Shown here: positions 1 to 64,000 of the stretch, piece after piece | Numbering within the stretch: position 1 is the stretch's first letter | Layout: each line of letters starts with the position of its first letter | Source: an uncultured Acidobacteriota bacterium | GTDB taxonomy: Bacteria; Acidobacteriota; Vicinamibacteria; Vicinamibacterales; Fen-181 | Assembly: GCA_963744445.1 (NCBI GenBank) | Contig: CAVUTP010000014.1 | Coordinates: 1,533,073-1,597,072 of the forward strand | Direction: 5' to 3' | Length of the DNA: 64,000 bases | Translations under genes and position numbers: made by a program | Notes under the pieces: model-generated | What the model saw: the letters and a program-made list of their open reading frames with translations, nothing else | The model's database searches: none | What the model was told of the DNA's origin: nothing

Positions 1-1286
1 GAGACGACGACCGGGACGGGCTGGTGGACGAGGACGCCGCGGACGACCTGGACGGCGACGGGAACATCTGCACGATGCGGCGAAAGGACCCGTTCGGCCA
101 GTACCGCACGCGACCCGGAGGACCCGCGGCTGATGGTGCGGGTCAAGCCGGGCGAGAAGGGCGAGTGGACGCTCCTCGGCGAGGAGGGCCTCGACAACGA
201 CAGCGACGGCGCGTCAACGAGGACGAGGAAGGCTACCTGGACGGCAACCGCAACTGGGGCAGCAACTGGGCGCCGCCGTACGTGCAGAGCGGCTCCGGCG
301 AGTACCCGTTCCAGGCGGCGGGCATGCGCGCGATCGCGAAGTTCCTCATCGACCGGCCGAACATCATCGTCGTCTTCGCGTTCCACAACAACGGCGGGAT
401 GTACCTGCGGGGGCCGAGCACCAAGGCGCAGGAGCCGATGAACCCGCACGACGTCGCCGTCTACGACATCCTCGGCAAGAACGCCGAGAAGATCGTGCCC
501 GGCTACCGCTACATGGTGTCGTGGAAGGACCTCTACCCGACCTACGGCGACTTCACGGACTTCACCGACAACGTCATCGGCGCCTACAGCTTCGTGGGCG
601 AGCTGTTCGTCACCGAGACCGAGACCTACCGGCCGCCGCCCAAGCCCGGCGCCCGGCCGCGGCGCCCGAGGACGACCGATGGACATGTGCGCGGAGCCGC
701 GACCAGGAGCGCGAGCGCCTGAAGTTCAGCGACAACGTCGCCCAGGGCGAGCTGTACCGGCCGTGGAAGCCGTTCAAGCACCCGCAGTTCGGCGACGATC
801 GAGATCGGCGGGCTGGGTGAAGATGAGCTCGCGGCTGCCGCACCCGTTCATGCTCACCGACCTCGTGCACCGCAACGCGTCGGCGGTGCTGTTCGCCGCG
901 TCGCAGACGCCGGCGATCACCCTCGAGGTGCTGCCGCCCGAGAAGATCGGCGGCGACCTGTACAAGGTGCGCGTGCGGCTGGTCAACGGCGGCGCGATGC
1001 CGTCGCTCACCTACACCGCCGTGCAGCGGAAGATCCACCCGCAGGACACGCTGAAGATGGCCGGCAAGACGGCGACGGTGGTGTCGGGCGGCCGCGTGAG
1101 CGGCATCGGCGATCGAGGAGGTGGCCTACAAGGCAGCACCGGCCCGAAGTCCAGTTCGTGCAGGTGCCCGGCCACGGCAAGGTCGAGTACGAGTTCCTCG
1201 TGTCGGGCAAGGGCGAGGTGACCGTCAGCTACCAGTCGATCAAGGCGGGGAAGCGAACGAAGACGGTGGTGCTGGCACTGCCGTGA
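1..1286 (+). pseudogene. M14 zinc carboxypeptidase-like gene, 5' partial at the window edge and broken into at least five reading frames
   Basis: Carboxypeptidase-like segments (YLDGNRNWGSNW, YPFQAAGMRAIAKFL, VVFAFHNNGGMYLRGPS, and a C-terminal domain LVNGGAMPSLTYTAV..VVSGGRVSGI) are spread over ORFs 24-722, 133-441, 521-820, 679-1221 and a final short frame ending near 1286. Confidence 0.5.
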
Positions 1287-1296
1287 CTCTGCCAGG

Positions 1297-1332
1297 ATTC
1301 GGAATCCCGAATCCTGAATCCTGAATCCTGAA
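1297..1332. repeat. Heptamer tandem array (GAATCCT-type, about 5 units)
   Basis: gattcggaatcccgaatcctgaatcctgaatcctgaagg lies immediately upstream of the next CDS. It resembles the array at 18154-18202. Confidence 0.8.
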
Positions 1333-1336
1333 GGCG

Positions 1337-2155
1337 ATGCCCGTCATCGAAGTCCCCGACGCCGGCGACCCGCGCCTCGCGGACTACCGCCACGTCCCCG
1401 ACCCGGAGCTCCTCCGGCGAGGGGAGATCTTCGTCGCCGAAGGGCGGGAGGTCGTTCGCACGCTGATCTCCCGATCACCGTACCGGGTGCGATCACTGCT
1501 CCTCACCGGCACGGCGTTCCGCGCGCTCGCGGACGTCATCGAGCCCCGGCTGGCCGGCCTGACCGTCTACGTCGTACCGGCAGGAAGCATCGAGAGCGTG
1601 ACCGGCTACAACATCCATCGGGGCTGTCTCGCGATTGGCGAGCGGCCGGCGCCGCTCCCCTGGGGTCAGGTCTTGAAAACTCAAGACCTGACCCCACGGC
1701 GCGTGGTGATTCTCGAGGGCGTCGGCAACGCCGACAACATGGGCGGGATCTTCCGGAACGCGGCCGCGTTCGGCGCCGTCATGGTGGTGCTGGGCCCGCG
1801 CTGCTGCGACCCGCTGTACCGCAAGGCCATTCGCGTCTCGATGGGCGCCGCGCTGCTGGTGCCCTTCGTTCACGTGGAGGAGCGGTGGCCGGACGTGCTC
1901 GGGGAACTGAGGGAGGCGGGCTTCCTGGTGATTGCTCTCACACCGGGCACCGGCGCGGTGGACGTGGAGGCCGCGGCGGCAGCCGCCCCTCCGCGGGTGG
2001 CCCTGCTTGCCGGCTCGGAGGGCGAGGGCCTGACGACGGCAGCCCTCGGGGCCTCGGACCTGCTCGTGCGGATCCCCACGGCGCCCGGGGCCGACTCCCT
2101 CAACGTCGCCACGGCGGTCGGCATCGCGCTGCACCGGCTGTTCCGGCAGGCCTAA
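1337..2155 (+). CDS. TrmH/SpoU-family RNA 2'-O-methyltransferase
   Basis: SpoU methylase motifs (VVILEGVGNADNMGGIFRNAAAFG, GSEGEGL, LNVATAVGIALH) are present. The ORF is intact at 272 aa. Confidence 0.85.
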   Translation: MPVIEVPDAGDPRLADYRHVPDPELLRRGEIFVAEGREVVRTLISRSPYRVRSLLLTGTAFRALADVIEPRLAGLTVYVVPAGSIESVTGYNIHRGCLAIGERPAPLPWGQVLKTQDLTPRRVVILEGVGNADNMGGIFRNAAAFGAVMVVLGPRCCDPLYRKAIRVSMGAALLVPFVHVEERWPDVLGELREAGFLVIALTPGTGAVDVEAAAAAAPPRVALLAGSEGEGLTTAALGASDLLVRIPTAPGADSLNVATAVGIALHRLFRQA

Positions 2156-2173
2156 ACGGCCTGCCCCGTCACG

Positions 2174-2208
2174 GGTCAACTGACCACTTATCGAGGGAGC
2201 AAGTTGCT
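2174..2208. repeat. Partial or rearranged copy of the dispersed palindromic element (CAACTGACCACTT..GGGAGCAAG)
   Basis: It shares the core TGACCACTT and GGGAGCAAG with the elements at 18065, 41198, 42271 and 44203. It sits between convergent genes. Confidence 0.5.
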
Positions 2209-2249
2209 ACCTTGTCACGTGGCCAGTTGCCACCTGACGCTCCTCCGAT

Positions 2250-3695
2250 TCAGTCCTCCGCCTCCTCCGACCACTCCAGGAACTGCTCGGCGAACCGCGC
2301 CATCGCCCGGACGTCGTCGAAGTTGCTCGCAAGGCCGAGCGACACTCGCACGGCTCCCGTGCTCTTGCCGTCGATGCAGCGGCGGAAGTCGTCGAACGTC
2401 ATCCTCCGGTGCGACCGCATGAAGCACGCGTCGAGCTCGCCCTTCGACAGGCCAAGGGCCGTCTCCCCCGCGCCGGGGTTGCAAAAGCAGCCGGTGCGCA
2501 GCGAGATGCGCTCGCGGTTGGCCTGCCGCTCGATCAGGCGGTGATCGATCGGGCGCCCGACCCTGTCCTGGAAGTTCAGCGCCAGCGTCGCCCCCCGGCG
2601 GTCGGTCGTGGCCGGCCCGTACAGCTGGATCAGCGGCTCGCCGTTGTCGTGCTGCAGCGATGTCAGGGCGTCGATGAGCCACCCCGCGAGGCAGGTGACG
2701 CGGGAATGGACGGCCTCGATGCCCACCGACTCGATCAGCTGCAGGCCGATGTCCACGGCCGGGATCGTGAGGTACGACTGCGTGCCCTCCTCGAATGCCG
2801 CGGGCCCCGGCGCCAGGTAGTGCCGGTCGGCCTGCACCGACGCCACCGTGATGGTGCCCCCGGCGAACCACGGCCGGTGCAGCTTCTCGAGCGCGCGGCG
2901 GCGGGCGAGCAGCGCGCCCACGCCGGTCGGGTAGCCGAACATCTTGTAGAAGGACAGGACCACGTAGTCCGGCTTCACGCGCCCGAGATCGAGTCGGTTG
3001 GTGGGCACGAATGCCGCCGCGTCGAGCAGGACGTCCCATCCGCGGCGTTGCGCCTGCTCGATCCAGTCGAGAGAATGCTGCACGCCCGAGAAGTTGGATT
3101 GCGCCGGGAAAGCAAACAGGCTCGGCCGTCCCAGCTGGATCGCCGACAGGAACGAGACGACGGCCTGGTCGTCCGCGCGCAGGTCGGGCGGCAGGACCGG
3201 GACGTACACGGTGCGGGCCCCGCGCACCCGCGCGAACTCGCGGATGCCGTTGACCGAGTTGTGATTGTCGAACGTCAGCAGGAACGTGCTCCCGGCCTCG
3301 AACGGGTACGACTCTCCCACCAGCTTGAGCGCCTGGCTTGCATTGGCGGTGAACACCAGCTCGTAATCGTCGGGCGAGGCGTTGAAGTGGGAGAGGACGT
3401 GCGCGCGGCACTGCTCGACCAGCTCCGCGGCCCTCGTTGAAGTGGGGTTCGAGGAGTGCGGGTTGCCGAAGACGTTGGAAAGCAGCTGCTCCGCGTGCCG
3501 GCGAACCTGCGAGTCCGCGTAGAGGCCGCCGCCGGTGTAGTCAAGGTAGACGTGGCCCTGGGCGTCCAGGCGCGCGAACTCCTTCGCCCTCAGGGCATCG
3601 AGGGCCGCGGTTCCCGCAAATGCCGGGTAGTGCTGGTGAAAGGCCGCCAGCCGGCCGGCACTGCCGTCTTCGATCGTGGTCACCATGCCCAACAC
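2250..3695 (-). CDS. Class V aminotransferase / cysteine-desulfurase-like PLP enzyme (molybdenum-cofactor-sulfurase N-domain type)
   Basis: 481 aa. The aminotransferase class V fold is visible (SFYKMFGYPTGVGALL lysine region, CFCNPGAGE C-terminal motif). Confidence 0.8.
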   Translation of the reverse strand: MLGMVTTIEDGSAGRLAAFHQHYPAFAGTAALDALRAKEFARLDAQGHVYLDYTGGGLYADSQVRRHAEQLLSNVFGNPHSSNPTSTRAAELVEQCRAHVLSHFNASPDDYELVFTANASQALKLVGESYPFEAGSTFLLTFDNHNSVNGIREFARVRGARTVYVPVLPPDLRADDQAVVSFLSAIQLGRPSLFAFPAQSNFSGVQHSLDWIEQAQRRGWDVLLDAAAFVPTNRLDLGRVKPDYVVLSFYKMFGYPTGVGALLARRRALEKLHRPWFAGGTITVASVQADRHYLAPGPAAFEEGTQSYLTIPAVDIGLQLIESVGIEAVHSRVTCLAGWLIDALTSLQHDNGEPLIQLYGPATTDRRGATLALNFQDRVGRPIDHRLIERQANRERISLRTGCFCNPGAGETALGLSKGELDACFMRSHRRMTFDDFRRCIDGKSTGAVRVSLGLASNFDDVRAMARFAEQFLEWSEEAED

Positions 3696-3888
3696 TTTGC
3701 CTCATCGTGGCCGCCGAGGACAACGCCTCCGTTCCCGCCCGACCTCGGCAGTCCTCCTTCGCTCGCCCGGGACGGGTGGGAGCTACGGCGTGGCCTCGCC
3801 GTGGCGCTCTCTCGCCTCGTCGGCGCGAAGGCGGGGCTGAGGTATCATTGGGGATACACGTCCACTCAGATTCGAACGGAGATCGCGC

Positions 3889-4374
3889 ATGCTCATCAGC
3901 AAGGAATTGAACGCCGCCATCAACGAGGAAATCGGCCTCGAGCTGTTCGCGTCGAACCAGTACCTGAACATCGCCTCCTACTTCGAGAGCCTCGCGCTCA
4001 GAAAGCTCGCGGGGATGTTCTACAAGCAGGCTGCAGAGGAGCGCGATCACGCGATCAAGTTCGTGAAGTACCTCGGCGATACGGGCGGAACGGTGGAGAT
4101 CCCCTCGATCCAGGCGCCGAAGGCCACATTCACGTCGGTGGAGGAGGCGGTCAAGAACTCGCTCGACTGGGAACTCGAGGTCACGCGGCGGATCAACAAC
4201 CTGATGGCGATGGCGATCAACCAGAAGGACTATGCGGCGCAGGACTTTCTGCGTTGGTTCGTCACAGAGCAGATCGAGGAGGTGTCCACCATGGACAACC
4301 TCCTGCGCGTCGTCCAGGCCGCCGGCGAGCGCAGCCTGATCGTCGTCGAGGCGTACCTGGTCCACCAGGACTGA
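3889..4374 (+). CDS. ftn: Ferritin (non-haem, Ftn type)
   Basis: 161 aa with ferritin di-iron ligand spacing (EEIGLELFASNQY, EERDHAIKFVKY, QKDYAAQDFLRWFVTEQIEE). Confidence 0.9.
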   Translation: MLISKELNAAINEEIGLELFASNQYLNIASYFESLALRKLAGMFYKQAAEERDHAIKFVKYLGDTGGTVEIPSIQAPKATFTSVEEAVKNSLDWELEVTRRINNLMAMAINQKDYAAQDFLRWFVTEQIEEVSTMDNLLRVVQAAGERSLIVVEAYLVHQD

Positions 4375-4376
4375 AA

Positions 4377-4408
4377 TCAGGCGGAGGGCGGAGGGCGGAG
4401 GGCGGACA
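4377..4408. repeat. Heptamer tandem array (GCGGAGG)x4, then a GC-rich hairpin between convergent genes
   Basis: caggcggagggcggagggcggagggcggac is followed by ggcggtccggcccgccggccgcc. This is a candidate bidirectional terminator. Confidence 0.7.
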
Positions 4409-4453
4409 CCGACCGACGGCGGTCCGGCCCGCCGGCCGCCTGCCGGCTGCCTT

Positions 4454-4915
4454 CTAGATCGGCAGCCTGAACCACGGCCGGCCGTTCGGCATGAACGGCC
4501 AGGGCGTGGCGAGGAGTAGCGCGAGAAGCGAGAGGCCAAACCACAGCCTCGCCCGCGCGCCGGCCCGGTCGCTCCCGGCGTACCGCGTGGCCGACCGGCC
4601 GACGTGCGCGAGCACGACGGCCAGCAGCATCAGCGCCGGATGCTCGACCGCCCAGAAGCGCGACGCCCCCGTCTGCATCGCCGCCCCGAAGTCCTGGAGG
4701 GCGGTCCGCGTGACCGGACTCAACCCCACGTAGAGCGCCAGGCCAAGCACCAGCTGGAGATCGAGGGCCACCATGAACAGCAGGCCAGGCCTCGCCTCGC
4801 CCGGCGTCCAGGAACGCCGGCTGGCCGCGGCGGCGGCCGTTGCGACGGCCCACAGGCCGAAGAGGATCACGACCCACCGGAGCAGCGAGTGCAGCGTCAG
4901 GACGATGTCGTACAT
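4454..4915 (-). CDS. Hypothetical polytopic membrane protein (internal start MYDIVLTL)
   Basis: About four hydrophobic helices. The supplied ORF 4454-5056 was trimmed to the first Met that precedes hydrophobic sequence. Confidence 0.4.
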   Translation of the reverse strand: MYDIVLTLHSLLRWVVILFGLWAVATAAAAASRRSWTPGEARPGLLFMVALDLQLVLGLALYVGLSPVTRTALQDFGAAMQTGASRFWAVEHPALMLLAVVLAHVGRSATRYAGSDRAGARARLWFGLSLLALLLATPWPFMPNGRPWFRLPI

Positions 4916-5076
4916 CGGCACCTCGGGTGCTGGGTCGCGCCGTGGATTGCGGGCCGCGACCGCCAGGGGTCGCGATTCAAAGTGGTGACCCCAACGCGGG
5001 CATCGTAAATCGCGGGGCCGCGAGATGGCAAATGCCGGTTCCGGGGCTCGCGGCACTTGGCGTACACTGAAGGCCG

Positions 5077-5496
5077 ATGGAACTTCGCGCCCTGCTCCTG
5101 CCCGAGCCGCCCCGGCGTCCGATTCACGGGCGGGCCTGGAACGTCGCCTGGCGGACGGCGCACCTCGCGGTGGTCGGTGTGTTGCTCGGGGGGCACGTGT
5201 TCAACGTCCCGCCAGACCGCCTGGTCGGCTGGCTGTGGGCCGCGGTCGTCACGGGCGGCGCCCTGATGCTCCTCGAGGCCTACACCACCCTCGACTGGTT
5301 CATGCAGGTGGGCGGCCTCTGCCTGCTCCTCAAGCTTGCCCTGCTGGTCCTCATCGTCTTCCAGTGGCACGCTCGCGTGCCGATCCTCTTCACCGTGGTC
5401 GCCATCGCGGGCATTGCCTCGCACATGCCAGGGCGCTACCGGCACTATTCGCTCTATTACCGCAGGAACATGAAAGGGCCGCCCCGGCTCGGGTGA
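5077..5496 (+). CDS. Hypothetical membrane protein (4 TM helices)
   Basis: 139 aa ORF with hydrophobic helices, divergent from the previous gene. Confidence 0.4.
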   Translation: MELRALLLPEPPRRPIHGRAWNVAWRTAHLAVVGVLLGGHVFNVPPDRLVGWLWAAVVTGGALMLLEAYTTLDWFMQVGGLCLLLKLALLVLIVFQWHARVPILFTVVAIAGIASHMPGRYRHYSLYYRRNMKGPPRLG

Positions 5497-5543
5497 GCTG
5501 CCCGCAGCCGCTTCCCTGCCAGGCCGGCCACAGGAGCCTCCCG

Positions 5544-6470
5544 ATGCCGACGACCCGTCTCGACACGCTCAAAGCCGTCCTCGGCGGTCTCATGGAACGC
5601 TACCGCGCGAACGTCCCCGACGTGCCGCGCCTCGTCGACGCCCTGCGCCGCGAGGGCGTCATCCGGGGCGAGGACGACATCGAGAACGACCATATCGCCT
5701 TCCGGACCCTCGGGGTGCCTCGGCTCGGCATCGCATCGCTCGAGCAGGTCTTCCTCCACTACGGCTACGAGCGACGCGACCGCTACGACTTCCCGCAGAA
5801 GAAGGTCAACGCCCACTGGTACGCGCCGCCCGCGGAGAACTTTCCTCGCATCTTCATCAGCGAGTTGCGGGTGGACGACTTGTCGCAAGAGGCCAGCCGC
5901 ATCATCCGCTCCTATACCGGCGGCGTCGCCGAGGACCCCGTCCGCGCACTGGACCTCGACGACCCCGCGCAGGTGGTCGCCTTCCTGCACGCGCCGCTCT
6001 GGCGCACCCCAACCTGGTCCGACTACACGCGCCTGCGCGACGAGAGCGAATTCGCCGCGTGGGTGATCTACAACCGCTACTACCTCAACCACTTCACGAT
6101 CGCGGTCCACAACCTGCCGCCCGGACTCGACACCGTCGAGGGCTTCAACCGCTTCCTGGAAGCGCACGGGTTCACGCTCAACGACTCGGGCGGGAAGGCC
6201 AAGGTGAGCGCCGACGGCAAGCTGGTGCAGAGCTCGACGGTCGCGGTGATGGCGGAAGCGGCATTCGACGACGGCCGGGGCGGCGTCGAGCGCCACGCGA
6301 TCCCTGGTTCGTACGTCGAGTTTGCCGAGCGCCGGGTGCTGGACCGGTTCGCGCACCTGGAGCGGCGCCAGATCCGGCGCGAGCACCGCCGGGAAGGCTT
6401 CGAGGCGGCCAGCGCCGACCGGATCTTCGAGAGCACGTTCACCTCCCAGACGGGGAAGAGGACGACATAG
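5544..6470 (+). CDS. DUF1338 / YdcJ-HglS-family protein (2-oxoadipate dioxygenase/decarboxylase-like)
   Basis: 309 aa. DUF1338-like motifs (IENDHIAFRTLG, FTIAVHNL, VEFAERR). The start is at MPTTRL inside the over-extended ORF 5025-6470. Confidence 0.65.
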   Translation: MPTTRLDTLKAVLGGLMERYRANVPDVPRLVDALRREGVIRGEDDIENDHIAFRTLGVPRLGIASLEQVFLHYGYERRDRYDFPQKKVNAHWYAPPAENFPRIFISELRVDDLSQEASRIIRSYTGGVAEDPVRALDLDDPAQVVAFLHAPLWRTPTWSDYTRLRDESEFAAWVIYNRYYLNHFTIAVHNLPPGLDTVEGFNRFLEAHGFTLNDSGGKAKVSADGKLVQSSTVAVMAEAAFDDGRGGVERHAIPGSYVEFAERRVLDRFAHLERRQIRREHRREGFEAASADRIFESTFTSQTGKRTT

Positions 6471-6500
6471 AGAATGCAGAATGCGCAATGCGGAATGCAG
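6471..6500. repeat. Heptamer tandem array (NGAATGC)x4
   Basis: agaatgcagaatgcgcaatgcggaatgcag lies directly after the stop codon at 6470. Confidence 0.75.
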
Positions 6501-6613
6501 GGCGATCGGCTCCTGGCTGCCGGAAGAGGGAGCTTTTTGACCTCTCCGCTGCGCACATTGTTCGCCCGGGACGTTGACTTTCGCGATCGGCCCCACCTAC
6601 ACTGGCGCCAGCT

Positions 6614-8735
<2,122 letters not shown>

Positions 8736-8928
8736 CGTGGTGCCAGGGGTGGGCTTGTGGCCTTCGTGCCTGTCGTTCTTCGTGGTCAAGACAAGTGAAT
8801 CCCCGTGTAGTCGGTGGTGTGTATTGACCGGTCTTCTCCCTGCCTGATCCGAGGAGGCCGCGCGCTGGCGCTCGGCACCATCACTCTTGGCACCACTGGC
8901 ACTGCACCTTCGGCACCCCCAGCGCCTT

Positions 8929-8942
8929 TAGCACCTTCAGCA
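8929..8942 (+). promoter_or_regulatory. Conserved 14-mer AGCACCTTCAGCAC inside a GCACC-rich upstream tract
   Basis: The identical 14-mer recurs at 11191-11204, upstream of the M28 peptidase gene. Confidence 0.4.
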
Positions 8943-8964
8943 CGACGTTGATCCAGAATGTCCC

Positions 8965-9931
8965 ATGCCCATCCCTCCCCGTGACGCCTTCCGCTCCCCG
9001 CGGTTCGCGCAGCCGGCGACCTTCATGCGACTGCCTTACAGGACCGACCTCGAGGGGGTGGACGTCGCGATTGTCGGCGTGCCCTTCGACAGTGGGACGT
9101 CGTACCGCTCGGGTACCCGGCTGGGTCCCCGGGAGATCCGCGCGCAGTCATCGCTCATCCGGACCTACAGCCATGCCCTCGGAGTGGCTCCCTTCGAGCG
9201 CTTGAGCGTGATCGACGCGGGGGACGTCGACGCCTCGCCGGTCAACCTGGAGATCGCGCACGCCGCGATCGAGGCCCGGATCGAGCGAGATCGCGGCGGC
9301 GGGCGCGACGCCGCTCGTGGTTGGCGGGGATCACAGCATCTCGCTGCCCGTTTTGCGGGCCCTATCCCACGTACACGGCCCGCTTGGCCTTCTGCAGTTC
9401 GACTCGCACATCGACACGTGGGGCGAGGACTTCGGGTCGAAGCTGTTCCACGGGTCGTCGTTCTACTACGCGGTCACCGAGGGGCTCGTCGACCCGACGC
9501 GCTTTGTGCAGGTTGGCATCCGCGGTCCGATGTACGGGCCCGACGACTTCGCGTTCCAGCGGGAGCACGGGATTACGGTGATCGACATCGACGAGGTTCA
9601 CCGAGAGGGTGTCGAGGCGGTGGGGAGCCGGGTCCGGGCGATACTCGGCGAGGGTCCAGCCTACGTGACGTTCGACATCGATGCGGTGGACCCCGCCTTC
9701 GCACCGGGCACCGGCACGCCGGAGGTCGGCGGGATCACCAGCCACCAGGCCCAGCAACTGCTCCGCGGCCTCGCCGGCCTCCGCCTGGCCGGCGCCGACA
9801 TCGTCGAAGTCGCGCCCCCGTTCGACGGCCCGGGGCACATCACGTCGCTGCTCGCCGCAAACCTGCTGTTCGAGTTGGTGTGCGTGATCGCGGCAGGACG
9901 CCGGGCACAGCCGGAGGGCGGCAGGCGGTAG
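8965..9931 (+). CDS. speB: Agmatinase/arginase-family ureohydrolase, with an apparent frameshift near 9290
   Basis: Ureohydrolase motifs are split over ORFs 8965-10143 (GVPFDSGTSYRSG) and 9317-9931 (GGDHSISLP, DSHIDT, DIDAVDP, SHQA). Confidence 0.8.
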
Positions 9932-9948
9932 GCGGAGAACGAGGCGAG

Positions 9949-9981
9949 GCGGGCGGCCGGACCGACGCCAGGCCGCCCCGC
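9949..9981. terminator. GC hairpin between convergent genes (GCGGGCGGCC / GGCCGCCCCGC)
   Basis: A 10 bp stem with a 12 nt loop sits between the agmatinase stop codon and the stop codon of the minus-strand lipoprotein gene. There is no clear U-tract. Confidence 0.45.
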
Positions 9982-9985
9982 TACC

Positions 9986-11074
9986 TTAGCGCACCGTCGA
10001 CGGCCTCGGGCCGCTTCCGAGCCACACGTTGCGGACAATCATGCCGGCGAAGGATCCGTCATCGGCACCGAACGCGCTGGAGTTGCTGCCGATGTAGGCG
10101 ACGTGCGGGTTCGGCGCGTACGGGCCGCCGCCCGCGGCGGTGATCGTCCGGTCGTAGATCGTCGTGCCGTTGATGCCCCCGGCCTTGACCAGCAGGCGAT
10201 ACGATGTGGCCGTCCAGCTGCCCTCCCAGAAGTAGGTCGTGGACGGGTTGAGGCTCATCACCGCCGAGGCCCGGCCGGCGAAATCGAACTCCAGCTTGTA
10301 GGCGGTGCTGCCCCAGACGGCCTTGAAGGCGACGCAGTTGTCCGGGTTCCCGTTGCTGCCTCGATACTGCGCGAACATCTCGAACGGGTTGTTCGTGATG
10401 CTCCCCGTGCCCTGCCCCATCGAGAAGATCGCCTGCTTGCCGCGCGGGCCGTTGGGAGCCAGGCCCTCGACCTCCATCGAGAACTGCCCGGCGGCCACCG
10501 TGGCCGGCAGTTGGTACCGGACGTACGAATTCGCGTTCTCGATCCGAATGCCGCGGCCGGGCACGAAGGTCGTCGAGCCGACCGGTTCGCCCACGGTGAA
10601 GCTGTCCGTGAGCAGGTCGAGCAGTTCGCCTGGGCGGTTGTAGCCCCCTTGCTTGGTCGTGAACTTCGCCGACACCCAGTCGGACGCCTCGCTGCCCTGC
10701 GTCATACGCGCTCGCCAGTAGTAGGTGGTCGGCGGCGGCAGGTCGACGTCCACGGTGACGTTGGTCTTGCCGGCCCCCTCGGCCACGTTCTGGCGGGTGA
10801 AGAGCGTGGACGTGAACGCGGAGTTGTTCGACACCTGGAACTCGTAGGTGCGGGCGCCGGCCTGCGGGGAGACACCGTTCACCACCACGAGGATCGGGCG
10901 CAGCGAGTTCACCAGCTGATTGTCGGCCGGTGAATCGATCGCGGGTGGCGAGAGCCGGGTCGTCGGGGCGGTGGGCGAGTCGCTCTTGTCGTCGCTGCAC
11001 GCGGTGACGAGCGCAAGGCACGTCATCACGACCAGGGCAGTCTTCGTTGCAATCTTCGGAGTCGTTCGGCTCAT
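9986..11074 (-). CDS. Secreted lipoprotein with FN3-like and concanavalin/LamG-like beta-sandwich regions
   Basis: Lipobox LVTAC after MSRTTPKIATKTALVV, followed by Ser/Thr-rich beta sequence. The start was chosen at Met37 of the supplied ORF. Confidence 0.55.
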   Translation of the reverse strand: MSRTTPKIATKTALVVMTCLALVTACSDDKSDSPTAPTTRLSPPAIDSPADNQLVNSLRPILVVVNGVSPQAGARTYEFQVSNNSAFTSTLFTRQNVAEGAGKTNVTVDVDLPPPTTYYWRARMTQGSEASDWVSAKFTTKQGGYNRPGELLDLLTDSFTVGEPVGSTTFVPGRGIRIENANSYVRYQLPATVAAGQFSMEVEGLAPNGPRGKQAIFSMGQGTGSITNNPFEMFAQYRGSNGNPDNCVAFKAVWGSTAYKLEFDFAGRASAVMSLNPSTTYFWEGSWTATSYRLLVKAGGINGTTIYDRTITAAGGGPYAPNPHVAYIGSNSSAFGADDGSFAGMIVRNVWLGSGPRPSTVR

Positions 11075-11190
11075 GAAACCTCTTGGGTGGGGAAGGAGTC
11101 GAGCTGACAAGATACACGCGAGCTTGAGGTGAGGGCAAGGCAGGACTATTCTTCCCTCGCCAACTTCCTCTGGCGGTGCCACACACCTCC

Positions 11191-11204
11191 AGCACCTTCA
11201 GCAC
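11191..11204 (+). promoter_or_regulatory. Second copy of the 14-mer AGCACCTTCAGCAC
   Basis: It matches 8929-8942 exactly and lies about 50 nt upstream of the M28 peptidase start codon. Confidence 0.4.
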
Positions 11205-11255
11205 CCTCGTCAGCACTGTTTGCGCTATCCTTTCCCGTCCCCACTCGGAGCCATC

Positions 11256-13394
11256 ATGCGAAAACCAACGGTGTGGGTGTTGTGTGTGATCACGGTGCTG
11301 TCGGCGGGGACAATCGCCCGCGCCCAGCTGACCCCCTGGCTGCAGTGGACGCTGCTGCCCAAGACGGCGATGAGTGAAATCGTCGGTGAGACTTCGGGCG
11401 AGACCGCCTGGCACGCGATCATGGAGACGGGCGGGTACGACCGCGACCGCTCGGAGCAGGAGTTCGCGACGATGTTCCGCGAGGCGCAGTTCTACCTGGA
11501 CAAGGCGAAGGAGTACGGCCTGAAGGGCGCCGAGATCGTCCGGTTCCCTGGCGGCACGTCGTGGGACGCGGTCAAGGGCGAGCTCTGGGAAGTGACACCG
11601 AACCGGCAGAAGATCGCGTCTTACATGGACTCGGCCGCCATGCTGGCCACGGGCAGCACGACCGCCGACGTGACCGCCGAGCTGATGTGGGTGGGGGCCG
11701 GCCGGCTCGAGGACCTGCAGGGCAAGGACGTCACGGGCAAGATCGTGGTCACGGACGGGAACGTCGGCGCAGTTCACCGCCTCGCCTGTCTCGACAAGGG
11801 AGCGGCCGGCGTCCTGGGCGTCATGAACTCGCCGCGGCCTCTGTTCGACCCGCTCCAGATGGCATGGGCGAGCGTGGGCGGCGACACGTCCCGGCCGGCG
11901 AAGTTCGCCTTCCAGGTCCCGCCACGCGAGGGCGAGCTGATCAAGCGTCGCCTGATGGGCGGCCAGAAGATCATGGTCCGAGCCCAGGTGGCCGCCGAGA
12001 TGCGCAAGACCGAGCTGCAGGACGTGGTCTGGCACATCCCCGGCACGGACCCGACCGCGGGCGAAGTGATTCTCTCGGCGCACCTCTTCGAGGGCTACGT
12101 GAAGATGGGCGGCAACGACGACATCTCGGGCTGCGCCGTGCTGCTCGAGGTCGCGCGAACGCTCAACACGCTGATTGCCGAGGGACGGCTCCCGCAGCCG
12201 CGCCGCACCATCCGCTTCCTCATCGGCCCGGAGTTCTCGGGCACGGGGCCCTGGGTGAAGGCCAACAAGGCCCTGATGGAGAAGACGCTCTGCAACATCA
12301 ACCTCGACATGGTCGGCCTGTGGTTGAGCCGCAGCCAGTCGTTCATGTGCCTGATGCGGACGACCTTCGGCAACGCGCACTACATCAACGACGTGATGGA
12401 GAACTACTACCGGTACGTGGGCGAGGGCTCGCGCGAGCGGATCCCCGGCAACGCCCCCGCGCTCCGTATCGTGGCGCCGACGGGCGCCGACGAGCCGTTC
12501 TACTACAACATCGAGACGCACTACGGCGCGTCGGACCACGAGGTGTTCAACGACTGGGGCGTCCAGGTGCCGGGCATCATGATGATCGACTGGCCGGACC
12601 GCTGGTATCACACCTCGGGCGACCACGTGGACAAGACGGATCCCACCCAGTTGAAGCGCGTGAGCATCATCGCGGCGGCGGCGGCGTACACGATCGCCGG
12701 CGCGGACGACGAGATGGCCATCCGCATCGCGAGCGAGACGGCGAGCAACGCGACCAGGCGGCTGGGCCACCAGCTGGCCCGCGGCCTGGTGGAGGTTGAC
12801 GCGGCCGGCGCCGAGAACCTGGCGGCGGCCTACAAGTCGGCGCGGACGTACCTCGACGGCACCGCGCTCAACGAGAAGGACACTATCGAGACGGTGAACG
12901 AGCTGGCCGCCGATCGCAAGCGCGTGGGCGACCACGTCGCGGCGCTCCAGAAGACGGTGGACCAGCTGCACGCGTCGCAGGCAGCCGCGCTGGACGCCCA
13001 CGTGCGCGCGGTCGCCACCCGGCTGAAGGTTGCGATGCCGTCCCTGGCGCCCGGCCCGCTGGAGTTGCAGGCGTCGAAACTCGTGCCCCGGCCGACGGCG
13101 AAGGTCAAGGCGAACGGCTACCAGGGCTACCGGGAGTTCATCACGCAGGTGCCGGCGGAGCAGCGGGCGAAGCTGCCGACCGGCCGGGTCGACACCGGCG
13201 AGCTGCAGCGCCTGGTGAACGGCCGCCACAGCGTGCTCGACATGAAGAAGATGCTCGACACGCAGGCGCAGGTGGGGTCCGACCTGCAGCACGTGATGAA
13301 CTACATCGACGTCCTCGCGCTCGCCGGCCTCGTGGAGAAGCCGGCGCCGGCGCCGGAGGCGAAGGGCAGGCCCGGGAAGGACGCCGGGCGTTGA
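11256..13394 (+). CDS. Secreted M28-family zinc aminopeptidase with a PA domain
   Basis: Signal peptide MRKPTVWVLCVITVLSAGTIARA. M28 motifs include HLFEGY, GGNDDISGCAVLLE, GASDH and the NDDISG zinc-ligand region. Confidence 0.85.
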   Translation: MRKPTVWVLCVITVLSAGTIARAQLTPWLQWTLLPKTAMSEIVGETSGETAWHAIMETGGYDRDRSEQEFATMFREAQFYLDKAKEYGLKGAEIVRFPGGTSWDAVKGELWEVTPNRQKIASYMDSAAMLATGSTTADVTAELMWVGAGRLEDLQGKDVTGKIVVTDGNVGAVHRLACLDKGAAGVLGVMNSPRPLFDPLQMAWASVGGDTSRPAKFAFQVPPREGELIKRRLMGGQKIMVRAQVAAEMRKTELQDVVWHIPGTDPTAGEVILSAHLFEGYVKMGGNDDISGCAVLLEVARTLNTLIAEGRLPQPRRTIRFLIGPEFSGTGPWVKANKALMEKTLCNINLDMVGLWLSRSQSFMCLMRTTFGNAHYINDVMENYYRYVGEGSRERIPGNAPALRIVAPTGADEPFYYNIETHYGASDHEVFNDWGVQVPGIMMIDWPDRWYHTSGDHVDKTDPTQLKRVSIIAAAAAYTIAGADDEMAIRIASETASNATRRLGHQLARGLVEVDAAGAENLAAAYKSARTYLDGTALNEKDTIETVNELAADRKRVGDHVAALQKTVDQLHASQAAALDAHVRAVATRLKVAMPSLAPGPLELQASKLVPRPTAKVKANGYQGYREFITQVPAEQRAKLPTGRVDTGELQRLVNGRHSVLDMKKMLDTQAQVGSDLQHVMNYIDVLALAGLVEKPAPAPEAKGRPGKDAGR

Positions 13395-14750
13395 CGCGAA
13401 GGGCCTGGATCCTGTCGGTGCTCCTGGCAGCCGCGGCCGTCGCGTACGTGGCGCTGCGGCACCTCGGGCCGCCGGCGGGCGTCCAGGCCTCGCCCATGGT
13501 CGTGCGCGCCGCCGTCGATCTCGACGGCGCCCGCGGCGGGGACCGCGGCCGTGCGCCTGGAGTTCGACGCGGCCGCCCTGAAGGGCCGTCACCAGCTGCT
13601 TCTCGGGTTTGCCGACGCCCGCGGCGGGGGCGCCACCCTGCGGGACGTGAGAGTGGAGGTGGACGGCCAGGTCGTGCGAGCCGCCCTCGAAGGCTACGAG
13701 GGTGCGTTGCTCTTGCGCGCGCCGCTGCCTGCCCGTGCCATGGCGGCGGCGGTCCGTTACACCGTGGACCCCACGTACTACCCGGCCGGCCTCCCGCCGT
13801 CGGACCGGACGCCGCCGGACGCGCGGGGCCGGATCACCGCGGATCTTGCCGTGGTGCGCAGCACCAGCCTGCTGCCGATTCTCGATGCGGAGAACGCCTC
13901 CTACGAGGTCCGCTTTGCGCTCCCCGAGGGCTGGACGGCCGTCGCCCCGTGGCCCTTCGACGGCAGTGCCTTCTCGGCTACGGTGACGGCTGCGGCCGGC
14001 CCGGAATATCTCGCGTTCGGACCGCTGCACGTCTCCGACATCACACTGGGGGGGGCCACGATCCGCGTGGCGGGCGCGCCGGGCGCCGGCGGCGGGGAAA
14101 TGGTCGAGACCATGGTCCGGCGGATCATCGAACTGCTGGCCGCGCCGCTCAAGCGTCCGGGCGTGTTCGTCGCGACGCTGGTTCCGGCGGAGTTCATGCA
14201 CGGGGGGGCGGCGGGACGCTACTCGATCGTGCAGTTCGGTTCCCCGCAGGTGGTGGCGCACGAGGTCTTCCACTGGTGGAACGACGGCAGCCTGACGGCA
14301 CGCGACGCGGGGTGGTTCCGGGAGGGCCTCACCCAGCACTACGGGATCCGCGTTGCGCGCGAGGTGGGCGCCACCAGCATCGAGCAGGAGCGCGCGTGCC
14401 TTGCCGATCTCGAGGCGGAGATGCGGGGGCTCGAGCGCGCTGGAGGCCGCAGCCTGATGGCCGCGTCGCTGGATCCCAGCGACAGCCGGCTGATGTACAG
14501 CAAAGGTGCGCTGTTCTGGCTGCATGTGGACGCACGGCTGCGGCAGTCCGGGCGCTTTCTCGAGGAGGCGGTGCGGCGGGTACTCACGAGCGACCGCCGG
14601 GACCTGACCAGCCAGGAGCTGCGTTCGGTCTTCTCGACGGTGTACGGCGGGCTGCTGGACGAGGATTTCGACCGCTACGTGATGGGCGACGAGCGCCTGC
14701 CCGATCTCGGGCTGGGCGAGGCGACCGGGCGGTCGGGGTGTGCGCGGTGA
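13391..14750 (+). CDS. Secreted gluzincin-type zinc metallopeptidase (M1/M61-like, HEVFHWWN..E), with an apparent frameshift near 13540
   Basis: A TTG start overlaps the previous stop codon. The signal peptide MTRRAWILSVLLAAAAVAYVA is in ORF 13391. The HExxH-x17-E motif is in ORF 13551-14750. Confidence 0.6.
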
Positions 14751-14761
14751 CGGGGGGTAGG

Positions 14762-14782
14762 GCAGTGGTCACTGACCACTGC
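14762..14782. repeat. Perfect 10 bp inverted repeat GCAGTGGTCA-C-TGACCACTGC
   Basis: It lies between convergent genes and shares the TGACCACT core of the dispersed element. Confidence 0.8.
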
Positions 14783-15675
14783 TATCCCTGCGCAGCCCGC
14801 GGGATGTCCGGCGTCGATTGCCGCCGCGCGGCGAGCAGGCCCTCGACCGCCTCGACCCACCCGGCCGGGCCTCCTTCGCGCGCGATCGTCGCGCCCGGCA
14901 GGCTCCGGGCCAGCGGGGCGGCCGCCCGCGCGGACGCGGCGGGCAGCAGGATTGGGAGGTCCACACGTCGGAGGAAGGGGAGGTCTTCCGGGCCGCTGCC
15001 GATGCCGAGCGTGAGAACCGGGCCGCCGCGCGCGTAGAGGGACCGGACGATTGACACGCAGGTTCCGAGGTCCGACGAGCCCACCACGTGGTCGAAGCGA
15101 CTGCCCGGCCGCACGTGCAGACCGTTCGTTTTCAGCGCCTTGTGCAGCCGTCCCCGCGCGGACGGGTCGCGGTCCACCACCCGGAACGGCTCGTCGTACT
15201 CGCGCAGCTTGGCGAGGCGCGCCTGCAGCAGCGTGAGCCCGCACTCGCGCGCCACGTCGCCCACCGACATGTCGCTGAAGCTCATGACGCCGATGCGGAG
15301 CTGCCGCGCCACGCGGCGCAGCGACCGGAGCACCGCTTCGTGCGCGATGCTCAGCTCCATCGTGTGATAGCCGGCGCCCACACCGGTGGCGGGCAGCGGG
15401 AACGGGAAGTAGCCCCGGGGGACGAACACGGCCGCGCCTTCCTCGGCCACGAAGGGATCCTCGATGCCCAGGTCGGCCCGCATCAGCTCGATCTCCGCAC
15501 GCGTCCGCCCGGAACACGCCACCACCGCCACTCCCTGGGCCAGGAGACCGGCCAGCGCGGATCGCGCGAGTTCGTCGGCCGCGCCAGCCACCGGGTCGAT
15601 CAGTCCATCCTCGAGGCGCGCGAATACGACCACCCGGTGAGACCCCTGGTTCCGAGTTCCGTCCATGACCCCCAT
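14782..15675 (-). CDS. HAD-IIB hydrolase-fold protein related to mannosyl/glucosyl-3-phosphoglycerate phosphatase (YedP-like); the catalytic motifs look degenerate
   Basis: An eye alignment to YedP/MPGP gives VFARLEDGLID against VFSDLDGTLLD, and GIGSGPED against GLGDGPND. The start is at MGVMDG inside the longer supplied ORF. Confidence 0.55.
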   Translation of the reverse strand: MGVMDGTRNQGSHRVVVFARLEDGLIDPVAGAADELARSALAGLLAQGVAVVACSGRTRAEIELMRADLGIEDPFVAEEGAAVFVPRGYFPFPLPATGVGAGYHTMELSIAHEAVLRSLRRVARQLRIGVMSFSDMSVGDVARECGLTLLQARLAKLREYDEPFRVVDRDPSARGRLHKALKTNGLHVRPGSRFDHVVGSSDLGTCVSIVRSLYARGGPVLTLGIGSGPEDLPFLRRVDLPILLPAASARAAAPLARSLPGATIAREGGPAGWVEAVEGLLAARRQSTPDIPRAAQG

Positions 15676-15811
15676 GGTGCCGCGCGGGCCCTGAGGGCGC
15701 CATCCGGCCGTGACCGGGTTTTGAGGAAGACGAGGGGGGAGGTCGGGTCGTCGGCTGACGCGGGGGGGGCGAGGGAACAAATGGTCCCAGCGGAACGGGG
15801 GTAAGATTCGA

Positions 15812-17311
15812 GTGGTGGACCCCACAGCCATCGGCGCGGCGGGCCGCCCGGGGTGGACGAGCCGGTTCATGGACGGCCTCACCATTCGCCGGATGCTGTT
15901 CGTCGGCTTCGGCTCCATCTTCGTGCTGTGGCTCGCGTCGGGCGCCGACATCGTCCGGCGCCTGAACGACGTGGAGCGCCGGGCCGCGAACGTCAGCAGG
16001 GGGTTTCGCCGGGCCGAACAGTCGCTCACCACGGTCCGCATCCAGGTGCTGCTGGGCTCCGTCTACCTGCGCGACGCGCTGCTCGACCTGGACCGCGATC
16101 CCAGCGAGAACTACGCCGGGCTGCTGCAGCAGAGCCGCGCGGAAACCAAGCGGGCGCTCGATCGTTACGTCCCGGTGGTGCAGTCCGCCACCGAGCGCCA
16201 GACCTTCCAACAGCTCCAGAGCGAGGTGAACGACTACTGGAACAACCTGCTCGAGCCGGTGCGCGACTGGGACGCGACCCGGAAGGCGGTGGAGGCCAGG
16301 ACGTTGCTGAACAAGCGGGTCATCCCCCAGCGCGCCCTGATCACGACGATTTCGGAACGCATCCAGGGCCTCAACCGCGAGGCGTTCGACGTGCAGCAGG
16401 CGGAGGTCGCCGCGATCTACAGCTCCGTCCGGCGCCGGGTCTGGGAAACCAGCGGCCTCACGCTCATCGTCGGCCTGGCCGTGGCGGCGCTCGTCACCCG
16501 TTATGCGAGCCGGCTCGAGGACCGGATCCGGGAACAGATGGTGAGGGACGTGGAGCACGCCCGCGACCTGCGCCGGCTCTCGGCCCGCCTGGTCCAGGCG
16601 CAGGAACAGGAGCGGCGCGGCATTGCCCGCGAGCTGCACGACGAGGTCGGGCAGGCGCTCACGGCGATCAAGGTGGAGCTTGCCGTCGCCGAGCGGAACG
16701 CGGGGCTCTCCGAAAAGGGCGAGGATGCCCTGCGCGAGGTCCGGTCCATCACCGACCGCACGTTGCAGCAGGTGCGCGACCTCTCGCAGCTCCTCCACCC
16801 GGCCCTGCTCGACGACCTTGGCCTGCCGGCGGCACTCGAGTGGTATTTGAAGGGGTTCTCGCGCCGCACGGGCATCCGTGGGGAGCTCCTCCAGGACCGG
16901 ATGGACACCCGGCTGCCAGCCGTCGTGGAAACCTGCATCTACCGGGTCGTGCAGGAGGCGCTCACCAACGTCGCCCGGCACTCGGGCGCACAGTCCTGCC
17001 GCGTGTACCTTCAACGCCTGCCTCACACGATCCTGCTCACCGTCGAGGACGACGGGTCGGGGATCCCGGCGGCGTTGCCACAGGGAGGCGGGCGGCCGGG
17101 TCTCGGCCTGCTTGGCATCCGGGAACGTGCGACGGACCTTGGCGGCACCTTCACCGTCGAGAGCCAGGCCGGTAAGGGCACGCGTCTGACCGTCGAGCTG
17201 CCGGCGCCGCGGGGCGGGCAGCCGGAGGACGCCGAGCCTCCGGCGCCCGCGTCCGCCGAGGGCGGCGGGGCGCGGGACTCCAATACCCGGGTGATGGGGA
17301 CGACCACATGA
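15812..17311 (+). CDS. Sensor histidine kinase (NarX/DesK-like HisKA_3 type)
   Basis: One TM helix, then an H-box (ARELHDEVGQALTAIKVEL) and an HATPase_c domain (EALTNVARHS, DDGSGIP, GLGLLGIRERA). Confidence 0.85.
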   Translation: MVDPTAIGAAGRPGWTSRFMDGLTIRRMLFVGFGSIFVLWLASGADIVRRLNDVERRAANVSRGFRRAEQSLTTVRIQVLLGSVYLRDALLDLDRDPSENYAGLLQQSRAETKRALDRYVPVVQSATERQTFQQLQSEVNDYWNNLLEPVRDWDATRKAVEARTLLNKRVIPQRALITTISERIQGLNREAFDVQQAEVAAIYSSVRRRVWETSGLTLIVGLAVAALVTRYASRLEDRIREQMVRDVEHARDLRRLSARLVQAQEQERRGIARELHDEVGQALTAIKVELAVAERNAGLSEKGEDALREVRSITDRTLQQVRDLSQLLHPALLDDLGLPAALEWYLKGFSRRTGIRGELLQDRMDTRLPAVVETCIYRVVQEALTNVARHSGAQSCRVYLQRLPHTILLTVEDDGSGIPAALPQGGGRPGLGLLGIRERATDLGGTFTVESQAGKGTRLTVELPAPRGGQPEDAEPPAPASAEGGGARDSNTRVMGTTT

Positions 17312-17961
17312 GCACGCTGCGCATCCTGCTGGCCGACGACCACACCATCGTCCGCCACGGCCTTCGGAAGATCCTGGAGGAGAACCGCGACTGGCAGGTG
17401 GTGGCCGAGGCCGGGAACGGCCGCGAGGCGGTCCGCCTTGCGGGGGATCTGCAGCCGGACGTGGCCATCCTCGACATCGGCATGCCGCTGCTCAACGGGA
17501 TCGAGGCCACGCGCCAGATCGCGCGGAAGGTGCCGGAGGTGAGGATCCTGATCCTGAGCATGCACTCGGACGAGGCGTACATCATCCAGGCGCTCCAAGC
17601 CGGCGCGCGCGGGTACCTGCTGAAGGACACGGCTGATGCCGAGCTGATCGACGCGGTCGTGGCCGTCACCCGCGGCAAGTCGTTCTTCAGCCCGGCGGTC
17701 GCTCGCGTCATGCTCGACGACTACGTCCGGCGCCTGCAGGAGCGCGGCATCACCGACCGCTACGACACGCTCTCGGAGCGCGAGCGCGAGATCTTCCAGC
17801 TGATCGTCGAGGGCCGCACGAACAAGGAGATCGCCGAGATGCTCGGCGTGAGCCCCTCCACCATCGAGACCCACCGCGCGCACATCATGGAGAAGCTGGA
17901 CGTCCACAGCGCCGTGGAGATGGTGCTCTATGCGGTCCGCAAAGGCATCATCAGTACCTGA
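17308..17961 (+). CDS. NarL/FixJ-family response regulator (REC plus LuxR HTH)
   Basis: RILLADDH, DVAILDIGMP, the LuxR HTH (EREREIFQLIVEGRTNKEIAEMLGVSPSTIETHR) and a 4 bp overlap with the kinase gene. Confidence 0.9.
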   Translation: MSTLRILLADDHTIVRHGLRKILEENRDWQVVAEAGNGREAVRLAGDLQPDVAILDIGMPLLNGIEATRQIARKVPEVRILILSMHSDEAYIIQALQAGARGYLLKDTADAELIDAVVAVTRGKSFFSPAVARVMLDDYVRRLQERGITDRYDTLSEREREIFQLIVEGRTNKEIAEMLGVSPSTIETHRAHIMEKLDVHSAVEMVLYAVRKGIIST

Positions 17962-17974
17962 CGGGCGTCATCTT

Positions 17975-18034
17975 TTGACTTGTCGATTTGTTGACTTGTC
18001 GATTGATTTGCCGATTCGATTGATTTGCCGATCG
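17975..18034. repeat. Direct repeats (TTGACTTGTCGATTTG x2, GATTGATTTGCCGAT x2)
   Basis: An AT-richer repeat block lies just after the response-regulator stop codon. Confidence 0.7.
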
Positions 18035-18064
18035 GGGCGTGGTGGCGTATCCTGACGTGCCCTT

Positions 18065-18133
18065 GAATCAGGGAGCAAGGTCGCGATTGACCACTTCGCG
18101 AGATTGCCAAAGTAGACACTTGTTCCCTTGCTC
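18065..18133. repeat. Dispersed palindromic REP/MITE-like element (CAGGGAGCAAGG..TGACCACTT..CTTGTTCCCTTGCTC)
   Basis: It has the terminal inverted repeats (CAGGGAGCAAG and CTTGTTCCCTG) and the TGACCACTT core. Confidence 0.7.
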
Positions 18134-18153
18134 AACTGACAGCCGTTGCAGCT

Positions 18154-18202
18154 TGATCCCTGATCCCCTGAAGCCCGATTCCTGAATCCTGATTCCTGAT
18201 TC
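18154..18202. repeat. Heptamer tandem array (GATTCCT/GATCCCT type) ending at the tex start codon
   Basis: gatccctgatcccctgaagcccgattcctgaatcctgattcctgattc. Confidence 0.75.
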
Positions 18203-20518
18203 ATGACCGAGAGCTACGTCTCGAAGATTGCTGCCGAGTTGCACGTGGACACCCGGCAGGTGGCGGCCGCCGCCACCCTGCTGGCCGACGGCGCCACCGT
18301 TCCGTTCATCGCCCGCTACCGGAAGGAGGCGACGGGCAGCCTCGACGAAGTGGCGGTCACGCACGTGCGGGACCGCCTCGCGCAGCTCCTGGAGCTGGAC
18401 GAACGCCGCACCGCCATCCTGTCGTCGCTCGAGGAACGGCAGCTGCTGACCGATGAGCTGAAGGCGGCGGTCGCCGGCGCCGAGACGATGACCGCCCTCG
18501 AGGACATCTACGCGCCGTACCGGCCGAAGCGCCGCACGCGCGCGACCATCGCCCGCGAAGCAGGCCTCGAGCCGCTTGCGGACCGGCTCTTTGCCGGGCA
18601 GGCGACGATCGACCCCCTGGCGGAGGCAGCCGCGTTCGTCGATGCCGGCAAGAACGTCCCCGATGCGGAGGCCGCGCTCTCCGGCGCGCGCGACATCCTC
18701 GCCGAGCGGTTCAGCGACGATGCCAATGCCCGCGCCCGGCTGCGGCAGCTCTATTGGGACCACGGCAGCGTACGCTCCTCGATCGTACCGGGCAAGGAAG
18801 CAGACGGGATCAAGTTCAAGGACTACTACGACTGGACCGAGCCCCTCGCGCCGATGCCCAGCCACCGCATGCTGGCCATCAGGCGTGGCGAGGCCGAGGG
18901 CTTCCTGCGGGTCCGCGTGGCGCCGCCCGAGGGCGAGGCGCAGTCCCTCGTGGAGTCGCTCTTCGTCTCGGCTCCAGGGCGCCCGGGGGGCGAACAGGTG
19001 CGACTGGCGGCGCAGGACGGCTTGAAGCGGCTGCTCGCGCCGGCAATGGAGGGGGAGATTCGTTTCGAGGCGAAGAAGAAGGCCGACGCCGAGGCGATCC
19101 GGATCTTCGCCGACAACCTCCGGCAGCTCCTGCTGGCCTCTCCGCTCGGCCAGAAGCGTGTGCTGGCCATCGACCCCGGCTTCCGCACCGGCTGCAAGGT
19201 GGTGTGCCTCGACGGCCAGGGCAAGCTGCTGCACAACGACGTCATCTACCCGACCGCGTCCTCCGCGGCACAGGCTCAACAGGCCGGGGCCGTCGTGCTG
19301 GCGCTGATGTCGCGCTTCGGCATCGAGGCCATCGCGATCGGCAACGGCACCGCCAGCCGCGAGACGGAGGCGTTCGTCCGCGCCCTCCCGCTGCCGGCCG
19401 GGACCATCGTCGCCGTCGTGAACGAGAGCGGGGCGTCGATCTACTCGGCGAGCGACGCTGCGCGCGAGGAGTTCCCGGACCAGGACGTCACCGTGCGCGG
19501 CGCGGTGAGCATCGGGCGCCGCCTCATGGACCCGCTCGCCGAGCTCGTGAAGCTCGACCCGAAGTCGATCGGCGTCGGGCAGTACCAGCACGACGTCGAC
19601 CAGGCCGCGCTCAGGCGGAGCCTGGACGACGTGGTGGTGTCGTGCGTGAACGGGGTGGGGGTCGAGCTGAACACCGCGAGCAAGCAGCTGCTCGCCTACG
19701 TGTCCGGCGTCGGGCCGTCGCTGGCTGCCAAGATCGTCGCGTGGCGCGACGAGCACGGGGCGTTTCCGTCACGGCACGCGCTTCTCCAGGTGCCGCGGCT
19801 GGGTCCCAAGGCCTTCGAGCAGTGCGCCGGGTTCCTGCGCGTCCGGGACGGCGAGCACCCGCTCGACGGCAGCGCCGTGCACCCGGAGAGCTACCCCGTG
19901 GTGGACCGGATGGCGCGCGATCTCGGGTGCGCCGTGGGCGACCTGCTGCGCGACGCCTCGCTGCGCGATCGAATCCGGGTCGAGCAGTACGTGACGGAGA
20001 CGACCGGCCTCCCGACGCTGCGCGACATCCTCGCGGAGCTGGCCCGGCCCGGGCGCGACCCGCGCCGGGAGTTCGAGGCGTTCGGCTTCAAGGAGGGCGT
20101 GGAGAGGATCGAGGATCTCGAGCCCGGCATGAAGCTCCCGGGAGTCGTCACCAACGTCACGGCCTTCGGCGCCTTCGTGGACATCGGCGTCCACCAGGAC
20201 GGCCTCGTGCACGTCAGCCAGCTCGCGGACCGGTTCGTGAAAGATCCGTCGGAGGTGGTCAAGGTGCACCAGAGGGTGATGGTGACGGTGATCGAGGTGG
20301 ACCTGCCCCGCAAGCGGATCGCGCTATCACTGCGGACCAACCCCGAGGCCGGCCGGGCCAAGGAGACGCGCACCGCGCCGGCGGGGCCGAGACCGCCTCG
20401 GCCGGCGGCGCCACCCCGCCCGGCGGCGGCGCCCCACCCGCCGGCCGCTCGACCCCCGTCCCCCGGTAGCGGTGGGTTCAATACGGCCTTCGCAGACGCG
20501 TTCAGGAAGAAACACTGA
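18203..20518 (+). CDS. tex: Transcription accessory protein Tex (YqgF/RNaseH-like, HhH and S1 domains) with a Pro/Ala-rich C-terminal tail
   Basis: 771 aa. Tex N-terminal region (TVPFIARYRKE), YqgF region, HhH motifs, and an S1 domain (GMKLPGVVTNVTAFGAFVDIGVHQDGLVHVSQL). Confidence 0.9.
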   Translation: MTESYVSKIAAELHVDTRQVAAAATLLADGATVPFIARYRKEATGSLDEVAVTHVRDRLAQLLELDERRTAILSSLEERQLLTDELKAAVAGAETMTALEDIYAPYRPKRRTRATIAREAGLEPLADRLFAGQATIDPLAEAAAFVDAGKNVPDAEAALSGARDILAERFSDDANARARLRQLYWDHGSVRSSIVPGKEADGIKFKDYYDWTEPLAPMPSHRMLAIRRGEAEGFLRVRVAPPEGEAQSLVESLFVSAPGRPGGEQVRLAAQDGLKRLLAPAMEGEIRFEAKKKADAEAIRIFADNLRQLLLASPLGQKRVLAIDPGFRTGCKVVCLDGQGKLLHNDVIYPTASSAAQAQQAGAVVLALMSRFGIEAIAIGNGTASRETEAFVRALPLPAGTIVAVVNESGASIYSASDAAREEFPDQDVTVRGAVSIGRRLMDPLAELVKLDPKSIGVGQYQHDVDQAALRRSLDDVVVSCVNGVGVELNTASKQLLAYVSGVGPSLAAKIVAWRDEHGAFPSRHALLQVPRLGPKAFEQCAGFLRVRDGEHPLDGSAVHPESYPVVDRMARDLGCAVGDLLRDASLRDRIRVEQYVTETTGLPTLRDILAELARPGRDPRREFEAFGFKEGVERIEDLEPGMKLPGVVTNVTAFGAFVDIGVHQDGLVHVSQLADRFVKDPSEVVKVHQRVMVTVIEVDLPRKRIALSLRTNPEAGRAKETRTAPAGPRPPRPAAPPRPAAAPHPPAARPPSPGSGGFNTAFADAFRKKH

Positions 20519-20612
20519 CCTGGGGCTGGGCCTGGCTTGCCCGCCGAAACCCTGGACCTTCAACCTCTTTAGTGCCTGAGGGCCGCGCGATGAAGCGTCT
20601 ATAATCGGCCTC

Positions 20613-21482
20613 ATGTGTGCATCGATGCTCGAGCGGTCCGCCGCGGGGGCCGTCACGCTCGCCCTCGCCCTTGCGTGCGCAGGCCTGCCGTCGCCCCTTT
20701 GGGCGCAGGGTACGCTGCGCCTGGCCACGACCACCAGCACACAGGATTCGGGGCTTCTGGGGGCCATCCTTCCCGGCTTCGAGCGCGCCTGCTCGTGCCG
20801 CGTGAGCGTCATTGCCGTCGGGAGCGGCCAGGCCCTCGAGATCGGGCGGCGGGGCGACGCCGACGTCCTCCTGGTGCACTCGCGGAAGGCCGAGGACCTG
20901 TTCGTGGCGGAAGGGCACGCGCGGCAGCGTTTCGACGTGATGTACAACGACTTCGTCCTGGTCGGGCCCGAGGCTGACCCCGCGAAGCTGGTCGGGACGC
21001 GGCTGGCCCGCGACGCCTTCGCGGCCATCGCCCGGGCTGCGGCACCCTTTGCGAGCCGCGGCGACAAGTCGGGAACCCACGTGATGGAGCAGGAGACGTG
21101 GGCCGCGGCGAAGGTGACGCCGGCGCCGCCATGGTACCGATCGCTGGGGCAGGGCATGGGCGAGACGCTGATGTTCGCCCACGAGCAGCGGGCGTACACC
21201 CTCACCGATCGCGGCACGTGGCTGGCGCTGCGGGCCAAGCTGCCGGCGCTTCGCGTCTGGGTTGGCGGCGACGGCCCGGCCGACAACACGGACCCCGGCC
21301 TGCGCAACCAGTACGGCGTCCTGGCCGTGAGCCCCGACAGGCACCCGGGGGTGAACGCCAACCTGGCCGCGCGCTTCGTGGAGTGGCTCCTCTCGGCCGG
21401 CACCCAGCGGGCCATCGGGGAGTTTGGACGTTCGCGGTTCGGCCAGGCGCTTTTCCGCCCCAACGCGGCCGTCACACGATGA
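20613..21482 (+). CDS. tupA: Tungstate/molybdate ABC transporter periplasmic binding protein (TupA/WtpA family)
   Basis: Signal peptide, then the TupA signature LATTTSTQDSGLL. A TATAAT hexamer lies about 8 nt upstream of the start codon. Confidence 0.75.
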   Translation: MCASMLERSAAGAVTLALALACAGLPSPLWAQGTLRLATTTSTQDSGLLGAILPGFERACSCRVSVIAVGSGQALEIGRRGDADVLLVHSRKAEDLFVAEGHARQRFDVMYNDFVLVGPEADPAKLVGTRLARDAFAAIARAAAPFASRGDKSGTHVMEQETWAAAKVTPAPPWYRSLGQGMGETLMFAHEQRAYTLTDRGTWLALRAKLPALRVWVGGDGPADNTDPGLRNQYGVLAVSPDRHPGVNANLAARFVEWLLSAGTQRAIGEFGRSRFGQALFRPNAAVTR

Positions 21483-22138
21483 GCGAGTTCCTCGAACCCA
21501 ACCTGCTCGAAATCGTGGCGCTCACGCTCGGGGTGTCGGGCGCGGCCCTGTGCATCGCCACCCTCGTCGGCGTGCCGCTCGGCGCGGTACTCGGCCTGGT
21601 CCACTTCCGCGGTCAGAGGCTGGTCACCCTGGCCCTTTACACGGGCATGGGTCTCCCGCCCGTCGTGGTGGGCCTGTTCACCTACATGGCCCTCTCGAGG
21701 AGCGGCGCGCTCGGCTCGCTGGGCTGGCTCTTCACGCCGAGGGCCATGGTCGCGGCCCAGGCCGTCATCGCCTTTCCGCTGGTCGCCGGCCTCACAATGA
21801 GCGCGGTGTCGGCCGTGGAGAAGCCCGTTCGACAGCAGGTGATCGCGCTGGGGGCGTCCCGCTGGCAGGCGGCGCTCACCGTCCTCCTCGAAGCCCGGAT
21901 CGGTGTGACGGCGGCCATCGTTGCTGCCTTCGGGGGGATCATCTCCGAGGTGGGCGCCGTCATGCTGGTGGGCGGGAACATCGAGGGCGAGACCCGCGTG
22001 CTCACGACGGCCATCGTTGTCTACACCAGGCAGGGCGACTTCGCGATGGCGATGGCCCTCGGGCTGACGCTGATCTTCGTGACGTTTGCCGCCAACGTCT
22101 TCCTCCTGCAGTTGCAGGGCAGGCTCCGGGACCGCTGA
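21479..22138 (+). CDS. tupB: Tungstate ABC transporter permease
   Basis: 219 aa with 5-6 TM helices, an EAA-like loop, and an ATGA overlap with tupA. Confidence 0.75.
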   Translation: MSEFLEPNLLEIVALTLGVSGAALCIATLVGVPLGAVLGLVHFRGQRLVTLALYTGMGLPPVVVGLFTYMALSRSGALGSLGWLFTPRAMVAAQAVIAFPLVAGLTMSAVSAVEKPVRQQVIALGASRWQAALTVLLEARIGVTAAIVAAFGGIISEVGAVMLVGGNIEGETRVLTTAIVVYTRQGDFAMAMALGLTLIFVTFAANVFLLQLQGRLRDR

Positions 22139-22866
22139 TGGTCGCGCCGGAGCCGCTCTACCGCCTCGAACAGGTTCGCCAGGAGTACGGCGGCCGCGTG
22201 GTGCTGGACGTCGGGTGCCTCGAGATCGCCCGTGGCGAGACGCTGGCCGTCATCGGGCCGAGCGGCGCGGGCAAGAGCACGCTGCTGCGCCTGTTGCAGT
22301 TCCTCGAGCTGCCCTCGTCTGGGTCGGTGTGGTTCGAGGGAAACCGCGTGGAGGCGCCGCCGCCGCTGGCCCTGCGCCGCCGCGTGACGACCGTGTTCCA
22401 GCGGCCCATCGTCCTGAGCCGATCGGTCCGGGCCAATCTGGCTTACGGGCTGCGGGTCCGGGGGCGTCACGAAGATCGGAAGGAGATCGAGGATCTGCTC
22501 GACGCGCTTGGCCTGGCACCGCTTGCCCAGGCGCACGCGCGCGGGTTGTCGGGCGGCGAGATCCAGCGACTGGCCGTCGGCCGAGCCCTCGCCTTCGACC
22601 CCGACGTCCTGCTTCTGGACGAGCCGACCGCGAACCTCGACCCTCGCAACGTCCGGCTTGTCGAGGATCTCATCCGCCAACGCCACGCGCGTGGCGCGAC
22701 CATTGTCGTCGCCACGCACCAGATCTTCCAGGCGCGTCGCCTCGCCGACCGGATCGCGCTGGTGCTCGACGGGCAGATCGTCGAGGTCGGCCCGACCTCG
22801 GAGTTGCTCGACCGCCCGCGAGATCCGCGAACCCGGGCATTCGTCTCCGGCGAGATGATCTACTAG
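22138..22866 (+). CDS. tupC: Tungstate ABC transporter ATP-binding protein
   Basis: Walker A (GPSGAGKST), ABC signature (LSGGEIQR), Walker B (LLLDEP), and an ATGA overlap with tupB. Confidence 0.85.
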   Translation: MVAPEPLYRLEQVRQEYGGRVVLDVGCLEIARGETLAVIGPSGAGKSTLLRLLQFLELPSSGSVWFEGNRVEAPPPLALRRRVTTVFQRPIVLSRSVRANLAYGLRVRGRHEDRKEIEDLLDALGLAPLAQAHARGLSGGEIQRLAVGRALAFDPDVLLLDEPTANLDPRNVRLVEDLIRQRHARGATIVVATHQIFQARRLADRIALVLDGQIVEVGPTSELLDRPRDPRTRAFVSGEMIY

Positions 22867-23303
22867 CCCGTCGTGACGTCTCAGGCTACGAACTTGGCCT
22901 ACGGTCCCGGCTATCGACAGCTCTTCCGTGAAGCAATCGAATCGAAACGCAACTCAACAGAAAGATCGCTACACCCGCATATCGCCGGTTCCATTCGCAT
23001 TTCACGAGTTGTCGGGCTTTGGTGTGAACATCTTACAAACGGCCGAGTTGTCGAACGGTTCAGCATCAGGCGCTCCTGAAGAGCTCGCCTCGCCTAAGTA
23101 ACTCTCACAGCGTCGTTTGTGCTGCCGGGTACAAGCGTTGCGCTAGGCCGCACGACGGTCGATGGTTCTTCGCGTGGTCGCCCCCAAACGACCGCCGATC
23201 TGTCGCCGGCCCTGAGCGAGCGAACAATCCTCGCAATCCTGTCGTCCCCCGAACGTGCGCCGGGCGCGAGTCTGCCCGGCGGCGTCCGCAGCCTGGAGGC
23301 CTC

Positions 23304-25195
23304 ATGACTCTCCGACTCGGCACCGCCTTGCTTCCCATCGCCCTGATTCTCACGTTCTCATCCCCGGCCCACTCCCAGAACATCGTCCTTCGCGCTTCCA
23401 ACGTCACAACCATGCAAGGCAACTGGACTCGCCATGCCGGCAGCACGACAGGTGCCGGCGGGGAGTACATGTCCAGCGCCGACCAGGGCTGGGCGAATAC
23501 CACGGGCCCGCTCGCTGCGCCGACCGACTACTTCGAGATCAGGTTCAACGCGCCGGCCGGCACGCAGTACCACGTCTGGTTCCGGCTACGCTCGTCAGGC
23601 AACTCGAGGTACAACGACTCGGTGTGGGTGCAGGTACCTCGGACGCCCAGACGACGGGCGGGTCGGCGGTGTACCGCATCGGCACGACGGGCGGTCTCGT
23701 CGTCAACCTCGAGGACTGCAGTGGCTGCGGCGAATCCGGTTGGGGCTGGCAGGACGGCGTCTACTGGATGTCCCAGTCCACCACCATCAAGTTCGCCAAC
23801 GCGGGGTCCCACACGATCCGCGTGCAGACGCGCGAGGACGGCGTGCAGATTGACCAGATCGTCCTCAGCCCCACCACCTACCTGACGGCATCGCCGGGCA
23901 GGACGAGCAACGATTCGACGATCGTGTCCCTCAGCGGCGCAACGGCCGCTTCGACGACCGCCTCGGGCCCGTACACCGGTACGCCGGTCAACATTCCGGG
24001 GAGGATCCAGGCCGAGAACTTCGACAACGGCGGGGACGGGACGGCCTATCACGACAACACCGCAGGCAACACCGGGGGGGCCTACCGCCAGACGGACATG
24101 GACATCCAGGGCTGCTCCGCGGGGGGCTTCAACCTGGGGTGGATCGAGGCCGGCGAGTGGGCCAACTACGCGGTGAACGTCCAAAGCGCCGGGTCGCACA
24201 CGGTGCAGTTGCGGGTGGCTTCGCTGAGCGGCGGCGGCTCACTGCACATCGGCTTCAACGGTCCCAGCTCGGTCTGGCAGTCGGTGTCCATCCCCGCGAC
24301 CGGCGGATGGCAGACGTGGACGACCGTCAACGTCCCCGTGACGCTCGGGGCTGGACGGCAGCTGATAACGGTGGCGATCGATCGAGCGGGGTTCAACCTC
24401 GATTACATCGACGTGGTCGCGGGGGCCGTATCCCAGCCGGCCCCCACTTCCTCCACCGCGTCCGGTGTCACGGTGGCAACGTGGAACGCCAGGGTCGATG
24501 GCTCTTCGACGCACGCGCGCGGGGCGATCGACAGGCTGATGAACCTGAGCCCGCGTCCCGTCATCCTCACGATGCAGGAGGTATCGCGGGCGCAGTACAA
24601 CACCTACCTCGATGAGCTGCGGGTGCGGACCGGGCAGACCTGGCACGGCGTGTTCCAGAATCACTGCCCGCCGGGGGCCTGGAACGGCAGCTCGTGCACC
24701 TCGAGCGAGGACGAGGGGGTCGCCGTGTTCACGTCGCTGCCCGTCACGTCGACCGGCACGACGTACGTGCCCTATGCCGATCAGTGGCACTCGGCGCGCG
24801 GCTTGGCGCGGGCGGCGGTGACGATCAACGGCGTGACGACGCAGGTGATGAGCGTGCACCTGCAGGTCGTGGCGTCCGCCCGCTACAGCTCGATGTCGTA
24901 CCTGGAGTCCTACGCGTCGCGCTATTCGGCGCCCTTCATCGTGGGCGGCGACTTCAACGCCGACCCGGACCAGATTTGCACGACCTCTGGAATGTCGCCG
25001 ACCTTCACCGACGTGTGGTCCCAGGTCGGGTCGGGCCGCGGGTACACGGCCTTCGTGCCTACGCCAACGATGAAGATCGACTACCTCTTCGTGGATGCCA
25101 CAGGCCGCGCGCGTGGCACGTCGGCGAGGGTGGCGACGGAGACGGGCAGCTTCTCCGACCACTACCCGGTGGTGGCCAGCATCTCGGTCCGTTAG
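23304..25195 (+). CDS. Secreted protein with an N-terminal beta domain, a CBM6-like carbohydrate-binding module and a C-terminal endonuclease/exonuclease/phosphatase (EEP) domain; the N-terminal domain is in a different frame (apparent frameshift near 23630)
   Basis: Signal peptide in ORF 23304-23885. CBM6-like motif (IQAENFDNGGDGTAYHDNTAGNTGGAYR). EEP motifs (ATWNARVDG, MQEVS, VGGDFNADPD, SDHYPVVASI) are in the frame that continues to 25195. Confidence 0.65.
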
Positions 25196-25270
25196 CGCAG
25201 CCACAACCTTCGACTGGGGAGGGGCACCGCACTGTCCGCCCCTCCCGTCCTTTCTCCCTGCCCGTCCTCT

Positions 25271-25300
25271 CCGTTCTCCATTCTCAATTCTCCATTCTGG
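25271..25300. repeat. Heptamer array (TTCTCCA type), the reverse complement of the array at 41149-41192
   Basis: ccgttctccattctcaattctccattctgg, compared with gagaatggagaattgagaat at 41149. Confidence 0.75.
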
Positions 25301-25335
25301 CTCTCTGCCTTCTGCCTTGGCCTTGACCTGTCCTG

Positions 25336-25367
25336 TGGCTATATGTATTCTGGCGACATATGGCCAC
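25336..25367. promoter_or_regulatory. 12 bp inverted repeat GTGGCTATATGT-N8-ACATATGGCCAC overlapping the padR start codon (putative PadR operator)
   Basis: A near-perfect palindrome (1 mismatch); the padR ATG lies inside the right half-site. Confidence 0.5.
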
Positions 25368-25704
25368 GACAGCCCTGTCACGCGAGCTGAAGCGCGGGAG
25401 CACCGAGCTGCTGATCCTCGCCCTGCTCGAGGAGCGGGACCGCCACGGGTACGAGATTGCCCGCCTGATTGAGGAGCGCTCGCAGGGCGCGATCAGCTAC
25501 CAGGTGGCCTCGTTGTATCCCACCCTCTATCGGCTCGAAGACCGCCAACTCATCGAAGGCCGATGGGTCGAGAAGCCCGGGCAACGGCGCCGCCGCTACT
25601 ACCGGCTGCTCCCGGCCGGCCGGAAGGTGCTCGCCAGCCAGCGCAGCGTCTGGGAGAGCTTCTTCGCGGGGCTCGACAAGGTCGTCCGTCTCCGGCACGC
25701 GTGA
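25360..25704 (+). CDS. PadR-family transcriptional regulator
   Basis: 114 aa. PadR winged-helix motif (LLILALLEERDRHGYEIARLIEE..LYPTLYRLEDRQLIEGRW). Confidence 0.9.
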   Translation: MATTALSRELKRGSTELLILALLEERDRHGYEIARLIEERSQGAISYQVASLYPTLYRLEDRQLIEGRWVEKPGQRRRRYYRLLPAGRKVLASQRSVWESFFAGLDKVVRLRHA

Positions 25705-25806
25705 AGGGGATCGGGCGGCTGGCAGCGGGCAGCTCTGACAGCTGGTCGCTGGCAGCCGCCGGTCACAGCGGCGGCACCGCCCGCCGCCGTCACGAGGGGA
25801 AGGCCC

Positions 25807-28510
25807 ATGAACTGGAAGTCCATCGTCAGAGCTGCTTTCGACGGACGCCCGGCGCCCGACGATGACGTCGTAGACGAGTTCGCAGAGCACGCGGCGGCTG
25901 CTTTCGAGGCGGCGCGCGCCGAAGGGTGCACACCGGCGGAAGCGGAGGACCGTGTCCGGCGGCAGTTGGCGGCCTGGGCCGGCGACGACGCGATGCTCCG
26001 AAGGCGTCCACGGCGGCCCCCGGTGCCGGTGGTGCCCGCCATCGAGGGCGCGTGGCTTGCTGGCCTGGGGGGTGAGCTTCGCTACGCGCTGCAATTGCTG
26101 CGGCGGCAATGGGGCCACACGCTCGTGGTCGTGCTGACCATGGCCCTGGGCGTTGGAGCCTCGACCGTGCTCTTCAGCGTCGCCTACGGGGTGCTGGTGA
26201 AGCCGTTGCCCTGGCCCGACGCCGGTCGCCTGGTGCGAGTTTACGAGACGCGCGAGGGCAGCCCCCGCCCGGTGCGGTTCGTCACCAACGCCGCCTACCT
26301 TTCCTGGGCTGATTCCCCCACCACCATCGACGCGCTGGGCGGCTGGAGCGCGTCCGCGATGACGGTGACGGGCGGCGGCGACGCCGAGCGCATACAGGTG
26401 GCCGCCGTTACGCCTGGCCTCCTGCCGCTGCTCGACGCGCGCACCGCGGTTGGCCGCTTGTTCGATCTCCGACGCGCAGGGAGTGCCTGATGAGCGGCAG
26501 GTTGTCCTCTCGCACGGGCTCTGGCTCGAGCGCTTCGGCGGCCGGGCCGGGGTGGTAGGGGACACGCTGCGGCTCGACGGCGTCCCGCACCGCGTTGCGG
26601 GGGTGATGGAGCGCACGTTCGTCTTCCCGGCTCGCGACATCCGGGCGTGGACGCCGTTTGTCGTGCCGCCGGTCGTGGGAGCGGATCCGGGCCGCCGCAC
26701 GCTCTCGATGTTCCACGCGATTGCCCGGCTGCGGCCTGGCGCCACCGTCGCCCAGGCGGCCGCCGAGGCGACGGCACGCACCCGCGGCGGGCCCGACCCC
26801 GGCCTCGTGGCGGTAGCTGTGTTCGGCAGCAAGGGCCAGGCACGCGTCAGCGTCGTTCCTCTCGCCGAGGCCACGACCGGCGAGGTGCGCCCGGCGTTGA
26901 TCCTCTTCCTCGCCGCGGTCGGCCTGCTCCTCGCAACGGCGACCGCGAACGTGGCCAGCCTGCAGCTGGCTCGTGCCACCGGCCGGCGGCGCGAGATGGC
27001 GATTCGCGCCGCGCTCGGCGCCGGCACCGGCCGCCTCACCCGGCAGCTGCTCGTCGAGAACGGCCTGCTCGGTCTTGCGGGCGGGATCTCCGGCCTCGGT
27101 CCTCGCCTGCGTGGCTCGTCCGCGCCCTGCCCGCGCTGCTTCCGCGTGACTTCCCGCGCGTGGCGGACATCGCACTGGACTGGCGCGTTGCTGCTTTCTC
27201 CCTGGGCGTTTCGCTGCTGGCGGGCCTGGCCTTCGGCCTGGCACCCGCCCTGCACGCGCGCCGGCTGAAACTCACCCCGGCGCTGCTCGAGGACGGAACC
27301 GCGCCGGTCGGCGCGGGAACGAGAACGGCGACCTCCCGGGCGCGGCTGCTGATCATGGGCGGGCAGGTGGCCGTTGCGGCGGTGCTGCTCCTCGGCGCCG
27401 CCCTCCTCGGACGCAGTTTCGTCGCGCTGCTCACCGCGGACCGCGGCTACGACGCCTCGAACCTCCTCACCGCCAGACTGCCGATTCCCGATCAGGTGTA
27501 CGACCCGGTCAGGCGCGCCGCCTTGATGGAGCGGACGCTCGAACGGCTGAAGAAGGTGCCCGGTATCACGGCCGCTGCGTGGTCCACGGGCATGCCCTTG
27601 ATGCCCGGCGAGACGCTGGCCGCCTTCACGATGCCATCCCCTCGAGGGGAAGGCAACATCCAGGTGCACGCCTCCATCCGCCACGTGACCGCCGACTACT
27701 TCAGCGCCCTGCGGCTCCGCCTGGTGCAGGGGCGCGCCTTCACCGCGCGAGACGACGTGCACGCGATGCCCGCGCTGGTGGTGAACGGCGCCTTCGCCCG
27801 CCAGTACCTTGGTGATCGCCCCGTGGGCGCGCGGTTGCCCGCCAGCTACAACCAGAACTTCGAGGAGGCCGAGGTCGTCGGCGTCGTGGACGACGTTCGA
27901 AACGGGGGCGTCTCCGACCCGGTGGTCCCGGAGATGGTACCGCTGCATCCCCCAGCTCTCCAAGGGCCTCGACGACGATGTGCCGAGCCTGGTGATCCGC
28001 GCCGCCGGCGACCCCACCCGTTTGGTCCCGATCGTCCGTTCGATCGTCCGTGAACAGGACCCGTCGCTCGCGCTCGAGTCGGTGATGACGATGGAGGAGC
28101 GGGTGATGGGGAGCCTGGCGAGACCCCGTCTCTACGCGGTGCTGCTGGGCGGCTTCGCGGCGTTCGCGCTTGCCGTGGCGGCAGTCGGCCTCTTCGGCGT
28201 CCTGAGTTACGGGGTGCAGCTGCGCACGCGCGAGATTGGGGTCCGCACGGCTCTCGGCGCCACGCCGTCTGCGATTGCCGGCCTGGTGCTTCGCCAGGCG
28301 CTCGGCGTGACGACCAGCGGCCTGGTCGTGGGGCTCGCGGCGTCGGCCGCCCTCGCTCGCTACGTGTCACGCCTGCTGTACGGGGTGAGCCCGTACGATC
28401 TCGCCAGCTTCGTCGGCGTGCCGCTGCTGATCCTCGCCGTCGCCGTTCTCGCCTGCCTCGTGCCCGCCCGCCGCGCCGCGCGCGTCGACCCGGTCAGGGT
28501 GCTCAGGTAA
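25807..28510 (+). CDS. ADOP-family (Acidobacterial duplicated orphan permease) ABC-type permease with MacB-like periplasmic domains and two FtsX domains; spread over four reading frames (apparent frameshifts near 26480, 27080 and 27950)
   Basis: Homologous segments run through ORFs 25807-26490, 26450-27268, 26647-28053 and 27809-28510. The protein is collinear with the intact paralogue at 37047-39476. Confidence 0.75.
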
Positions 28511-28542
28511 AGTGCACAGTGCACAGTGCAGAGTGCAGAATG
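28511..28542. repeat. Heptamer tandem array (CACAGTG/CAGAGTG)x4, followed by GAAGCCT repeats to about 28700
   Basis: agtgcacagtgcacagtgcagagtgcagaatg, and GAAGCCTCTGGCCTTC occurs twice (28552 and 28648). Confidence 0.75.
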
Positions 28543-28716
28543 TCTGATCACTCCTGAAGCCTGAAGCCTCTGGCCTTCTCGAAGCCCGAAGCCTCCCTTG
28601 AGATGCGGGCCCCGACCCTGTATGCTGCGGCGCGGCAAGCGCTCCTGACGCCAGAAGCCTCTGGCCTTCCCGAGGTCTGAAATCCGGAGCCTGAAGCCTG
28701 TCTTCCGGAGGTTCCC

Positions 28717-30355
28717 GTGATCAAGCGTCACCCGGCGTGGCCGTTGGTCCTGTCCGTCCTGGTGCTCGGATTGGCCGTGGAGGCCGCCGCACAGGCGAAA
28801 GGCGTGAAGATCATCTCCGCGGCGGAGATGAAGCCGCACATGGCGTTCCTCGGGGCGAAGGAGTTCCGGGGTCGAAGCGCGCCCTCGACCGAGCTCGACA
28901 TCGCCTCCAGGTACCTCGCCCTGGAGGCGGCGAAGATCGGGTTGCAGCCGCTGATGCCCGATGGCTCGTACTTCCAGAGCCTGCCGGTCGAGGTCACGAC
29001 GCTGTCGCCGACGCGCTCCTACATCCGGGTGTCCGGGCGGGCCGGCGAGCTGACGCTCCGCTTCCCGCAGGCCTTCACCTCCAGCGTGCGGGCAACCGCC
29101 GAGTGGTCCGCCTCGGGCGGCCTCGTCTTCGCGGGCAGCGCGTTGTCGGGCACGCAGCCGGCCGCCTGGAGCGACGCGCTGGGAGACGTGCGCGGGAAGT
29201 TCGTCGTCATCCTCGACGTGCCGGTGCCGGCAGTCCCGGGCCAGTCGGGCCCGGCGTCCTCGGCGGCCCGCACGCGCCTGCTCCGGGAGAAGGGGGCCGC
29301 CGGCCTGATCACGGTCATCAGCCGGGAGCGGGAGAGCGTGCTCGCCGAGAGGGGACTGACGTTCGACCTCGCGGAACGGCTCCGCTTCCTCGACGTGGAC
29401 ACGGTGAACCCGCGCGCCGGCCGGGCAGCCGGCAATGCCGCCGCAGGCAGGCGCGCTGCCGTTCAACAGCGTCGAGGTGCGACACGCGGCGGCGGCGGCC
29501 ATGCTCGGCGTTCCGGCGGAGGAACTGACCCGTTGGTTCGACCTCGCGAGCCGCGGGCAGGCCGTGGCGCCCCGGGTGCTGGCCGGCACCTCGGTGGATA
29601 TCGCCGTCGGGTTCGAGCAGCGGATGCGGACGACGCCGAATGTCGTGGCCTGGCTGCCCGGCAGCGACCCGAAGCTGAAGGAGGAGTACGTGGTGATCGG
29701 GTCGCACCACGATCACAACCCGCCGCGCGAGGGCCGCATCTTCCCGGGTGCGGACGACAACGTGTCGGGGTGCGCCGGCATGCTGGCGATCGCCAGGGCC
29801 ATGATGGTGGAGCGGCCGAAACGGTCCGTGATTTTCGTGTGGCACACCGCCGAGGAGCGCGGCCTCGTCGGGGCCTACTACTTCGTGCAGCACAGCCCGG
29901 TGCCGGTGGAGAAGATCACCGCCAACTTGAACCTCGACATGCTCAGCCGCAACGACCCGAACGGGATCTACCTGATTGGGTCGAACAAGCTGAGCTCCGA
30001 GCTGGATGCCAGCTTCCAGGCGATGAACCGCGCCATAAAGCTGACCCTCGACTACAAGTACGAGGACCCCGGCGAGCCGAACCGCTTCTTCTTCCGCAGC
30101 GATCAGTACCCCTACATCCGCTACGGCATTCCTGGCGTGTGGGTGTTCTGCGGCACGACGCCCGATTACCACACCGAGGGCGACGTCGAGGAGAAGGTTG
30201 ACTACGGGAAGATGGAGAAGGTGGTGCGGCTCACCTACCTGGTGGCCATGGACGTGGGCAACAAGCCCGGGCTGCTGAAGCTGGACCTCCACCCGGAAGT
30301 GAAGACCCGCGGTGCCCACAACATGAAGGTCGTGTGGCAGCGGCCGCGGTCGTAG
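28717..30355 (+). CDS. Secreted M28-family peptidase with a PA domain (second copy), with an apparent frameshift near 29440
   Basis: GTG start after the RBS CCGGAGG, then a signal peptide. M28 motifs (HHDHNPP, GADDNVSGCAGMLAIA, EERGLVG) lie in the second frame (29435-30355). Confidence 0.75.
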
Positions 30356-30405
30356 GGGCGGACCGTGCCTCCGCCCTGACAGTGGGCAGCGGAGTCCGGA
30401 GCCGA

Positions 30406-30434
30406 TTGACTTCACGCCCTCCCTCCCCTAGAGT
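30406..30434 (+). promoter_or_regulatory. Near-consensus sigma70 promoter: -35 TTGACT, 17 nt spacer, -10 TAGAGT
   Basis: It lies about 20 nt upstream of the nfeD RBS GGGGAGGG and follows a hairpin (GGGCGGA..TCCGCCC) at 30356-30376. Confidence 0.55.
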
Positions 30435-30455
30435 GACGCCAGCCGGGGAGGGTTC

Positions 30456-31022
30456 ATGGTCGACTGGCTTCCGCAGGTCTCGCAGTTCACGGTGTTCCTC
30501 GCGATCGCGGCGGTCGGGTTCGTCTTCCTGCTGGTGGCGCTCATCTTTGGTGAAGTGTTCGAGCACTTCGAGGCGAGCATCGAACACGATTTCGACGCGC
30601 ACGGGGGGCCCGGCTTCTTCAGCACCCGGATCCTGAGCGTGTTCGTCACCGCGTTCGGCGGGTTCGGCGCCGTGGGCACCTACTACGGTCTCGGCACGCT
30701 GGGCGCCTCCGGTGTCGGCTTCGGCAGCGGTGCCTTCTTCGCGGCGATCATCTACGCCTTCGCCCGGTTCCTCTTCAGCCAGCAGGCTTCGAGCGACCTC
30801 CGCGTCCAGGACGTCGTCGGGTGCCAGGCGCGCGTGATCGTGCCGATCCCCGCGGGGGGTGTCGGGCAGGTGCGCTGCCAGCAGGGCGAACAGTTGATGG
30901 ACAAGATCGCGCGCAGCCGGGACGGGGAGGCGATCCCCGAGAACGTGGCGGTGACGATCGTCGAGGTGCTGGGCGACACGGTCCTGGTGGTGCCCCAGCA
31001 CCAGCCGCAGCCGGCGCGGTAG
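30456..31022 (+). CDS. nfeD: NfeD-family membrane protein (short form, partner of SPFH/flotillin)
   Basis: Two TM helices and a C-terminal OB-like beta domain. It lies immediately upstream of the flotillin gene. Confidence 0.7.
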   Translation: MVDWLPQVSQFTVFLAIAAVGFVFLLVALIFGEVFEHFEASIEHDFDAHGGPGFFSTRILSVFVTAFGGFGAVGTYYGLGTLGASGVGFGSGAFFAAIIYAFARFLFSQQASSDLRVQDVVGCQARVIVPIPAGGVGQVRCQQGEQLMDKIARSRDGEAIPENVAVTIVEVLGDTVLVVPQHQPQPAR

Positions 31023-31163
31023 CGGCGCGGGCCCCCGCCCGGTCCGTGCCCGCCAAAGCTCGCCAGGATACAGGCCTCGGGCGAGGCGTTCGCCGACGCC
31101 GCTCCACGCGAACGAAGGCGAGCCGGCTCACCCATCACTCGTTCCTCGTGCGGGAGGGCAGTC

Positions 31164-32715
31164 GTGATCTTCGAGCTCTTGCTCCTGCCGGTCGTGATCC
31201 TCGCGGTCGTCCTGGCGGTGTTCATCGCCGGGTGGCTGTTCAGCCGCAACTACATCAAGGTGTCCCCCAACGCGGTGGCCGTCTTCAGCGGGCGCAAGCG
31301 AAAGCTCCCCGACGGCCGGCTGGTCGGTTACCGGATGGTCAAGGGCGGCGCCGCGCTGCGCATCCCGCTGCTCGAGAAGGTCGAGTACCTCTCGCTCAAC
31401 GTCATGACCATCCCGCTCGAGATCAAGCGGGCCTACACGCTGAAGGGCGTGCCGGTGTCGGTCAAGGCGGTCGCGAACGTGAAGATCCGCAGCGACGACA
31501 CGTCGCTGCAGGCGGCGGCGGAGCGGTTCCTCGGCATGACGCACGACCAGATCCAGCGGGTGATCTTCCAGACGCTGGAAGGCCACCTGCGGTCCATCCT
31601 CGGCACGCTGACGGTCGAGGAGATCAACAACGACCGCCAGAGCTTCGCCCAGAAGCTGACGAGCGAGGCCGCGGCCGACCTGGAGAAGATGGGCCTCGGC
31701 GTGGACGTGCTCACGATCCAGGAGATCAGCGACGAGGAGGAATACCTCAACGCCCTCGGCAAGCGGCGGACCGCCGAGGTGAAGCGCGACGCGACCATCG
31801 GCGAGGCCGAGGCGACGCGCGACGCGAAGATCAAGTCCGCGCTGGCGCTGCAGGAAGGCGAGAGAGCCCGCTTCTCGGCGGAGGCCGAGATCGCCCAGGC
31901 GCAGCGCGACTTCATGATCCGCCAGGCGCAGTACCAGGCGGAGGTCGAGACGCAGAAGGCGACCGCCGCGCAGGCGGGCCCGCTCTCGCAGGCCAAGGCG
32001 CGCCAGGGCGTCGTCGCCGAGGAGGTGAAGGTCGAGCGCCAGCGGACGCTCGAGATGATCTCGGTGCAGGAGCAGGAGGTCCAGCGCAAGCAGCGCGAGC
32101 TGGAGGCGACCGTCATCAAGCCGGCCGAGGCGGACCGGCTCGCGGCCATCGTCCGCGCCGAGGCGGAGAAGCAGGCCGCCATCCTCGCAGGCCGAGGGCC
32201 GGCGGTCCGCGCTCATCGCCATGGCCGAGGCCGAGCAGGAGAAACTGCGGAAGGAAGGCTTCGGCCGCGCGGCGGCCGTCGAGGCGGAAGGCAGGGCGGA
32301 GGCCGCCAAGATCGAGGCGATCGGCCTGGCGCAAGCCAAGGCCATCGAAGCGCAGGGCGTGGCCGAGGCCACCGCCATCCTCCGGAAGGCCGACGCGTGG
32401 AAGCAGTTCAACGACGCCGCCAAGCTCCAGACGATCCTCGAGAAGCTGCCGGCCATCATCGAGTCGTCTACGGGCGTGTTCGGCGCGGTCGCGGCGCCGC
32501 TCGGCAACATCGACAAGCTCGTGGTGATCGACCAGGGCGGCGGCGCCGCGGGCACAGGGAACTCGGGTCTCGAGCGGCTGGCCAAGACGAGTCCGTCGGT
32601 GGTCTTCAACCTGCTGCAGCAGCTGGAGGCGCTCGGGCTGAACCTGCCCGCCGTCCTGCAGCAGCTGGGTGTGGGGACGGGGACCGCGGCGCCGGGAGAT
32701 GGGCAGCAGCGCTGA
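31164..32715 (+). CDS. floT: Flotillin (SPFH/band-7 domain, FloT-like) with an Ala/Glu-rich coiled-coil; the C-terminal part is in a different frame (apparent frameshift near 32200)
   Basis: SPFH domain in ORF 31164. The EA-repeat coiled-coil and C-terminus are in ORF 32221-32715 (AEAEQEKLRKEG, AEAAKIEAIGLAQAKAIEAQG). Confidence 0.8.
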
Positions 32716-32818
32716 GGAGGCTGGATGTTCCGCCTGCTGTCCCTGGCGCTCCTGCTCGCGCTGGCGCTGACGGCGCGGCCCGCGGCCCAGGACGACCCCC
32801 ATCCGATCCCCGTCCGTT

Positions 32819-34877
32819 CTACGCCAAGCCGCGGTGAGCGGCACTCTCCCTCCTGCATTCTTCGAGCACGACGCCTGCGAGGACGTCCGGCGTGACGGGC
32901 TTGGTGAGGTGCTCGCGGTACCCGGCCGCCAGGGCCTTGACCCGGTCCTCGGGGCGGCCGTAAGCGGTCAGGGCGACCGCGGGCGTCTTCCCGCCCTCGC
33001 CGGGAGACAGCAGCCGCAGCTGGCGGATGAACGCATAGCCGTCCTCGCCGGGCATCCCGATGTCGCTGAGGACGATGTGAGGGCGCCAGGCGCGAACCCT
33101 CTGCAGCCCCTCCCGCGCGGAGGCCGCCTCGTTCGTCTCCGCGCCGTACGCGCGGAGCGCCGCGGTCAGCACGGCCCTCGCCTCCACCTCGTCGTCTACG
33201 AGCAGCACGCGAACACCGGCAAGGGAGACTCGTGGCGGCGCGACTGGCGCCGCCGCCCGCGCTCCCTCCGCCTCGTCTCTCTTGCCGTCCCGGCCATCGC
33301 CCTCCGCAGGGTCGGCGCCGGCCGCCGCCGGGATTGTTACCGTGAAGACCGAGCCCCGGCCCTCGCCCTCACTGGCGGCCGTGACCTGGCCGCCATGCAG
33401 TTCCACCAGGTGCCGCACGATGGCGAGACCCAGGCCAAGACCGCCGTGCCTCCGCGACGCGGACCCATCGGCCTGCCAGAACCTCTCGAAGAGGTGAGCC
33501 TGCGACTCCCGCGACAGCCCGGCGCCGGTGTCGCGCACCGCGCACGTCGACTCGCCCATCGCGCCGCCGGAGGTCCACGGCGACCGTGCCTCCCTCGGGC
33601 GTGAACTTCACCGCGTTCGAGAGGAGGTTCCAGAACACCTGCTGCAGCCGGTCGGGATCCGCTCGCACGGCGACATGGGCCATCTCGGCGACCAGCAGCT
33701 GGATCCGCCTGGCCTCGGCGGCCGGTCGAACGATCTCGAGCGCGGCCTGCACCGTGTCCGCCACGTCGATGGCGCGCGGGTTGAGCCGAAGCTTGCCGCT
33801 GATGATGCGGGAGACGTCGAGCACGTCGCTGATGAGTGCCGTCTGCGCCTTCGCGCTCCGGTCGATCACTTCGTGGGCGTGGCGGACCTTCTCCGGTTCC
33901 AGCGAGCCGTGCAGCAGCAGCTGCGACCAGCCGACGATGGCATTCAACGGCGAGCGGAGCTCGTGCGAAAGCGTGGCGAGGAAATCGTCCTTCGCACGGT
34001 TGGCTTCGGCCAGCCGCTGGCGCTGCTGCTGGAGGTCGCGAAACAGCTCTTGGTACGGGTCGCGCAGCGTGCCCTCCGCCACGGCCTTGAAGATCAGGAG
34101 GTACGCCACGGCCTTGAGCAGGTGCCCCGCGACGTTGAAGTCGCCGTACACGCTCACGTACTTCGTGAAGGCCAGCTCCGACAGGATGGTGGCGCCGACG
34201 GCCGCCATCAACAGTTCGAGCGTCCGCGCCGAGAAGCGATCGCGGCGGCGCCAGACCAGCGCGAGGCTGCCGAGCAGCACCGCGCAGATGGCGTACTCCG
34301 CGCCGATCTTGAAGCCCGTCAGTCCGGCGTTCGGTCCCTCGACGTAGCAGGTGGGAAAGAGGTCGAGGGGGAACACCAGGACCAGCAACGCAGCCGTCAC
34401 GCCGAGCCATGCCAGCAGCGCCGGCCAGGCTCGAACCCGCCGGTCCAGGAACGCCGGTGCCAGCAGGAACGACACCGCCTCCATGGCCCGGCCCACGATC
34501 CACAGCTGCGTGGGAAGGTTCGCCCGTACCCGGGAAACACGCCCATCCCCTTTGTACGCGAGGGTGTGCAGCAGGTCCACGGCGCCCACGAAGAGCGCCG
34601 CGATTCCCAGGAACGTCAGGTAGTGGTTGCTGCTGAAGCGTCGCGTGTTCCAGGCGACGGCGAAGATCGCGGCGCAGACCGCCGCGCAGATCATCTCCGT
34701 GAGCCCGTGGAACAGCAGGTAGTTGTAGAGGCTGATGATCGACAGCCCCGCGGCCAGGGCCGCCGATCCCACGATCCAGCCGACGCGCTGGACGGACCGT
34801 TCGTGTTCGAGGCGCCTGCCCGGTGCCGGGGCGGTGGTGGTGGTCGTCGTCGTGCCGGGCTGCTCGAGTGTCCCCAT
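32819..34877 (-). CDS. Hybrid sensor histidine kinase with an N-terminal polytopic membrane sensor, HisKA, HATPase_c and a C-terminal receiver; the C-terminal part is in a different frame (apparent frameshift near 33550)
   Basis: ORF 33369-34895 has 6-7 TM helices and the H-box LATLSHELRSPLNAI. ORF 32819-33559 has the G2 box and a REC domain (VLLVDDE, LSDIGMPGEDG, KPV). Confidence 0.8.
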
Positions 34878-34996
34878 GTGCGATTGAGCCGGCAAGCGCC
34901 GGCGCCGGCCGGGGCCTTTCCGCTGTTGGACCTCACCGTGAGGGGCCGATTATACCAGCCGGATCCGTCGCGCCGACTTGGCGTATCCTTCACAGC

Positions 34997-36703
34997 ATGA
35001 ACTTGCGCCTTGCAGCGCTCGGAGCCGCAACGATGACCGTGACCTTGATGGCCCAGCTTCCCGGCGACCGGCCGGCCTCGAACCCGCGCGCGACGCGCTC
35101 GGTGGTGATGGCGCGCCGCGGGATGATTGCCACGAGCCAGCCGCTCGCCTCCGCGGCCGGGCTTCAGGTCCTGCGGGAGGGAGGGAACGCGGTGGACGCC
35201 GCCGTGACCGCGGCCGCCGTCCTTTCGGTGGTCGAACCGACGATGAACGGCATCGGCGGCGACTTGTTCGCGATCGTCTACGACGCGAAGACGAAGCAGC
35301 TGGCCGGGCTCAACGCCAGTGGCCGCGCCGGGCGGGCGGCAACCCCCGAGGAGTTCCGGCGCCGGGGCCTGTCGAGCATCCCCGAGCGCGGGGTGCTCGC
35401 CGTCACGGTGCCGGGCGTGGTGGACGGCTGGAGCGAGCTGCTCGCCAGGCACGGGACGATCCCGTTGGCGCGCGCGCTCCGTCCCGCAATCGAGTACGCG
35501 CGCGACGGGTTCCCGGTCCCCGAGATCATGGCGACGATGTGGAAGGCCAACGAGGAGGACTCTGCGGACGGACACGATCGCCGCGCGGACGTTCCTGCCG
35601 TCGGGCCGGGCACCGGCGACCGGCGAGGTGTTTCGCAATGCGCAGTTGGCATCCACGTTGGAACAGATTGCCGCGGGCGGACGAGACGCGTTCTACAAGG
35701 GGTCTGTGGCGGCGGCGATTGCCGCCGACATGAGGCGGCGCGACGGCCTGATCGACGAACGCGACCTTGCCGCCCACCGTTCGGACTGGGTCCAGCCGAT
35801 TTCCACCAGCTACCGGGGCCACGACGTGTTCGAGCTGGGTCTCAACACCCAGGGCTTCGTGGCGCTCGAGATGCTCAACATCCTCGAGGGGTTCGACCTG
35901 AAGGCGCTGGGCCACAACTCGCCGGCCGCCCTGCACCTGCTCGTGGAGGCCAACCGAATCGCGTTCGCCGACCGGCGCGCCTACCTCGCCGATGACGATG
36001 CCGTGCCGCGCGAGGTGCAGGCGATGTTGATCTCGAAGGAGTACGCGGCCCGGCGGCGCGAGGAGATTTCGCCGGAACGGGCGGCGGCCTCCTACGCGCC
36101 CGGCCGTCTCGAGGGGGCGAAGGTGCCTGGCGGCGGGGGAGTGGAGATCGGGGAACCGGGGACACGATCTACCTCACCGTGGCCGACGGCCAGGGCAACG
36201 TGGTCTCGCTCATCCAGTCCCTGTACGATGCCTTCGGCTCCGCGGTCGTGGCGGGCGAGACGGGGATCGCGCTGCAGAATCGCGGCGCGCTGTTCACGCT
36301 CCAGGCCGGCCACCCGAACCTGGTGGCTCCGGGCAAGCGGCCGTTCCACACGCTGGTGCCGGCGATGGTGATGAAGGACGGCCGGCCCTGGCTGTCGTTC
36401 GGCGTGATGGGCGGCGACATGCAGCCGCAGGGCCACGTGCAGGTCCTGGTGAACCTCATCGACTTCGGCATGAACGTGCAGGAGGCCGGGGAGGCCGCGC
36501 GCTACCGCCTCGCGGGCGGCAACGTCGCGCTCGAGAGCGCGTTCGGGGCCGACACCAGGGCCGCCCTCCAGAAGCTCGGGCACAAGGTCACGTCGGGCTT
36601 CGGCATGTGGGGAGGCTTCCAGGGCATCCTCATCGACCCGAAGACCGGCGTCCTGATGGGCGGCTCCGACCCCCGAAAGGACGGGCTGGCCATCGGGTTC
36701 TAG
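34997..36703 (+). CDS. ggt: Gamma-glutamyltranspeptidase (Ntn hydrolase), spread over three reading frames (two apparent frameshifts near 35560 and 36160)
   Basis: Signal peptide, then GGT motifs across ORFs 34823, 35319 and 36179 (TTHLTVAD-like GDTIYLTVADGQGNVVSLIQS; GGDMQPQGHVQVLVNLIDFGMNVQEA). Confidence 0.8.
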
Positions 36704-36715
36704 GCGCCTGCCGCT

Positions 36716-36954
36716 TTCCGGTTGACGGTTGACGGTTGACGGTTCCCCGACGCTGGACGCGCGGCGGCCCTTGGCGCGGGCTGGACCGTGAACCGTGAAC
36801 TGTGAACCCTGAACGGTGAACCGCGACCCACACGCATGTCCAGGAAGCGTTAAGGGTTGACGGTTGACGGTTGACGGTTCCCCCACGCCGGACGTGCGGC
36901 CCTTGGCGCGGGCTGAACCGTGAACGGTGAACCGTGAACCGTTAAGCCCTGACC
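36716..36954. repeat. Tandemly duplicated unit of about 120-135 bp. Each unit is a (GGTTGAC)x4 array and an inverted (GAACCGT)xN array flanking a GC-rich core.
   Basis: Unit 1 is about 36716-36852 and unit 2 about 36853-36954. The two arms are near reverse complements (GGTTGACGG against CCGTGAACC), so a long imperfect hairpin could form. Confidence 0.8.
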
Positions 36955-37046
36955 ATGGAACTCCCGCGGCGCGCGCTGCGTCTACGCCGTAAGGTGCCAA
37001 CCCCGGTCTCGAGGCTCGAGGATCACGGGTTGGCGGCCCGGATTTT

Positions 37047-39476
<2,430 letters not shown>

Positions 39477-39497
39477 TCGCGCAGCATTCCGGACGCC

Positions 39498-39914
39498 CTA
39501 CCAGTTACGCCAACCCTCCTCGGGGTCGGGTGCCGAGCCCGCCCCCGCCTTCGTGGAAGACACATCCGTAGTCGAAGGCGGCGAAGGCGGCGATCCGGGA
39601 AATTGGGGTCGGGACTGGACTTCCTCTGTGGCGGCCGCTTCCGCGTCCGCCCTCGCCAGGCGGCCAAGGTAGGCGGCCAGCTCCTTGAATGCCACGTAGG
39701 AGGAGTCGAGGGTGTACACACGGGTGCGGCCGACCAGCCGGCTGGAGACGAGGCCGTCGCGTTCCAGGCCCTCGAGCGCCTTGCGGACGGCGAAGATGGG
39801 GGAGTCGAGCCGGCGGGCGAGCGCGCGCGGGTAGCTGAACTCCAAATCGCTGAGGGCGAGGAGGATACGAGTCCGGGACCGGCTGCCGAACGGGCTGGAC
39901 TCCTTCATGAGCAA
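39498..39914 (-). CDS. Winged-helix transcriptional regulator (PadR/ArsR-like HTH)
   Basis: SRTRILLALSDLEFSYPRALARRLDSPIFAVRKALEGLERDGLVSS, with a Pro/Ser-rich tail. Confidence 0.55.
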   Translation of the reverse strand: MLMKESSPFGSRSRTRILLALSDLEFSYPRALARRLDSPIFAVRKALEGLERDGLVSSRLVGRTRVYTLDSSYVAFKELAAYLGRLARADAEAAATEEVQSRPQFPGSPPSPPSTTDVSSTKAGAGSAPDPEEGWRNW

Positions 39915-39945
39915 TGATAGTGCTTATATGAGCACTATTATTGCT
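39908..39945. promoter_or_regulatory. 16 bp inverted repeat GAGCAATGATAGTGCT-TATATG-AGCACTATTATTGCTC (putative operator)
   Basis: An AT-rich palindrome with 1 mismatch. It overlaps the start codon of the HTH regulator and lies about 20 nt upstream of the thiolase gene. Confidence 0.55.
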
Positions 39946-39961
39946 CAGAGTCAAGAAGCTT

Positions 39962-41150
39962 ATGAATAGCGATTCCGTCGTTATCCTGAGCGCCTGCCGG
40001 ACGGCCATCGGCACCTTCGGCGGGAGCTTGAAGGACATGAGTGCCGTGGACCTCGGTGCGGTGGTCATACGGGAGGCGGTGGCCCGGGCCGGGGTCGATC
40101 CCGCAGACACCGGGGACGTGATCATGGGGTGCGTGCTCCAGGCGGGCAACGGCATGAACGTGGCCCGGCAGGCGGCGCTGAAGGCCGGCATCCCGGTTGA
40201 CGCGCCGGCCGAGACCATCAACCGGGTCTGCGGGTCGGGCCTGCAGGCGGTCGTCCACGCGACCGAAGCCGTCAGGGTGGGATACACCCCGATGGTGATT
40301 GCGGGCGGCACCGAGTCGATGAGCACCGCCCCGTACCTCCTGAAGGGCGCGCGTTGGGGCTACCGCATGGGGAACGCCGAGGTGGTCGATTCGATGCTGG
40401 GCGAGGGCCTGACGTGCGCGATCGGCGCCTGTCACATGGGGACGACGGCGGAGGAGATTGCTTTACGCTACGGCGTCAGTCGCGCGGACCAGGACGCGTT
40501 CGCGGTGGAGAGCCAGCGCCGTGCGCGGGAGGCGATTGCGGCGGGCCGCTTCCGGGACGAGATCGTGCCGGTCGAGATCACGCGCAAGGAAGGGCGCGCC
40601 GCTCCGTTTCGAGACCGACGAGCACCCGCGGGCTGCGGCGACGATCGAGTCGCTCGGCGCGCTGCGGCCGGTGTTCAAGAAGGAAGGGACGGTGACGGCT
40701 GGCAACGCGTCGGGGATCAACGACGGTGCCTCCGCGCTCGTCGTCGCCTCCGAACGCTGGGCGCGGGAGAGGGGCAGGGAGCCGATCGCGCGTATTGTGT
40801 CCTACGCCTCGATGGGGGTGGACCCGGCCATCATGGGGATGGGGCCGGTGCCTGCGATCCGCCGGGCGGTCGCGCGCGCGGGCCTGCAGCTGGCGGACAT
40901 CGAAACAATCGAGCTGAACGAGGCGTTCGCGGCGCAGGCGCTCGCCGTGATCCGCGAGCTGGGGCTCGACCAGGCACGGGTCAACGTCAACGGCGGGGCG
41001 ATCGCGCTGGGCCACCCGATCGGTGCGAGCGGGGCGCGCGTGTTGACGACGCTCCTGTACCGGCTCCGCAGCAGCCGCCAGCGTTACGGCCTGGCGAGCC
41101 TCTGCATCGGCGGGGGCATGGGGATCGCGATGGTGGTGGAGGCGGTCTGA
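39962..41150 (+). CDS. Acetyl-CoA C-acetyltransferase (thiolase II); the C-terminal half is in a different frame (apparent frameshift near 40600)
   Basis: Thiolase motifs [12 protein letters not shown] (Cys88 region) in ORF 39941, and [20 protein letters not shown] and the C-terminal Cys region LCIGGGMG in ORF 40458-41150. Confidence 0.85.
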
Positions 41151-41192
41151 GAATGGAGAATGGAGAATTGAGAATTGAGAATTGAGAATGAA
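41149..41192. repeat. Heptamer tandem array (GAGAATG/GAGAATT)x6
   Basis: gagaatggagaatggagaattgagaattgagaattgagaatg lies directly after the thiolase stop codon. Confidence 0.8.
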
Positions 41193-41197
41193 GTGGC

Positions 41198-41269
41198 ATC
41201 AGGGGTCAAGGGAGCGACTGACCACTTCTCCAATTGGCCAAGTGGTCAATGGCGTCCTCGTTCCCTGAA
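41198..41269. repeat. Dispersed palindromic REP/MITE-like element, copy 1 of a tandem pair
   Basis: catcaggggtcaagggagcgactgaccacttctccaattggccaagtggtcaa..gttccctga, with the internal hairpin TGACCACTT/AAGTGGTCA. Confidence 0.8.
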
Positions 41270-41287
41270 GACCCTGGCACCGTCGGG

Positions 41288-41352
41288 CATCAGGGGTCAA
41301 GGGAGCGACTGACCACTTCTCCAATTGGCCAATCGTCCCCTTGTTCCCTGAC
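41288..41352. repeat. Dispersed palindromic element, copy 2 of the tandem pair
   Basis: Its first 45 nt are identical to copy 1. Confidence 0.8.
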
Positions 41353-41370
41353 CGCAGCGGTTCCCGCTAC

Positions 41371-42216
41371 TGTTTCACCAGCTCGACCCGCCGGTTCTTG
41401 GCGCGGCCGTCCTCGGCATCGTTGCTGGCGACCGGGGCGAGCGGCCCGACGCCACGCCCCACGAGGCGCGGCGGCGGCGATCCCGTGCTTCGTGACCAGC
41501 GCCTGCACGACGGCCTCGGCGCGAGCCTGCGACAGCTTCGTGTTCAGGTCCAGCGACGCCACGTTGTCGGTGTGGCCCACCACGAAGACCTTCAACGCGG
41601 GGTCGGCCTTGAGCAGTTTCGCGACTTCTGCGACGGCCGCATCCGACTCGGCCTTCAGCTCCGACTTGCCCGTGTCGAAGTAGATCCCCGGGACCTCGAC
41701 GTGGCCCGTCGCGGCGAGGCCCGACTTGAACAGGTCGGCGCTCGCGACCACCTGCTGCGCCATGGCCTGCTTTTCCACGATGGTCAGGAGATAGCCTCTT
41801 CCCCAGGCGGTATCGACCTGCGTCCAGATCTCCTGGCCGTCCTGGAGACCTTCGACCGTCGTGTACCGCTGATCTTCGTACTCGGCGGTGCCGCCGATTG
41901 CGGCGATGGCCTGCTGGTGGTTGCGGATGATGGCCAGCGGACCCGGCACGGCCGCCTTGGGATCGGCAAGGGTGTACCTCACCTCGAAGCGGCGGCCCTC
42001 GACGGGCACCTGTGTGGCCTTGCCCGTCTTGAAGATGATGCGGTCGAAGTCCACGGTCCGGCACGAGACGATCCGCATGCCCTGCATGCGCGTGAAGAGA
42101 GGGTGGTCCTTGCAGCCGGCGGCATCCGCCGCCTGCGGGGCTGCGACGAGCGGGGACGCCGGGACAAGGAGCAGCGTGGCCAGGCACAGGAGCACGATCG
42201 AACGGGCACGGGTCAT
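41371..42216 (-). CDS. OmpA-family protein (signal peptide and OmpA C-terminal peptidoglycan-binding domain), with an apparent frameshift near 41470
   Basis: MTRARSIVLLCLATLLLVPASPLVAA. OmpA_C-like motifs (FDTGKSELK, VVGHTDNVASLDLNTKLSQARAEAV). The C-terminus ..RRVELVKQ is in another frame. Confidence 0.65.
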
Positions 42217-42270
42217 GGGCGATGTCTCCCTCCGGGGGGCAGGAACAATCCCGCGGGATGTTATCACCAC

Positions 42271-42313
42271 GCGCCAATTCGCCAAGTGGTCAATTGGTCC
42301 CTTGCTCCCTGAC
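42271..42313. repeat. Dispersed palindromic element (reverse orientation), upstream of the OmpA-like gene
   Basis: cgccaattcgccaagtggtcaattggtcccttgctccctgacg is the reverse complement of the GTCAGGGAGCAAGG..TGACCACTT core. Confidence 0.75.
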
Positions 42314-42314
42314 G

Positions 42315-44112
42315 TCATCTCACCCGGACGACCGCGCTCCCGAGGCGGTCCGAGGCGTAGTCGTACACGATGACCTTGACGTAGCGCACGCGGCCCTTCA
42401 CCACCACGCGCGTCGAGTGGGTGAACCCCTCCTTCATCAGCCGCGCGTGGGTCTCGTCCTTCAGGCGCAGGTCGGCCTTCTCCCACGATTCCCCGACGAG
42501 AGTCTCCTTCTCGTCCCCGCAGAAGACGTCGATGTCCAGGGAGGCGACGTGACGGTCGCCTTCCTGCTGGAAGGGCACGCGGGACAGGTCGACCGTGATG
42601 TCCACCAGTATTTCTCGCCCGGTCTTCGCGTCCTGCCCCTTCTCGAACGACGCCCTCGCGGCGACCGGGATATCGCGCATGTCCCGGTCGTGGTAGCCGG
42701 CGGCCGCGACACGGCTGAAGGTCAGGAACGCCCGGCGGTCGAGCGGCACCAGCATGTCGCGCCCGTAGTAGCCGTGGCGGAAGAGGACGGTGGCGCCCGG
42801 GCGGTTCACCTTGATCTCGATCTTCCGGTATTTGCCATTCCAGTTCGCGTTCGCCGGGTAGTAGCCGATCAGGTAGCCCGACCGTGTCACCTGGTCGATG
42901 CGCGCGAGCGCGCGGTCCGCGTAGGCCATCGTGGACGACACGCCGCCGGTCAGTTGCGAGACCGTCTTCAGGGTCTCGAGCGCGAAGCGCTGGGTGGCGG
43001 ACGGCCCGGGCCCGCGCGCGGCGAGCCGGTTGAACTGCGTTCCAGCGAGTGCGCCGCCGCCGAAGACTCCGGGCGGCGGGGGGCCCGGGATGCCGCCCGT
43101 CTGGATCGTGTCCACGACGACCCGCGCGTCGTTCGCCATCGCGCCGATGCCGAGGTCGTCCTCGACGCGGGGCAGGATCAGCCCTTCCTCGGTCACGAAG
43201 ATCAGGTGCTTCTCGCCCTGGAGGTACCGCATGTACTCGATGCCGGTGTAGATGTTCGTGAGGTCCTGCTCCGCGCGGATGTTGCCCGTGACGTACTCCC
43301 CGAGCGTCACGTCGAAGCGCTCGGCGTCGCGCTGCCGCGTCTCGTCGAAAGGCGTCTTCATCTCGCCGTGCGAACTGGCAATCTCGGCTTCGAGCAGGGC
43401 GTCGGTGTCGCGGCGGATGTCCTCGGCCAGCCGGGAGGCCGCGGTAATCGGCGCCGGCGGCAGCTTCCGAATCGGCGCGGTTCCGGGGCCGTACAGCATC
43501 TCGTCGATCATCCGCTGGGTGGCCGGGGCAATCTCCGTGCTGCCGTACAGGCCTGCAGGGAGCGGCCGTCGACCTGGTGAGCGATCTGGACCTCGATCTT
43601 CTCGTGGCCGCGGCGGAAGCGGTCGAGCGTCTGGGCGACCTTGGCGTGGTCCGTTGTGAAGTCGGTTGCGCGGTTGTAGGCGAGCACCGCAACCTGGTCC
43701 TGGGGGAGCAGCTGCTTGCGCACGAAATCGAGCAGCGCGTCCATGCCCTTCGCGGGTTCGATGAGCCGGCCCCGCCCGAGCACGATCAGGAAGATCCGGT
43801 AGTTCTGGGGCGCGAGCTGGGCGCTCTCCGCCGCCTGGCGCAGGGCGGGGCTTCACGCCGGGCTCCGGCGTCTCGGGCGCCAGCGAGTGCTCGGCGAAGT
43901 GGCCGACTTTCTGTGGGACGCCGTCCTCGAGGACGACGAAGTCCTCGACATTCAGGCCGGTGATCGGTTTGCCGTTCGCGTCCACGACTCGGACATCGAC
44001 CGGGACCAGCGTGATCCGGCTGCGAAAGACCGGCTGGTCGGGCCGTTGTTGCGCCAGCGCGAGGCCGCGCCGACAACGATCAGAAGGACGATGACGGCGG
44101 CACGTCTCGGCT
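42315..44112 (-). CDS. VWFA-related Acidobacterial-domain protein (VWA-like), spread over at least four reading frames (three or more apparent frameshifts between 43500 and 44000)
   Basis: Family N-terminal signature QQRPDQPVFRSRITLVPVDVRVVDANGKPITGLNVEDFVVLEDGVPQ, a VWA-like core in the 43508-43783 frame, and a conserved C-terminal half in ORF 42315-43985. Confidence 0.6.
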
Positions 44113-44159
44113 GGAGCACGGTGGAGCCTTTCAGCGAGGGCAGGCGCTGCCGGGATTAT

Positions 44160-44195
44160 AGGCAGGGATCAGGGATCGGGGATCGGGGATCGCGG
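44160..44195. repeat. Heptamer tandem array (CAGGGAT/CGGGGAT)x5
   Basis: cagggatcagggatcggggatcggggatcgcggagg. Confidence 0.8.
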
Positions 44196-44202
44196 AGGAA
44201 TG

Positions 44203-44272
44203 CCGTCAGGGAGCAAGGGCGCAACTGACCACTTCTCCAGTTGGCCAAGTGGTCAAATCGCGTCCTCGTTCC
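44203..44272. repeat. Dispersed palindromic REP/MITE-like element, copy 1 at this locus
   Basis: gtcagggagcaagggcgcaactgaccacttctccagttggccaagtggtcaaatcgcgtcctcgttccctg. Confidence 0.8.
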
Positions 44273-44292
44273 CTGCCGACCCCGTCAGGCAT

Positions 44293-44366
44293 AAGGGTCA
44301 GGGAGCTGGGGGACCAGTCCGCAATTCGCCAAGTGGTCGGTTGTTCCCTGGTTCCCTGATTTATTT
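44293..44366. repeat. Dispersed palindromic element, degenerate copy 2; it overlaps the 3' end of the next CDS by a few nt
   Basis: gggtcagggagctgggggaccagtccgcaattcgccaagtggtcggttgttccctggttccctg. Confidence 0.6.
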
Positions 44367-45419
44367 CACCGTGAGCGTCCGCCGGTGTCGGCTGCTCTCC
44401 TGCGCCACTTCGAGGAGGCGGACCACGTCGAGCGCCTGTTCCGGGGTGACCGCGAGGGTGGCGCGGCCATGGATCGCGTCGCGGATGTTCTCGTAATACC
44501 GGCGGTAGTCGCCGGCCTCGGTGGCGACCGGTTCGCGAATGACCTCCCCGTGAGGGCAGCGTGTCAGAACGCCCCAGCGTTCAGGAGGCTCCTCTCCCCA
44601 GCCGGCCGCACCCGCAGTCTCTCCCCCTTTCAAACGCTCCTCCTGCGGATCCACGTGGTGCTTGACGTACGTGCCGTCCGTGCCGTGCAGGACGAACCGC
44701 GGCCCCGGCTGGCACGCCAGCATCGTCCCTCTCAGCAGCGCCCGCATCTGCGGGTAATGCAGCATCACGTCGAACGCATCGTCGGCCGCGGCTCCCTCGC
44801 GTTCCAGCCGCACGTCGGCGGTGACGGCCTCCGGCAGGCCAAACAGCGCGACCGCCTGGTCCACCAGGTGGGAGCCGAGATTGAAGAGCACGCCGCTTCC
44901 CGGCTCGGCCCGCTCGCGCCAGGCCGCCGGCCTGAGGCCGGGCCGGTAGCGGTCGAAGTGGGACTCGAACATCACCGGGCGCCCGCAGGCGCCATCGGCG
45001 AGCAGGCGCCGGATGGTCAGGAAGTCGCCGTCCCAGCGGCGGTTGTGGTAGACGCCGAGGAGCCGCCCGGCCTGCCGCGCCAGCTCGATCAGGGGGCCGG
45101 CCTCGCTCGAGGTCGTCGCAATGGGCTTGTCGATGATCACGTGGCGGCCCGCCTCCAGGCACCGACGTGCGATGACGGCGTGCGTCGTGTTTGGCGTCGC
45201 GACGACCACGAGACCAATCTCGTCGATGGCGAGCAGGTCCTCGACACTCCGCACGACATGGAGGTCCGGGCAGGTCTCGGCCGCGGTGTTCCCGCTTCGC
45301 TGGACAATCGCCGCCAGCCGAAGGCCCGAAACGGCATTGATCACCGGCGCGTGAAAGTAGCGGCCGGCAATCCCGAAGCCCACCAGGCCCACCTGGATGG
45401 TCGCGCGTGACGGGGTCAT
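44361..45419 (-). CDS. Gfo/Idh/MocA-family NAD(P)-dependent oxidoreductase
   Basis: 352 aa. N-terminal Rossmann GxGxxG (VGLVGFGIAGRYFH), the EKP motif (IIDKPIA), and a C-terminal alpha/beta domain. Confidence 0.85.
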   Translation of the reverse strand: MTPSRATIQVGLVGFGIAGRYFHAPVINAVSGLRLAAIVQRSGNTAAETCPDLHVVRSVEDLLAIDEIGLVVVATPNTTHAVIARRCLEAGRHVIIDKPIATTSSEAGPLIELARQAGRLLGVYHNRRWDGDFLTIRRLLADGACGRPVMFESHFDRYRPGLRPAAWRERAEPGSGVLFNLGSHLVDQAVALFGLPEAVTADVRLEREGAAADDAFDVMLHYPQMRALLRGTMLACQPGPRFVLHGTDGTYVKHHVDPQEERLKGGETAGAAGWGEEPPERWGVLTRCPHGEVIREPVATEAGDYRRYYENIRDAIHGRATLAVTPEQALDVVRLLEVAQESSRHRRTLTVK

Positions 45420-45787
45420 TGCAGCCTAGTGTAAGCCGAACCGCCAGCAGGCCGGACGAGGGGCTTCCATTCCCCTTCCGAGGGCCCCTCCGGGCACGTT
45501 CCCAGGCCCGGCCTCGTCCAACCCACCGAAGACAGGCCCATGCTGCAGAGACTGGGGAGGTTCGACGCCGAGGGGTATGCGGGCGGATTCACCGCGGTCG
45601 GCGTCGGCGGCCAGTTCATTACGGTGCTGCCAAGGCACGGCCTCGTCGTGGCGCACAAGGTGAAGATGACGCCGGCCGCGCAACCCGTTTCTACGGGCCA
45701 GTGCTTCACAATCGTCGATGCCCTGATTGCCGGAAGGAAATCAAGCGTATCGGCGGCGAATGGGCCTTCCGTAGCGGTGCCTCTGAC

Positions 45788-47050
45788 TCACCCCGTCGGG
45801 GCGCTGGCGCCGATGCCCGGCCGGATGGCAATCCACAGGACGCCCCCGATCACCGAGAGGGCCGCGGCGACGTGCAGGGCGTTCTCCCAGCCGACGGCCG
45901 CCGCGAGCACGGGCGTCAGCGCGGGCGAGATGAGCCCGCCGACGTTGCTGCCCGTGTTCATGACGCCGCCCGCCAGTCCCGCTGCGGTCGCCCCGCGATC
46001 CCCGTCATCGTGGCCCAGAAGGGGCCTTCGACGCACAGCACGAGACGCGGTCGAGAGCGCGAGGGACGGGCGGCCAGGGTGGCGTTCGTCGTGCCGCGCT
46101 CCGAGCGACAGGAAGACGCCGCGCCGCCGCGAGGCCGACGAGGGGCACGGCGCGCCGGCCGACCACGACGCCGCCGCCGGCCGCGAGGCGGTCGACAGCC
46201 ACCCGCCGAGCGGGATCGAGACGATCGAGAGGAGCCAGGGCAGGCTGCTCGAGCGCGCGCCCTTCAGCAGGTCGAAGTGCCGCTCCTGCACGAGGTACAG
46301 GTAGAACCAGAAGACGAAGATGTAGCCGACGTACCCCTGCAGCGTGTAGCTGAGCGTCAGCAGGACGAAGCTCGGCGACCGAAGCGATGCGCGCCGAGTC
46401 GCGTTGGCGTCGGCATCGGAGGAAGGCGAGGGGTCGGCGGCGAGGGGCTGGCGGGGCGCGGCCGAGGTGGGCGGCTCGCCGGGCCAGCCGCCAGGCGACG
46501 GCGGTCGCCAGCGCCGGCAGCGTCGAGACCGCGAGCGCCGCTCGCCAGCCCCAGCGCACCATCACCCACGAGAGCGAGCGGCGGCGCGATCGCCGACCCG
46601 AGGGCGATCGCTGCGATCACGAAGCCGTTGGCGCGGGCGCGGCTCGCCGGGCCGATCCAGCGCGCGACCCCGCTCGGCCGCGGCGGGGAACGTCGGCGCC
46701 TGCGCCGATGCCGAGCACGAAGCGCAGGGCCATGAGTGCCGCCAGCGTCGACGCGGCCCCGGCCGCGAGCGGTCCACGCCCGACGAGCACCTGCAGCAGC
46801 GTCGCCGCGACCCACCACCACGAGGCCAGCTCGAGCACCCGCCGCGTGCCCCAGCGGTCGGCGAGCGCATCCGCCCGGCACCATGAACAGCGCGTAGCCG
46901 AGCAGGAACGCGCTGAACACGCGGCCCATCTGCGCCTGGGAGAGGTGCAGCTCGTCCATCAGCAGGGCACCGGCGACCGACACGTTGACGCGGCAGAGAT
47001 AGCTCGCGGTCGCGGTCGCGCAGAGCAGCGCCACGAGCCACCACTGGCGG
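45788..47050 (-). CDS. MFS transporter, spread over four or more reading frames on the minus strand
   Basis: The N-terminus (VTARQWWLVALLCATATASYLCRVNVSVAGALLMDELHLSQAQMGRVFSAFLLGYALFMVPGG) is in ORF 46357-47562 and the C-terminus (GGVMNTGSNVGGLISPALTPVLAAAVGWENALHVAAALSVIGGVLW) in ORF 45788-46291. The GTG start overlaps the GNAT stop codon (GTGA). Confidence 0.55.
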
Positions 47051-47054
47051 GCCG

Positions 47055-47537
47055 TCACCGCGGCTCCAGGCGCTTGTGCATCAGGATCTCGGAGGCGCCG
47101 TCGATGACATAGTCGGCGAACTCGCCGACCTGCCGGTAGCCGTGGCGCTCGTAGAAGGCGCGCGCCCGAGTGTTGAAGGACGAGACGCAGAGGAAGAAAT
47201 GGCGTGACGATCCGGCAAAGTGGCGCTCGCACGCCTCGAGAAGCACCGCGCCCACGCCGCGGCTGCGCCACGCCTGCTCGACCGCGAACGACGCCAGGTA
47301 GGGCGAACCCGACACCCCGCGTGGGTGCAGCACCGCGAAGCCGCACCGCTCGCCCCCGTGCCGGGCGACGAGCACGAGGTACCCGGGGTCGAGGCAACGC
47401 GTCCGGCAGTGTTCGAGGCCGCGGCCAAGTGTCAGCCAGGGATCCGAGGACGCCATCACGCGGGCGGCCCACTCCCAATCCTCCGGCGTCGCAGGCGCGA
47501 CGTGCACGTCCTCCAATCGCAGCGTAATCTGGGGCAT
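47055..47537 (-). CDS. GNAT-family N-acetyltransferase
   Basis: 160 aa with GNAT motif A (QAWRSRGVGAVLLEACE) and a YERHGY C-terminal motif. Confidence 0.8.
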   Translation of the reverse strand: MPQITLRLEDVHVAPATPEDWEWAARVMASSDPWLTLGRGLEHCRTRCLDPGYLVLVARHGGERCGFAVLHPRGVSGSPYLASFAVEQAWRSRGVGAVLLEACERHFAGSSRHFFLCVSSFNTRARAFYERHGYRQVGEFADYVIDGASEILMHKRLEPR

Positions 47538-47632
47538 AGTGCGGACGGCCGGATTCTACCACCGGGCCGGCGGTCAGGCCGCCGGCCCCGTCCCGGGTCC
47601 ACCGGACGGGCCCGCCCTAGTCCCCAGTGCTA

Positions 47633-48263
47633 CTTCCGCCCCGCCACACTCACCCCGTCAAGCGTCTCGGCAATCGTCGCAACGAGCAGCACGTCGTTGC
47701 CCCGGTCCTCGAGGTCACCTTCGCGCGCGCCCGCAAGCTCTCCGGTCAGCCTGGCCCCGCCAACCGTTCTCACCCGGCCTGCCAGTACGATCTCGTCCCC
47801 GCTCGAGAATCTTCGCGCCCGCCGGCAGGCGCACGAGCACTCTGTCCTCGTCCCAGTGGTGAAAGCTGAAGGGGCCGTGTTCGCGCGCGTCGCGCAGTTC
47901 GGCGAGCGTGGGCGAGAGGATCCGGCTGACGCGTGACGGCGGCAGCTGGACGAGCTGGCCGGCGAACAGATCGAAGTGATCCACCAGCGTGCTCAGCCGC
48001 ACACGGATGGCATGCTCGCCGGGACTTGGCGAGGGGACGGCACTTCCGGCTTGAGACACACCCGGCATCGCGTCATATGGCAGCCCGGCCGGCGGCGCGC
48101 CGAAAGACGCGAGCATCGCGAGCGCGACGGCAGAGAGAATCAGCACTTGTACCTCCGGGAGGTGCCCGAGCAATGGAGATACCAGGCACCGGGCGGTCGC
48201 CAGCTTGCATCTGTCGTCGGGTTCATCCGCCGCGAGCTGCCGCAAGCCCTCGGCGGAATCCAT
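47633..48263 (-). CDS. Hypothetical membrane-anchored protein; the C-terminal end is in a different frame (apparent frameshift near 47790)
   Basis: ORF 47715-48473 was trimmed to MDSAEG. It has one TM helix. The C-terminal beta-rich segment FSFHHWDEDRVLVRLPAG..GDEIVLAGRVRTVGG is in an alternative frame. Confidence 0.3.
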
Positions 48264-48289
48264 CGGTGCCCACAATCTGGGGGAGGCCC

Positions 48290-49216
48290 ATGAAACGCAA
48301 GGCTTACGGCGTTGCGGCCGCGTGCATCCTTTTCGTGCCTGCCGCCGGCGCGGTGTCCGCGCAGACGACAGCCTCGCAGGGTTCCTCTTCGCAGGCGGTC
48401 CAATCCCCGCAGCCGTCCCAGGCCAATGCTGAGCAGCAGGTGATGGCAGCTCATCGTGAACTCTTAGCTTCAAGTCGCACCAACGACCAGGAGGCGGCGC
48501 GGCGGCTGATGGCGGAGGACCTGACCTGGGTCAACAACGAGGGAAAGATCACGCACCGCGAGGAGATGCTCGCGGGCACGCCGACGCCGCCCCGGGAGGT
48601 GAACGTCGAACGGGTGCAGGTCCACGGCGACACCGCGATCCTCATCGCTTCCGCCCAGCTTGCCAACGGACGGCAGGTCCGAGTCGTGCAGGAATGGCTG
48701 AACCGCGACGGGCAGTGGCGCCTCTTCGCGCACCAGGGGACTCTGGCGCCGTCCAGCCAGGAGCCGGGGCAGGCGCCGGCCACGCCGCCGGCGGCCGGCA
48801 CTTCGGGAGCGAGCCCGCTGCGCGCCTCGGCCCCCTCCCTGAGCACGGACGAAGAGCGCGCGGTGTGGAACGTTCAAAACGAGTTGCACCGCGCGTTTCT
48901 CAGCGGGGATACCGCAACGTACTCCAAGCTCACGTCCGATGAATTCGTGCGCGTCGCGGCGAGCGGCGAACAGCAAGGCAAGAGCCGGTTCATTCAGGAC
49001 GTGAAACAGAACGCCGGCAAGACAGCCGGCCAGGTGGAAACCGGCGACGTGCAGATTGCCGTGAACGGGGACACGGCCCGGCTGGTGATGATCACGTGGG
49101 GCACGCTGCCCGGCGGCGAACCGCTCCCTCCCGCCAGGGTGACGCGCGTCTTCTTGAAGCGAAACGGACAGTGGCAGCAGGCGGCGGCGATCTTCACGCC
49201 CCTCAAGGGGCAGTAG
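48290..49216 (+). CDS. Secreted protein with two tandem DUF4440/SnoaL-like (NTF2-fold) domains
   Basis: Signal peptide MKRKAYGVAAACILFVPAAGAVSA. A motif pattern (E/D..R..L..DF/TWVNNEGK..GQWQ) is repeated. Confidence 0.6.
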   Translation: MKRKAYGVAAACILFVPAAGAVSAQTTASQGSSSQAVQSPQPSQANAEQQVMAAHRELLASSRTNDQEAARRLMAEDLTWVNNEGKITHREEMLAGTPTPPREVNVERVQVHGDTAILIASAQLANGRQVRVVQEWLNRDGQWRLFAHQGTLAPSSQEPGQAPATPPAAGTSGASPLRASAPSLSTDEERAVWNVQNELHRAFLSGDTATYSKLTSDEFVRVAASGEQQGKSRFIQDVKQNAGKTAGQVETGDVQIAVNGDTARLVMITWGTLPGGEPLPPARVTRVFLKRNGQWQQAAAIFTPLKGQ

Positions 49217-49348
49217 TGCGTCGTCGCTTCGTTGGCCGACTCACGGCTGGTTGAGTGGAAACAGGGGTGAAGTGGCCTGGTCGCGCCGCGCGTCCGTGGA
49301 TCGGCCTATCCGCTTCTCCCTCCCCGTGCCGTTTCAGACGATTGCGAG

Positions 49349-49892
49349 ATGGGTACCGTGGAGCGGGACATGGACTATCAACTCGACGACGCGCTGCCCG
49401 TTCTCCGGCGCACGCCGGGCGTGCTGCGGGCCCTGCTCGAGGACGTCCCGGACCATTGGGTCCGCGCAACCGAAGGGCCGGACACGTGGAGCCCCTTCGA
49501 CATCGTCGGGCACCTGATTCACGGCGAGCGCACCGATTGGATCCCACGGGTCGAGCACATCGTCCGCCACGGCACCGCCGTCCCCTTTCCGCCGTTCGAC
49601 CGCGAAGCCATGTTCGCGCACTCGCAGGGACTGTCGCTCCAGGCGCTGCTGGACACGTTCGCCGCGCTGAGGAACCAGAATGTCGTGCGGCTGGCCGCCC
49701 TGCGGCTGACCGCAGCCGATTCTCGATCGCCAGGGCCTTCACCCCGAGCTCGGGGTGGTGACGATGCGCCAGCACCTGGCGACGTGGACGGCTCACGACC
49801 TCACTCACATCGGCCAGATCGTGCGGGTCATGGCCAGGCAGTACCGCGAGGCGGTTGGCCCGTGGCGCGCATACCTGCCGCCGCTCGCCTAG
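49349..49892 (+). CDS. DinB/YfiT-like (DinB_2) family protein; the C-terminal part is in a different frame (apparent frameshift near 49720)
   Basis: PFDIVGHLIHGERTDWIPR is in ORF 49349. The C-terminus MRQHLATWTAHDLTHIGQIVRVMARQYREAVGPW is in another frame. Confidence 0.55.
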
Positions 49893-49953
49893 ACGCCCCC
49901 GGTGACACTTTCGGCGCCCAACGGTGTTTCAATAGGCAGCACGAAGCATCGAG

Positions 49954-49986
49954 TAGCGGCTGGTGGCTAGCGGCTGGTGGCTGGTC
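49954..49986. repeat. Direct repeat (AGCGGCTGGTGGCT)x2 plus a partial third copy
   Basis: agcggctggtggctagcggctggtggctggtcg. Confidence 0.7.
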
Positions 49987-50062
49987 GTCAAGCAGGCTTC
50001 CGTTCACCGGCGGCGGGATGGAGTCTGTCCCGCGGTCAGCCAGGTTCGGGGAAGGGGGCGTA

Positions 50063-50834
50063 ATGCGACAGGCGACGGTGCTGGCCCTGACAATTCTCGC
50101 GGTGGCTGGGTGCGGCTCCTCGCCGGCGTCGCCGTCGGCGTCCCCGCTGCCGGTGTCGTCCGAGAGCGAGCACTACGTGTTCCACGCGGCGACCGGCGAC
50201 ACCGTGGATGTCGCCTGGCAGGAAGCCTACCATCAGTGGGCGGTCGACCGGCTCGGGGTGCAGCCGGGCCGCAAGATCGGGTACTGACAGGTACACTAGC
50301 CGCACCGACATGGGCGACCACACGGGCTCCTACAATACCAACGCCTACGCGGACCCGGTCCGCTTCGAGATCCACACGCTGTGGCCCACGGACAACCACG
50401 AGGTCGTGCACCTCTTCATGTCGCTGATTGGGGAATCCGCGGCGCTCTTCTCGGAGGGGATGGCGGTGGCGTTCCAGACGGATCCCGTGATGGGCGTTTT
50501 CGAGTCGCGGTTCAACGGCGAGGAGGTGCACCACGCCGCGCGCCGCTACCTGCAGGGCGGTCAGCTGGTGCTTCCGCTGGATCGGTCGATCGAAACCTCC
50601 GGGTTTCGCAGCATCGCAGACCCAACCCTCGCGTATCGTGAGGCCGGGTCGTTCATGCGGTTCCTCATCGATCGGCACGGACTCGAGACCGTTCTCGCCT
50701 TCTTCCGGGCCGGAGGCTCCCCGACGGACGGCGCAGAAACCCTGAAGACCAGGTTTCGCGCGGCGTTCGGCCAGACGTTCGGCGAGGCGGAAGCCGCCTG
50801 GCTGGACATGCTGCGGGCGGGGACCGGCGGCTAG
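50063..50834 (+). CDS. Lipoprotein with an HExxH metallopeptidase-like motif (HEVVHLF..E); the signal peptide and the main body are in different frames (apparent frameshift near 50285)
   Basis: The lipobox LAVAGCGSS is in ORF 49349-50287 (tail). The motif NHEVVHLFMSLIGESAALFSEG is in ORF 50208-50834. Confidence 0.45.
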
Positions 50835-50889
50835 TGGCCTGTCCTGGCCATGTGTGAAGCCGCTTTACAGATGGCCGGGACAGGCCACT
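50834..50889 (+). terminator. Long hairpin AGTGGCCTGTCCTGGCCAT-(19 nt loop)-ATGGCCGGGACAGGCCACT
   Basis: An 18-19 bp stem with one mismatch lies immediately after the stop codon at 50834 and 45 nt before the ECF sigma start codon. No U-tract follows. Confidence 0.4.
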
Positions 50890-50932
50890 GGCCGATGAAG
50901 AGCCCGGGCCAATCCCACTGGCCCGCCGAGAG

Positions 50933-51430
50933 ATGCGGATGACCGAAGAGCTCGACGTCGAGGCCTTGAGCCGGCGCTATGGCCCGATGGTGCTCAGGCG
51001 CTGCCGGCGGCTGCTCGGAGACGAAGACGACGCGCTCGACGCGTGCCAGGAGGTCTTCGTGCGCCTCCTCCAGCGCCGCGGCCGCCTCGACGCGCACCAC
51101 CCTTCAAGTCTTCTGTACCGAATGGCGACGAACCTCTGCCTGAACCATATCCGCGACCGCGGGCGCCGGCCGGCGGTGGCGGACGAGGACCTGCTGGTGC
51201 GGATCGCCTCTACCGAGGAACCGGGCGGAGCAAGCGAGGCGCGGCTGCTGCTGGACCGGCTCTTCGGGCGGCATCCCGAATCGAGCCGAACGATGGCCGT
51301 GCTTCATTTCGTGGACGGCCTCACGCTGGAGGAAGTCGCAGAAGAGACGGGCATGTCGGTGTCGGGGGTCCGAAAGCGCCTTCGAAGTCTCCGGCATGCG
51401 CTCGTCGAACTTGCGGAGCGTGCACAATGA
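50933..51430 (+). CDS. ECF-subfamily RNA polymerase sigma-70 factor
   Basis: 165 aa with region 2 (DALDACQEVFVRLLQR..YRMATNLCLNHIR) and region 4 (LTLEEVAEETGMSVSGVRKRL). Confidence 0.85.
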   Translation: MRMTEELDVEALSRRYGPMVLRRCRRLLGDEDDALDACQEVFVRLLQRRGRLDAHHPSSLLYRMATNLCLNHIRDRGRRPAVADEDLLVRIASTEEPGGASEARLLLDRLFGRHPESSRTMAVLHFVDGLTLEEVAEETGMSVSGVRKRLRSLRHALVELAERAQ

Positions 51431-52260
51431 GCCCAACTGCCAACCGCCGCGTCCCGGACATCGTGCTCGAGCGTTACCGGTTGAGCGAGCTCCCGGCGGT
51501 GGAGGCGGAGCGCCTCGCACGACAGCTGCGGGAAGACGAGACGCTTCGCCGCCGGCTCGCCGAGATCGAGGCGTCCGACGACGAGCTCCTGCGAAGCGGT
51601 GTGCCCGAGCGGCTGGCCGCCGGCGTTCGTCGCGAGGCCCGAACGGCCGGGCCTCGAAGCGTGACGGCCGGTCGCCGGTCTCCCGCGTGGCGCTGGCTGA
51701 TCCTGGCGGCGGCCGTTGCGAGTGCGGTCGTGTTGGTGGCCGTCATAACCCTTCCCGCCGTTCGCGGGCGGATGGGGCAGCCATCGTCATCGTCTGCGGG
51801 CGCGACGGCGTCGGACGACCGCGTCAAGGGGCTCGAGCCGTCGCTCACGCTGTTCCGAAAAGGAGCGAGTGGCAGCGAGGTGCTTGCCGAGAACAGCGTC
51901 GCGCGCGCGGGCGATCTCATCCGCGTGGCCTACCAGGCGGCGGGCAGGGCCTACGGCGTCATTGTCTCCGTGGATGGCCGAGGCGGCGTTACGCTGCACC
52001 TGCCTCGCTCCGGGTCCGCCGCTGCGCCATTGCAGCCCGGCGACCGCGTGCTCCTCGAGCAGGCATATGAGCTGGACGATGCCCCGCGCTGGGAGAAGTT
52101 CTACCTGGTGACCGGGAACGAGCCGTTCGACGTGGCGCCGGTCGTCCGCGCCGCTCGCCGGGCGGCAGAGGCTGCCGGAGGCGACGGTCCGCCGGCACTC
52201 GATCTTCCGTCGGGACTCGAGCAGGCGAGCCTCTCGATCGCAAAGAAAGGCCAGTCATGA
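51427..52260 (+). CDS. Anti-sigma factor (cytoplasmic N-terminal helix, one TM helix, periplasmic domain of about 150 aa)
   Basis: An ATGA overlap with the sigma gene. N-terminus VPDIVLERYRLSELPAVEAERL, TM helix WRWLILAAAVASAVVLVAVITL, and a periplasmic beta-rich domain. Confidence 0.7.
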   Translation: MSPTANRRVPDIVLERYRLSELPAVEAERLARQLREDETLRRRLAEIEASDDELLRSGVPERLAAGVRREARTAGPRSVTAGRRSPAWRWLILAAAVASAVVLVAVITLPAVRGRMGQPSSSSAGATASDDRVKGLEPSLTLFRKGASGSEVLAENSVARAGDLIRVAYQAAGRAYGVIVSVDGRGGVTLHLPRSGSAAAPLQPGDRVLLEQAYELDDAPRWEKFYLVTGNEPFDVAPVVRAARRAAEAAGGDGPPALDLPSGLEQASLSIAKKGQS

Positions 52261-53921
52261 CACGCACGATCCTTTGCGCGCTTCTCGCGTCCGTGTTCGC
52301 CCTGTTGCCAGCCGACACGCGAGCCGCGGGCACGCTGCAGCGCTTCGTGCTGGCCGCCGGCGCCAACTACGGGGGGGCGGACCGGCCGCTGCTCAAGTAC
52401 GGCGTCTCGGACGCGGAACGGTTCGCGCGCGTGCTCGTCGAACTCGGCGGCGTCGCGGCGGATCACGCGGTGGTGCTCAAGGAGCCCAAGCTGCGCGACC
52501 TGCTGCAGGCCCTCGACCAGATGTCCGCCCGGGTAGCGGAGGCCCGGCGCGCGGCGGCCGGCACCGGCGGCGGGCGAGTGGAGGTCGTGGTCTATTACTC
52601 GGGGCACGCGGACGAGAAGGGCCTGCTGCTGGCGGAAGACCGCTATTCGTACAGGACGCTGCGCGACCGGCTCGATCAGATCCCGGCCGACGTCCGCATC
52701 GCGGTGCTCGATGCCTGCGCGTCGGGCGCGTTCACGAGGCGAAAGGGCGGGCGCGTGCGAGCGCCGTTCCTGGTGGACGAGTCGGCGAGCATGCGCGGCT
52801 ACGCCTTCCTGACCTCCAACACCGAGACGGAAGCCGCGCAGGAATCGGATCGCATCGGCGCGTCCTACTTCACGCACTACCTGGTATCCGGGCTGCGGGG
52901 GGCTGCCGACATGTCGGGCGACGGCAAGGTTACTCTGAACGAGGCGTACCAGTTCGCCTTCAACGAGACCGTGGGCGGCACGGTGCAGACCAGGGGCGGC
53001 GCGCAGCACCCCTCGTACGACATCGATCTCTCCGGCAGCGGCGACGTCGTCATCACTGACGTGCGGCAGACGACGGCGACGCTGGTGCTGGGGGAGGAAC
53101 TCGAGGGGCGCTTCTTCATCCGCAACGCCGCGCAGCAGCTGGTGGTGGAGCTGTACAAGCCGGCGGGGCGGCGCACCGAGCTGGGGCTCGAGCCAGGCGA
53201 CTACGAGATCCGCGTCGAGCGCGGGCGCACGCTGCTCGTGGGGAAGACCGTGCTGGTCGACGGTGGCCGGCTCGCGCTCAACCCGGCCCACCTGCGCGTG
53301 ACGGCCGGGGAGCTGACGCGCCGCCGGGGCTATGAACCTCCGCCGTACGCGGTGGCCGGGCGGAACAGGCTGGAGTTCCTGGCCGGCATGACGCCCGGCG
53401 GTGAAACGGCGGGCACGGGTGCCACCGTCGTCTCCGGCAGCGACGGGGGCGGCGTTCTGGTCGGCTTCCAGTACACGCGTTATCTGCGCGAGGACCTGGC
53501 GTTCACGTTCGCGTTGAACAGCGTGGGCGGGAGCAGCGGATCGCGGGTGGGGCCGAACGGGGTTTTCTCGGGCAGCGCGGGAGTGATGGCGCTGGGAGTC
53601 GGCGCGCGCTGGAACCCGATGCGGGGCGAGCTCGCCCGGCAGTCGCTCAAGCCGTACCTCTCTGCGCGCCTGGGCCCGGTCATCGGGAGCAGCAGCGGTT
53701 CATCCGTGACGTCGGGCTCGGTGATCAGCGGATCGATGACGCGCACCGCCGCGGGCGCCTTGTTCGGCGGAGGGTTGGACGTGCACGCGGGGCGGCGCTG
53801 GTCATTCGGCCTGGAGGCCGGCTACCACTGGATGGCGGACTTCGACGACCCGATCGGGGGCCGGCGCAACTACAGCGGCTTCCAGCTGGCGGCCGGCTTC
53901 GGCTGGCTGTTCGGGAAATGA
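52257..53921 (+). CDS. Caspase-like (peptidase C14) domain protein with a C-terminal outer-membrane beta-barrel-like domain
   Basis: An ATGA overlap with the anti-sigma gene and a signal peptide. Caspase His/Cys dyad context (VVVYYSGHADEKG, IAVLDACASGAF). The C-terminal 180 aa are Gly/Ser-rich with alternating hydrophobic residues and end in GWLFGK. Confidence 0.65.
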   Translation: MTRTILCALLASVFALLPADTRAAGTLQRFVLAAGANYGGADRPLLKYGVSDAERFARVLVELGGVAADHAVVLKEPKLRDLLQALDQMSARVAEARRAAAGTGGGRVEVVVYYSGHADEKGLLLAEDRYSYRTLRDRLDQIPADVRIAVLDACASGAFTRRKGGRVRAPFLVDESASMRGYAFLTSNTETEAAQESDRIGASYFTHYLVSGLRGAADMSGDGKVTLNEAYQFAFNETVGGTVQTRGGAQHPSYDIDLSGSGDVVITDVRQTTATLVLGEELEGRFFIRNAAQQLVVELYKPAGRRTELGLEPGDYEIRVERGRTLLVGKTVLVDGGRLALNPAHLRVTAGELTRRRGYEPPPYAVAGRNRLEFLAGMTPGGETAGTGATVVSGSDGGGVLVGFQYTRYLREDLAFTFALNSVGGSSGSRVGPNGVFSGSAGVMALGVGARWNPMRGELARQSLKPYLSARLGPVIGSSSGSSVTSGSVISGSMTRTAAGALFGGGLDVHAGRRWSFGLEAGYHWMADFDDPIGGRRNYSGFQLAAGFGWLFGK

Positions 53922-53974
53922 CGGGCAGGCCGCGGCCATAAGGCGCCACGGCCCTATCGCCGCAGATTCGCGCC

Positions 53975-56943
53975 ATGTTCCTCACCGGCAACCAGACCGC
54001 CGAGTACGGGCGGAACAGCGGCGGCCAGGTGGCCATGGTCACCCGCTCGGGCACCAACCAGTTCCGCGGCACCGGCTTCTTCTTCTGGCGCGATCCAAGC
54101 CTCAACGCGCAGGAGTGGGAGCTGAACCTGGTTCCCGGCACGCCCAAGGACCAATACAAGCAGAAGATCGGCGGCTTCAGCCTGGGCGGCCCCATCCGCA
54201 AGAACAAGTCGTTCTTCTTCGGCAACCTGCAAGTGCTCCGGGCGACGCGAACGCGCGAGCAGATCTCGACCACCTACACGGACCTCGCCCGGCAGGGCAT
54301 CTGGCGCTACGTCGTCGGCGGGCGCAACCGCCCCGCGGGGCTGAGCGACTCGTCGGTGGACGCGAACGGGAACGTCCTCCCGGGGGTCACGATCGGCACG
54401 TACAACGTCGCCGCGAACGACCCGCAGCGCAACGGCCTGAGCCCCGAGACCCAGCAACTCATCGCCATGATGACGAAGCCCAACTACTTCTTCACGGGTG
54501 ATGGGCTCAACACCGCCGGCTACCGCTGGTTCCCGGTCGAAACCGAAAAGCAGTACGACTCGGTCATCAAGATCGACCAGGTGATCAACAACAGCAACTC
54601 CATCTACGGGCGGATGGCCTGGGGCCGGCAGAACACGTACGCGGACACGGCCAATGCGGGCCTCCCGCCGTACCCCGGCGTCTCGAGCTTCGTGGACACG
54701 TTCCGTGATCCGCTGAACTTCGCCGCCAACTGGCGCAGCACCGTGAGGTCGAACGTCGTCAACGAGTTCGTCGCCGGCATGAACTACTTCGCGTTCGACT
54801 TCACGACGCCGGACGCCGATACGAACAAGCTGCAGTACGACTTCGGCAGCCTCACCATGCCGGTGTCGTACTACACCGGCAACGCGCGCAAGATCACGAC
54901 GTGGCAGTTCGTGGACAACGTGACGTGGGTGACCGGCGCGCACGCCCTCAAGTTCGGCACGAACATGCGGTTCCAGAAGCACAGCGACGTTCGTGGTTCG
55001 ATCGCCGGCTACAACGCGACGCCGGCGCTCGACTTCAGCACGAGCGTCAACACCGTCGATCCGGTCACGTTCGGCATCCCGAGCAACATCAACACCGGCT
55101 TCGACCGGCCCGCCCTCCAGAGCCACATCAACTTCCTGCTTGGCCGAGTGGGGAACGTGTACCAGGGCTTCGTCTCCACCGGGGACGCCTACGCCGAAGC
55201 CGGGTCGCTGTTCCTGTTCGACGCCACGTTCCCGGAAGTGGACTTCTTCGCGCAGGACACGTGGAAGATCCGCCAGAACATCACGATTGACGCCGGCCTC
55301 CGCTGGGAGCTGAAGCTCGCGCCGGGCAACCCGGACAACTTGATTCGGACCCCGAACCAGCGGGTCGCCGCGGGCGAGCCGGCGACGAGCTCGCTGTCGT
55401 GGGTCGAGGGCAAGCTGTACGAGAACGACCTCAACAACGTGGCCCCGTCGATAGGCGTGGCGTGGGACCCGCGCGGCGATGCCAAGAGCGTCGTTCGCGG
55501 CAACTACCGCATGGCCTTCGACCGGATCAACACGTTCGTGCTCTCGTCGTCGATCTTCCAGAGCATCCCCGGCATCACCGCCGGGCGTATCGACACGGCC
55601 TTCGGCCAGGCCGGCGGGCGCCTGCCGGCCGTCGGGTCGGTGGTCGCCGCCCTCCCCCCGACCTTCTCGCCTGACAGCTTCCTGACACCGCCGGCCACCT
55701 CCTCGTCCAGCATGCGGGTGGTGGACAGCACCTTCGAGACGCCGCTGACGCACGCCTGGGCGCTCAGCTACCAGCGGGAGATCATGAAGCAGACCGTCGT
55801 CGAGGTGGCGTACGTGGGCCGCAAGGCGGATCACCTCTACGGGGCCTACAACGTCAACCAGGCCGAGTTCCGGAAGAACGGCTTCCTCGACGCCTTCAAC
55901 GTCGTGCAGGCGGGCGGTCAGAGCCCGTTGATCAACCAACTCTGCCTGAACGACACCCGCCGCACGTCCGCCGAGACGGGCTCCGACATGGTCCGCCGGC
56001 TCTACACGTCGACGCTCCAGCAGAACGGCGTGGCGAGCCTGGCGTCCGCCCTCGGAACGCGCATCCAGAGCGGGAAGACGCTGCCGGAGCTGGCGGGCTT
56101 CGGGTCGTACTTCTTCTTCCCGTACCCGCAGTTCCTGGGCGGCCTGAACGTGATCGACTCCAACGACTGGTCGCGCTACCACGCGCTGATCACCCGGCTC
56201 GAACGTCGGTACCGCGGGGGTACCTGCAGCTGGCCTACACGCTCTCCAAGTCGCAGGACACGCGCTCGTTCGACCCGGCCTTTACGACCGTCGGCACGGC
56301 GAACGCACAGTCCGCGTCCAGCACGCCGTTCGACATCTTCAACCGGTCGCTGAACTACGCGCCGTCCGACTTCGACCGCAAGCACGCGGTCAACTTCTCG
56401 TGGGCCCTGGAGCTGCCGTTCGGCCAGGGCAAGGCGATCGCCGGCGATGCTTCGGGCGTCCTCAACCACATCATCGGGGACTGGGACGTGGCGGCTACGC
56501 TCACCTGGTACAGCGGCCGCCCGTTCACGGTCTACTCGGGCAACTACCCGTTCTCCAACATCGTCCAGACGCCGGCGAACTGCTCCGGATGCTCCGAGGG
56601 CATGGGGACGGCCTACGACGACGCGGCGACGGGGGTGAAGTGGTTCTTCGACCCGGAGGATCGGTCCAAGTTCTCTATTCCCGCCCCGGGGGATTTCTCG
56701 AACGTGGGCCGCAACGCGTTCCGCGGCCCGGGGTTCTTCTCGATCAACATGACCCTCGCCAAGCGGGTCCACATCGTCAGGGGCCAGGTGCTGGAGATCC
56801 GCGCCGATGCGACGAACCTGACGAACACGGCGTCGTTCGGGTTCCCCACGGCAACCTACACGAGCTCGACGTTCGGCCGCATCTACAACAGCACGACGAG
56901 CGGCTCGCGGAAGATCCAGCTTGGCGTGAAGTACTCGTTCTGA
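53975..56943 (+). pseudogene. Acidobacteria-type TonB-dependent-receptor-like outer-membrane protein lacking its N-terminal signal/CarbopepD_reg/plug region; the C-terminal part is in a different frame (apparent frameshift near 56215)
   Basis: The sequence starts inside the conserved barrel region (GNQTAEYGRNSGGQV..GTNQFRGTG) with a stop codon 36 nt upstream. The C-terminus ..RKIQLGVKYSF is in the frame that runs 56488-56943. Confidence 0.55.
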
Positions 56944-56964
56944 CGTCGTCCCACGCGCTGTCAC

Positions 56965-57002
56965 GGGGGCGGGTCGAACCCCGTTCGACCCGCCCTTTTC
57001 TG
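56965..57002 (+). terminator. Rho-independent terminator: GGGGGCGGGTCGAA-ccccg-TTCGACCCGCCC followed by TTTTCTG
   Basis: A 12-14 bp GC stem with a 5 nt loop and a T-tract, about 20 nt after the stop codon at 56943. Confidence 0.7.
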
Positions 57003-57240
57003 TCTCGTTCCGCTCTCGGCCCCTTCCTCCGCCTCCGGCGACTGTGGGTTTGCTGCCGTCCGCCGACCGCTGGCGGGTTGCGCGCGCCGCCGGGACTGCC
57101 GGAGCTTGACTGCGGGTGGTATATAGGGCGAACTGGAGAAGGCGGCCGCTGGCCGGCCGCCCGCGCAGGCCCGGTTCGACAGGCCTGCCACGCGAACTTG
57201 GAGTCATCGCCGGCCGAGGCCGGCGCGAGAGGAGCGGCGC

Positions 57241-58439
57241 ATGAGCCGGCCTCCATTGAAGGTGGACGCGCAGCTCGCCGCGAGCTTGCGGCGCGTGAGC
57301 GGCGCGCTCGAGCAGAGCCGCAGTCAGCTGGCCGCGGCTGCCGAACAGATCTCGGCCGCCAGCGGAGACGCGTCGGCGCGCGTGGCGGAAAGGGCGGACG
57401 AGATCGCGGAGAGGATCGTGGAGCGCCATGCGCGCCGGATCGATCGGCGACGCCTGCACGCGGAACGGCGACAGCGCCGTCGCGAACTCCTGGAATCAGA
57501 CGAGGGCGACGTCCCGAGAGGGATCGTCCTGGCCGTCGTCGCGATCACCTGCCTGATGTTCGCGGTGGTCCGGCCGCAATTCTTCTGGATGGTGTTCGTC
57601 GCGCTCGGCTTCGGCATGTCAGCCGCTTCGTCATTCGCCAGGGCTGCCCGCCGCAGGCGGGTCGAGCAGCAGGGGCAGGCGGAGGGCGAGAGGGAGGACA
57701 CGGCCGCGTCCCAGCCTCAGCCCGTCGCAACGACGCGAACCGAGGAGCTTCCGCCCGCACCAGCGGCCGCCGAATCCGCCGGACCCCAAGGTCGCGCGCA
57801 TCCAGGGGCTGTGCGACAAGCTTCTCGCCGAGCTGGAGTCGGGTCCGCCTATTGTCCGGGAGGTGGTGACCGAGCCTCGAAGCACGATCGCCGGGCTGCG
57901 CCAGGCATGCCTGGAGACGGCCCGGCGCGAGCGCGAGCTGCGGAGCGTGCTGGCGGCGCAGGACGAGGCTGGGCTCGTCTCGGAGCGCGACGGCCTGGCC
58001 GCCCGGCTCTCGAACGAGCACGATGCAATCGTCCGCGACAGGCTGGGCCAGGCGCTCTCCGCGCTCGAGCAGCAGCTCGTCCACCGCGCCGCACTGGCGA
58101 CGGCGGCCACGCGCCTCGAGGCCGAGAACACCCGTATCCTCTACACGCTGGAGAACGTGCACATGCAACTGCTGCGGGCGCGCAGCACGGATATCGGCGC
58201 ACCGGAGCTGGGCGGCAAGCTCCGCGACAGCCTGCGGGAGCTCGGGACGCAAATCGAGGCCGTCGCCGAGGCCCTCGAGTTTGCCGACGCGCCGGTCGGG
58301 GCCGAAGGCGCGTCGCCTGCTGCCCCAGTCGCGGAGGCGCCCGCGGCACCCGACACCAGTGACTTCCGAACGGGAGCGGGAGGAGAGACGGGCAGCCGCC
58401 CGCCGGGCCGCGGCGGCGCGCGACGCGCAGCGTCGCTGA
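57241..58439 (+). CDS. Hypothetical membrane protein with N- and C-terminal coiled-coils flanking a TM hairpin; the two halves are in different frames (apparent frameshift near 57790) and the 3' end is uncertain (58439 or 58531)
   Basis: Two TM helices (VLAVVAITCLMFAVVRPQFFWMVFVALGFGM) in ORF 57241-58362. The helical C-terminal part is in ORF 57863-58531. Confidence 0.35.
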
Positions 58440-58527
58440 ACGAAGGCGGCGCCGCCCTGCGCCTTCGCGCAGCCCTTGCGAATCGGCGCCTCGCGCCGGT
58501 CCTCGGGAGCCGGAGGCCCGTCCTAAA

Positions 58528-59331
58528 CTAGCGCGGTTTGCCGTAGATATGGTCGCCGATGCGGCGCATCCGCGCCATCTCGGCCGGGTCGAGGGCGCCG
58601 AGCTCGAGCGCCCTCAGGTTCTCGCGCATATCCGAGAGCGAGCGCGCACCCACCATGCAGACATCGACGCCGGGATGGCTCAGCGCGAAGCGGTAGCAGT
58701 CGGCGGGGGGTGGTGGCGTTTCGCCGGGAGGCATCTTCCGCGGGTCGAGCAGCTTGCCCCACGCCGCCGCCGTAAAGGCCACGACGCCGGGCCGGTCGTC
58801 GCCCCCAAGTTCCGGGAAGGCGTCCTTCTCGGCGCCCGAGTGGACCGCGCTGTAGCGAACGTGGAAGAGATCGACGACGCCCTCGCGGCGCAGTTGTCCG
58901 AACACCTTGCGATTGTGCCCGGACAGGCCGATGAACCGGACCAGCCCCTTCTCCTTCATGCGCAGCGCTCCCTCCAGGATGGCGCGGCTGGGCGGGCGGC
59001 TGAAGTAGCCGAGGACGAGGACGTCGGCGCGTTCGAGACCGAGGGCGCGTAACCCGCGCACGAAGAACGTCTCGGTCAGGAATGGCTGGTGGGCGTAGCT
59101 GAACATGGCCAGGACGAGTCGATCCCGCTGGCCGTTGGCGACGATGCGGCGGACAGCCTCGCGGACGTAGGGCGACCGGCCCCGGAGGAACGTCCCCCAC
59201 GTGAGGTAGTTGCACCCGCGCTCGAAGGCCAGCTCGATGGCTTCCGCCGGCGCCCAGTAGCCGGAAGCGACGCCGAGACGACCCACCTGAAGCCCGGTGC
59301 GTCCGAGCGTGGTCGGCTGGGTGAAGTCCAT
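58528..59331 (-). CDS. Aldo/keto reductase family oxidoreductase
   Basis: 267 aa with an AKR fold (LGRTGLQVGRLG, GCNYLTWGTF, FIGLSGHN). Confidence 0.8.
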   Translation of the reverse strand: MDFTQPTTLGRTGLQVGRLGVASGYWAPAEAIELAFERGCNYLTWGTFLRGRSPYVREAVRRIVANGQRDRLVLAMFSYAHQPFLTETFFVRGLRALGLERADVLVLGYFSRPPSRAILEGALRMKEKGLVRFIGLSGHNRKVFGQLRREGVVDLFHVRYSAVHSGAEKDAFPELGGDDRPGVVAFTAAAWGKLLDPRKMPPGETPPPPADCYRFALSHPGVDVCMVGARSLSDMRENLRALELGALDPAEMARMRRIGDHIYGKPR

Positions 59332-59418
59332 GGCAGCAGATTATGCGCCCGATTCGGCGCGCGTGGATCTCATTCCTCGGCTAGCCGTCGCATCTTCCAC
59401 CTCGCGGCGTGAGCTATC

Positions 59419-60378
59419 ATGGCGCATGACTCCGGACGCTCTGGAGGCACTGTGAAGGTTGTTCACACCGGCGCTTACCGGATCGACATCGGCCCGCACG
59501 TCTTTCCCACGGAGAAGTACGACGGCATCCGAGCGTGGCTGCTGGCGGCCGGCGTGGCGAGCCGGTCGGATTTCCTTGCGCCGAAAGCGGCCTCGTGGGA
59601 GGACCTGGCGCTCGTGCACACCGCGGACTACCTGGAAAAGGTCCGCGGCGGAGAGTTGACTCCCGAGGAGATCGCCCGGCTCGAGATGCCCTGGTCCCAA
59701 CCGATGGTCGAGGGATTCCGCCTGATGGCCGGCGGCACGGTGCTCTGTGCCCGCCTGGCCCTTGCCGAGACGCCCGCACCGCCCGGGCTCAAACCGCGCC
59801 TGCGCGCGGCGGCCCACCTCGGCGGCGGGTTCCATCACGCGTATGCCGACCACGGCGAGGGCTTCTGCCTGTTCAACGACGTCGCGCTGGCCGCACGCGC
59901 GCTGCTCGTGTCGCGCGAGGTCTCTCGCGTGGCCATCGTCGACGTGGACGTCCACCAGGGGAACGGCACGGCGGCCGTCCTTGGGCGCGACCCCGCCGTC
60001 TTCACCTGCTCGCTGCACCAGGAGCACAACTACCCGGCCGACAAGCCGCCCAGCTCGCTGGACTGCGGCCTCGACGACGGGGCCGGCGACGGTGAGTACC
60101 TCGACGCCCTCGCGGACGCCCTGCCTCGGGTGTTCGCCTTTGCGCCGGACGTTCTCGTCTACGTGGCCGGCGCCGATCCGTACAAGGACGATCAGCTCGG
60201 CGGCCTCCGGCTCACCCGCTTCGGCTTGCGGCGACGCGACCGGATGGTGTTCGAATCGGCACGAGAGGCAGGCGTCCCGGTGGCCGTGGTGCTAGCCGGC
60301 GGCTACGCCCGCCGACTGGAGGACACGGTCGCCATCCACGGCGCGACGATCGAGGAAGCGCGGCTGCTGAGCGAGTAG
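59419..60378 (+). CDS. Histone deacetylase-family protein (class I/AcuC-like amidohydrolase)
   Basis: 319 aa with HDAC motifs (GGGFHHA, DVDVHQGNGT, YVAGADPYKDDQLGGL). Confidence 0.85.
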   Translation: MAHDSGRSGGTVKVVHTGAYRIDIGPHVFPTEKYDGIRAWLLAAGVASRSDFLAPKAASWEDLALVHTADYLEKVRGGELTPEEIARLEMPWSQPMVEGFRLMAGGTVLCARLALAETPAPPGLKPRLRAAAHLGGGFHHAYADHGEGFCLFNDVALAARALLVSREVSRVAIVDVDVHQGNGTAAVLGRDPAVFTCSLHQEHNYPADKPPSSLDCGLDDGAGDGEYLDALADALPRVFAFAPDVLVYVAGADPYKDDQLGGLRLTRFGLRRRDRMVFESAREAGVPVAVVLAGGYARRLEDTVAIHGATIEEARLLSE

Positions 60379-60543
60379 CGTCGCCGTTCAGATCTGCGGC
60401 TCTCTCACCGGGCTTCACCGCGACCCAGGCGGCATGCCGTTGACGCCCGCGACGCGCTCGTGGACCCACGGCTCGAGGCCAGGAGCCAGGTGCGCGTGCA
60501 CGTCGTATCCTCGCCGGCTGGAACGGTATGATGGGTAATACCC

Positions 60544-61425
60544 ATGCCGCAGATGCTGAGCCGTTGCCTGCCGGCGCTCGCTGTCCTCGTCCTTGTGGCT
60601 GCCGCCAATCCCGCCGCGGTTGAAACAGTCCGGACTGGCCAGGCGAAGATGTTCTCGGAAAGCGATGCCTACGAGCGCTTCATGGGGCGATGGAGCCGAC
60701 AACTGGCGGTTCCGTTCGTGCGGTTCGCCGGTGTGCGGGACGGGGACGCAACCCTGGACGTCGGCTGCGGCACCGGCTCTCTCAGCGAGGCTGCGCTCAA
60801 TGTTGCCCCATCGATTGAGGTGACAGGGATTGACCTGTCGCCCGAGTACGTGGCCCGCGCGCGAGCAGAGCTCCCCGCCGGGCGCGCCCGGTTCGAGGTC
60901 GGGGACGCGCAGGCGCTGCGGTTCGCCGACCGCACCTTCGATCGAACGCTGTCTCTGCTCGTGCTCAACTTCGTGCCCGACCGGGCCAAGGCGCTTCGCG
61001 AGATGGTTCGCGTGACGCGGCCGGGTGGAACCGTCGCCGCGGCGGTGTGGGACTACGCAGAGGGCATGGAGATGCTGCGCGTCTTCTGGGACGAGGCTGT
61101 CGCGCTCGATCCGGCGGCGGCCCGCCGCGACGAACGACACATGCCACTGTGCAGGCAGGGGCAACTCGCGGCGCTCTGGCGGGAGAACGGGTTGACCGGC
61201 GTGGAAGAGGAACCGCTGACCGTCACGCTGGCGTTCGCTTCCTTCGACGACTTCTGGGAGCCGTTTCTCGCCGGCCAGGGTCCCGCCGGGCTCTATGCGG
61301 CTTCCCTCTCCAAGGCGCAGGCCAATCGGCTTCGGGATCGCCTCCGGAACCGGTTGCTCGGCGGCAGGCCGGACGGCGCGTTCACCCTCCGCGCTCGCGC
61401 GTGGGCCGTGCGCGGCCGGGTGTGA
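60544..61425 (+). CDS. Class I SAM-dependent methyltransferase with an N-terminal signal-like segment
   Basis: SAM motif I LDVGCGTGS and post-I/II motifs (EVGDAQALRF, RPGGTV). Confidence 0.8.
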   Translation: MPQMLSRCLPALAVLVLVAAANPAAVETVRTGQAKMFSESDAYERFMGRWSRQLAVPFVRFAGVRDGDATLDVGCGTGSLSEAALNVAPSIEVTGIDLSPEYVARARAELPAGRARFEVGDAQALRFADRTFDRTLSLLVLNFVPDRAKALREMVRVTRPGGTVAAAVWDYAEGMEMLRVFWDEAVALDPAAARRDERHMPLCRQGQLAALWRENGLTGVEEEPLTVTLAFASFDDFWEPFLAGQGPAGLYAASLSKAQANRLRDRLRNRLLGGRPDGAFTLRARAWAVRGRV

Positions 61426-61513
61426 AGCACGGCTACCGACGGTCTCGTGCCGGCGCGCCGCGCGTCGGCGGTGTCCCCCCTCGAAGCCTCGCGTGAGGGG
61501 TAAGGAGCGATTC

Positions 61514-62439
61514 ATGAAGCGAGCGATTGACGGAGCGGTCACGGCCGGCCTGGCGGTTGTCATCGTCCTCGGCGGCGCCGTCATTTCCCGCGCGCACGCG
61601 ACGCCCGCGCGCGACGGGATGGTCGTCACCACCGAGTGGGTGGCGCAGCACCTGAAGGACGCCGACCTGGTGCTGCTGCACGTTGGCGAGAAGCAGGACT
61701 ACGATGCCGCGCACCTGCCCGGCGCGCAGTTCCTGCCGCGCGAGGCGTTCGGCATCCGCGACGCCGAATCGAACCTCACCTTGCAGGTGCCGCCGGTGCC
61801 GGCGCTGGTCGAGCGGCTCGGCGCACTGGGCGTATCGGACACCACGCGCGTCGTGCTCTACTTCGGCACCGACTGGGTGACGCCGACGGCCCGCGCGTAC
61901 GTGACGTTCGACTACCTGGGCCTTGGCGACCGGACGTCCATCATGGACGGCGGCCTTCCGGCGTGGCAGGCCGAGCACCGGCCGGTGACGGCGGACGTGG
62001 TTCCGCCGCGTGCCGGCCGTTTCACCCCCGTCCCCGGGCCGAGGTCGTCGCCGACCTCGCCTACGTGCAGTCCCACCTGCGGGCGCCGGGCACGATCGTC
62101 GTGGACAGCCGAACGCCCGAGTTCTTCGCGGGCGAGAAACCCGGGTCCATGCCGCGTGCCGGCCGAATCCCCGGGGCGCGCAACATCCCGTTCTCGAGCC
62201 TGGTCGCAGACGACAACAAGCTGAAGGACGCCGCCTCGCTGCGCGCGATCTTCTCGGAGCAGGGGGCCGTGGAGGGCAAGAGCGTCATCACCTATTGCCA
62301 CATCGGGCAGCAGGCCTCGCTCGACTACTTCGTCGCGAAGTACCTCGGCTTCCCGGTGCGTCTGTACGACGGCTCGTTCGAGGAATGGAGCCGGCACGCG
62401 GAACTGCCGGTGGAAACCGGCAAGGTGTCGCGCGACTGA
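61514..62439 (+). CDS. Thiosulfate/3-mercaptopyruvate sulfurtransferase (tandem rhodanese domains), with an apparent frameshift near 62030
   Basis: The RBS AAGGAG lies 7 nt upstream. Rhodanese domain 1 is in ORF 61295. Domain 2 has the active-site Cys (ITYCHIGQQAS) in ORF 61636-62439. Confidence 0.8.
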
Positions 62440-62515
62440 GCCCCGGCGCCACGAGGAGGAAGATGATTCGCCGGACGGGGGGCATCAGGATGGGCCGTCT
62501 CCAGCGCCGCGCGCG

Positions 62516-63223
62516 TCAGGCGGGACTGGGTTCGCCGTCGATTGTCGACAGCCGGGCGATGAATGCGGCGAGCGCGTCCCTCGCCGCCTCTGTCAACTCG
62601 ACGAACTCGATGCCGATGTGGTAGCGTCCCGCGCCGTCGTCGCCCTTCGGCTGGCACGACACAATCCGCCCGAGGAAGTCGATGCGCCGGCCGTCGTGAA
62701 GGGACAGGACCATCGGGACCTTGCTCTCGCTCTCCACCGCTTCGGCGCTCTCGATCAACATGCCGCTCAGGGAGATGGTCCTGGCTTTGTAGTCGGCCGG
62801 GAAGTTCAGGAGCGCGAGCCCTGCCCCCCCCGTGCGGAACCTCGCGTGCCCCCTGCGGTCGCCCTCTCTCGTCGCTTCCTGGTCGCTGATGGTCTGGACA
62901 AAACTCCGGAGGTCCGACGCGGTCCCCGGCGACAGGTCGATGAACTTCATCCCGGCCGTGTAGAGAGGGACTGTCTCTCCCGCGGCGGACCTCTTCGTCC
63001 CGCTCAGCCTGGCCCACGCCACCTCGCAGGTGACCGAGAGGAGCTTCTTGTCGACTTCGAGCTTGAGCGTGTACCTGCCGCCGATGTTCAACCGCTTGTC
63101 GGCCGTGACCGAGACCCCGCCCATCCCGATGTCGAGGACGGACACCCCGGAGGCAAACGTCATCTGGCCTTTCAGCTCCCTGGAGCCCAGACGGAATCTC
63201 TGGTGACGCCGTGTGTAGATCAC
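62516..63223 (-). CDS. Tandem PilZ-domain protein (putative c-di-GMP receptor)
   Basis: PilZ motifs RRHQRF..(D)xSxGG (LDIGMGGVSV) in domain 1, and RGHARF..LSLSGMLIES in domain 2. Confidence 0.65.
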   Translation of the reverse strand: MIYTRRHQRFRLGSRELKGQMTFASGVSVLDIGMGGVSVTADKRLNIGGRYTLKLEVDKKLLSVTCEVAWARLSGTKRSAAGETVPLYTAGMKFIDLSPGTASDLRSFVQTISDQEATREGDRRGHARFRTGGAGLALLNFPADYKARTISLSGMLIESAEAVESESKVPMVLSLHDGRRIDFLGRIVSCQPKGDDGAGRYHIGIEFVELTEAARDALAAFIARLSTIDGEPSPA

Positions 63224-63538
63224 CGCGGTCCCCCGGGTAGGTCGTTGCCGTCGCGAGCGCCGCGTCCTGGCCGTCTGCGATTCTAGCAGGGGTTGAGGCC
63301 GCCGTCAGACCCCGGGCCCTTTCGCTCGCGCCACCGGCGGCGGATCGGGCCGCGATCTCGCCACCTCCCCAAGCTGCCCGCCGCCGCCGCGTAGCCAGGC
63401 CAGTTCGCCTGTCGTCTCTATCGGTCAGATGCCCGAAAGCGCAACGTCTTCTGCCGAGCGGTCATCCGGCGCTTCAGCTTGCGTGCCCGTGGCCCGCTCG
63501 CGAGAATGGGGGACGGGCAAGCGAATCAGGAGGTTGAG

Positions 63539-64000
63539 ATGGCGAAAGCGAAGAGTGCGATCCCCGAGGGGCATTACACCGTCACGCCGGCGCTCACCCT
63601 TGACGATGCGGTGAAGGCGATCGACTGGTACAAGAAGGCGCTGGGTGCCGAGGAGTTGGGGCGCGCCGTCGGGCCGGACGGCAAGATCATGCACGCGGAG
63701 TTGAAGATCGGGAACTCGCGCATCATGGTCAACGACGCGATGATGGGGTTCAAGGGCCCGATGGCGATGGGCGGGTCGCCCGCGTCGCTGTGGCTCTACG
63801 TGGAGGACTGCGACACGCTATTCAACCGCGCGGTTGGGGCCGGTGGGAAGGTCTTACCCGGAATGGGCGAGATGGTCGACCAGTTCTGGGGCGACCGCTC
63901 CGGCACGTTCACCGATCCCTTCGGCTACCGGTGGACGATTGCGACGCACAAGGAGGACCTCACGCCAGACGAGCTGAAGACGCGGCAGGATGCGTTCATG
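63539..64000 (+). CDS. VOC-family (glyoxalase/PhnB-like) protein, 3' partial at the window edge
   Basis: RBS AGGAGG, then MAKAKSAIPEGHYTVTPALTL..MHAELKIGNSRIMVNDA..QFWGDRSGTFTDPFGYRWTI, which is typical of PhnB-like VOC proteins. Confidence 0.7.
   Translation, partial: MAKAKSAIPEGHYTVTPALTLDDAVKAIDWYKKALGAEELGRAVGPDGKIMHAELKIGNSRIMVNDAMMGFKGPMAMGGSPASLWLYVEDCDTLFNRAVGAGGKVLPGMGEMVDQFWGDRSGTFTDPFGYRWTIATHKEDLTPDELKTRQDAFM

Follow-up and report, generated by a model that had tools for sequence, protein, structure and literature searches.

Few bacterial signalling devices are as abundant as ECF sigma factors, yet only a minority of their groups have an identified activating protease or signal. 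In the window analysed here, a 64-kb stretch of DNA from an uncultured Acidobacteriota bacterium, the gene for such a factor runs into genes for an anti-sigma factor and a caspase-like C14 peptidase. What would a caspase homologue be doing in a sigma factor operon?

A conserved three-gene unit

Reading the sequence directly, we find ATGA shared at both gene junctions (51427-51430 and 52257-52260), the overlaps claimed in an earlier note on this DNA.

50933..51430, + strand: ECF sigma-70 factor (group 4) gene, 165 aa, or 163 aa with the start at 50939
51427..52260, + strand: single-pass anti-sigma factor gene, 277 aa
52257..53921, + strand: C14 peptidase gene, product predicted to be outer-membrane-anchored, 554 aa
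53975..56353, + strand: TonB-dependent-receptor-like gene, 5'-truncated (OMP_b-brl_4, E 8e-88)

Among related loci, 74 keep the order sigma, anti-sigma, C14, and they span at least five phyla (Acidobacteriota, Gemmatimonadota, Latescibacterota, Eisenbacteria, Fibrobacterota, Planctomycetota), the kind of neighbourhood conservation for which the earlier note had proposed to look. The 4-bp overlap is retained in 57 of the 74 loci at one junction and in 51 at the other, and a reverse search starting with the anti-sigma factor found an adjoining C14 gene in five of five cases. The trio is a conserved module and not a chance neighbourhood; flanking genes vary from genome to genome, so the trio itself is the unit that is kept. 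It is also a large one: the C14 protein has more than 3100 homologues, and at E≤1e-30 its relatives fall into 2370 clusters (50% identity), spread over at least five phyla made up mainly of uncultured soil and sediment bacteria.

The receptor-like gene is a neighbour that is not conserved with the module. It had been described as truncated, and comparison with the 96%-identical locus L079 accounts for this: 1457 nt are missing from the window, and with them a gene for 204 aa and about 218 codons of the receptor gene, which in L079 encodes 1206 aa. FecIRA signalling was rejected, both on this lack of conservation and on profile searches, which gave no match to FecR or STN.

The first gene had been read as an ECF sigma factor, and it is one. 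Sigma70_r2 (62.5 bits, E 3e-17) and Sigma70_r4_2 (29.5 bits, E 6e-7) both exceed their Pfam cut-offs, TIGR02937 scores 76.3 bits against a cut-off of 42.9, and region 3 gave no significant match in the profile search. Regions sigma-2 and sigma-4 only, within about 160-200 aa, are the mark of ECF group 4; a second ECF hallmark, a cognate anti-sigma factor in the same transcript behind a bipartite promoter under self-control, is matched by the overlapping anti-sigma gene (74 loci) and a conserved promoter-like motif upstream (63 of 73). Identity among the sigma factors of related loci is 50-78%. No NCBIfam equivalog reached its cut-off, and caspases have no entry in the text of the ECF classification paper.

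In the window, the promoter-like motif is separated from the sigma gene by two further features.

49903..49927, + strand: ECF-type promoter-like motif TGACACTTTCGGCGCCCAACGGTGT (family consensus rGTGACActT-N-GGTGTTnaA)
50063..50834, + strand: lineage-specific first gene, encoding a lipoprotein (lipobox LAVAGC; HEVVH...E zinc-peptidase-like motif)
50833..50889, no strand: long perfect hairpin between the lipoprotein and sigma genes, an insertion absent from L079

Across the family the motif takes the form GGTGACAC-N14-GGTGTT, and the window copy is the sole exact match to T[GA]ACA-N16-GTGT in the 64 kb. In those 63 related loci, 0-30 nt separate the end of the motif from the sigma start, an arrangement that shuffled sequences gave in no more than 4 cases. 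In the window it lies about 1 kb upstream of the sigma gene, ahead of the lipoprotein gene, and it occupies the same place in L079. There the lipoprotein gene is intact (258 aa, 39 nt ahead of the sigma gene); in the window a 1-nt insertion near 50286 breaks it into ORFs 49349-50287 and 50208-50834. Its product matches no Pfam or NCBIfam family. Extra copies of the motif precede paralogues consisting of the beta domain and barrel without the caspase (L038/40/43/50) and, in the window and L079, the HExxH lipoprotein. The motif suggests that the operon is autoregulated. Folding of the hairpin region (50825-50935) gives -77.9 kcal/mol (z -10.6), and neither hairpin arm has a further copy in the window.

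The anti-sigma factor and the caspase-like protein

One transmembrane helix and a periplasmic beta-rich domain had been proposed for the anti-sigma factor, and the AF2 model (mean pLDDT 84) agrees. It has a cytoplasmic four-helix domain at residues 11-73 (helices 11-18, 24-36, 38-57 and 59-73, pLDDT ~97), a transmembrane helix at 88-107, a disordered linker at ~108-132 and a beta-sandwich of about 140 residues (135-275, pLDDT ~96). As modelled, this is the class I transmembrane layout, with an N-terminal helical, putatively sigma-binding domain followed by a single transmembrane helix. The NCBIfam model NF052375 ('anti-sigma factor') matches the N-terminal half at E 8e-8, below its cut-off. 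A zinc-binding anti-sigma factor (ZAS, HxxxCxxC) was rejected, residues 1-87 being devoid of Cys and His.

The periplasmic domain appears to be Ig-like or DUF4384-like. DUF4384 (PF14326), which the earlier note had named as a family to look for, is weakly supported: its score is 14.4-15.8 bits where the cut-off is 27, and among 51 homologues 8 match at E≤0.01 (best 4e-5), making it the only recurrent family. An alignment of 120 sequences has 23 invariant columns in this domain, a pattern more in keeping with a conserved protein partner than with a variable ligand.

The third protein combines a signal peptide (residues 1-23), a caspase domain (~26-260), a beta domain (~272-350), a linker and an eight-stranded barrel (~368-554), as assigned from AF2, Foldseek and Pfam.

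52605..52607, + strand: codon of predicted catalytic His117 (YYSGHAD, residues 113-119); H in 218 of 219 relatives, invariant in alignment A1
52716..52718, + strand: codon of predicted catalytic Cys154 (LDACASG; DACASG is residues 152-157); C in 219 of 219 relatives
53358..53918, + strand: OmpA-like barrel, C-terminal anchor (Foldseek; AF2 pLDDT 80-93 for residues 400-554)

The caspase fold and His/Cys dyad claimed earlier from sequence both stand. Pfam Peptidase_C14 (PF00656) clears its cut-off of 21.4 bits with 28.2, and reaches 33-48 bits in ten relatives; besides the dyad, D152 is present in 219 and D119 in 216 of 219 relatives. Foldseek matches the caspase domain to caspase-6, -7 and -3, MALT1 and a metacaspase (E 2.5e-5 to 3e-4, probability 1.0). 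The structure model recovers the fold and the barrel, although confidence drops in the caspase domain's C-terminal half (pLDDT<50 for 155-196 and 218-272), and residues 155-183 have no predicted secondary structure.

A small C-terminal barrel of about 180 residues had also been anticipated. The C-terminal 185 residues resemble OmpA, OprF, Ail and NspA in Foldseek (TM 0.63-0.71, E 1e-7 to 1e-5), with OmpW and OprG as further matches (target TM 0.52-0.71 across the top matches); the reading as a closed, small antiparallel barrel of eight strands takes strand count and closure from the DSSP string only. By sequence, OMP_b-brl (PF13505) matches the isolated barrel below its cut-off (E 8e-4, 20 bits against 28.7), and many close homologues carry a precomputed PF13505 match. 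The C14 match, the barrel, the dyad and the gene order, on which the earlier note had staked its proposal, are all present.

The signal peptide and even-stranded barrel of the C14 protein, together with the transmembrane helix followed by a beta domain in the anti-sigma factor, would place the two in the same compartment. The caspase domain would then face the periplasm, tethered at the outer membrane.

The two proteins also have a tetrapeptide in common, R-[LIV]-K-G, near-invariant in both and represented in the window by R-V-K-G and R-R-K-G.

51820..51831, + strand: R132-V-K134-G135, at the border of linker and folded domain, proposed anti-sigma cleavage site
52737..52748, + strand: R161-R-K163-G164, in the loop that follows the catalytic Cys of the protease, proposed site of autoprocessing

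In the anti-sigma factor the four positions are R in 113, [LIV] in 117, and K and G in all 120 of 120 sequences; in the protease they are R in 217 of 219, K in 220 of 220 and G in 213 of 220. R.KG occurs only once in each protein, and both are Lys-poor. P3 is not strict, since one clade has T-I-K-G in the anti-sigma factor and retains R-x-K-G in its protease. The protease copy lies 7-10 residues past the catalytic Cys; caspase-3 and -7 are processed 12 residues past theirs. Orthocaspases cut after basic residues (PMC6426788). A basic P1 preference for the C14 protein would fit its invariant acidic residues D119, D152, E192 and E196 and the R-x-K-G motifs. Alternatively, R161 and K163 could have a structural or substrate-binding role instead of marking a cut site, and the apparent flexibility of the loop could reflect a shallow alignment.

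A candidate site-1 protease and competing readings

We lean, with somewhat less than even confidence, towards the C14 protein as the dedicated site-1 protease of an autoregulated sigma switch, because synteny, the invariant dyad, the common compartment, the shared motif, the conserved sensor domain, autoregulation and analogies in the literature point the same way. At rest, the sigma factor would be held at the inner membrane by the helical cytoplasmic domain of the anti-sigma factor, while a flexible linker of about 25 residues would carry the Ig-like domain of the latter out into the periplasm; the C14 cysteine peptidase, exported by Sec, would sit barrel-tethered on the inner face of the outer membrane. 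An envelope cue would activate the peptidase, probably by self-cleavage between Lys and Gly of the R-x-K-G loop past the catalytic Cys. As the site-1 step, the active enzyme would cut the anti-sigma factor at the matching bond of R-V-K-G, just where the periplasmic domain is rooted, and an RseP-type site-2 protease and cytoplasmic proteases would clear the stub. Freed sigma would then act on its own operon through the GTGACA-N16-GTGT promoter, which would raise the amount of protease and, in some lineages, supply additional envelope proteins.

In this scheme we infer the periplasmic orientation of the caspase domain, its protease activity, its substrate and cut sites, the site-2 step and the signal. 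The shared tetrapeptide, the disordered juxtamembrane linker and the analogies give circumstantial support for cleavage. It is a point against the scheme that a protease co-transcribed with its own substrate needs an additional activating signal. In a more specific version, the outer-membrane-tethered peptidase would self-activate at R-x-K-G and then cut the same tetrapeptide in the anti-sigma factor, so that contact across the periplasm is turned into transcription, with outer-membrane integrity or periplasm width as the cue. We regard that version, cue included, as doubtful. It would make the C14 protein the first cysteine protease known to be dedicated to site-1 cleavage in an ECF system, give DUF4384-like domains a general part as docking or substrate modules for caspases, and imply that such switches are widespread among soil and sediment phyla.

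The promoter data fit an effector role of the peptidase equally well: with the ECF-type motif ahead of it, the operon is the only conserved target seen in the loci compared. The C14 protein may be a regulated output only. The Ig-like domain of the anti-sigma factor would register some other envelope cue, housekeeping proteases (DegS/Prc-type, then RseP) would remove the anti-sigma factor, and the sigma factor would raise the level of an outer-membrane-tethered periplasmic protease that degrades misfolded or foreign envelope proteins. The further envelope proteins behind extra motif copies (paralogues and HExxH lipoprotein) agree with this, as do Latescibacterota operons that have added a DUF4252-Omp85 protein and a second C14. 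We nevertheless think it rather unlikely, for it gives no reason why translational coupling is kept across phyla, why the sensor domain of the anti-sigma factor is so highly conserved or why R-[LIV]-K-G occurs in both proteins.

It is distinctly less probable that the C14 protein acts at the outer membrane as a sensor or co-regulator and binds the periplasmic domain of the anti-sigma factor in the manner of FecA-FecR or RseB-RseA, relaying the state of the outer membrane by contact while its protease acts on other substrates or on itself. Such a role would suit the outer-membrane anchor and the flexible linkers in both proteins, as well as the conservation of the caspase and beta-domain core (residues 1-360) while the membrane anchor is swapped from lineage to lineage; the coupling of the genes, too, suggests a stoichiometric complex. 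Against it, the invariance of the catalytic dyad suggests that the protein is above all a protease, and hhalign gave no sequence relation (probability 0.7%) linking the anti-sigma domain to the beta domain of the C14 protein, such as would hint at homotypic pairing.

An anti-phage or conflict system of DdvS/DdvA or Craspase type, in which the periplasmic caspase would detect a protein of an invader and free a sigma factor for defence or cell death, is very improbable: analogy with DdvA (a periplasmic CHAT protein of phage defence) and Csx29/Csx30/RpoE favours it, as does the best NCBIfam match of the caspase domain ('caspase, EACC1-associated type', 63 bits, below cut-off), but PADLOC found no match for the anti-sigma factor or C14 and only marginal ones for sigma, no cas, CBASS or other defence genes flank the eight loci with called genes, and the neighbours of the module are genes of housekeeping and nutrient uptake that differ per genome.

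Relation to known systems

The closest studied analogue of the trio is DdvS/DdvA of Myxococcus xanthus (PMC11506125). In both, an ECF sigma factor is held by a single-pass anti-sigma factor with a flexible linker between membrane helix and periplasmic domain, and a clan-CD His/Cys domain lies (here, by our reading) in the periplasm. For the DdvA CHAT caspase-like domain, self-cleavage has been proposed prior to RseP (PMC11506125), so that a caspase-type cut in the linker is the suggested site-1 step in each. In DdvA, however, a TPR-CHAT domain is fused to the anti-sigma factor, acts as a dimer and is accompanied by a zinc-binding N-terminal domain, whereas here C14 is on a separate, outer-membrane-anchored protein and the anti-sigma factor bears a small Ig-like domain. 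A DdvA-type anti-sigma factor was accordingly rejected, the periplasmic part being a beta-sandwich of ~140 residues. The regulon seen here consists of envelope proteins, that of DdvA of CBASS/CRISPR; DdvA-like proteins are reported to be rare, and the trio is widespread.

Control of an anti-sigma factor by a caspase-family protease, proposed for DdvA, has been shown for Craspase, in which Csx29 cuts the sigma-binding Csx30 (bioRxiv 2022.08.17.504292). The Craspase literature also describes DUF4384 as 'often fused to protease domains'. DUF4384 is found fused to orthocaspases as well. Craspase (type III-E: Csx29 TPR-CHAT, Csx30, Csx31, RpoE; PMC10028731) resembles the trio in pairing a caspase-family protease with an ECF-sigma-binding target cut in a linker (a proposal in our case), and one Csx30 subgroup has a C-terminal domain of DUF4384, the family to which the periplasmic domain of this anti-sigma factor is a weak match. 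It differs in being cytoplasmic, RNA-guided and CRISPR-linked, without membrane components; a type III-E accessory module was rejected, as no cas7-11 or CRISPR array occurs among the called genes flanking eight loci.

With FecI/FecR/FecA and RpoE/RseA/RseB/DegS/RseP the trio shares an ECF sigma factor, a single-pass anti-sigma factor, an outer-membrane or periplasmic partner, an autoregulated operon and, as we propose, staged anti-sigma proteolysis as the activating principle. Its outer-membrane partner is not a TonB-dependent transducer, the anti-sigma factor has no FecR or RseA domain, and the candidate site-1 enzyme is an operon-encoded C14 cysteine peptidase instead of a serine protease such as DegS or Prc. 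Gene association of the same kind is found in ECF54, described without an anti-sigma factor and with CHAT, subtilase and carboxypeptidase domains as neighbours (PMC8999054).

If the C14 protein is indeed the site-1 protease, caspase-family sigma control would extend from the fused DdvA and CRISPR-linked Craspase to ordinary envelope signalling. One of the commonest bacterial caspase-homologue architectures would gain a function, and DUF4384 a proposed role. Sigma, anti-sigma, promoter and protease could in that case together make an orthogonal protease-gated switch for synthetic biology. The module brings its own candidate protease, cleavage site and promoter, each open to testing by means of a few constructs.

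The earlier note had taken this architecture for an undescribed one, and this holds in part. Our literature search found no paper describing or testing the sigma/anti-sigma/C14 module itself, but the link between metacaspase genes and sigma-70 factors in shared operons was noted in 2012 for Myxococcus, Anaeromyxobacter, Haliangium, Sorangium, Ralstonia and Fibrobacter (Asplund-Samuelsson et al. 2012, PMC3501461). That remark is one sentence of an operon survey, without anti-sigma factor, localisation, promoter or mechanism. The Fibrobacter named there has its counterpart here: Fibrobacter/Fibrobacterota loci L068, L070, L074, L077 and L078 all carry the trio.

The gene trio and its conservation

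The unit comprises three genes, and ORF calling returned all three at the positions proposed in the earlier note, with both ATGA overlaps read directly at 51427-51430 and 52257-52260:

50933-51430, + strand, ECF sigma gene (ORF, 165 aa)
51427-52260, + strand, anti-sigma gene (ORF, 277 aa)
52257-53921, + strand, C14 (caspase-family peptidase) gene (ORF, 554 aa)

No paralogue of any of them lies elsewhere within the window. The first product is indeed an ECF sigma factor: Sigma70_r2 and Sigma70_r4_2 exceed their Pfam cut-offs, and the NCBIfam model TIGR02937 scores 76 bits against a cut-off of 42.9. The N-terminal half of the second matches the NCBIfam 'anti-sigma factor' model at E 8e-8, which is under the model's cut-off. 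Its AlphaFold2 model (120 homologues, mean pLDDT 84) agrees with the single TM helix and beta-rich periplasmic domain that had been claimed: four N-terminal helices (11-73, pLDDT about 97) precede the predicted TM helix (88-107), a disordered linker (108-132, pLDDT<50) and a beta-sandwich (135-275, pLDDT about 96). A match to DUF4384, suggested for this protein, does exist but is weak, at 14-16 bits where the cut-off is 27; 8 of 51 homologues reach E<=0.01. The anti-sigma profile has no significant relative among PDB sequences. One anti-sigma homologue (P0333) is labelled 'ActD-like protein' by NCBI, an ambiguous name that may point either to the act operon of Myxococcus or to alternative complex III.

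The trio is conserved across phyla. Scanning one genome per species gave 499 encoding stretches, from which 77 loci were retained (Acidobacteriota/Vicinamibacterales, Gemmatimonadota, Latescibacterota, Eisenbacteria, Fibrobacterota and Planctomycetota). With the sigma and anti-sigma proteins of the window as tblastn queries, the order sigma, anti-sigma, C14 was found in 74 loci including the window, which answers the neighbourhood check proposed earlier. Carriers of the module include CP070717.1, OZ242320.1 and the 4.7-Mb contig CAVUMT010000001.1. A 4-bp overlap occurs at the sigma/anti-sigma junction in 57/74 loci and at the anti-sigma/C14 junction in 51/74. Genes flanking the trio vary between genomes; therefore the trio is the unit that is kept. 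Identity to the window is highest for sigma (50-78%), followed by C14 (40-79%) and anti-sigma (26-58%). As a guard against ascertainment bias, we ran the reverse test from anti-sigma homologues on long contigs, and a C14 gene lies directly 3' of the anti-sigma gene in 5/5 loci, frameshifted in one. In L085 (4822-6491) the C14 gene that follows the anti-sigma gene is spread over several frames and escaped calling as a single gene; it is a pseudogene unless the breaks are long-read assembly errors.

The C14 protein has >3100 homologues in the 90%-clustered collection. The best 120 match over the full length with 59-100% identity, and some of them bear the name 'caspase family protein [Vicinamibacterales]'. 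When 50%-identity representatives were searched exhaustively, 8979 clusters reached E<=1e-3 and 2370 clusters E<=1e-30.

Fold, active site and anchor of the C14 protein

The C14 domain scores 28.2 bits against Pfam Peptidase_C14 (cut-off 21.4). In the structural model (mean pLDDT 69.8) confidence is high over the N-terminal half of the caspase domain and over the C-terminal barrel, and poor over residues 155-272. Foldseek against the PDB bears out both predicted folds, finding caspase-6, -7 and -3, MALT1 and metacaspase for the first (E 2.5e-5 to 3e-4), and the 8-stranded OmpA, OprF-N, Ail, NspA and OmpW for the second (target TM mostly 0.6-0.7). The sequence profile has no significant relative among PDB sequences.

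The His/Cys dyad is kept in orthologues, as anticipated. Among 220 aligned relatives H117 is conserved in 218/219 and C154 in 219/219, alongside the acidic residues D152 (219/219) and D119 (216/219). A second block is invariant or nearly so (E192, Q195, E196, F205, R214, D218, E229, Q250 and H251). The conserved core is residues 1-360, the caspase and beta domains. The membrane anchor is variable: an OmpA-like barrel terminates the 520-620-aa forms, with which most cluster representatives (P0144-P0270; 620-880 aa) have only residues 1-360 in common. These longer forms have a different C-terminus, ending ...WPGFFAGLRFGR, with GLQIGLVN-type repeats in some; this region has no Pfam match. Judged by these patterns, the protease looks active and modular.

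The protein carries a signal peptide with an A-x-A site (TRA/AG). Because the signal peptide is combined with an even-stranded barrel that has both ends on one side, we infer, by analogy with OmpA-type topology, that the caspase domain is placed in the periplasm. The middle beta domain matches no Pfam or NCBIfam family. Homology between it and the anti-sigma periplasmic domain, which would have suggested homotypic pairing, was considered and rejected (hhalign probability 0.7%).

A shared tetrapeptide, a promoter motif and the proposed signalling route

Both the anti-sigma factor and the C14 protein contain R-x-K-G, once per protein, and Lys is scarce in each (5/277 and 10/554 residues). In the anti-sigma factor it sits exactly at the junction of the disordered juxtamembrane linker and the folded domain (R132 in 113/120 sequences, [LIV]133 in 117/120, K134 and G135 in 120/120); one clade has T-I-K-G. 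In C14 it lies 7-10 residues past the catalytic Cys, without predicted secondary structure (R161 217/219, K163 220/220, G164 213/220, followed by G165 217/220). Caspase-3 and -7 are cut during maturation 12 residues past the catalytic Cys, and non-metazoan C14 enzymes cleave after Arg/Lys. Orthocaspases are described as doing so in PMC6426788. Because the tetrapeptide is common to both proteins, and in view of this known processing and basic-residue cleavage, we propose the bond after its Lys as a candidate self-processing site in C14 and a candidate cleavage site in the anti-sigma factor. The C14 loop falls within the poorly modelled part of the protein, and the residues could have other roles. 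P3 of the anti-sigma motif showed no covariation with the motif in the protease.

The 150 nt 5' of each sigma gene were searched for dyads. Among 71 distinct sequences, 45 contain TGACA-N16-GTGT and a further 15 contain TAACA-N16-GTGT, against no more than 4 in shuffles. The motif (consensus rGTGACActT...GGTGTTnaA) is present in 63/73 loci, and in 61 of these it ends 0-30 nt 5' of where the sigma gene is predicted to start. Its asymmetric flanks suit the -35 and -10 elements of an ECF-type promoter better than a palindromic operator, and we regard it as a candidate promoter of this kind.

The best-supported reading, which we advance tentatively, is regulated proteolysis in which the operon encodes its own site-1 enzyme, a cysteine protease. 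From its tether on the outer membrane, C14 would make the site-1 cut in the anti-sigma factor, an RseP-type step would follow, and the operon promoter would provide positive feedback. The main rival, which we consider somewhat less likely, is that C14 is merely the output of the sigma switch; in its favour, the operon itself is the sole conserved promoter target seen. The two readings are compatible: were the protease both sensor and induced product, the response would be switch-like. The earlier interpretation is partly supported: its anatomy stands, and the roles of site-1 protease or effector are candidate readings. An arrangement with its anchor in the outer membrane, its substrate in the inner membrane and two flexible linkers prompts the speculation that envelope integrity or spacing is the sensed cue.

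The gene association was known before. Asplund-Samuelsson et al. (2012, PMC3501461) remarked on operons that combine a metacaspase gene with one for a sigma-70 factor, in Myxococcus (four operons), Anaeromyxobacter, Haliangium, Sorangium, Ralstonia and Fibrobacter, and the Fibrobacter and Fibrobacterota loci of our sample likewise have the trio. ECF54 has CHAT-domain neighbours (PMC8999054). In M. xanthus DdvA a periplasmic TPR-CHAT is fused to the anti-sigma factor, and self-cleavage before RseP has been proposed (PMC11506125). In Craspase the sigma-binding Csx30 is cut by Csx29; DUF4384, a frequent fusion partner of protease domains, terminates one Csx30 subgroup (bioRxiv 2022.08.17.504292; PMC10028731). 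Orthocaspases also carry fused DUF4384. The present module differs from each known type: its anti-sigma factor lacks the CHAT of DdvA and, in its cytoplasmic part, the Cys and His of ZAS, and it has neither the FecR domain or TonB transducer of FecIRA nor, among the called genes flanking eight loci, the cas genes of Craspase. PADLOC found no defence-system match for the anti-sigma factor or C14 and only marginal hits for sigma, the main text of the ECF re-classification paper mentions no caspase context for a named ECF group, and the literature searched contained no description or test of this module. The earlier claim of an undescribed architecture needs qualifying: the gene association was already on record, and what had not been noted is the architecture, together with the candidate promoter, the candidate cleavage site and the breadth. 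The module is a candidate for protease-gated ECF signalling with a caspase-family enzyme. After DdvA and Craspase the concept no longer surprises; the C14 family is very large and experimentally untouched, and the predictions are sharp.

Operon extensions and neighbouring genes

Directly 5' of the window's own sigma gene the motif is absent, and 49700-54100 contains no sigma-70-type promoters or intrinsic terminators. Two features lie further upstream:

49903-49927, ECF-type promoter-like motif, the only exact copy in the window, 1 kb 5' of the sigma gene
50063-50834, lipoprotein gene between motif and sigma gene, with lipobox LAVAGC and an HEVVH...E zinc-peptidase-like motif

The lipoprotein matches no Pfam or NCBIfam family. 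Relative to L079, a 96%-identical relative, its gene is split by a 1-nt insertion near 50286, which makes it a pseudogene unless the extra nucleotide is a sequencing error. In L079 it is intact (258 aa) and ends 39 nt 5' of the sigma gene. Since the motif precedes this gene, the operon of this lineage appears to comprise four genes.

Other lineages extend the operon downstream. A second motif copy lies immediately 3' of the C14 stop codon in L038 (6660-7768), L039, L040, L042, L043 and L050. In L038, L040, L043 and L050 it precedes and presumably drives a caspase-less paralogue made of beta domain and barrel (26-30% identical to C14 residues 242-554), and in L039 a barrel-only protein; the ORF that follows it in L042 has no match to C14. 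Latescibacterota have a five-gene version: sigma, anti-sigma, C14, DUF4252-Omp85 barrel and second C14 (L054, 476-6713; L081, L084). In one lineage (L082, 6599-7504) a 301-aa gene with a faint DUF4097 match lies immediately 3' of C14.

A perfect long hairpin, the sole copy in the window, occupies 50833-50889 between the lipoprotein and sigma genes; the region 50825-50935 folds at -77.9 kcal/mol (z -10.6). L079 lacks this hairpin, which resembles a short inserted palindrome and could reduce read-through into the sigma operon. On the other side of the trio, the TonB-dependent-receptor-like gene (53922-56943) has lost its 5' part: compared with L079, 1457 nt are deleted, and with them went a 204-aa minus-strand outer-membrane-protein gene. 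The frame of the receptor-like gene also changes near its 3' end (53975-56353, then 56488-56943). The 5' neighbours encode a signal-peptide-bearing tandem SnoaL/DUF4440 protein (48299-49213) and, judged by comparison with L079, a DinB_2 protein (49349-49870); both are missing from more distant genomes and kept in the close relative.
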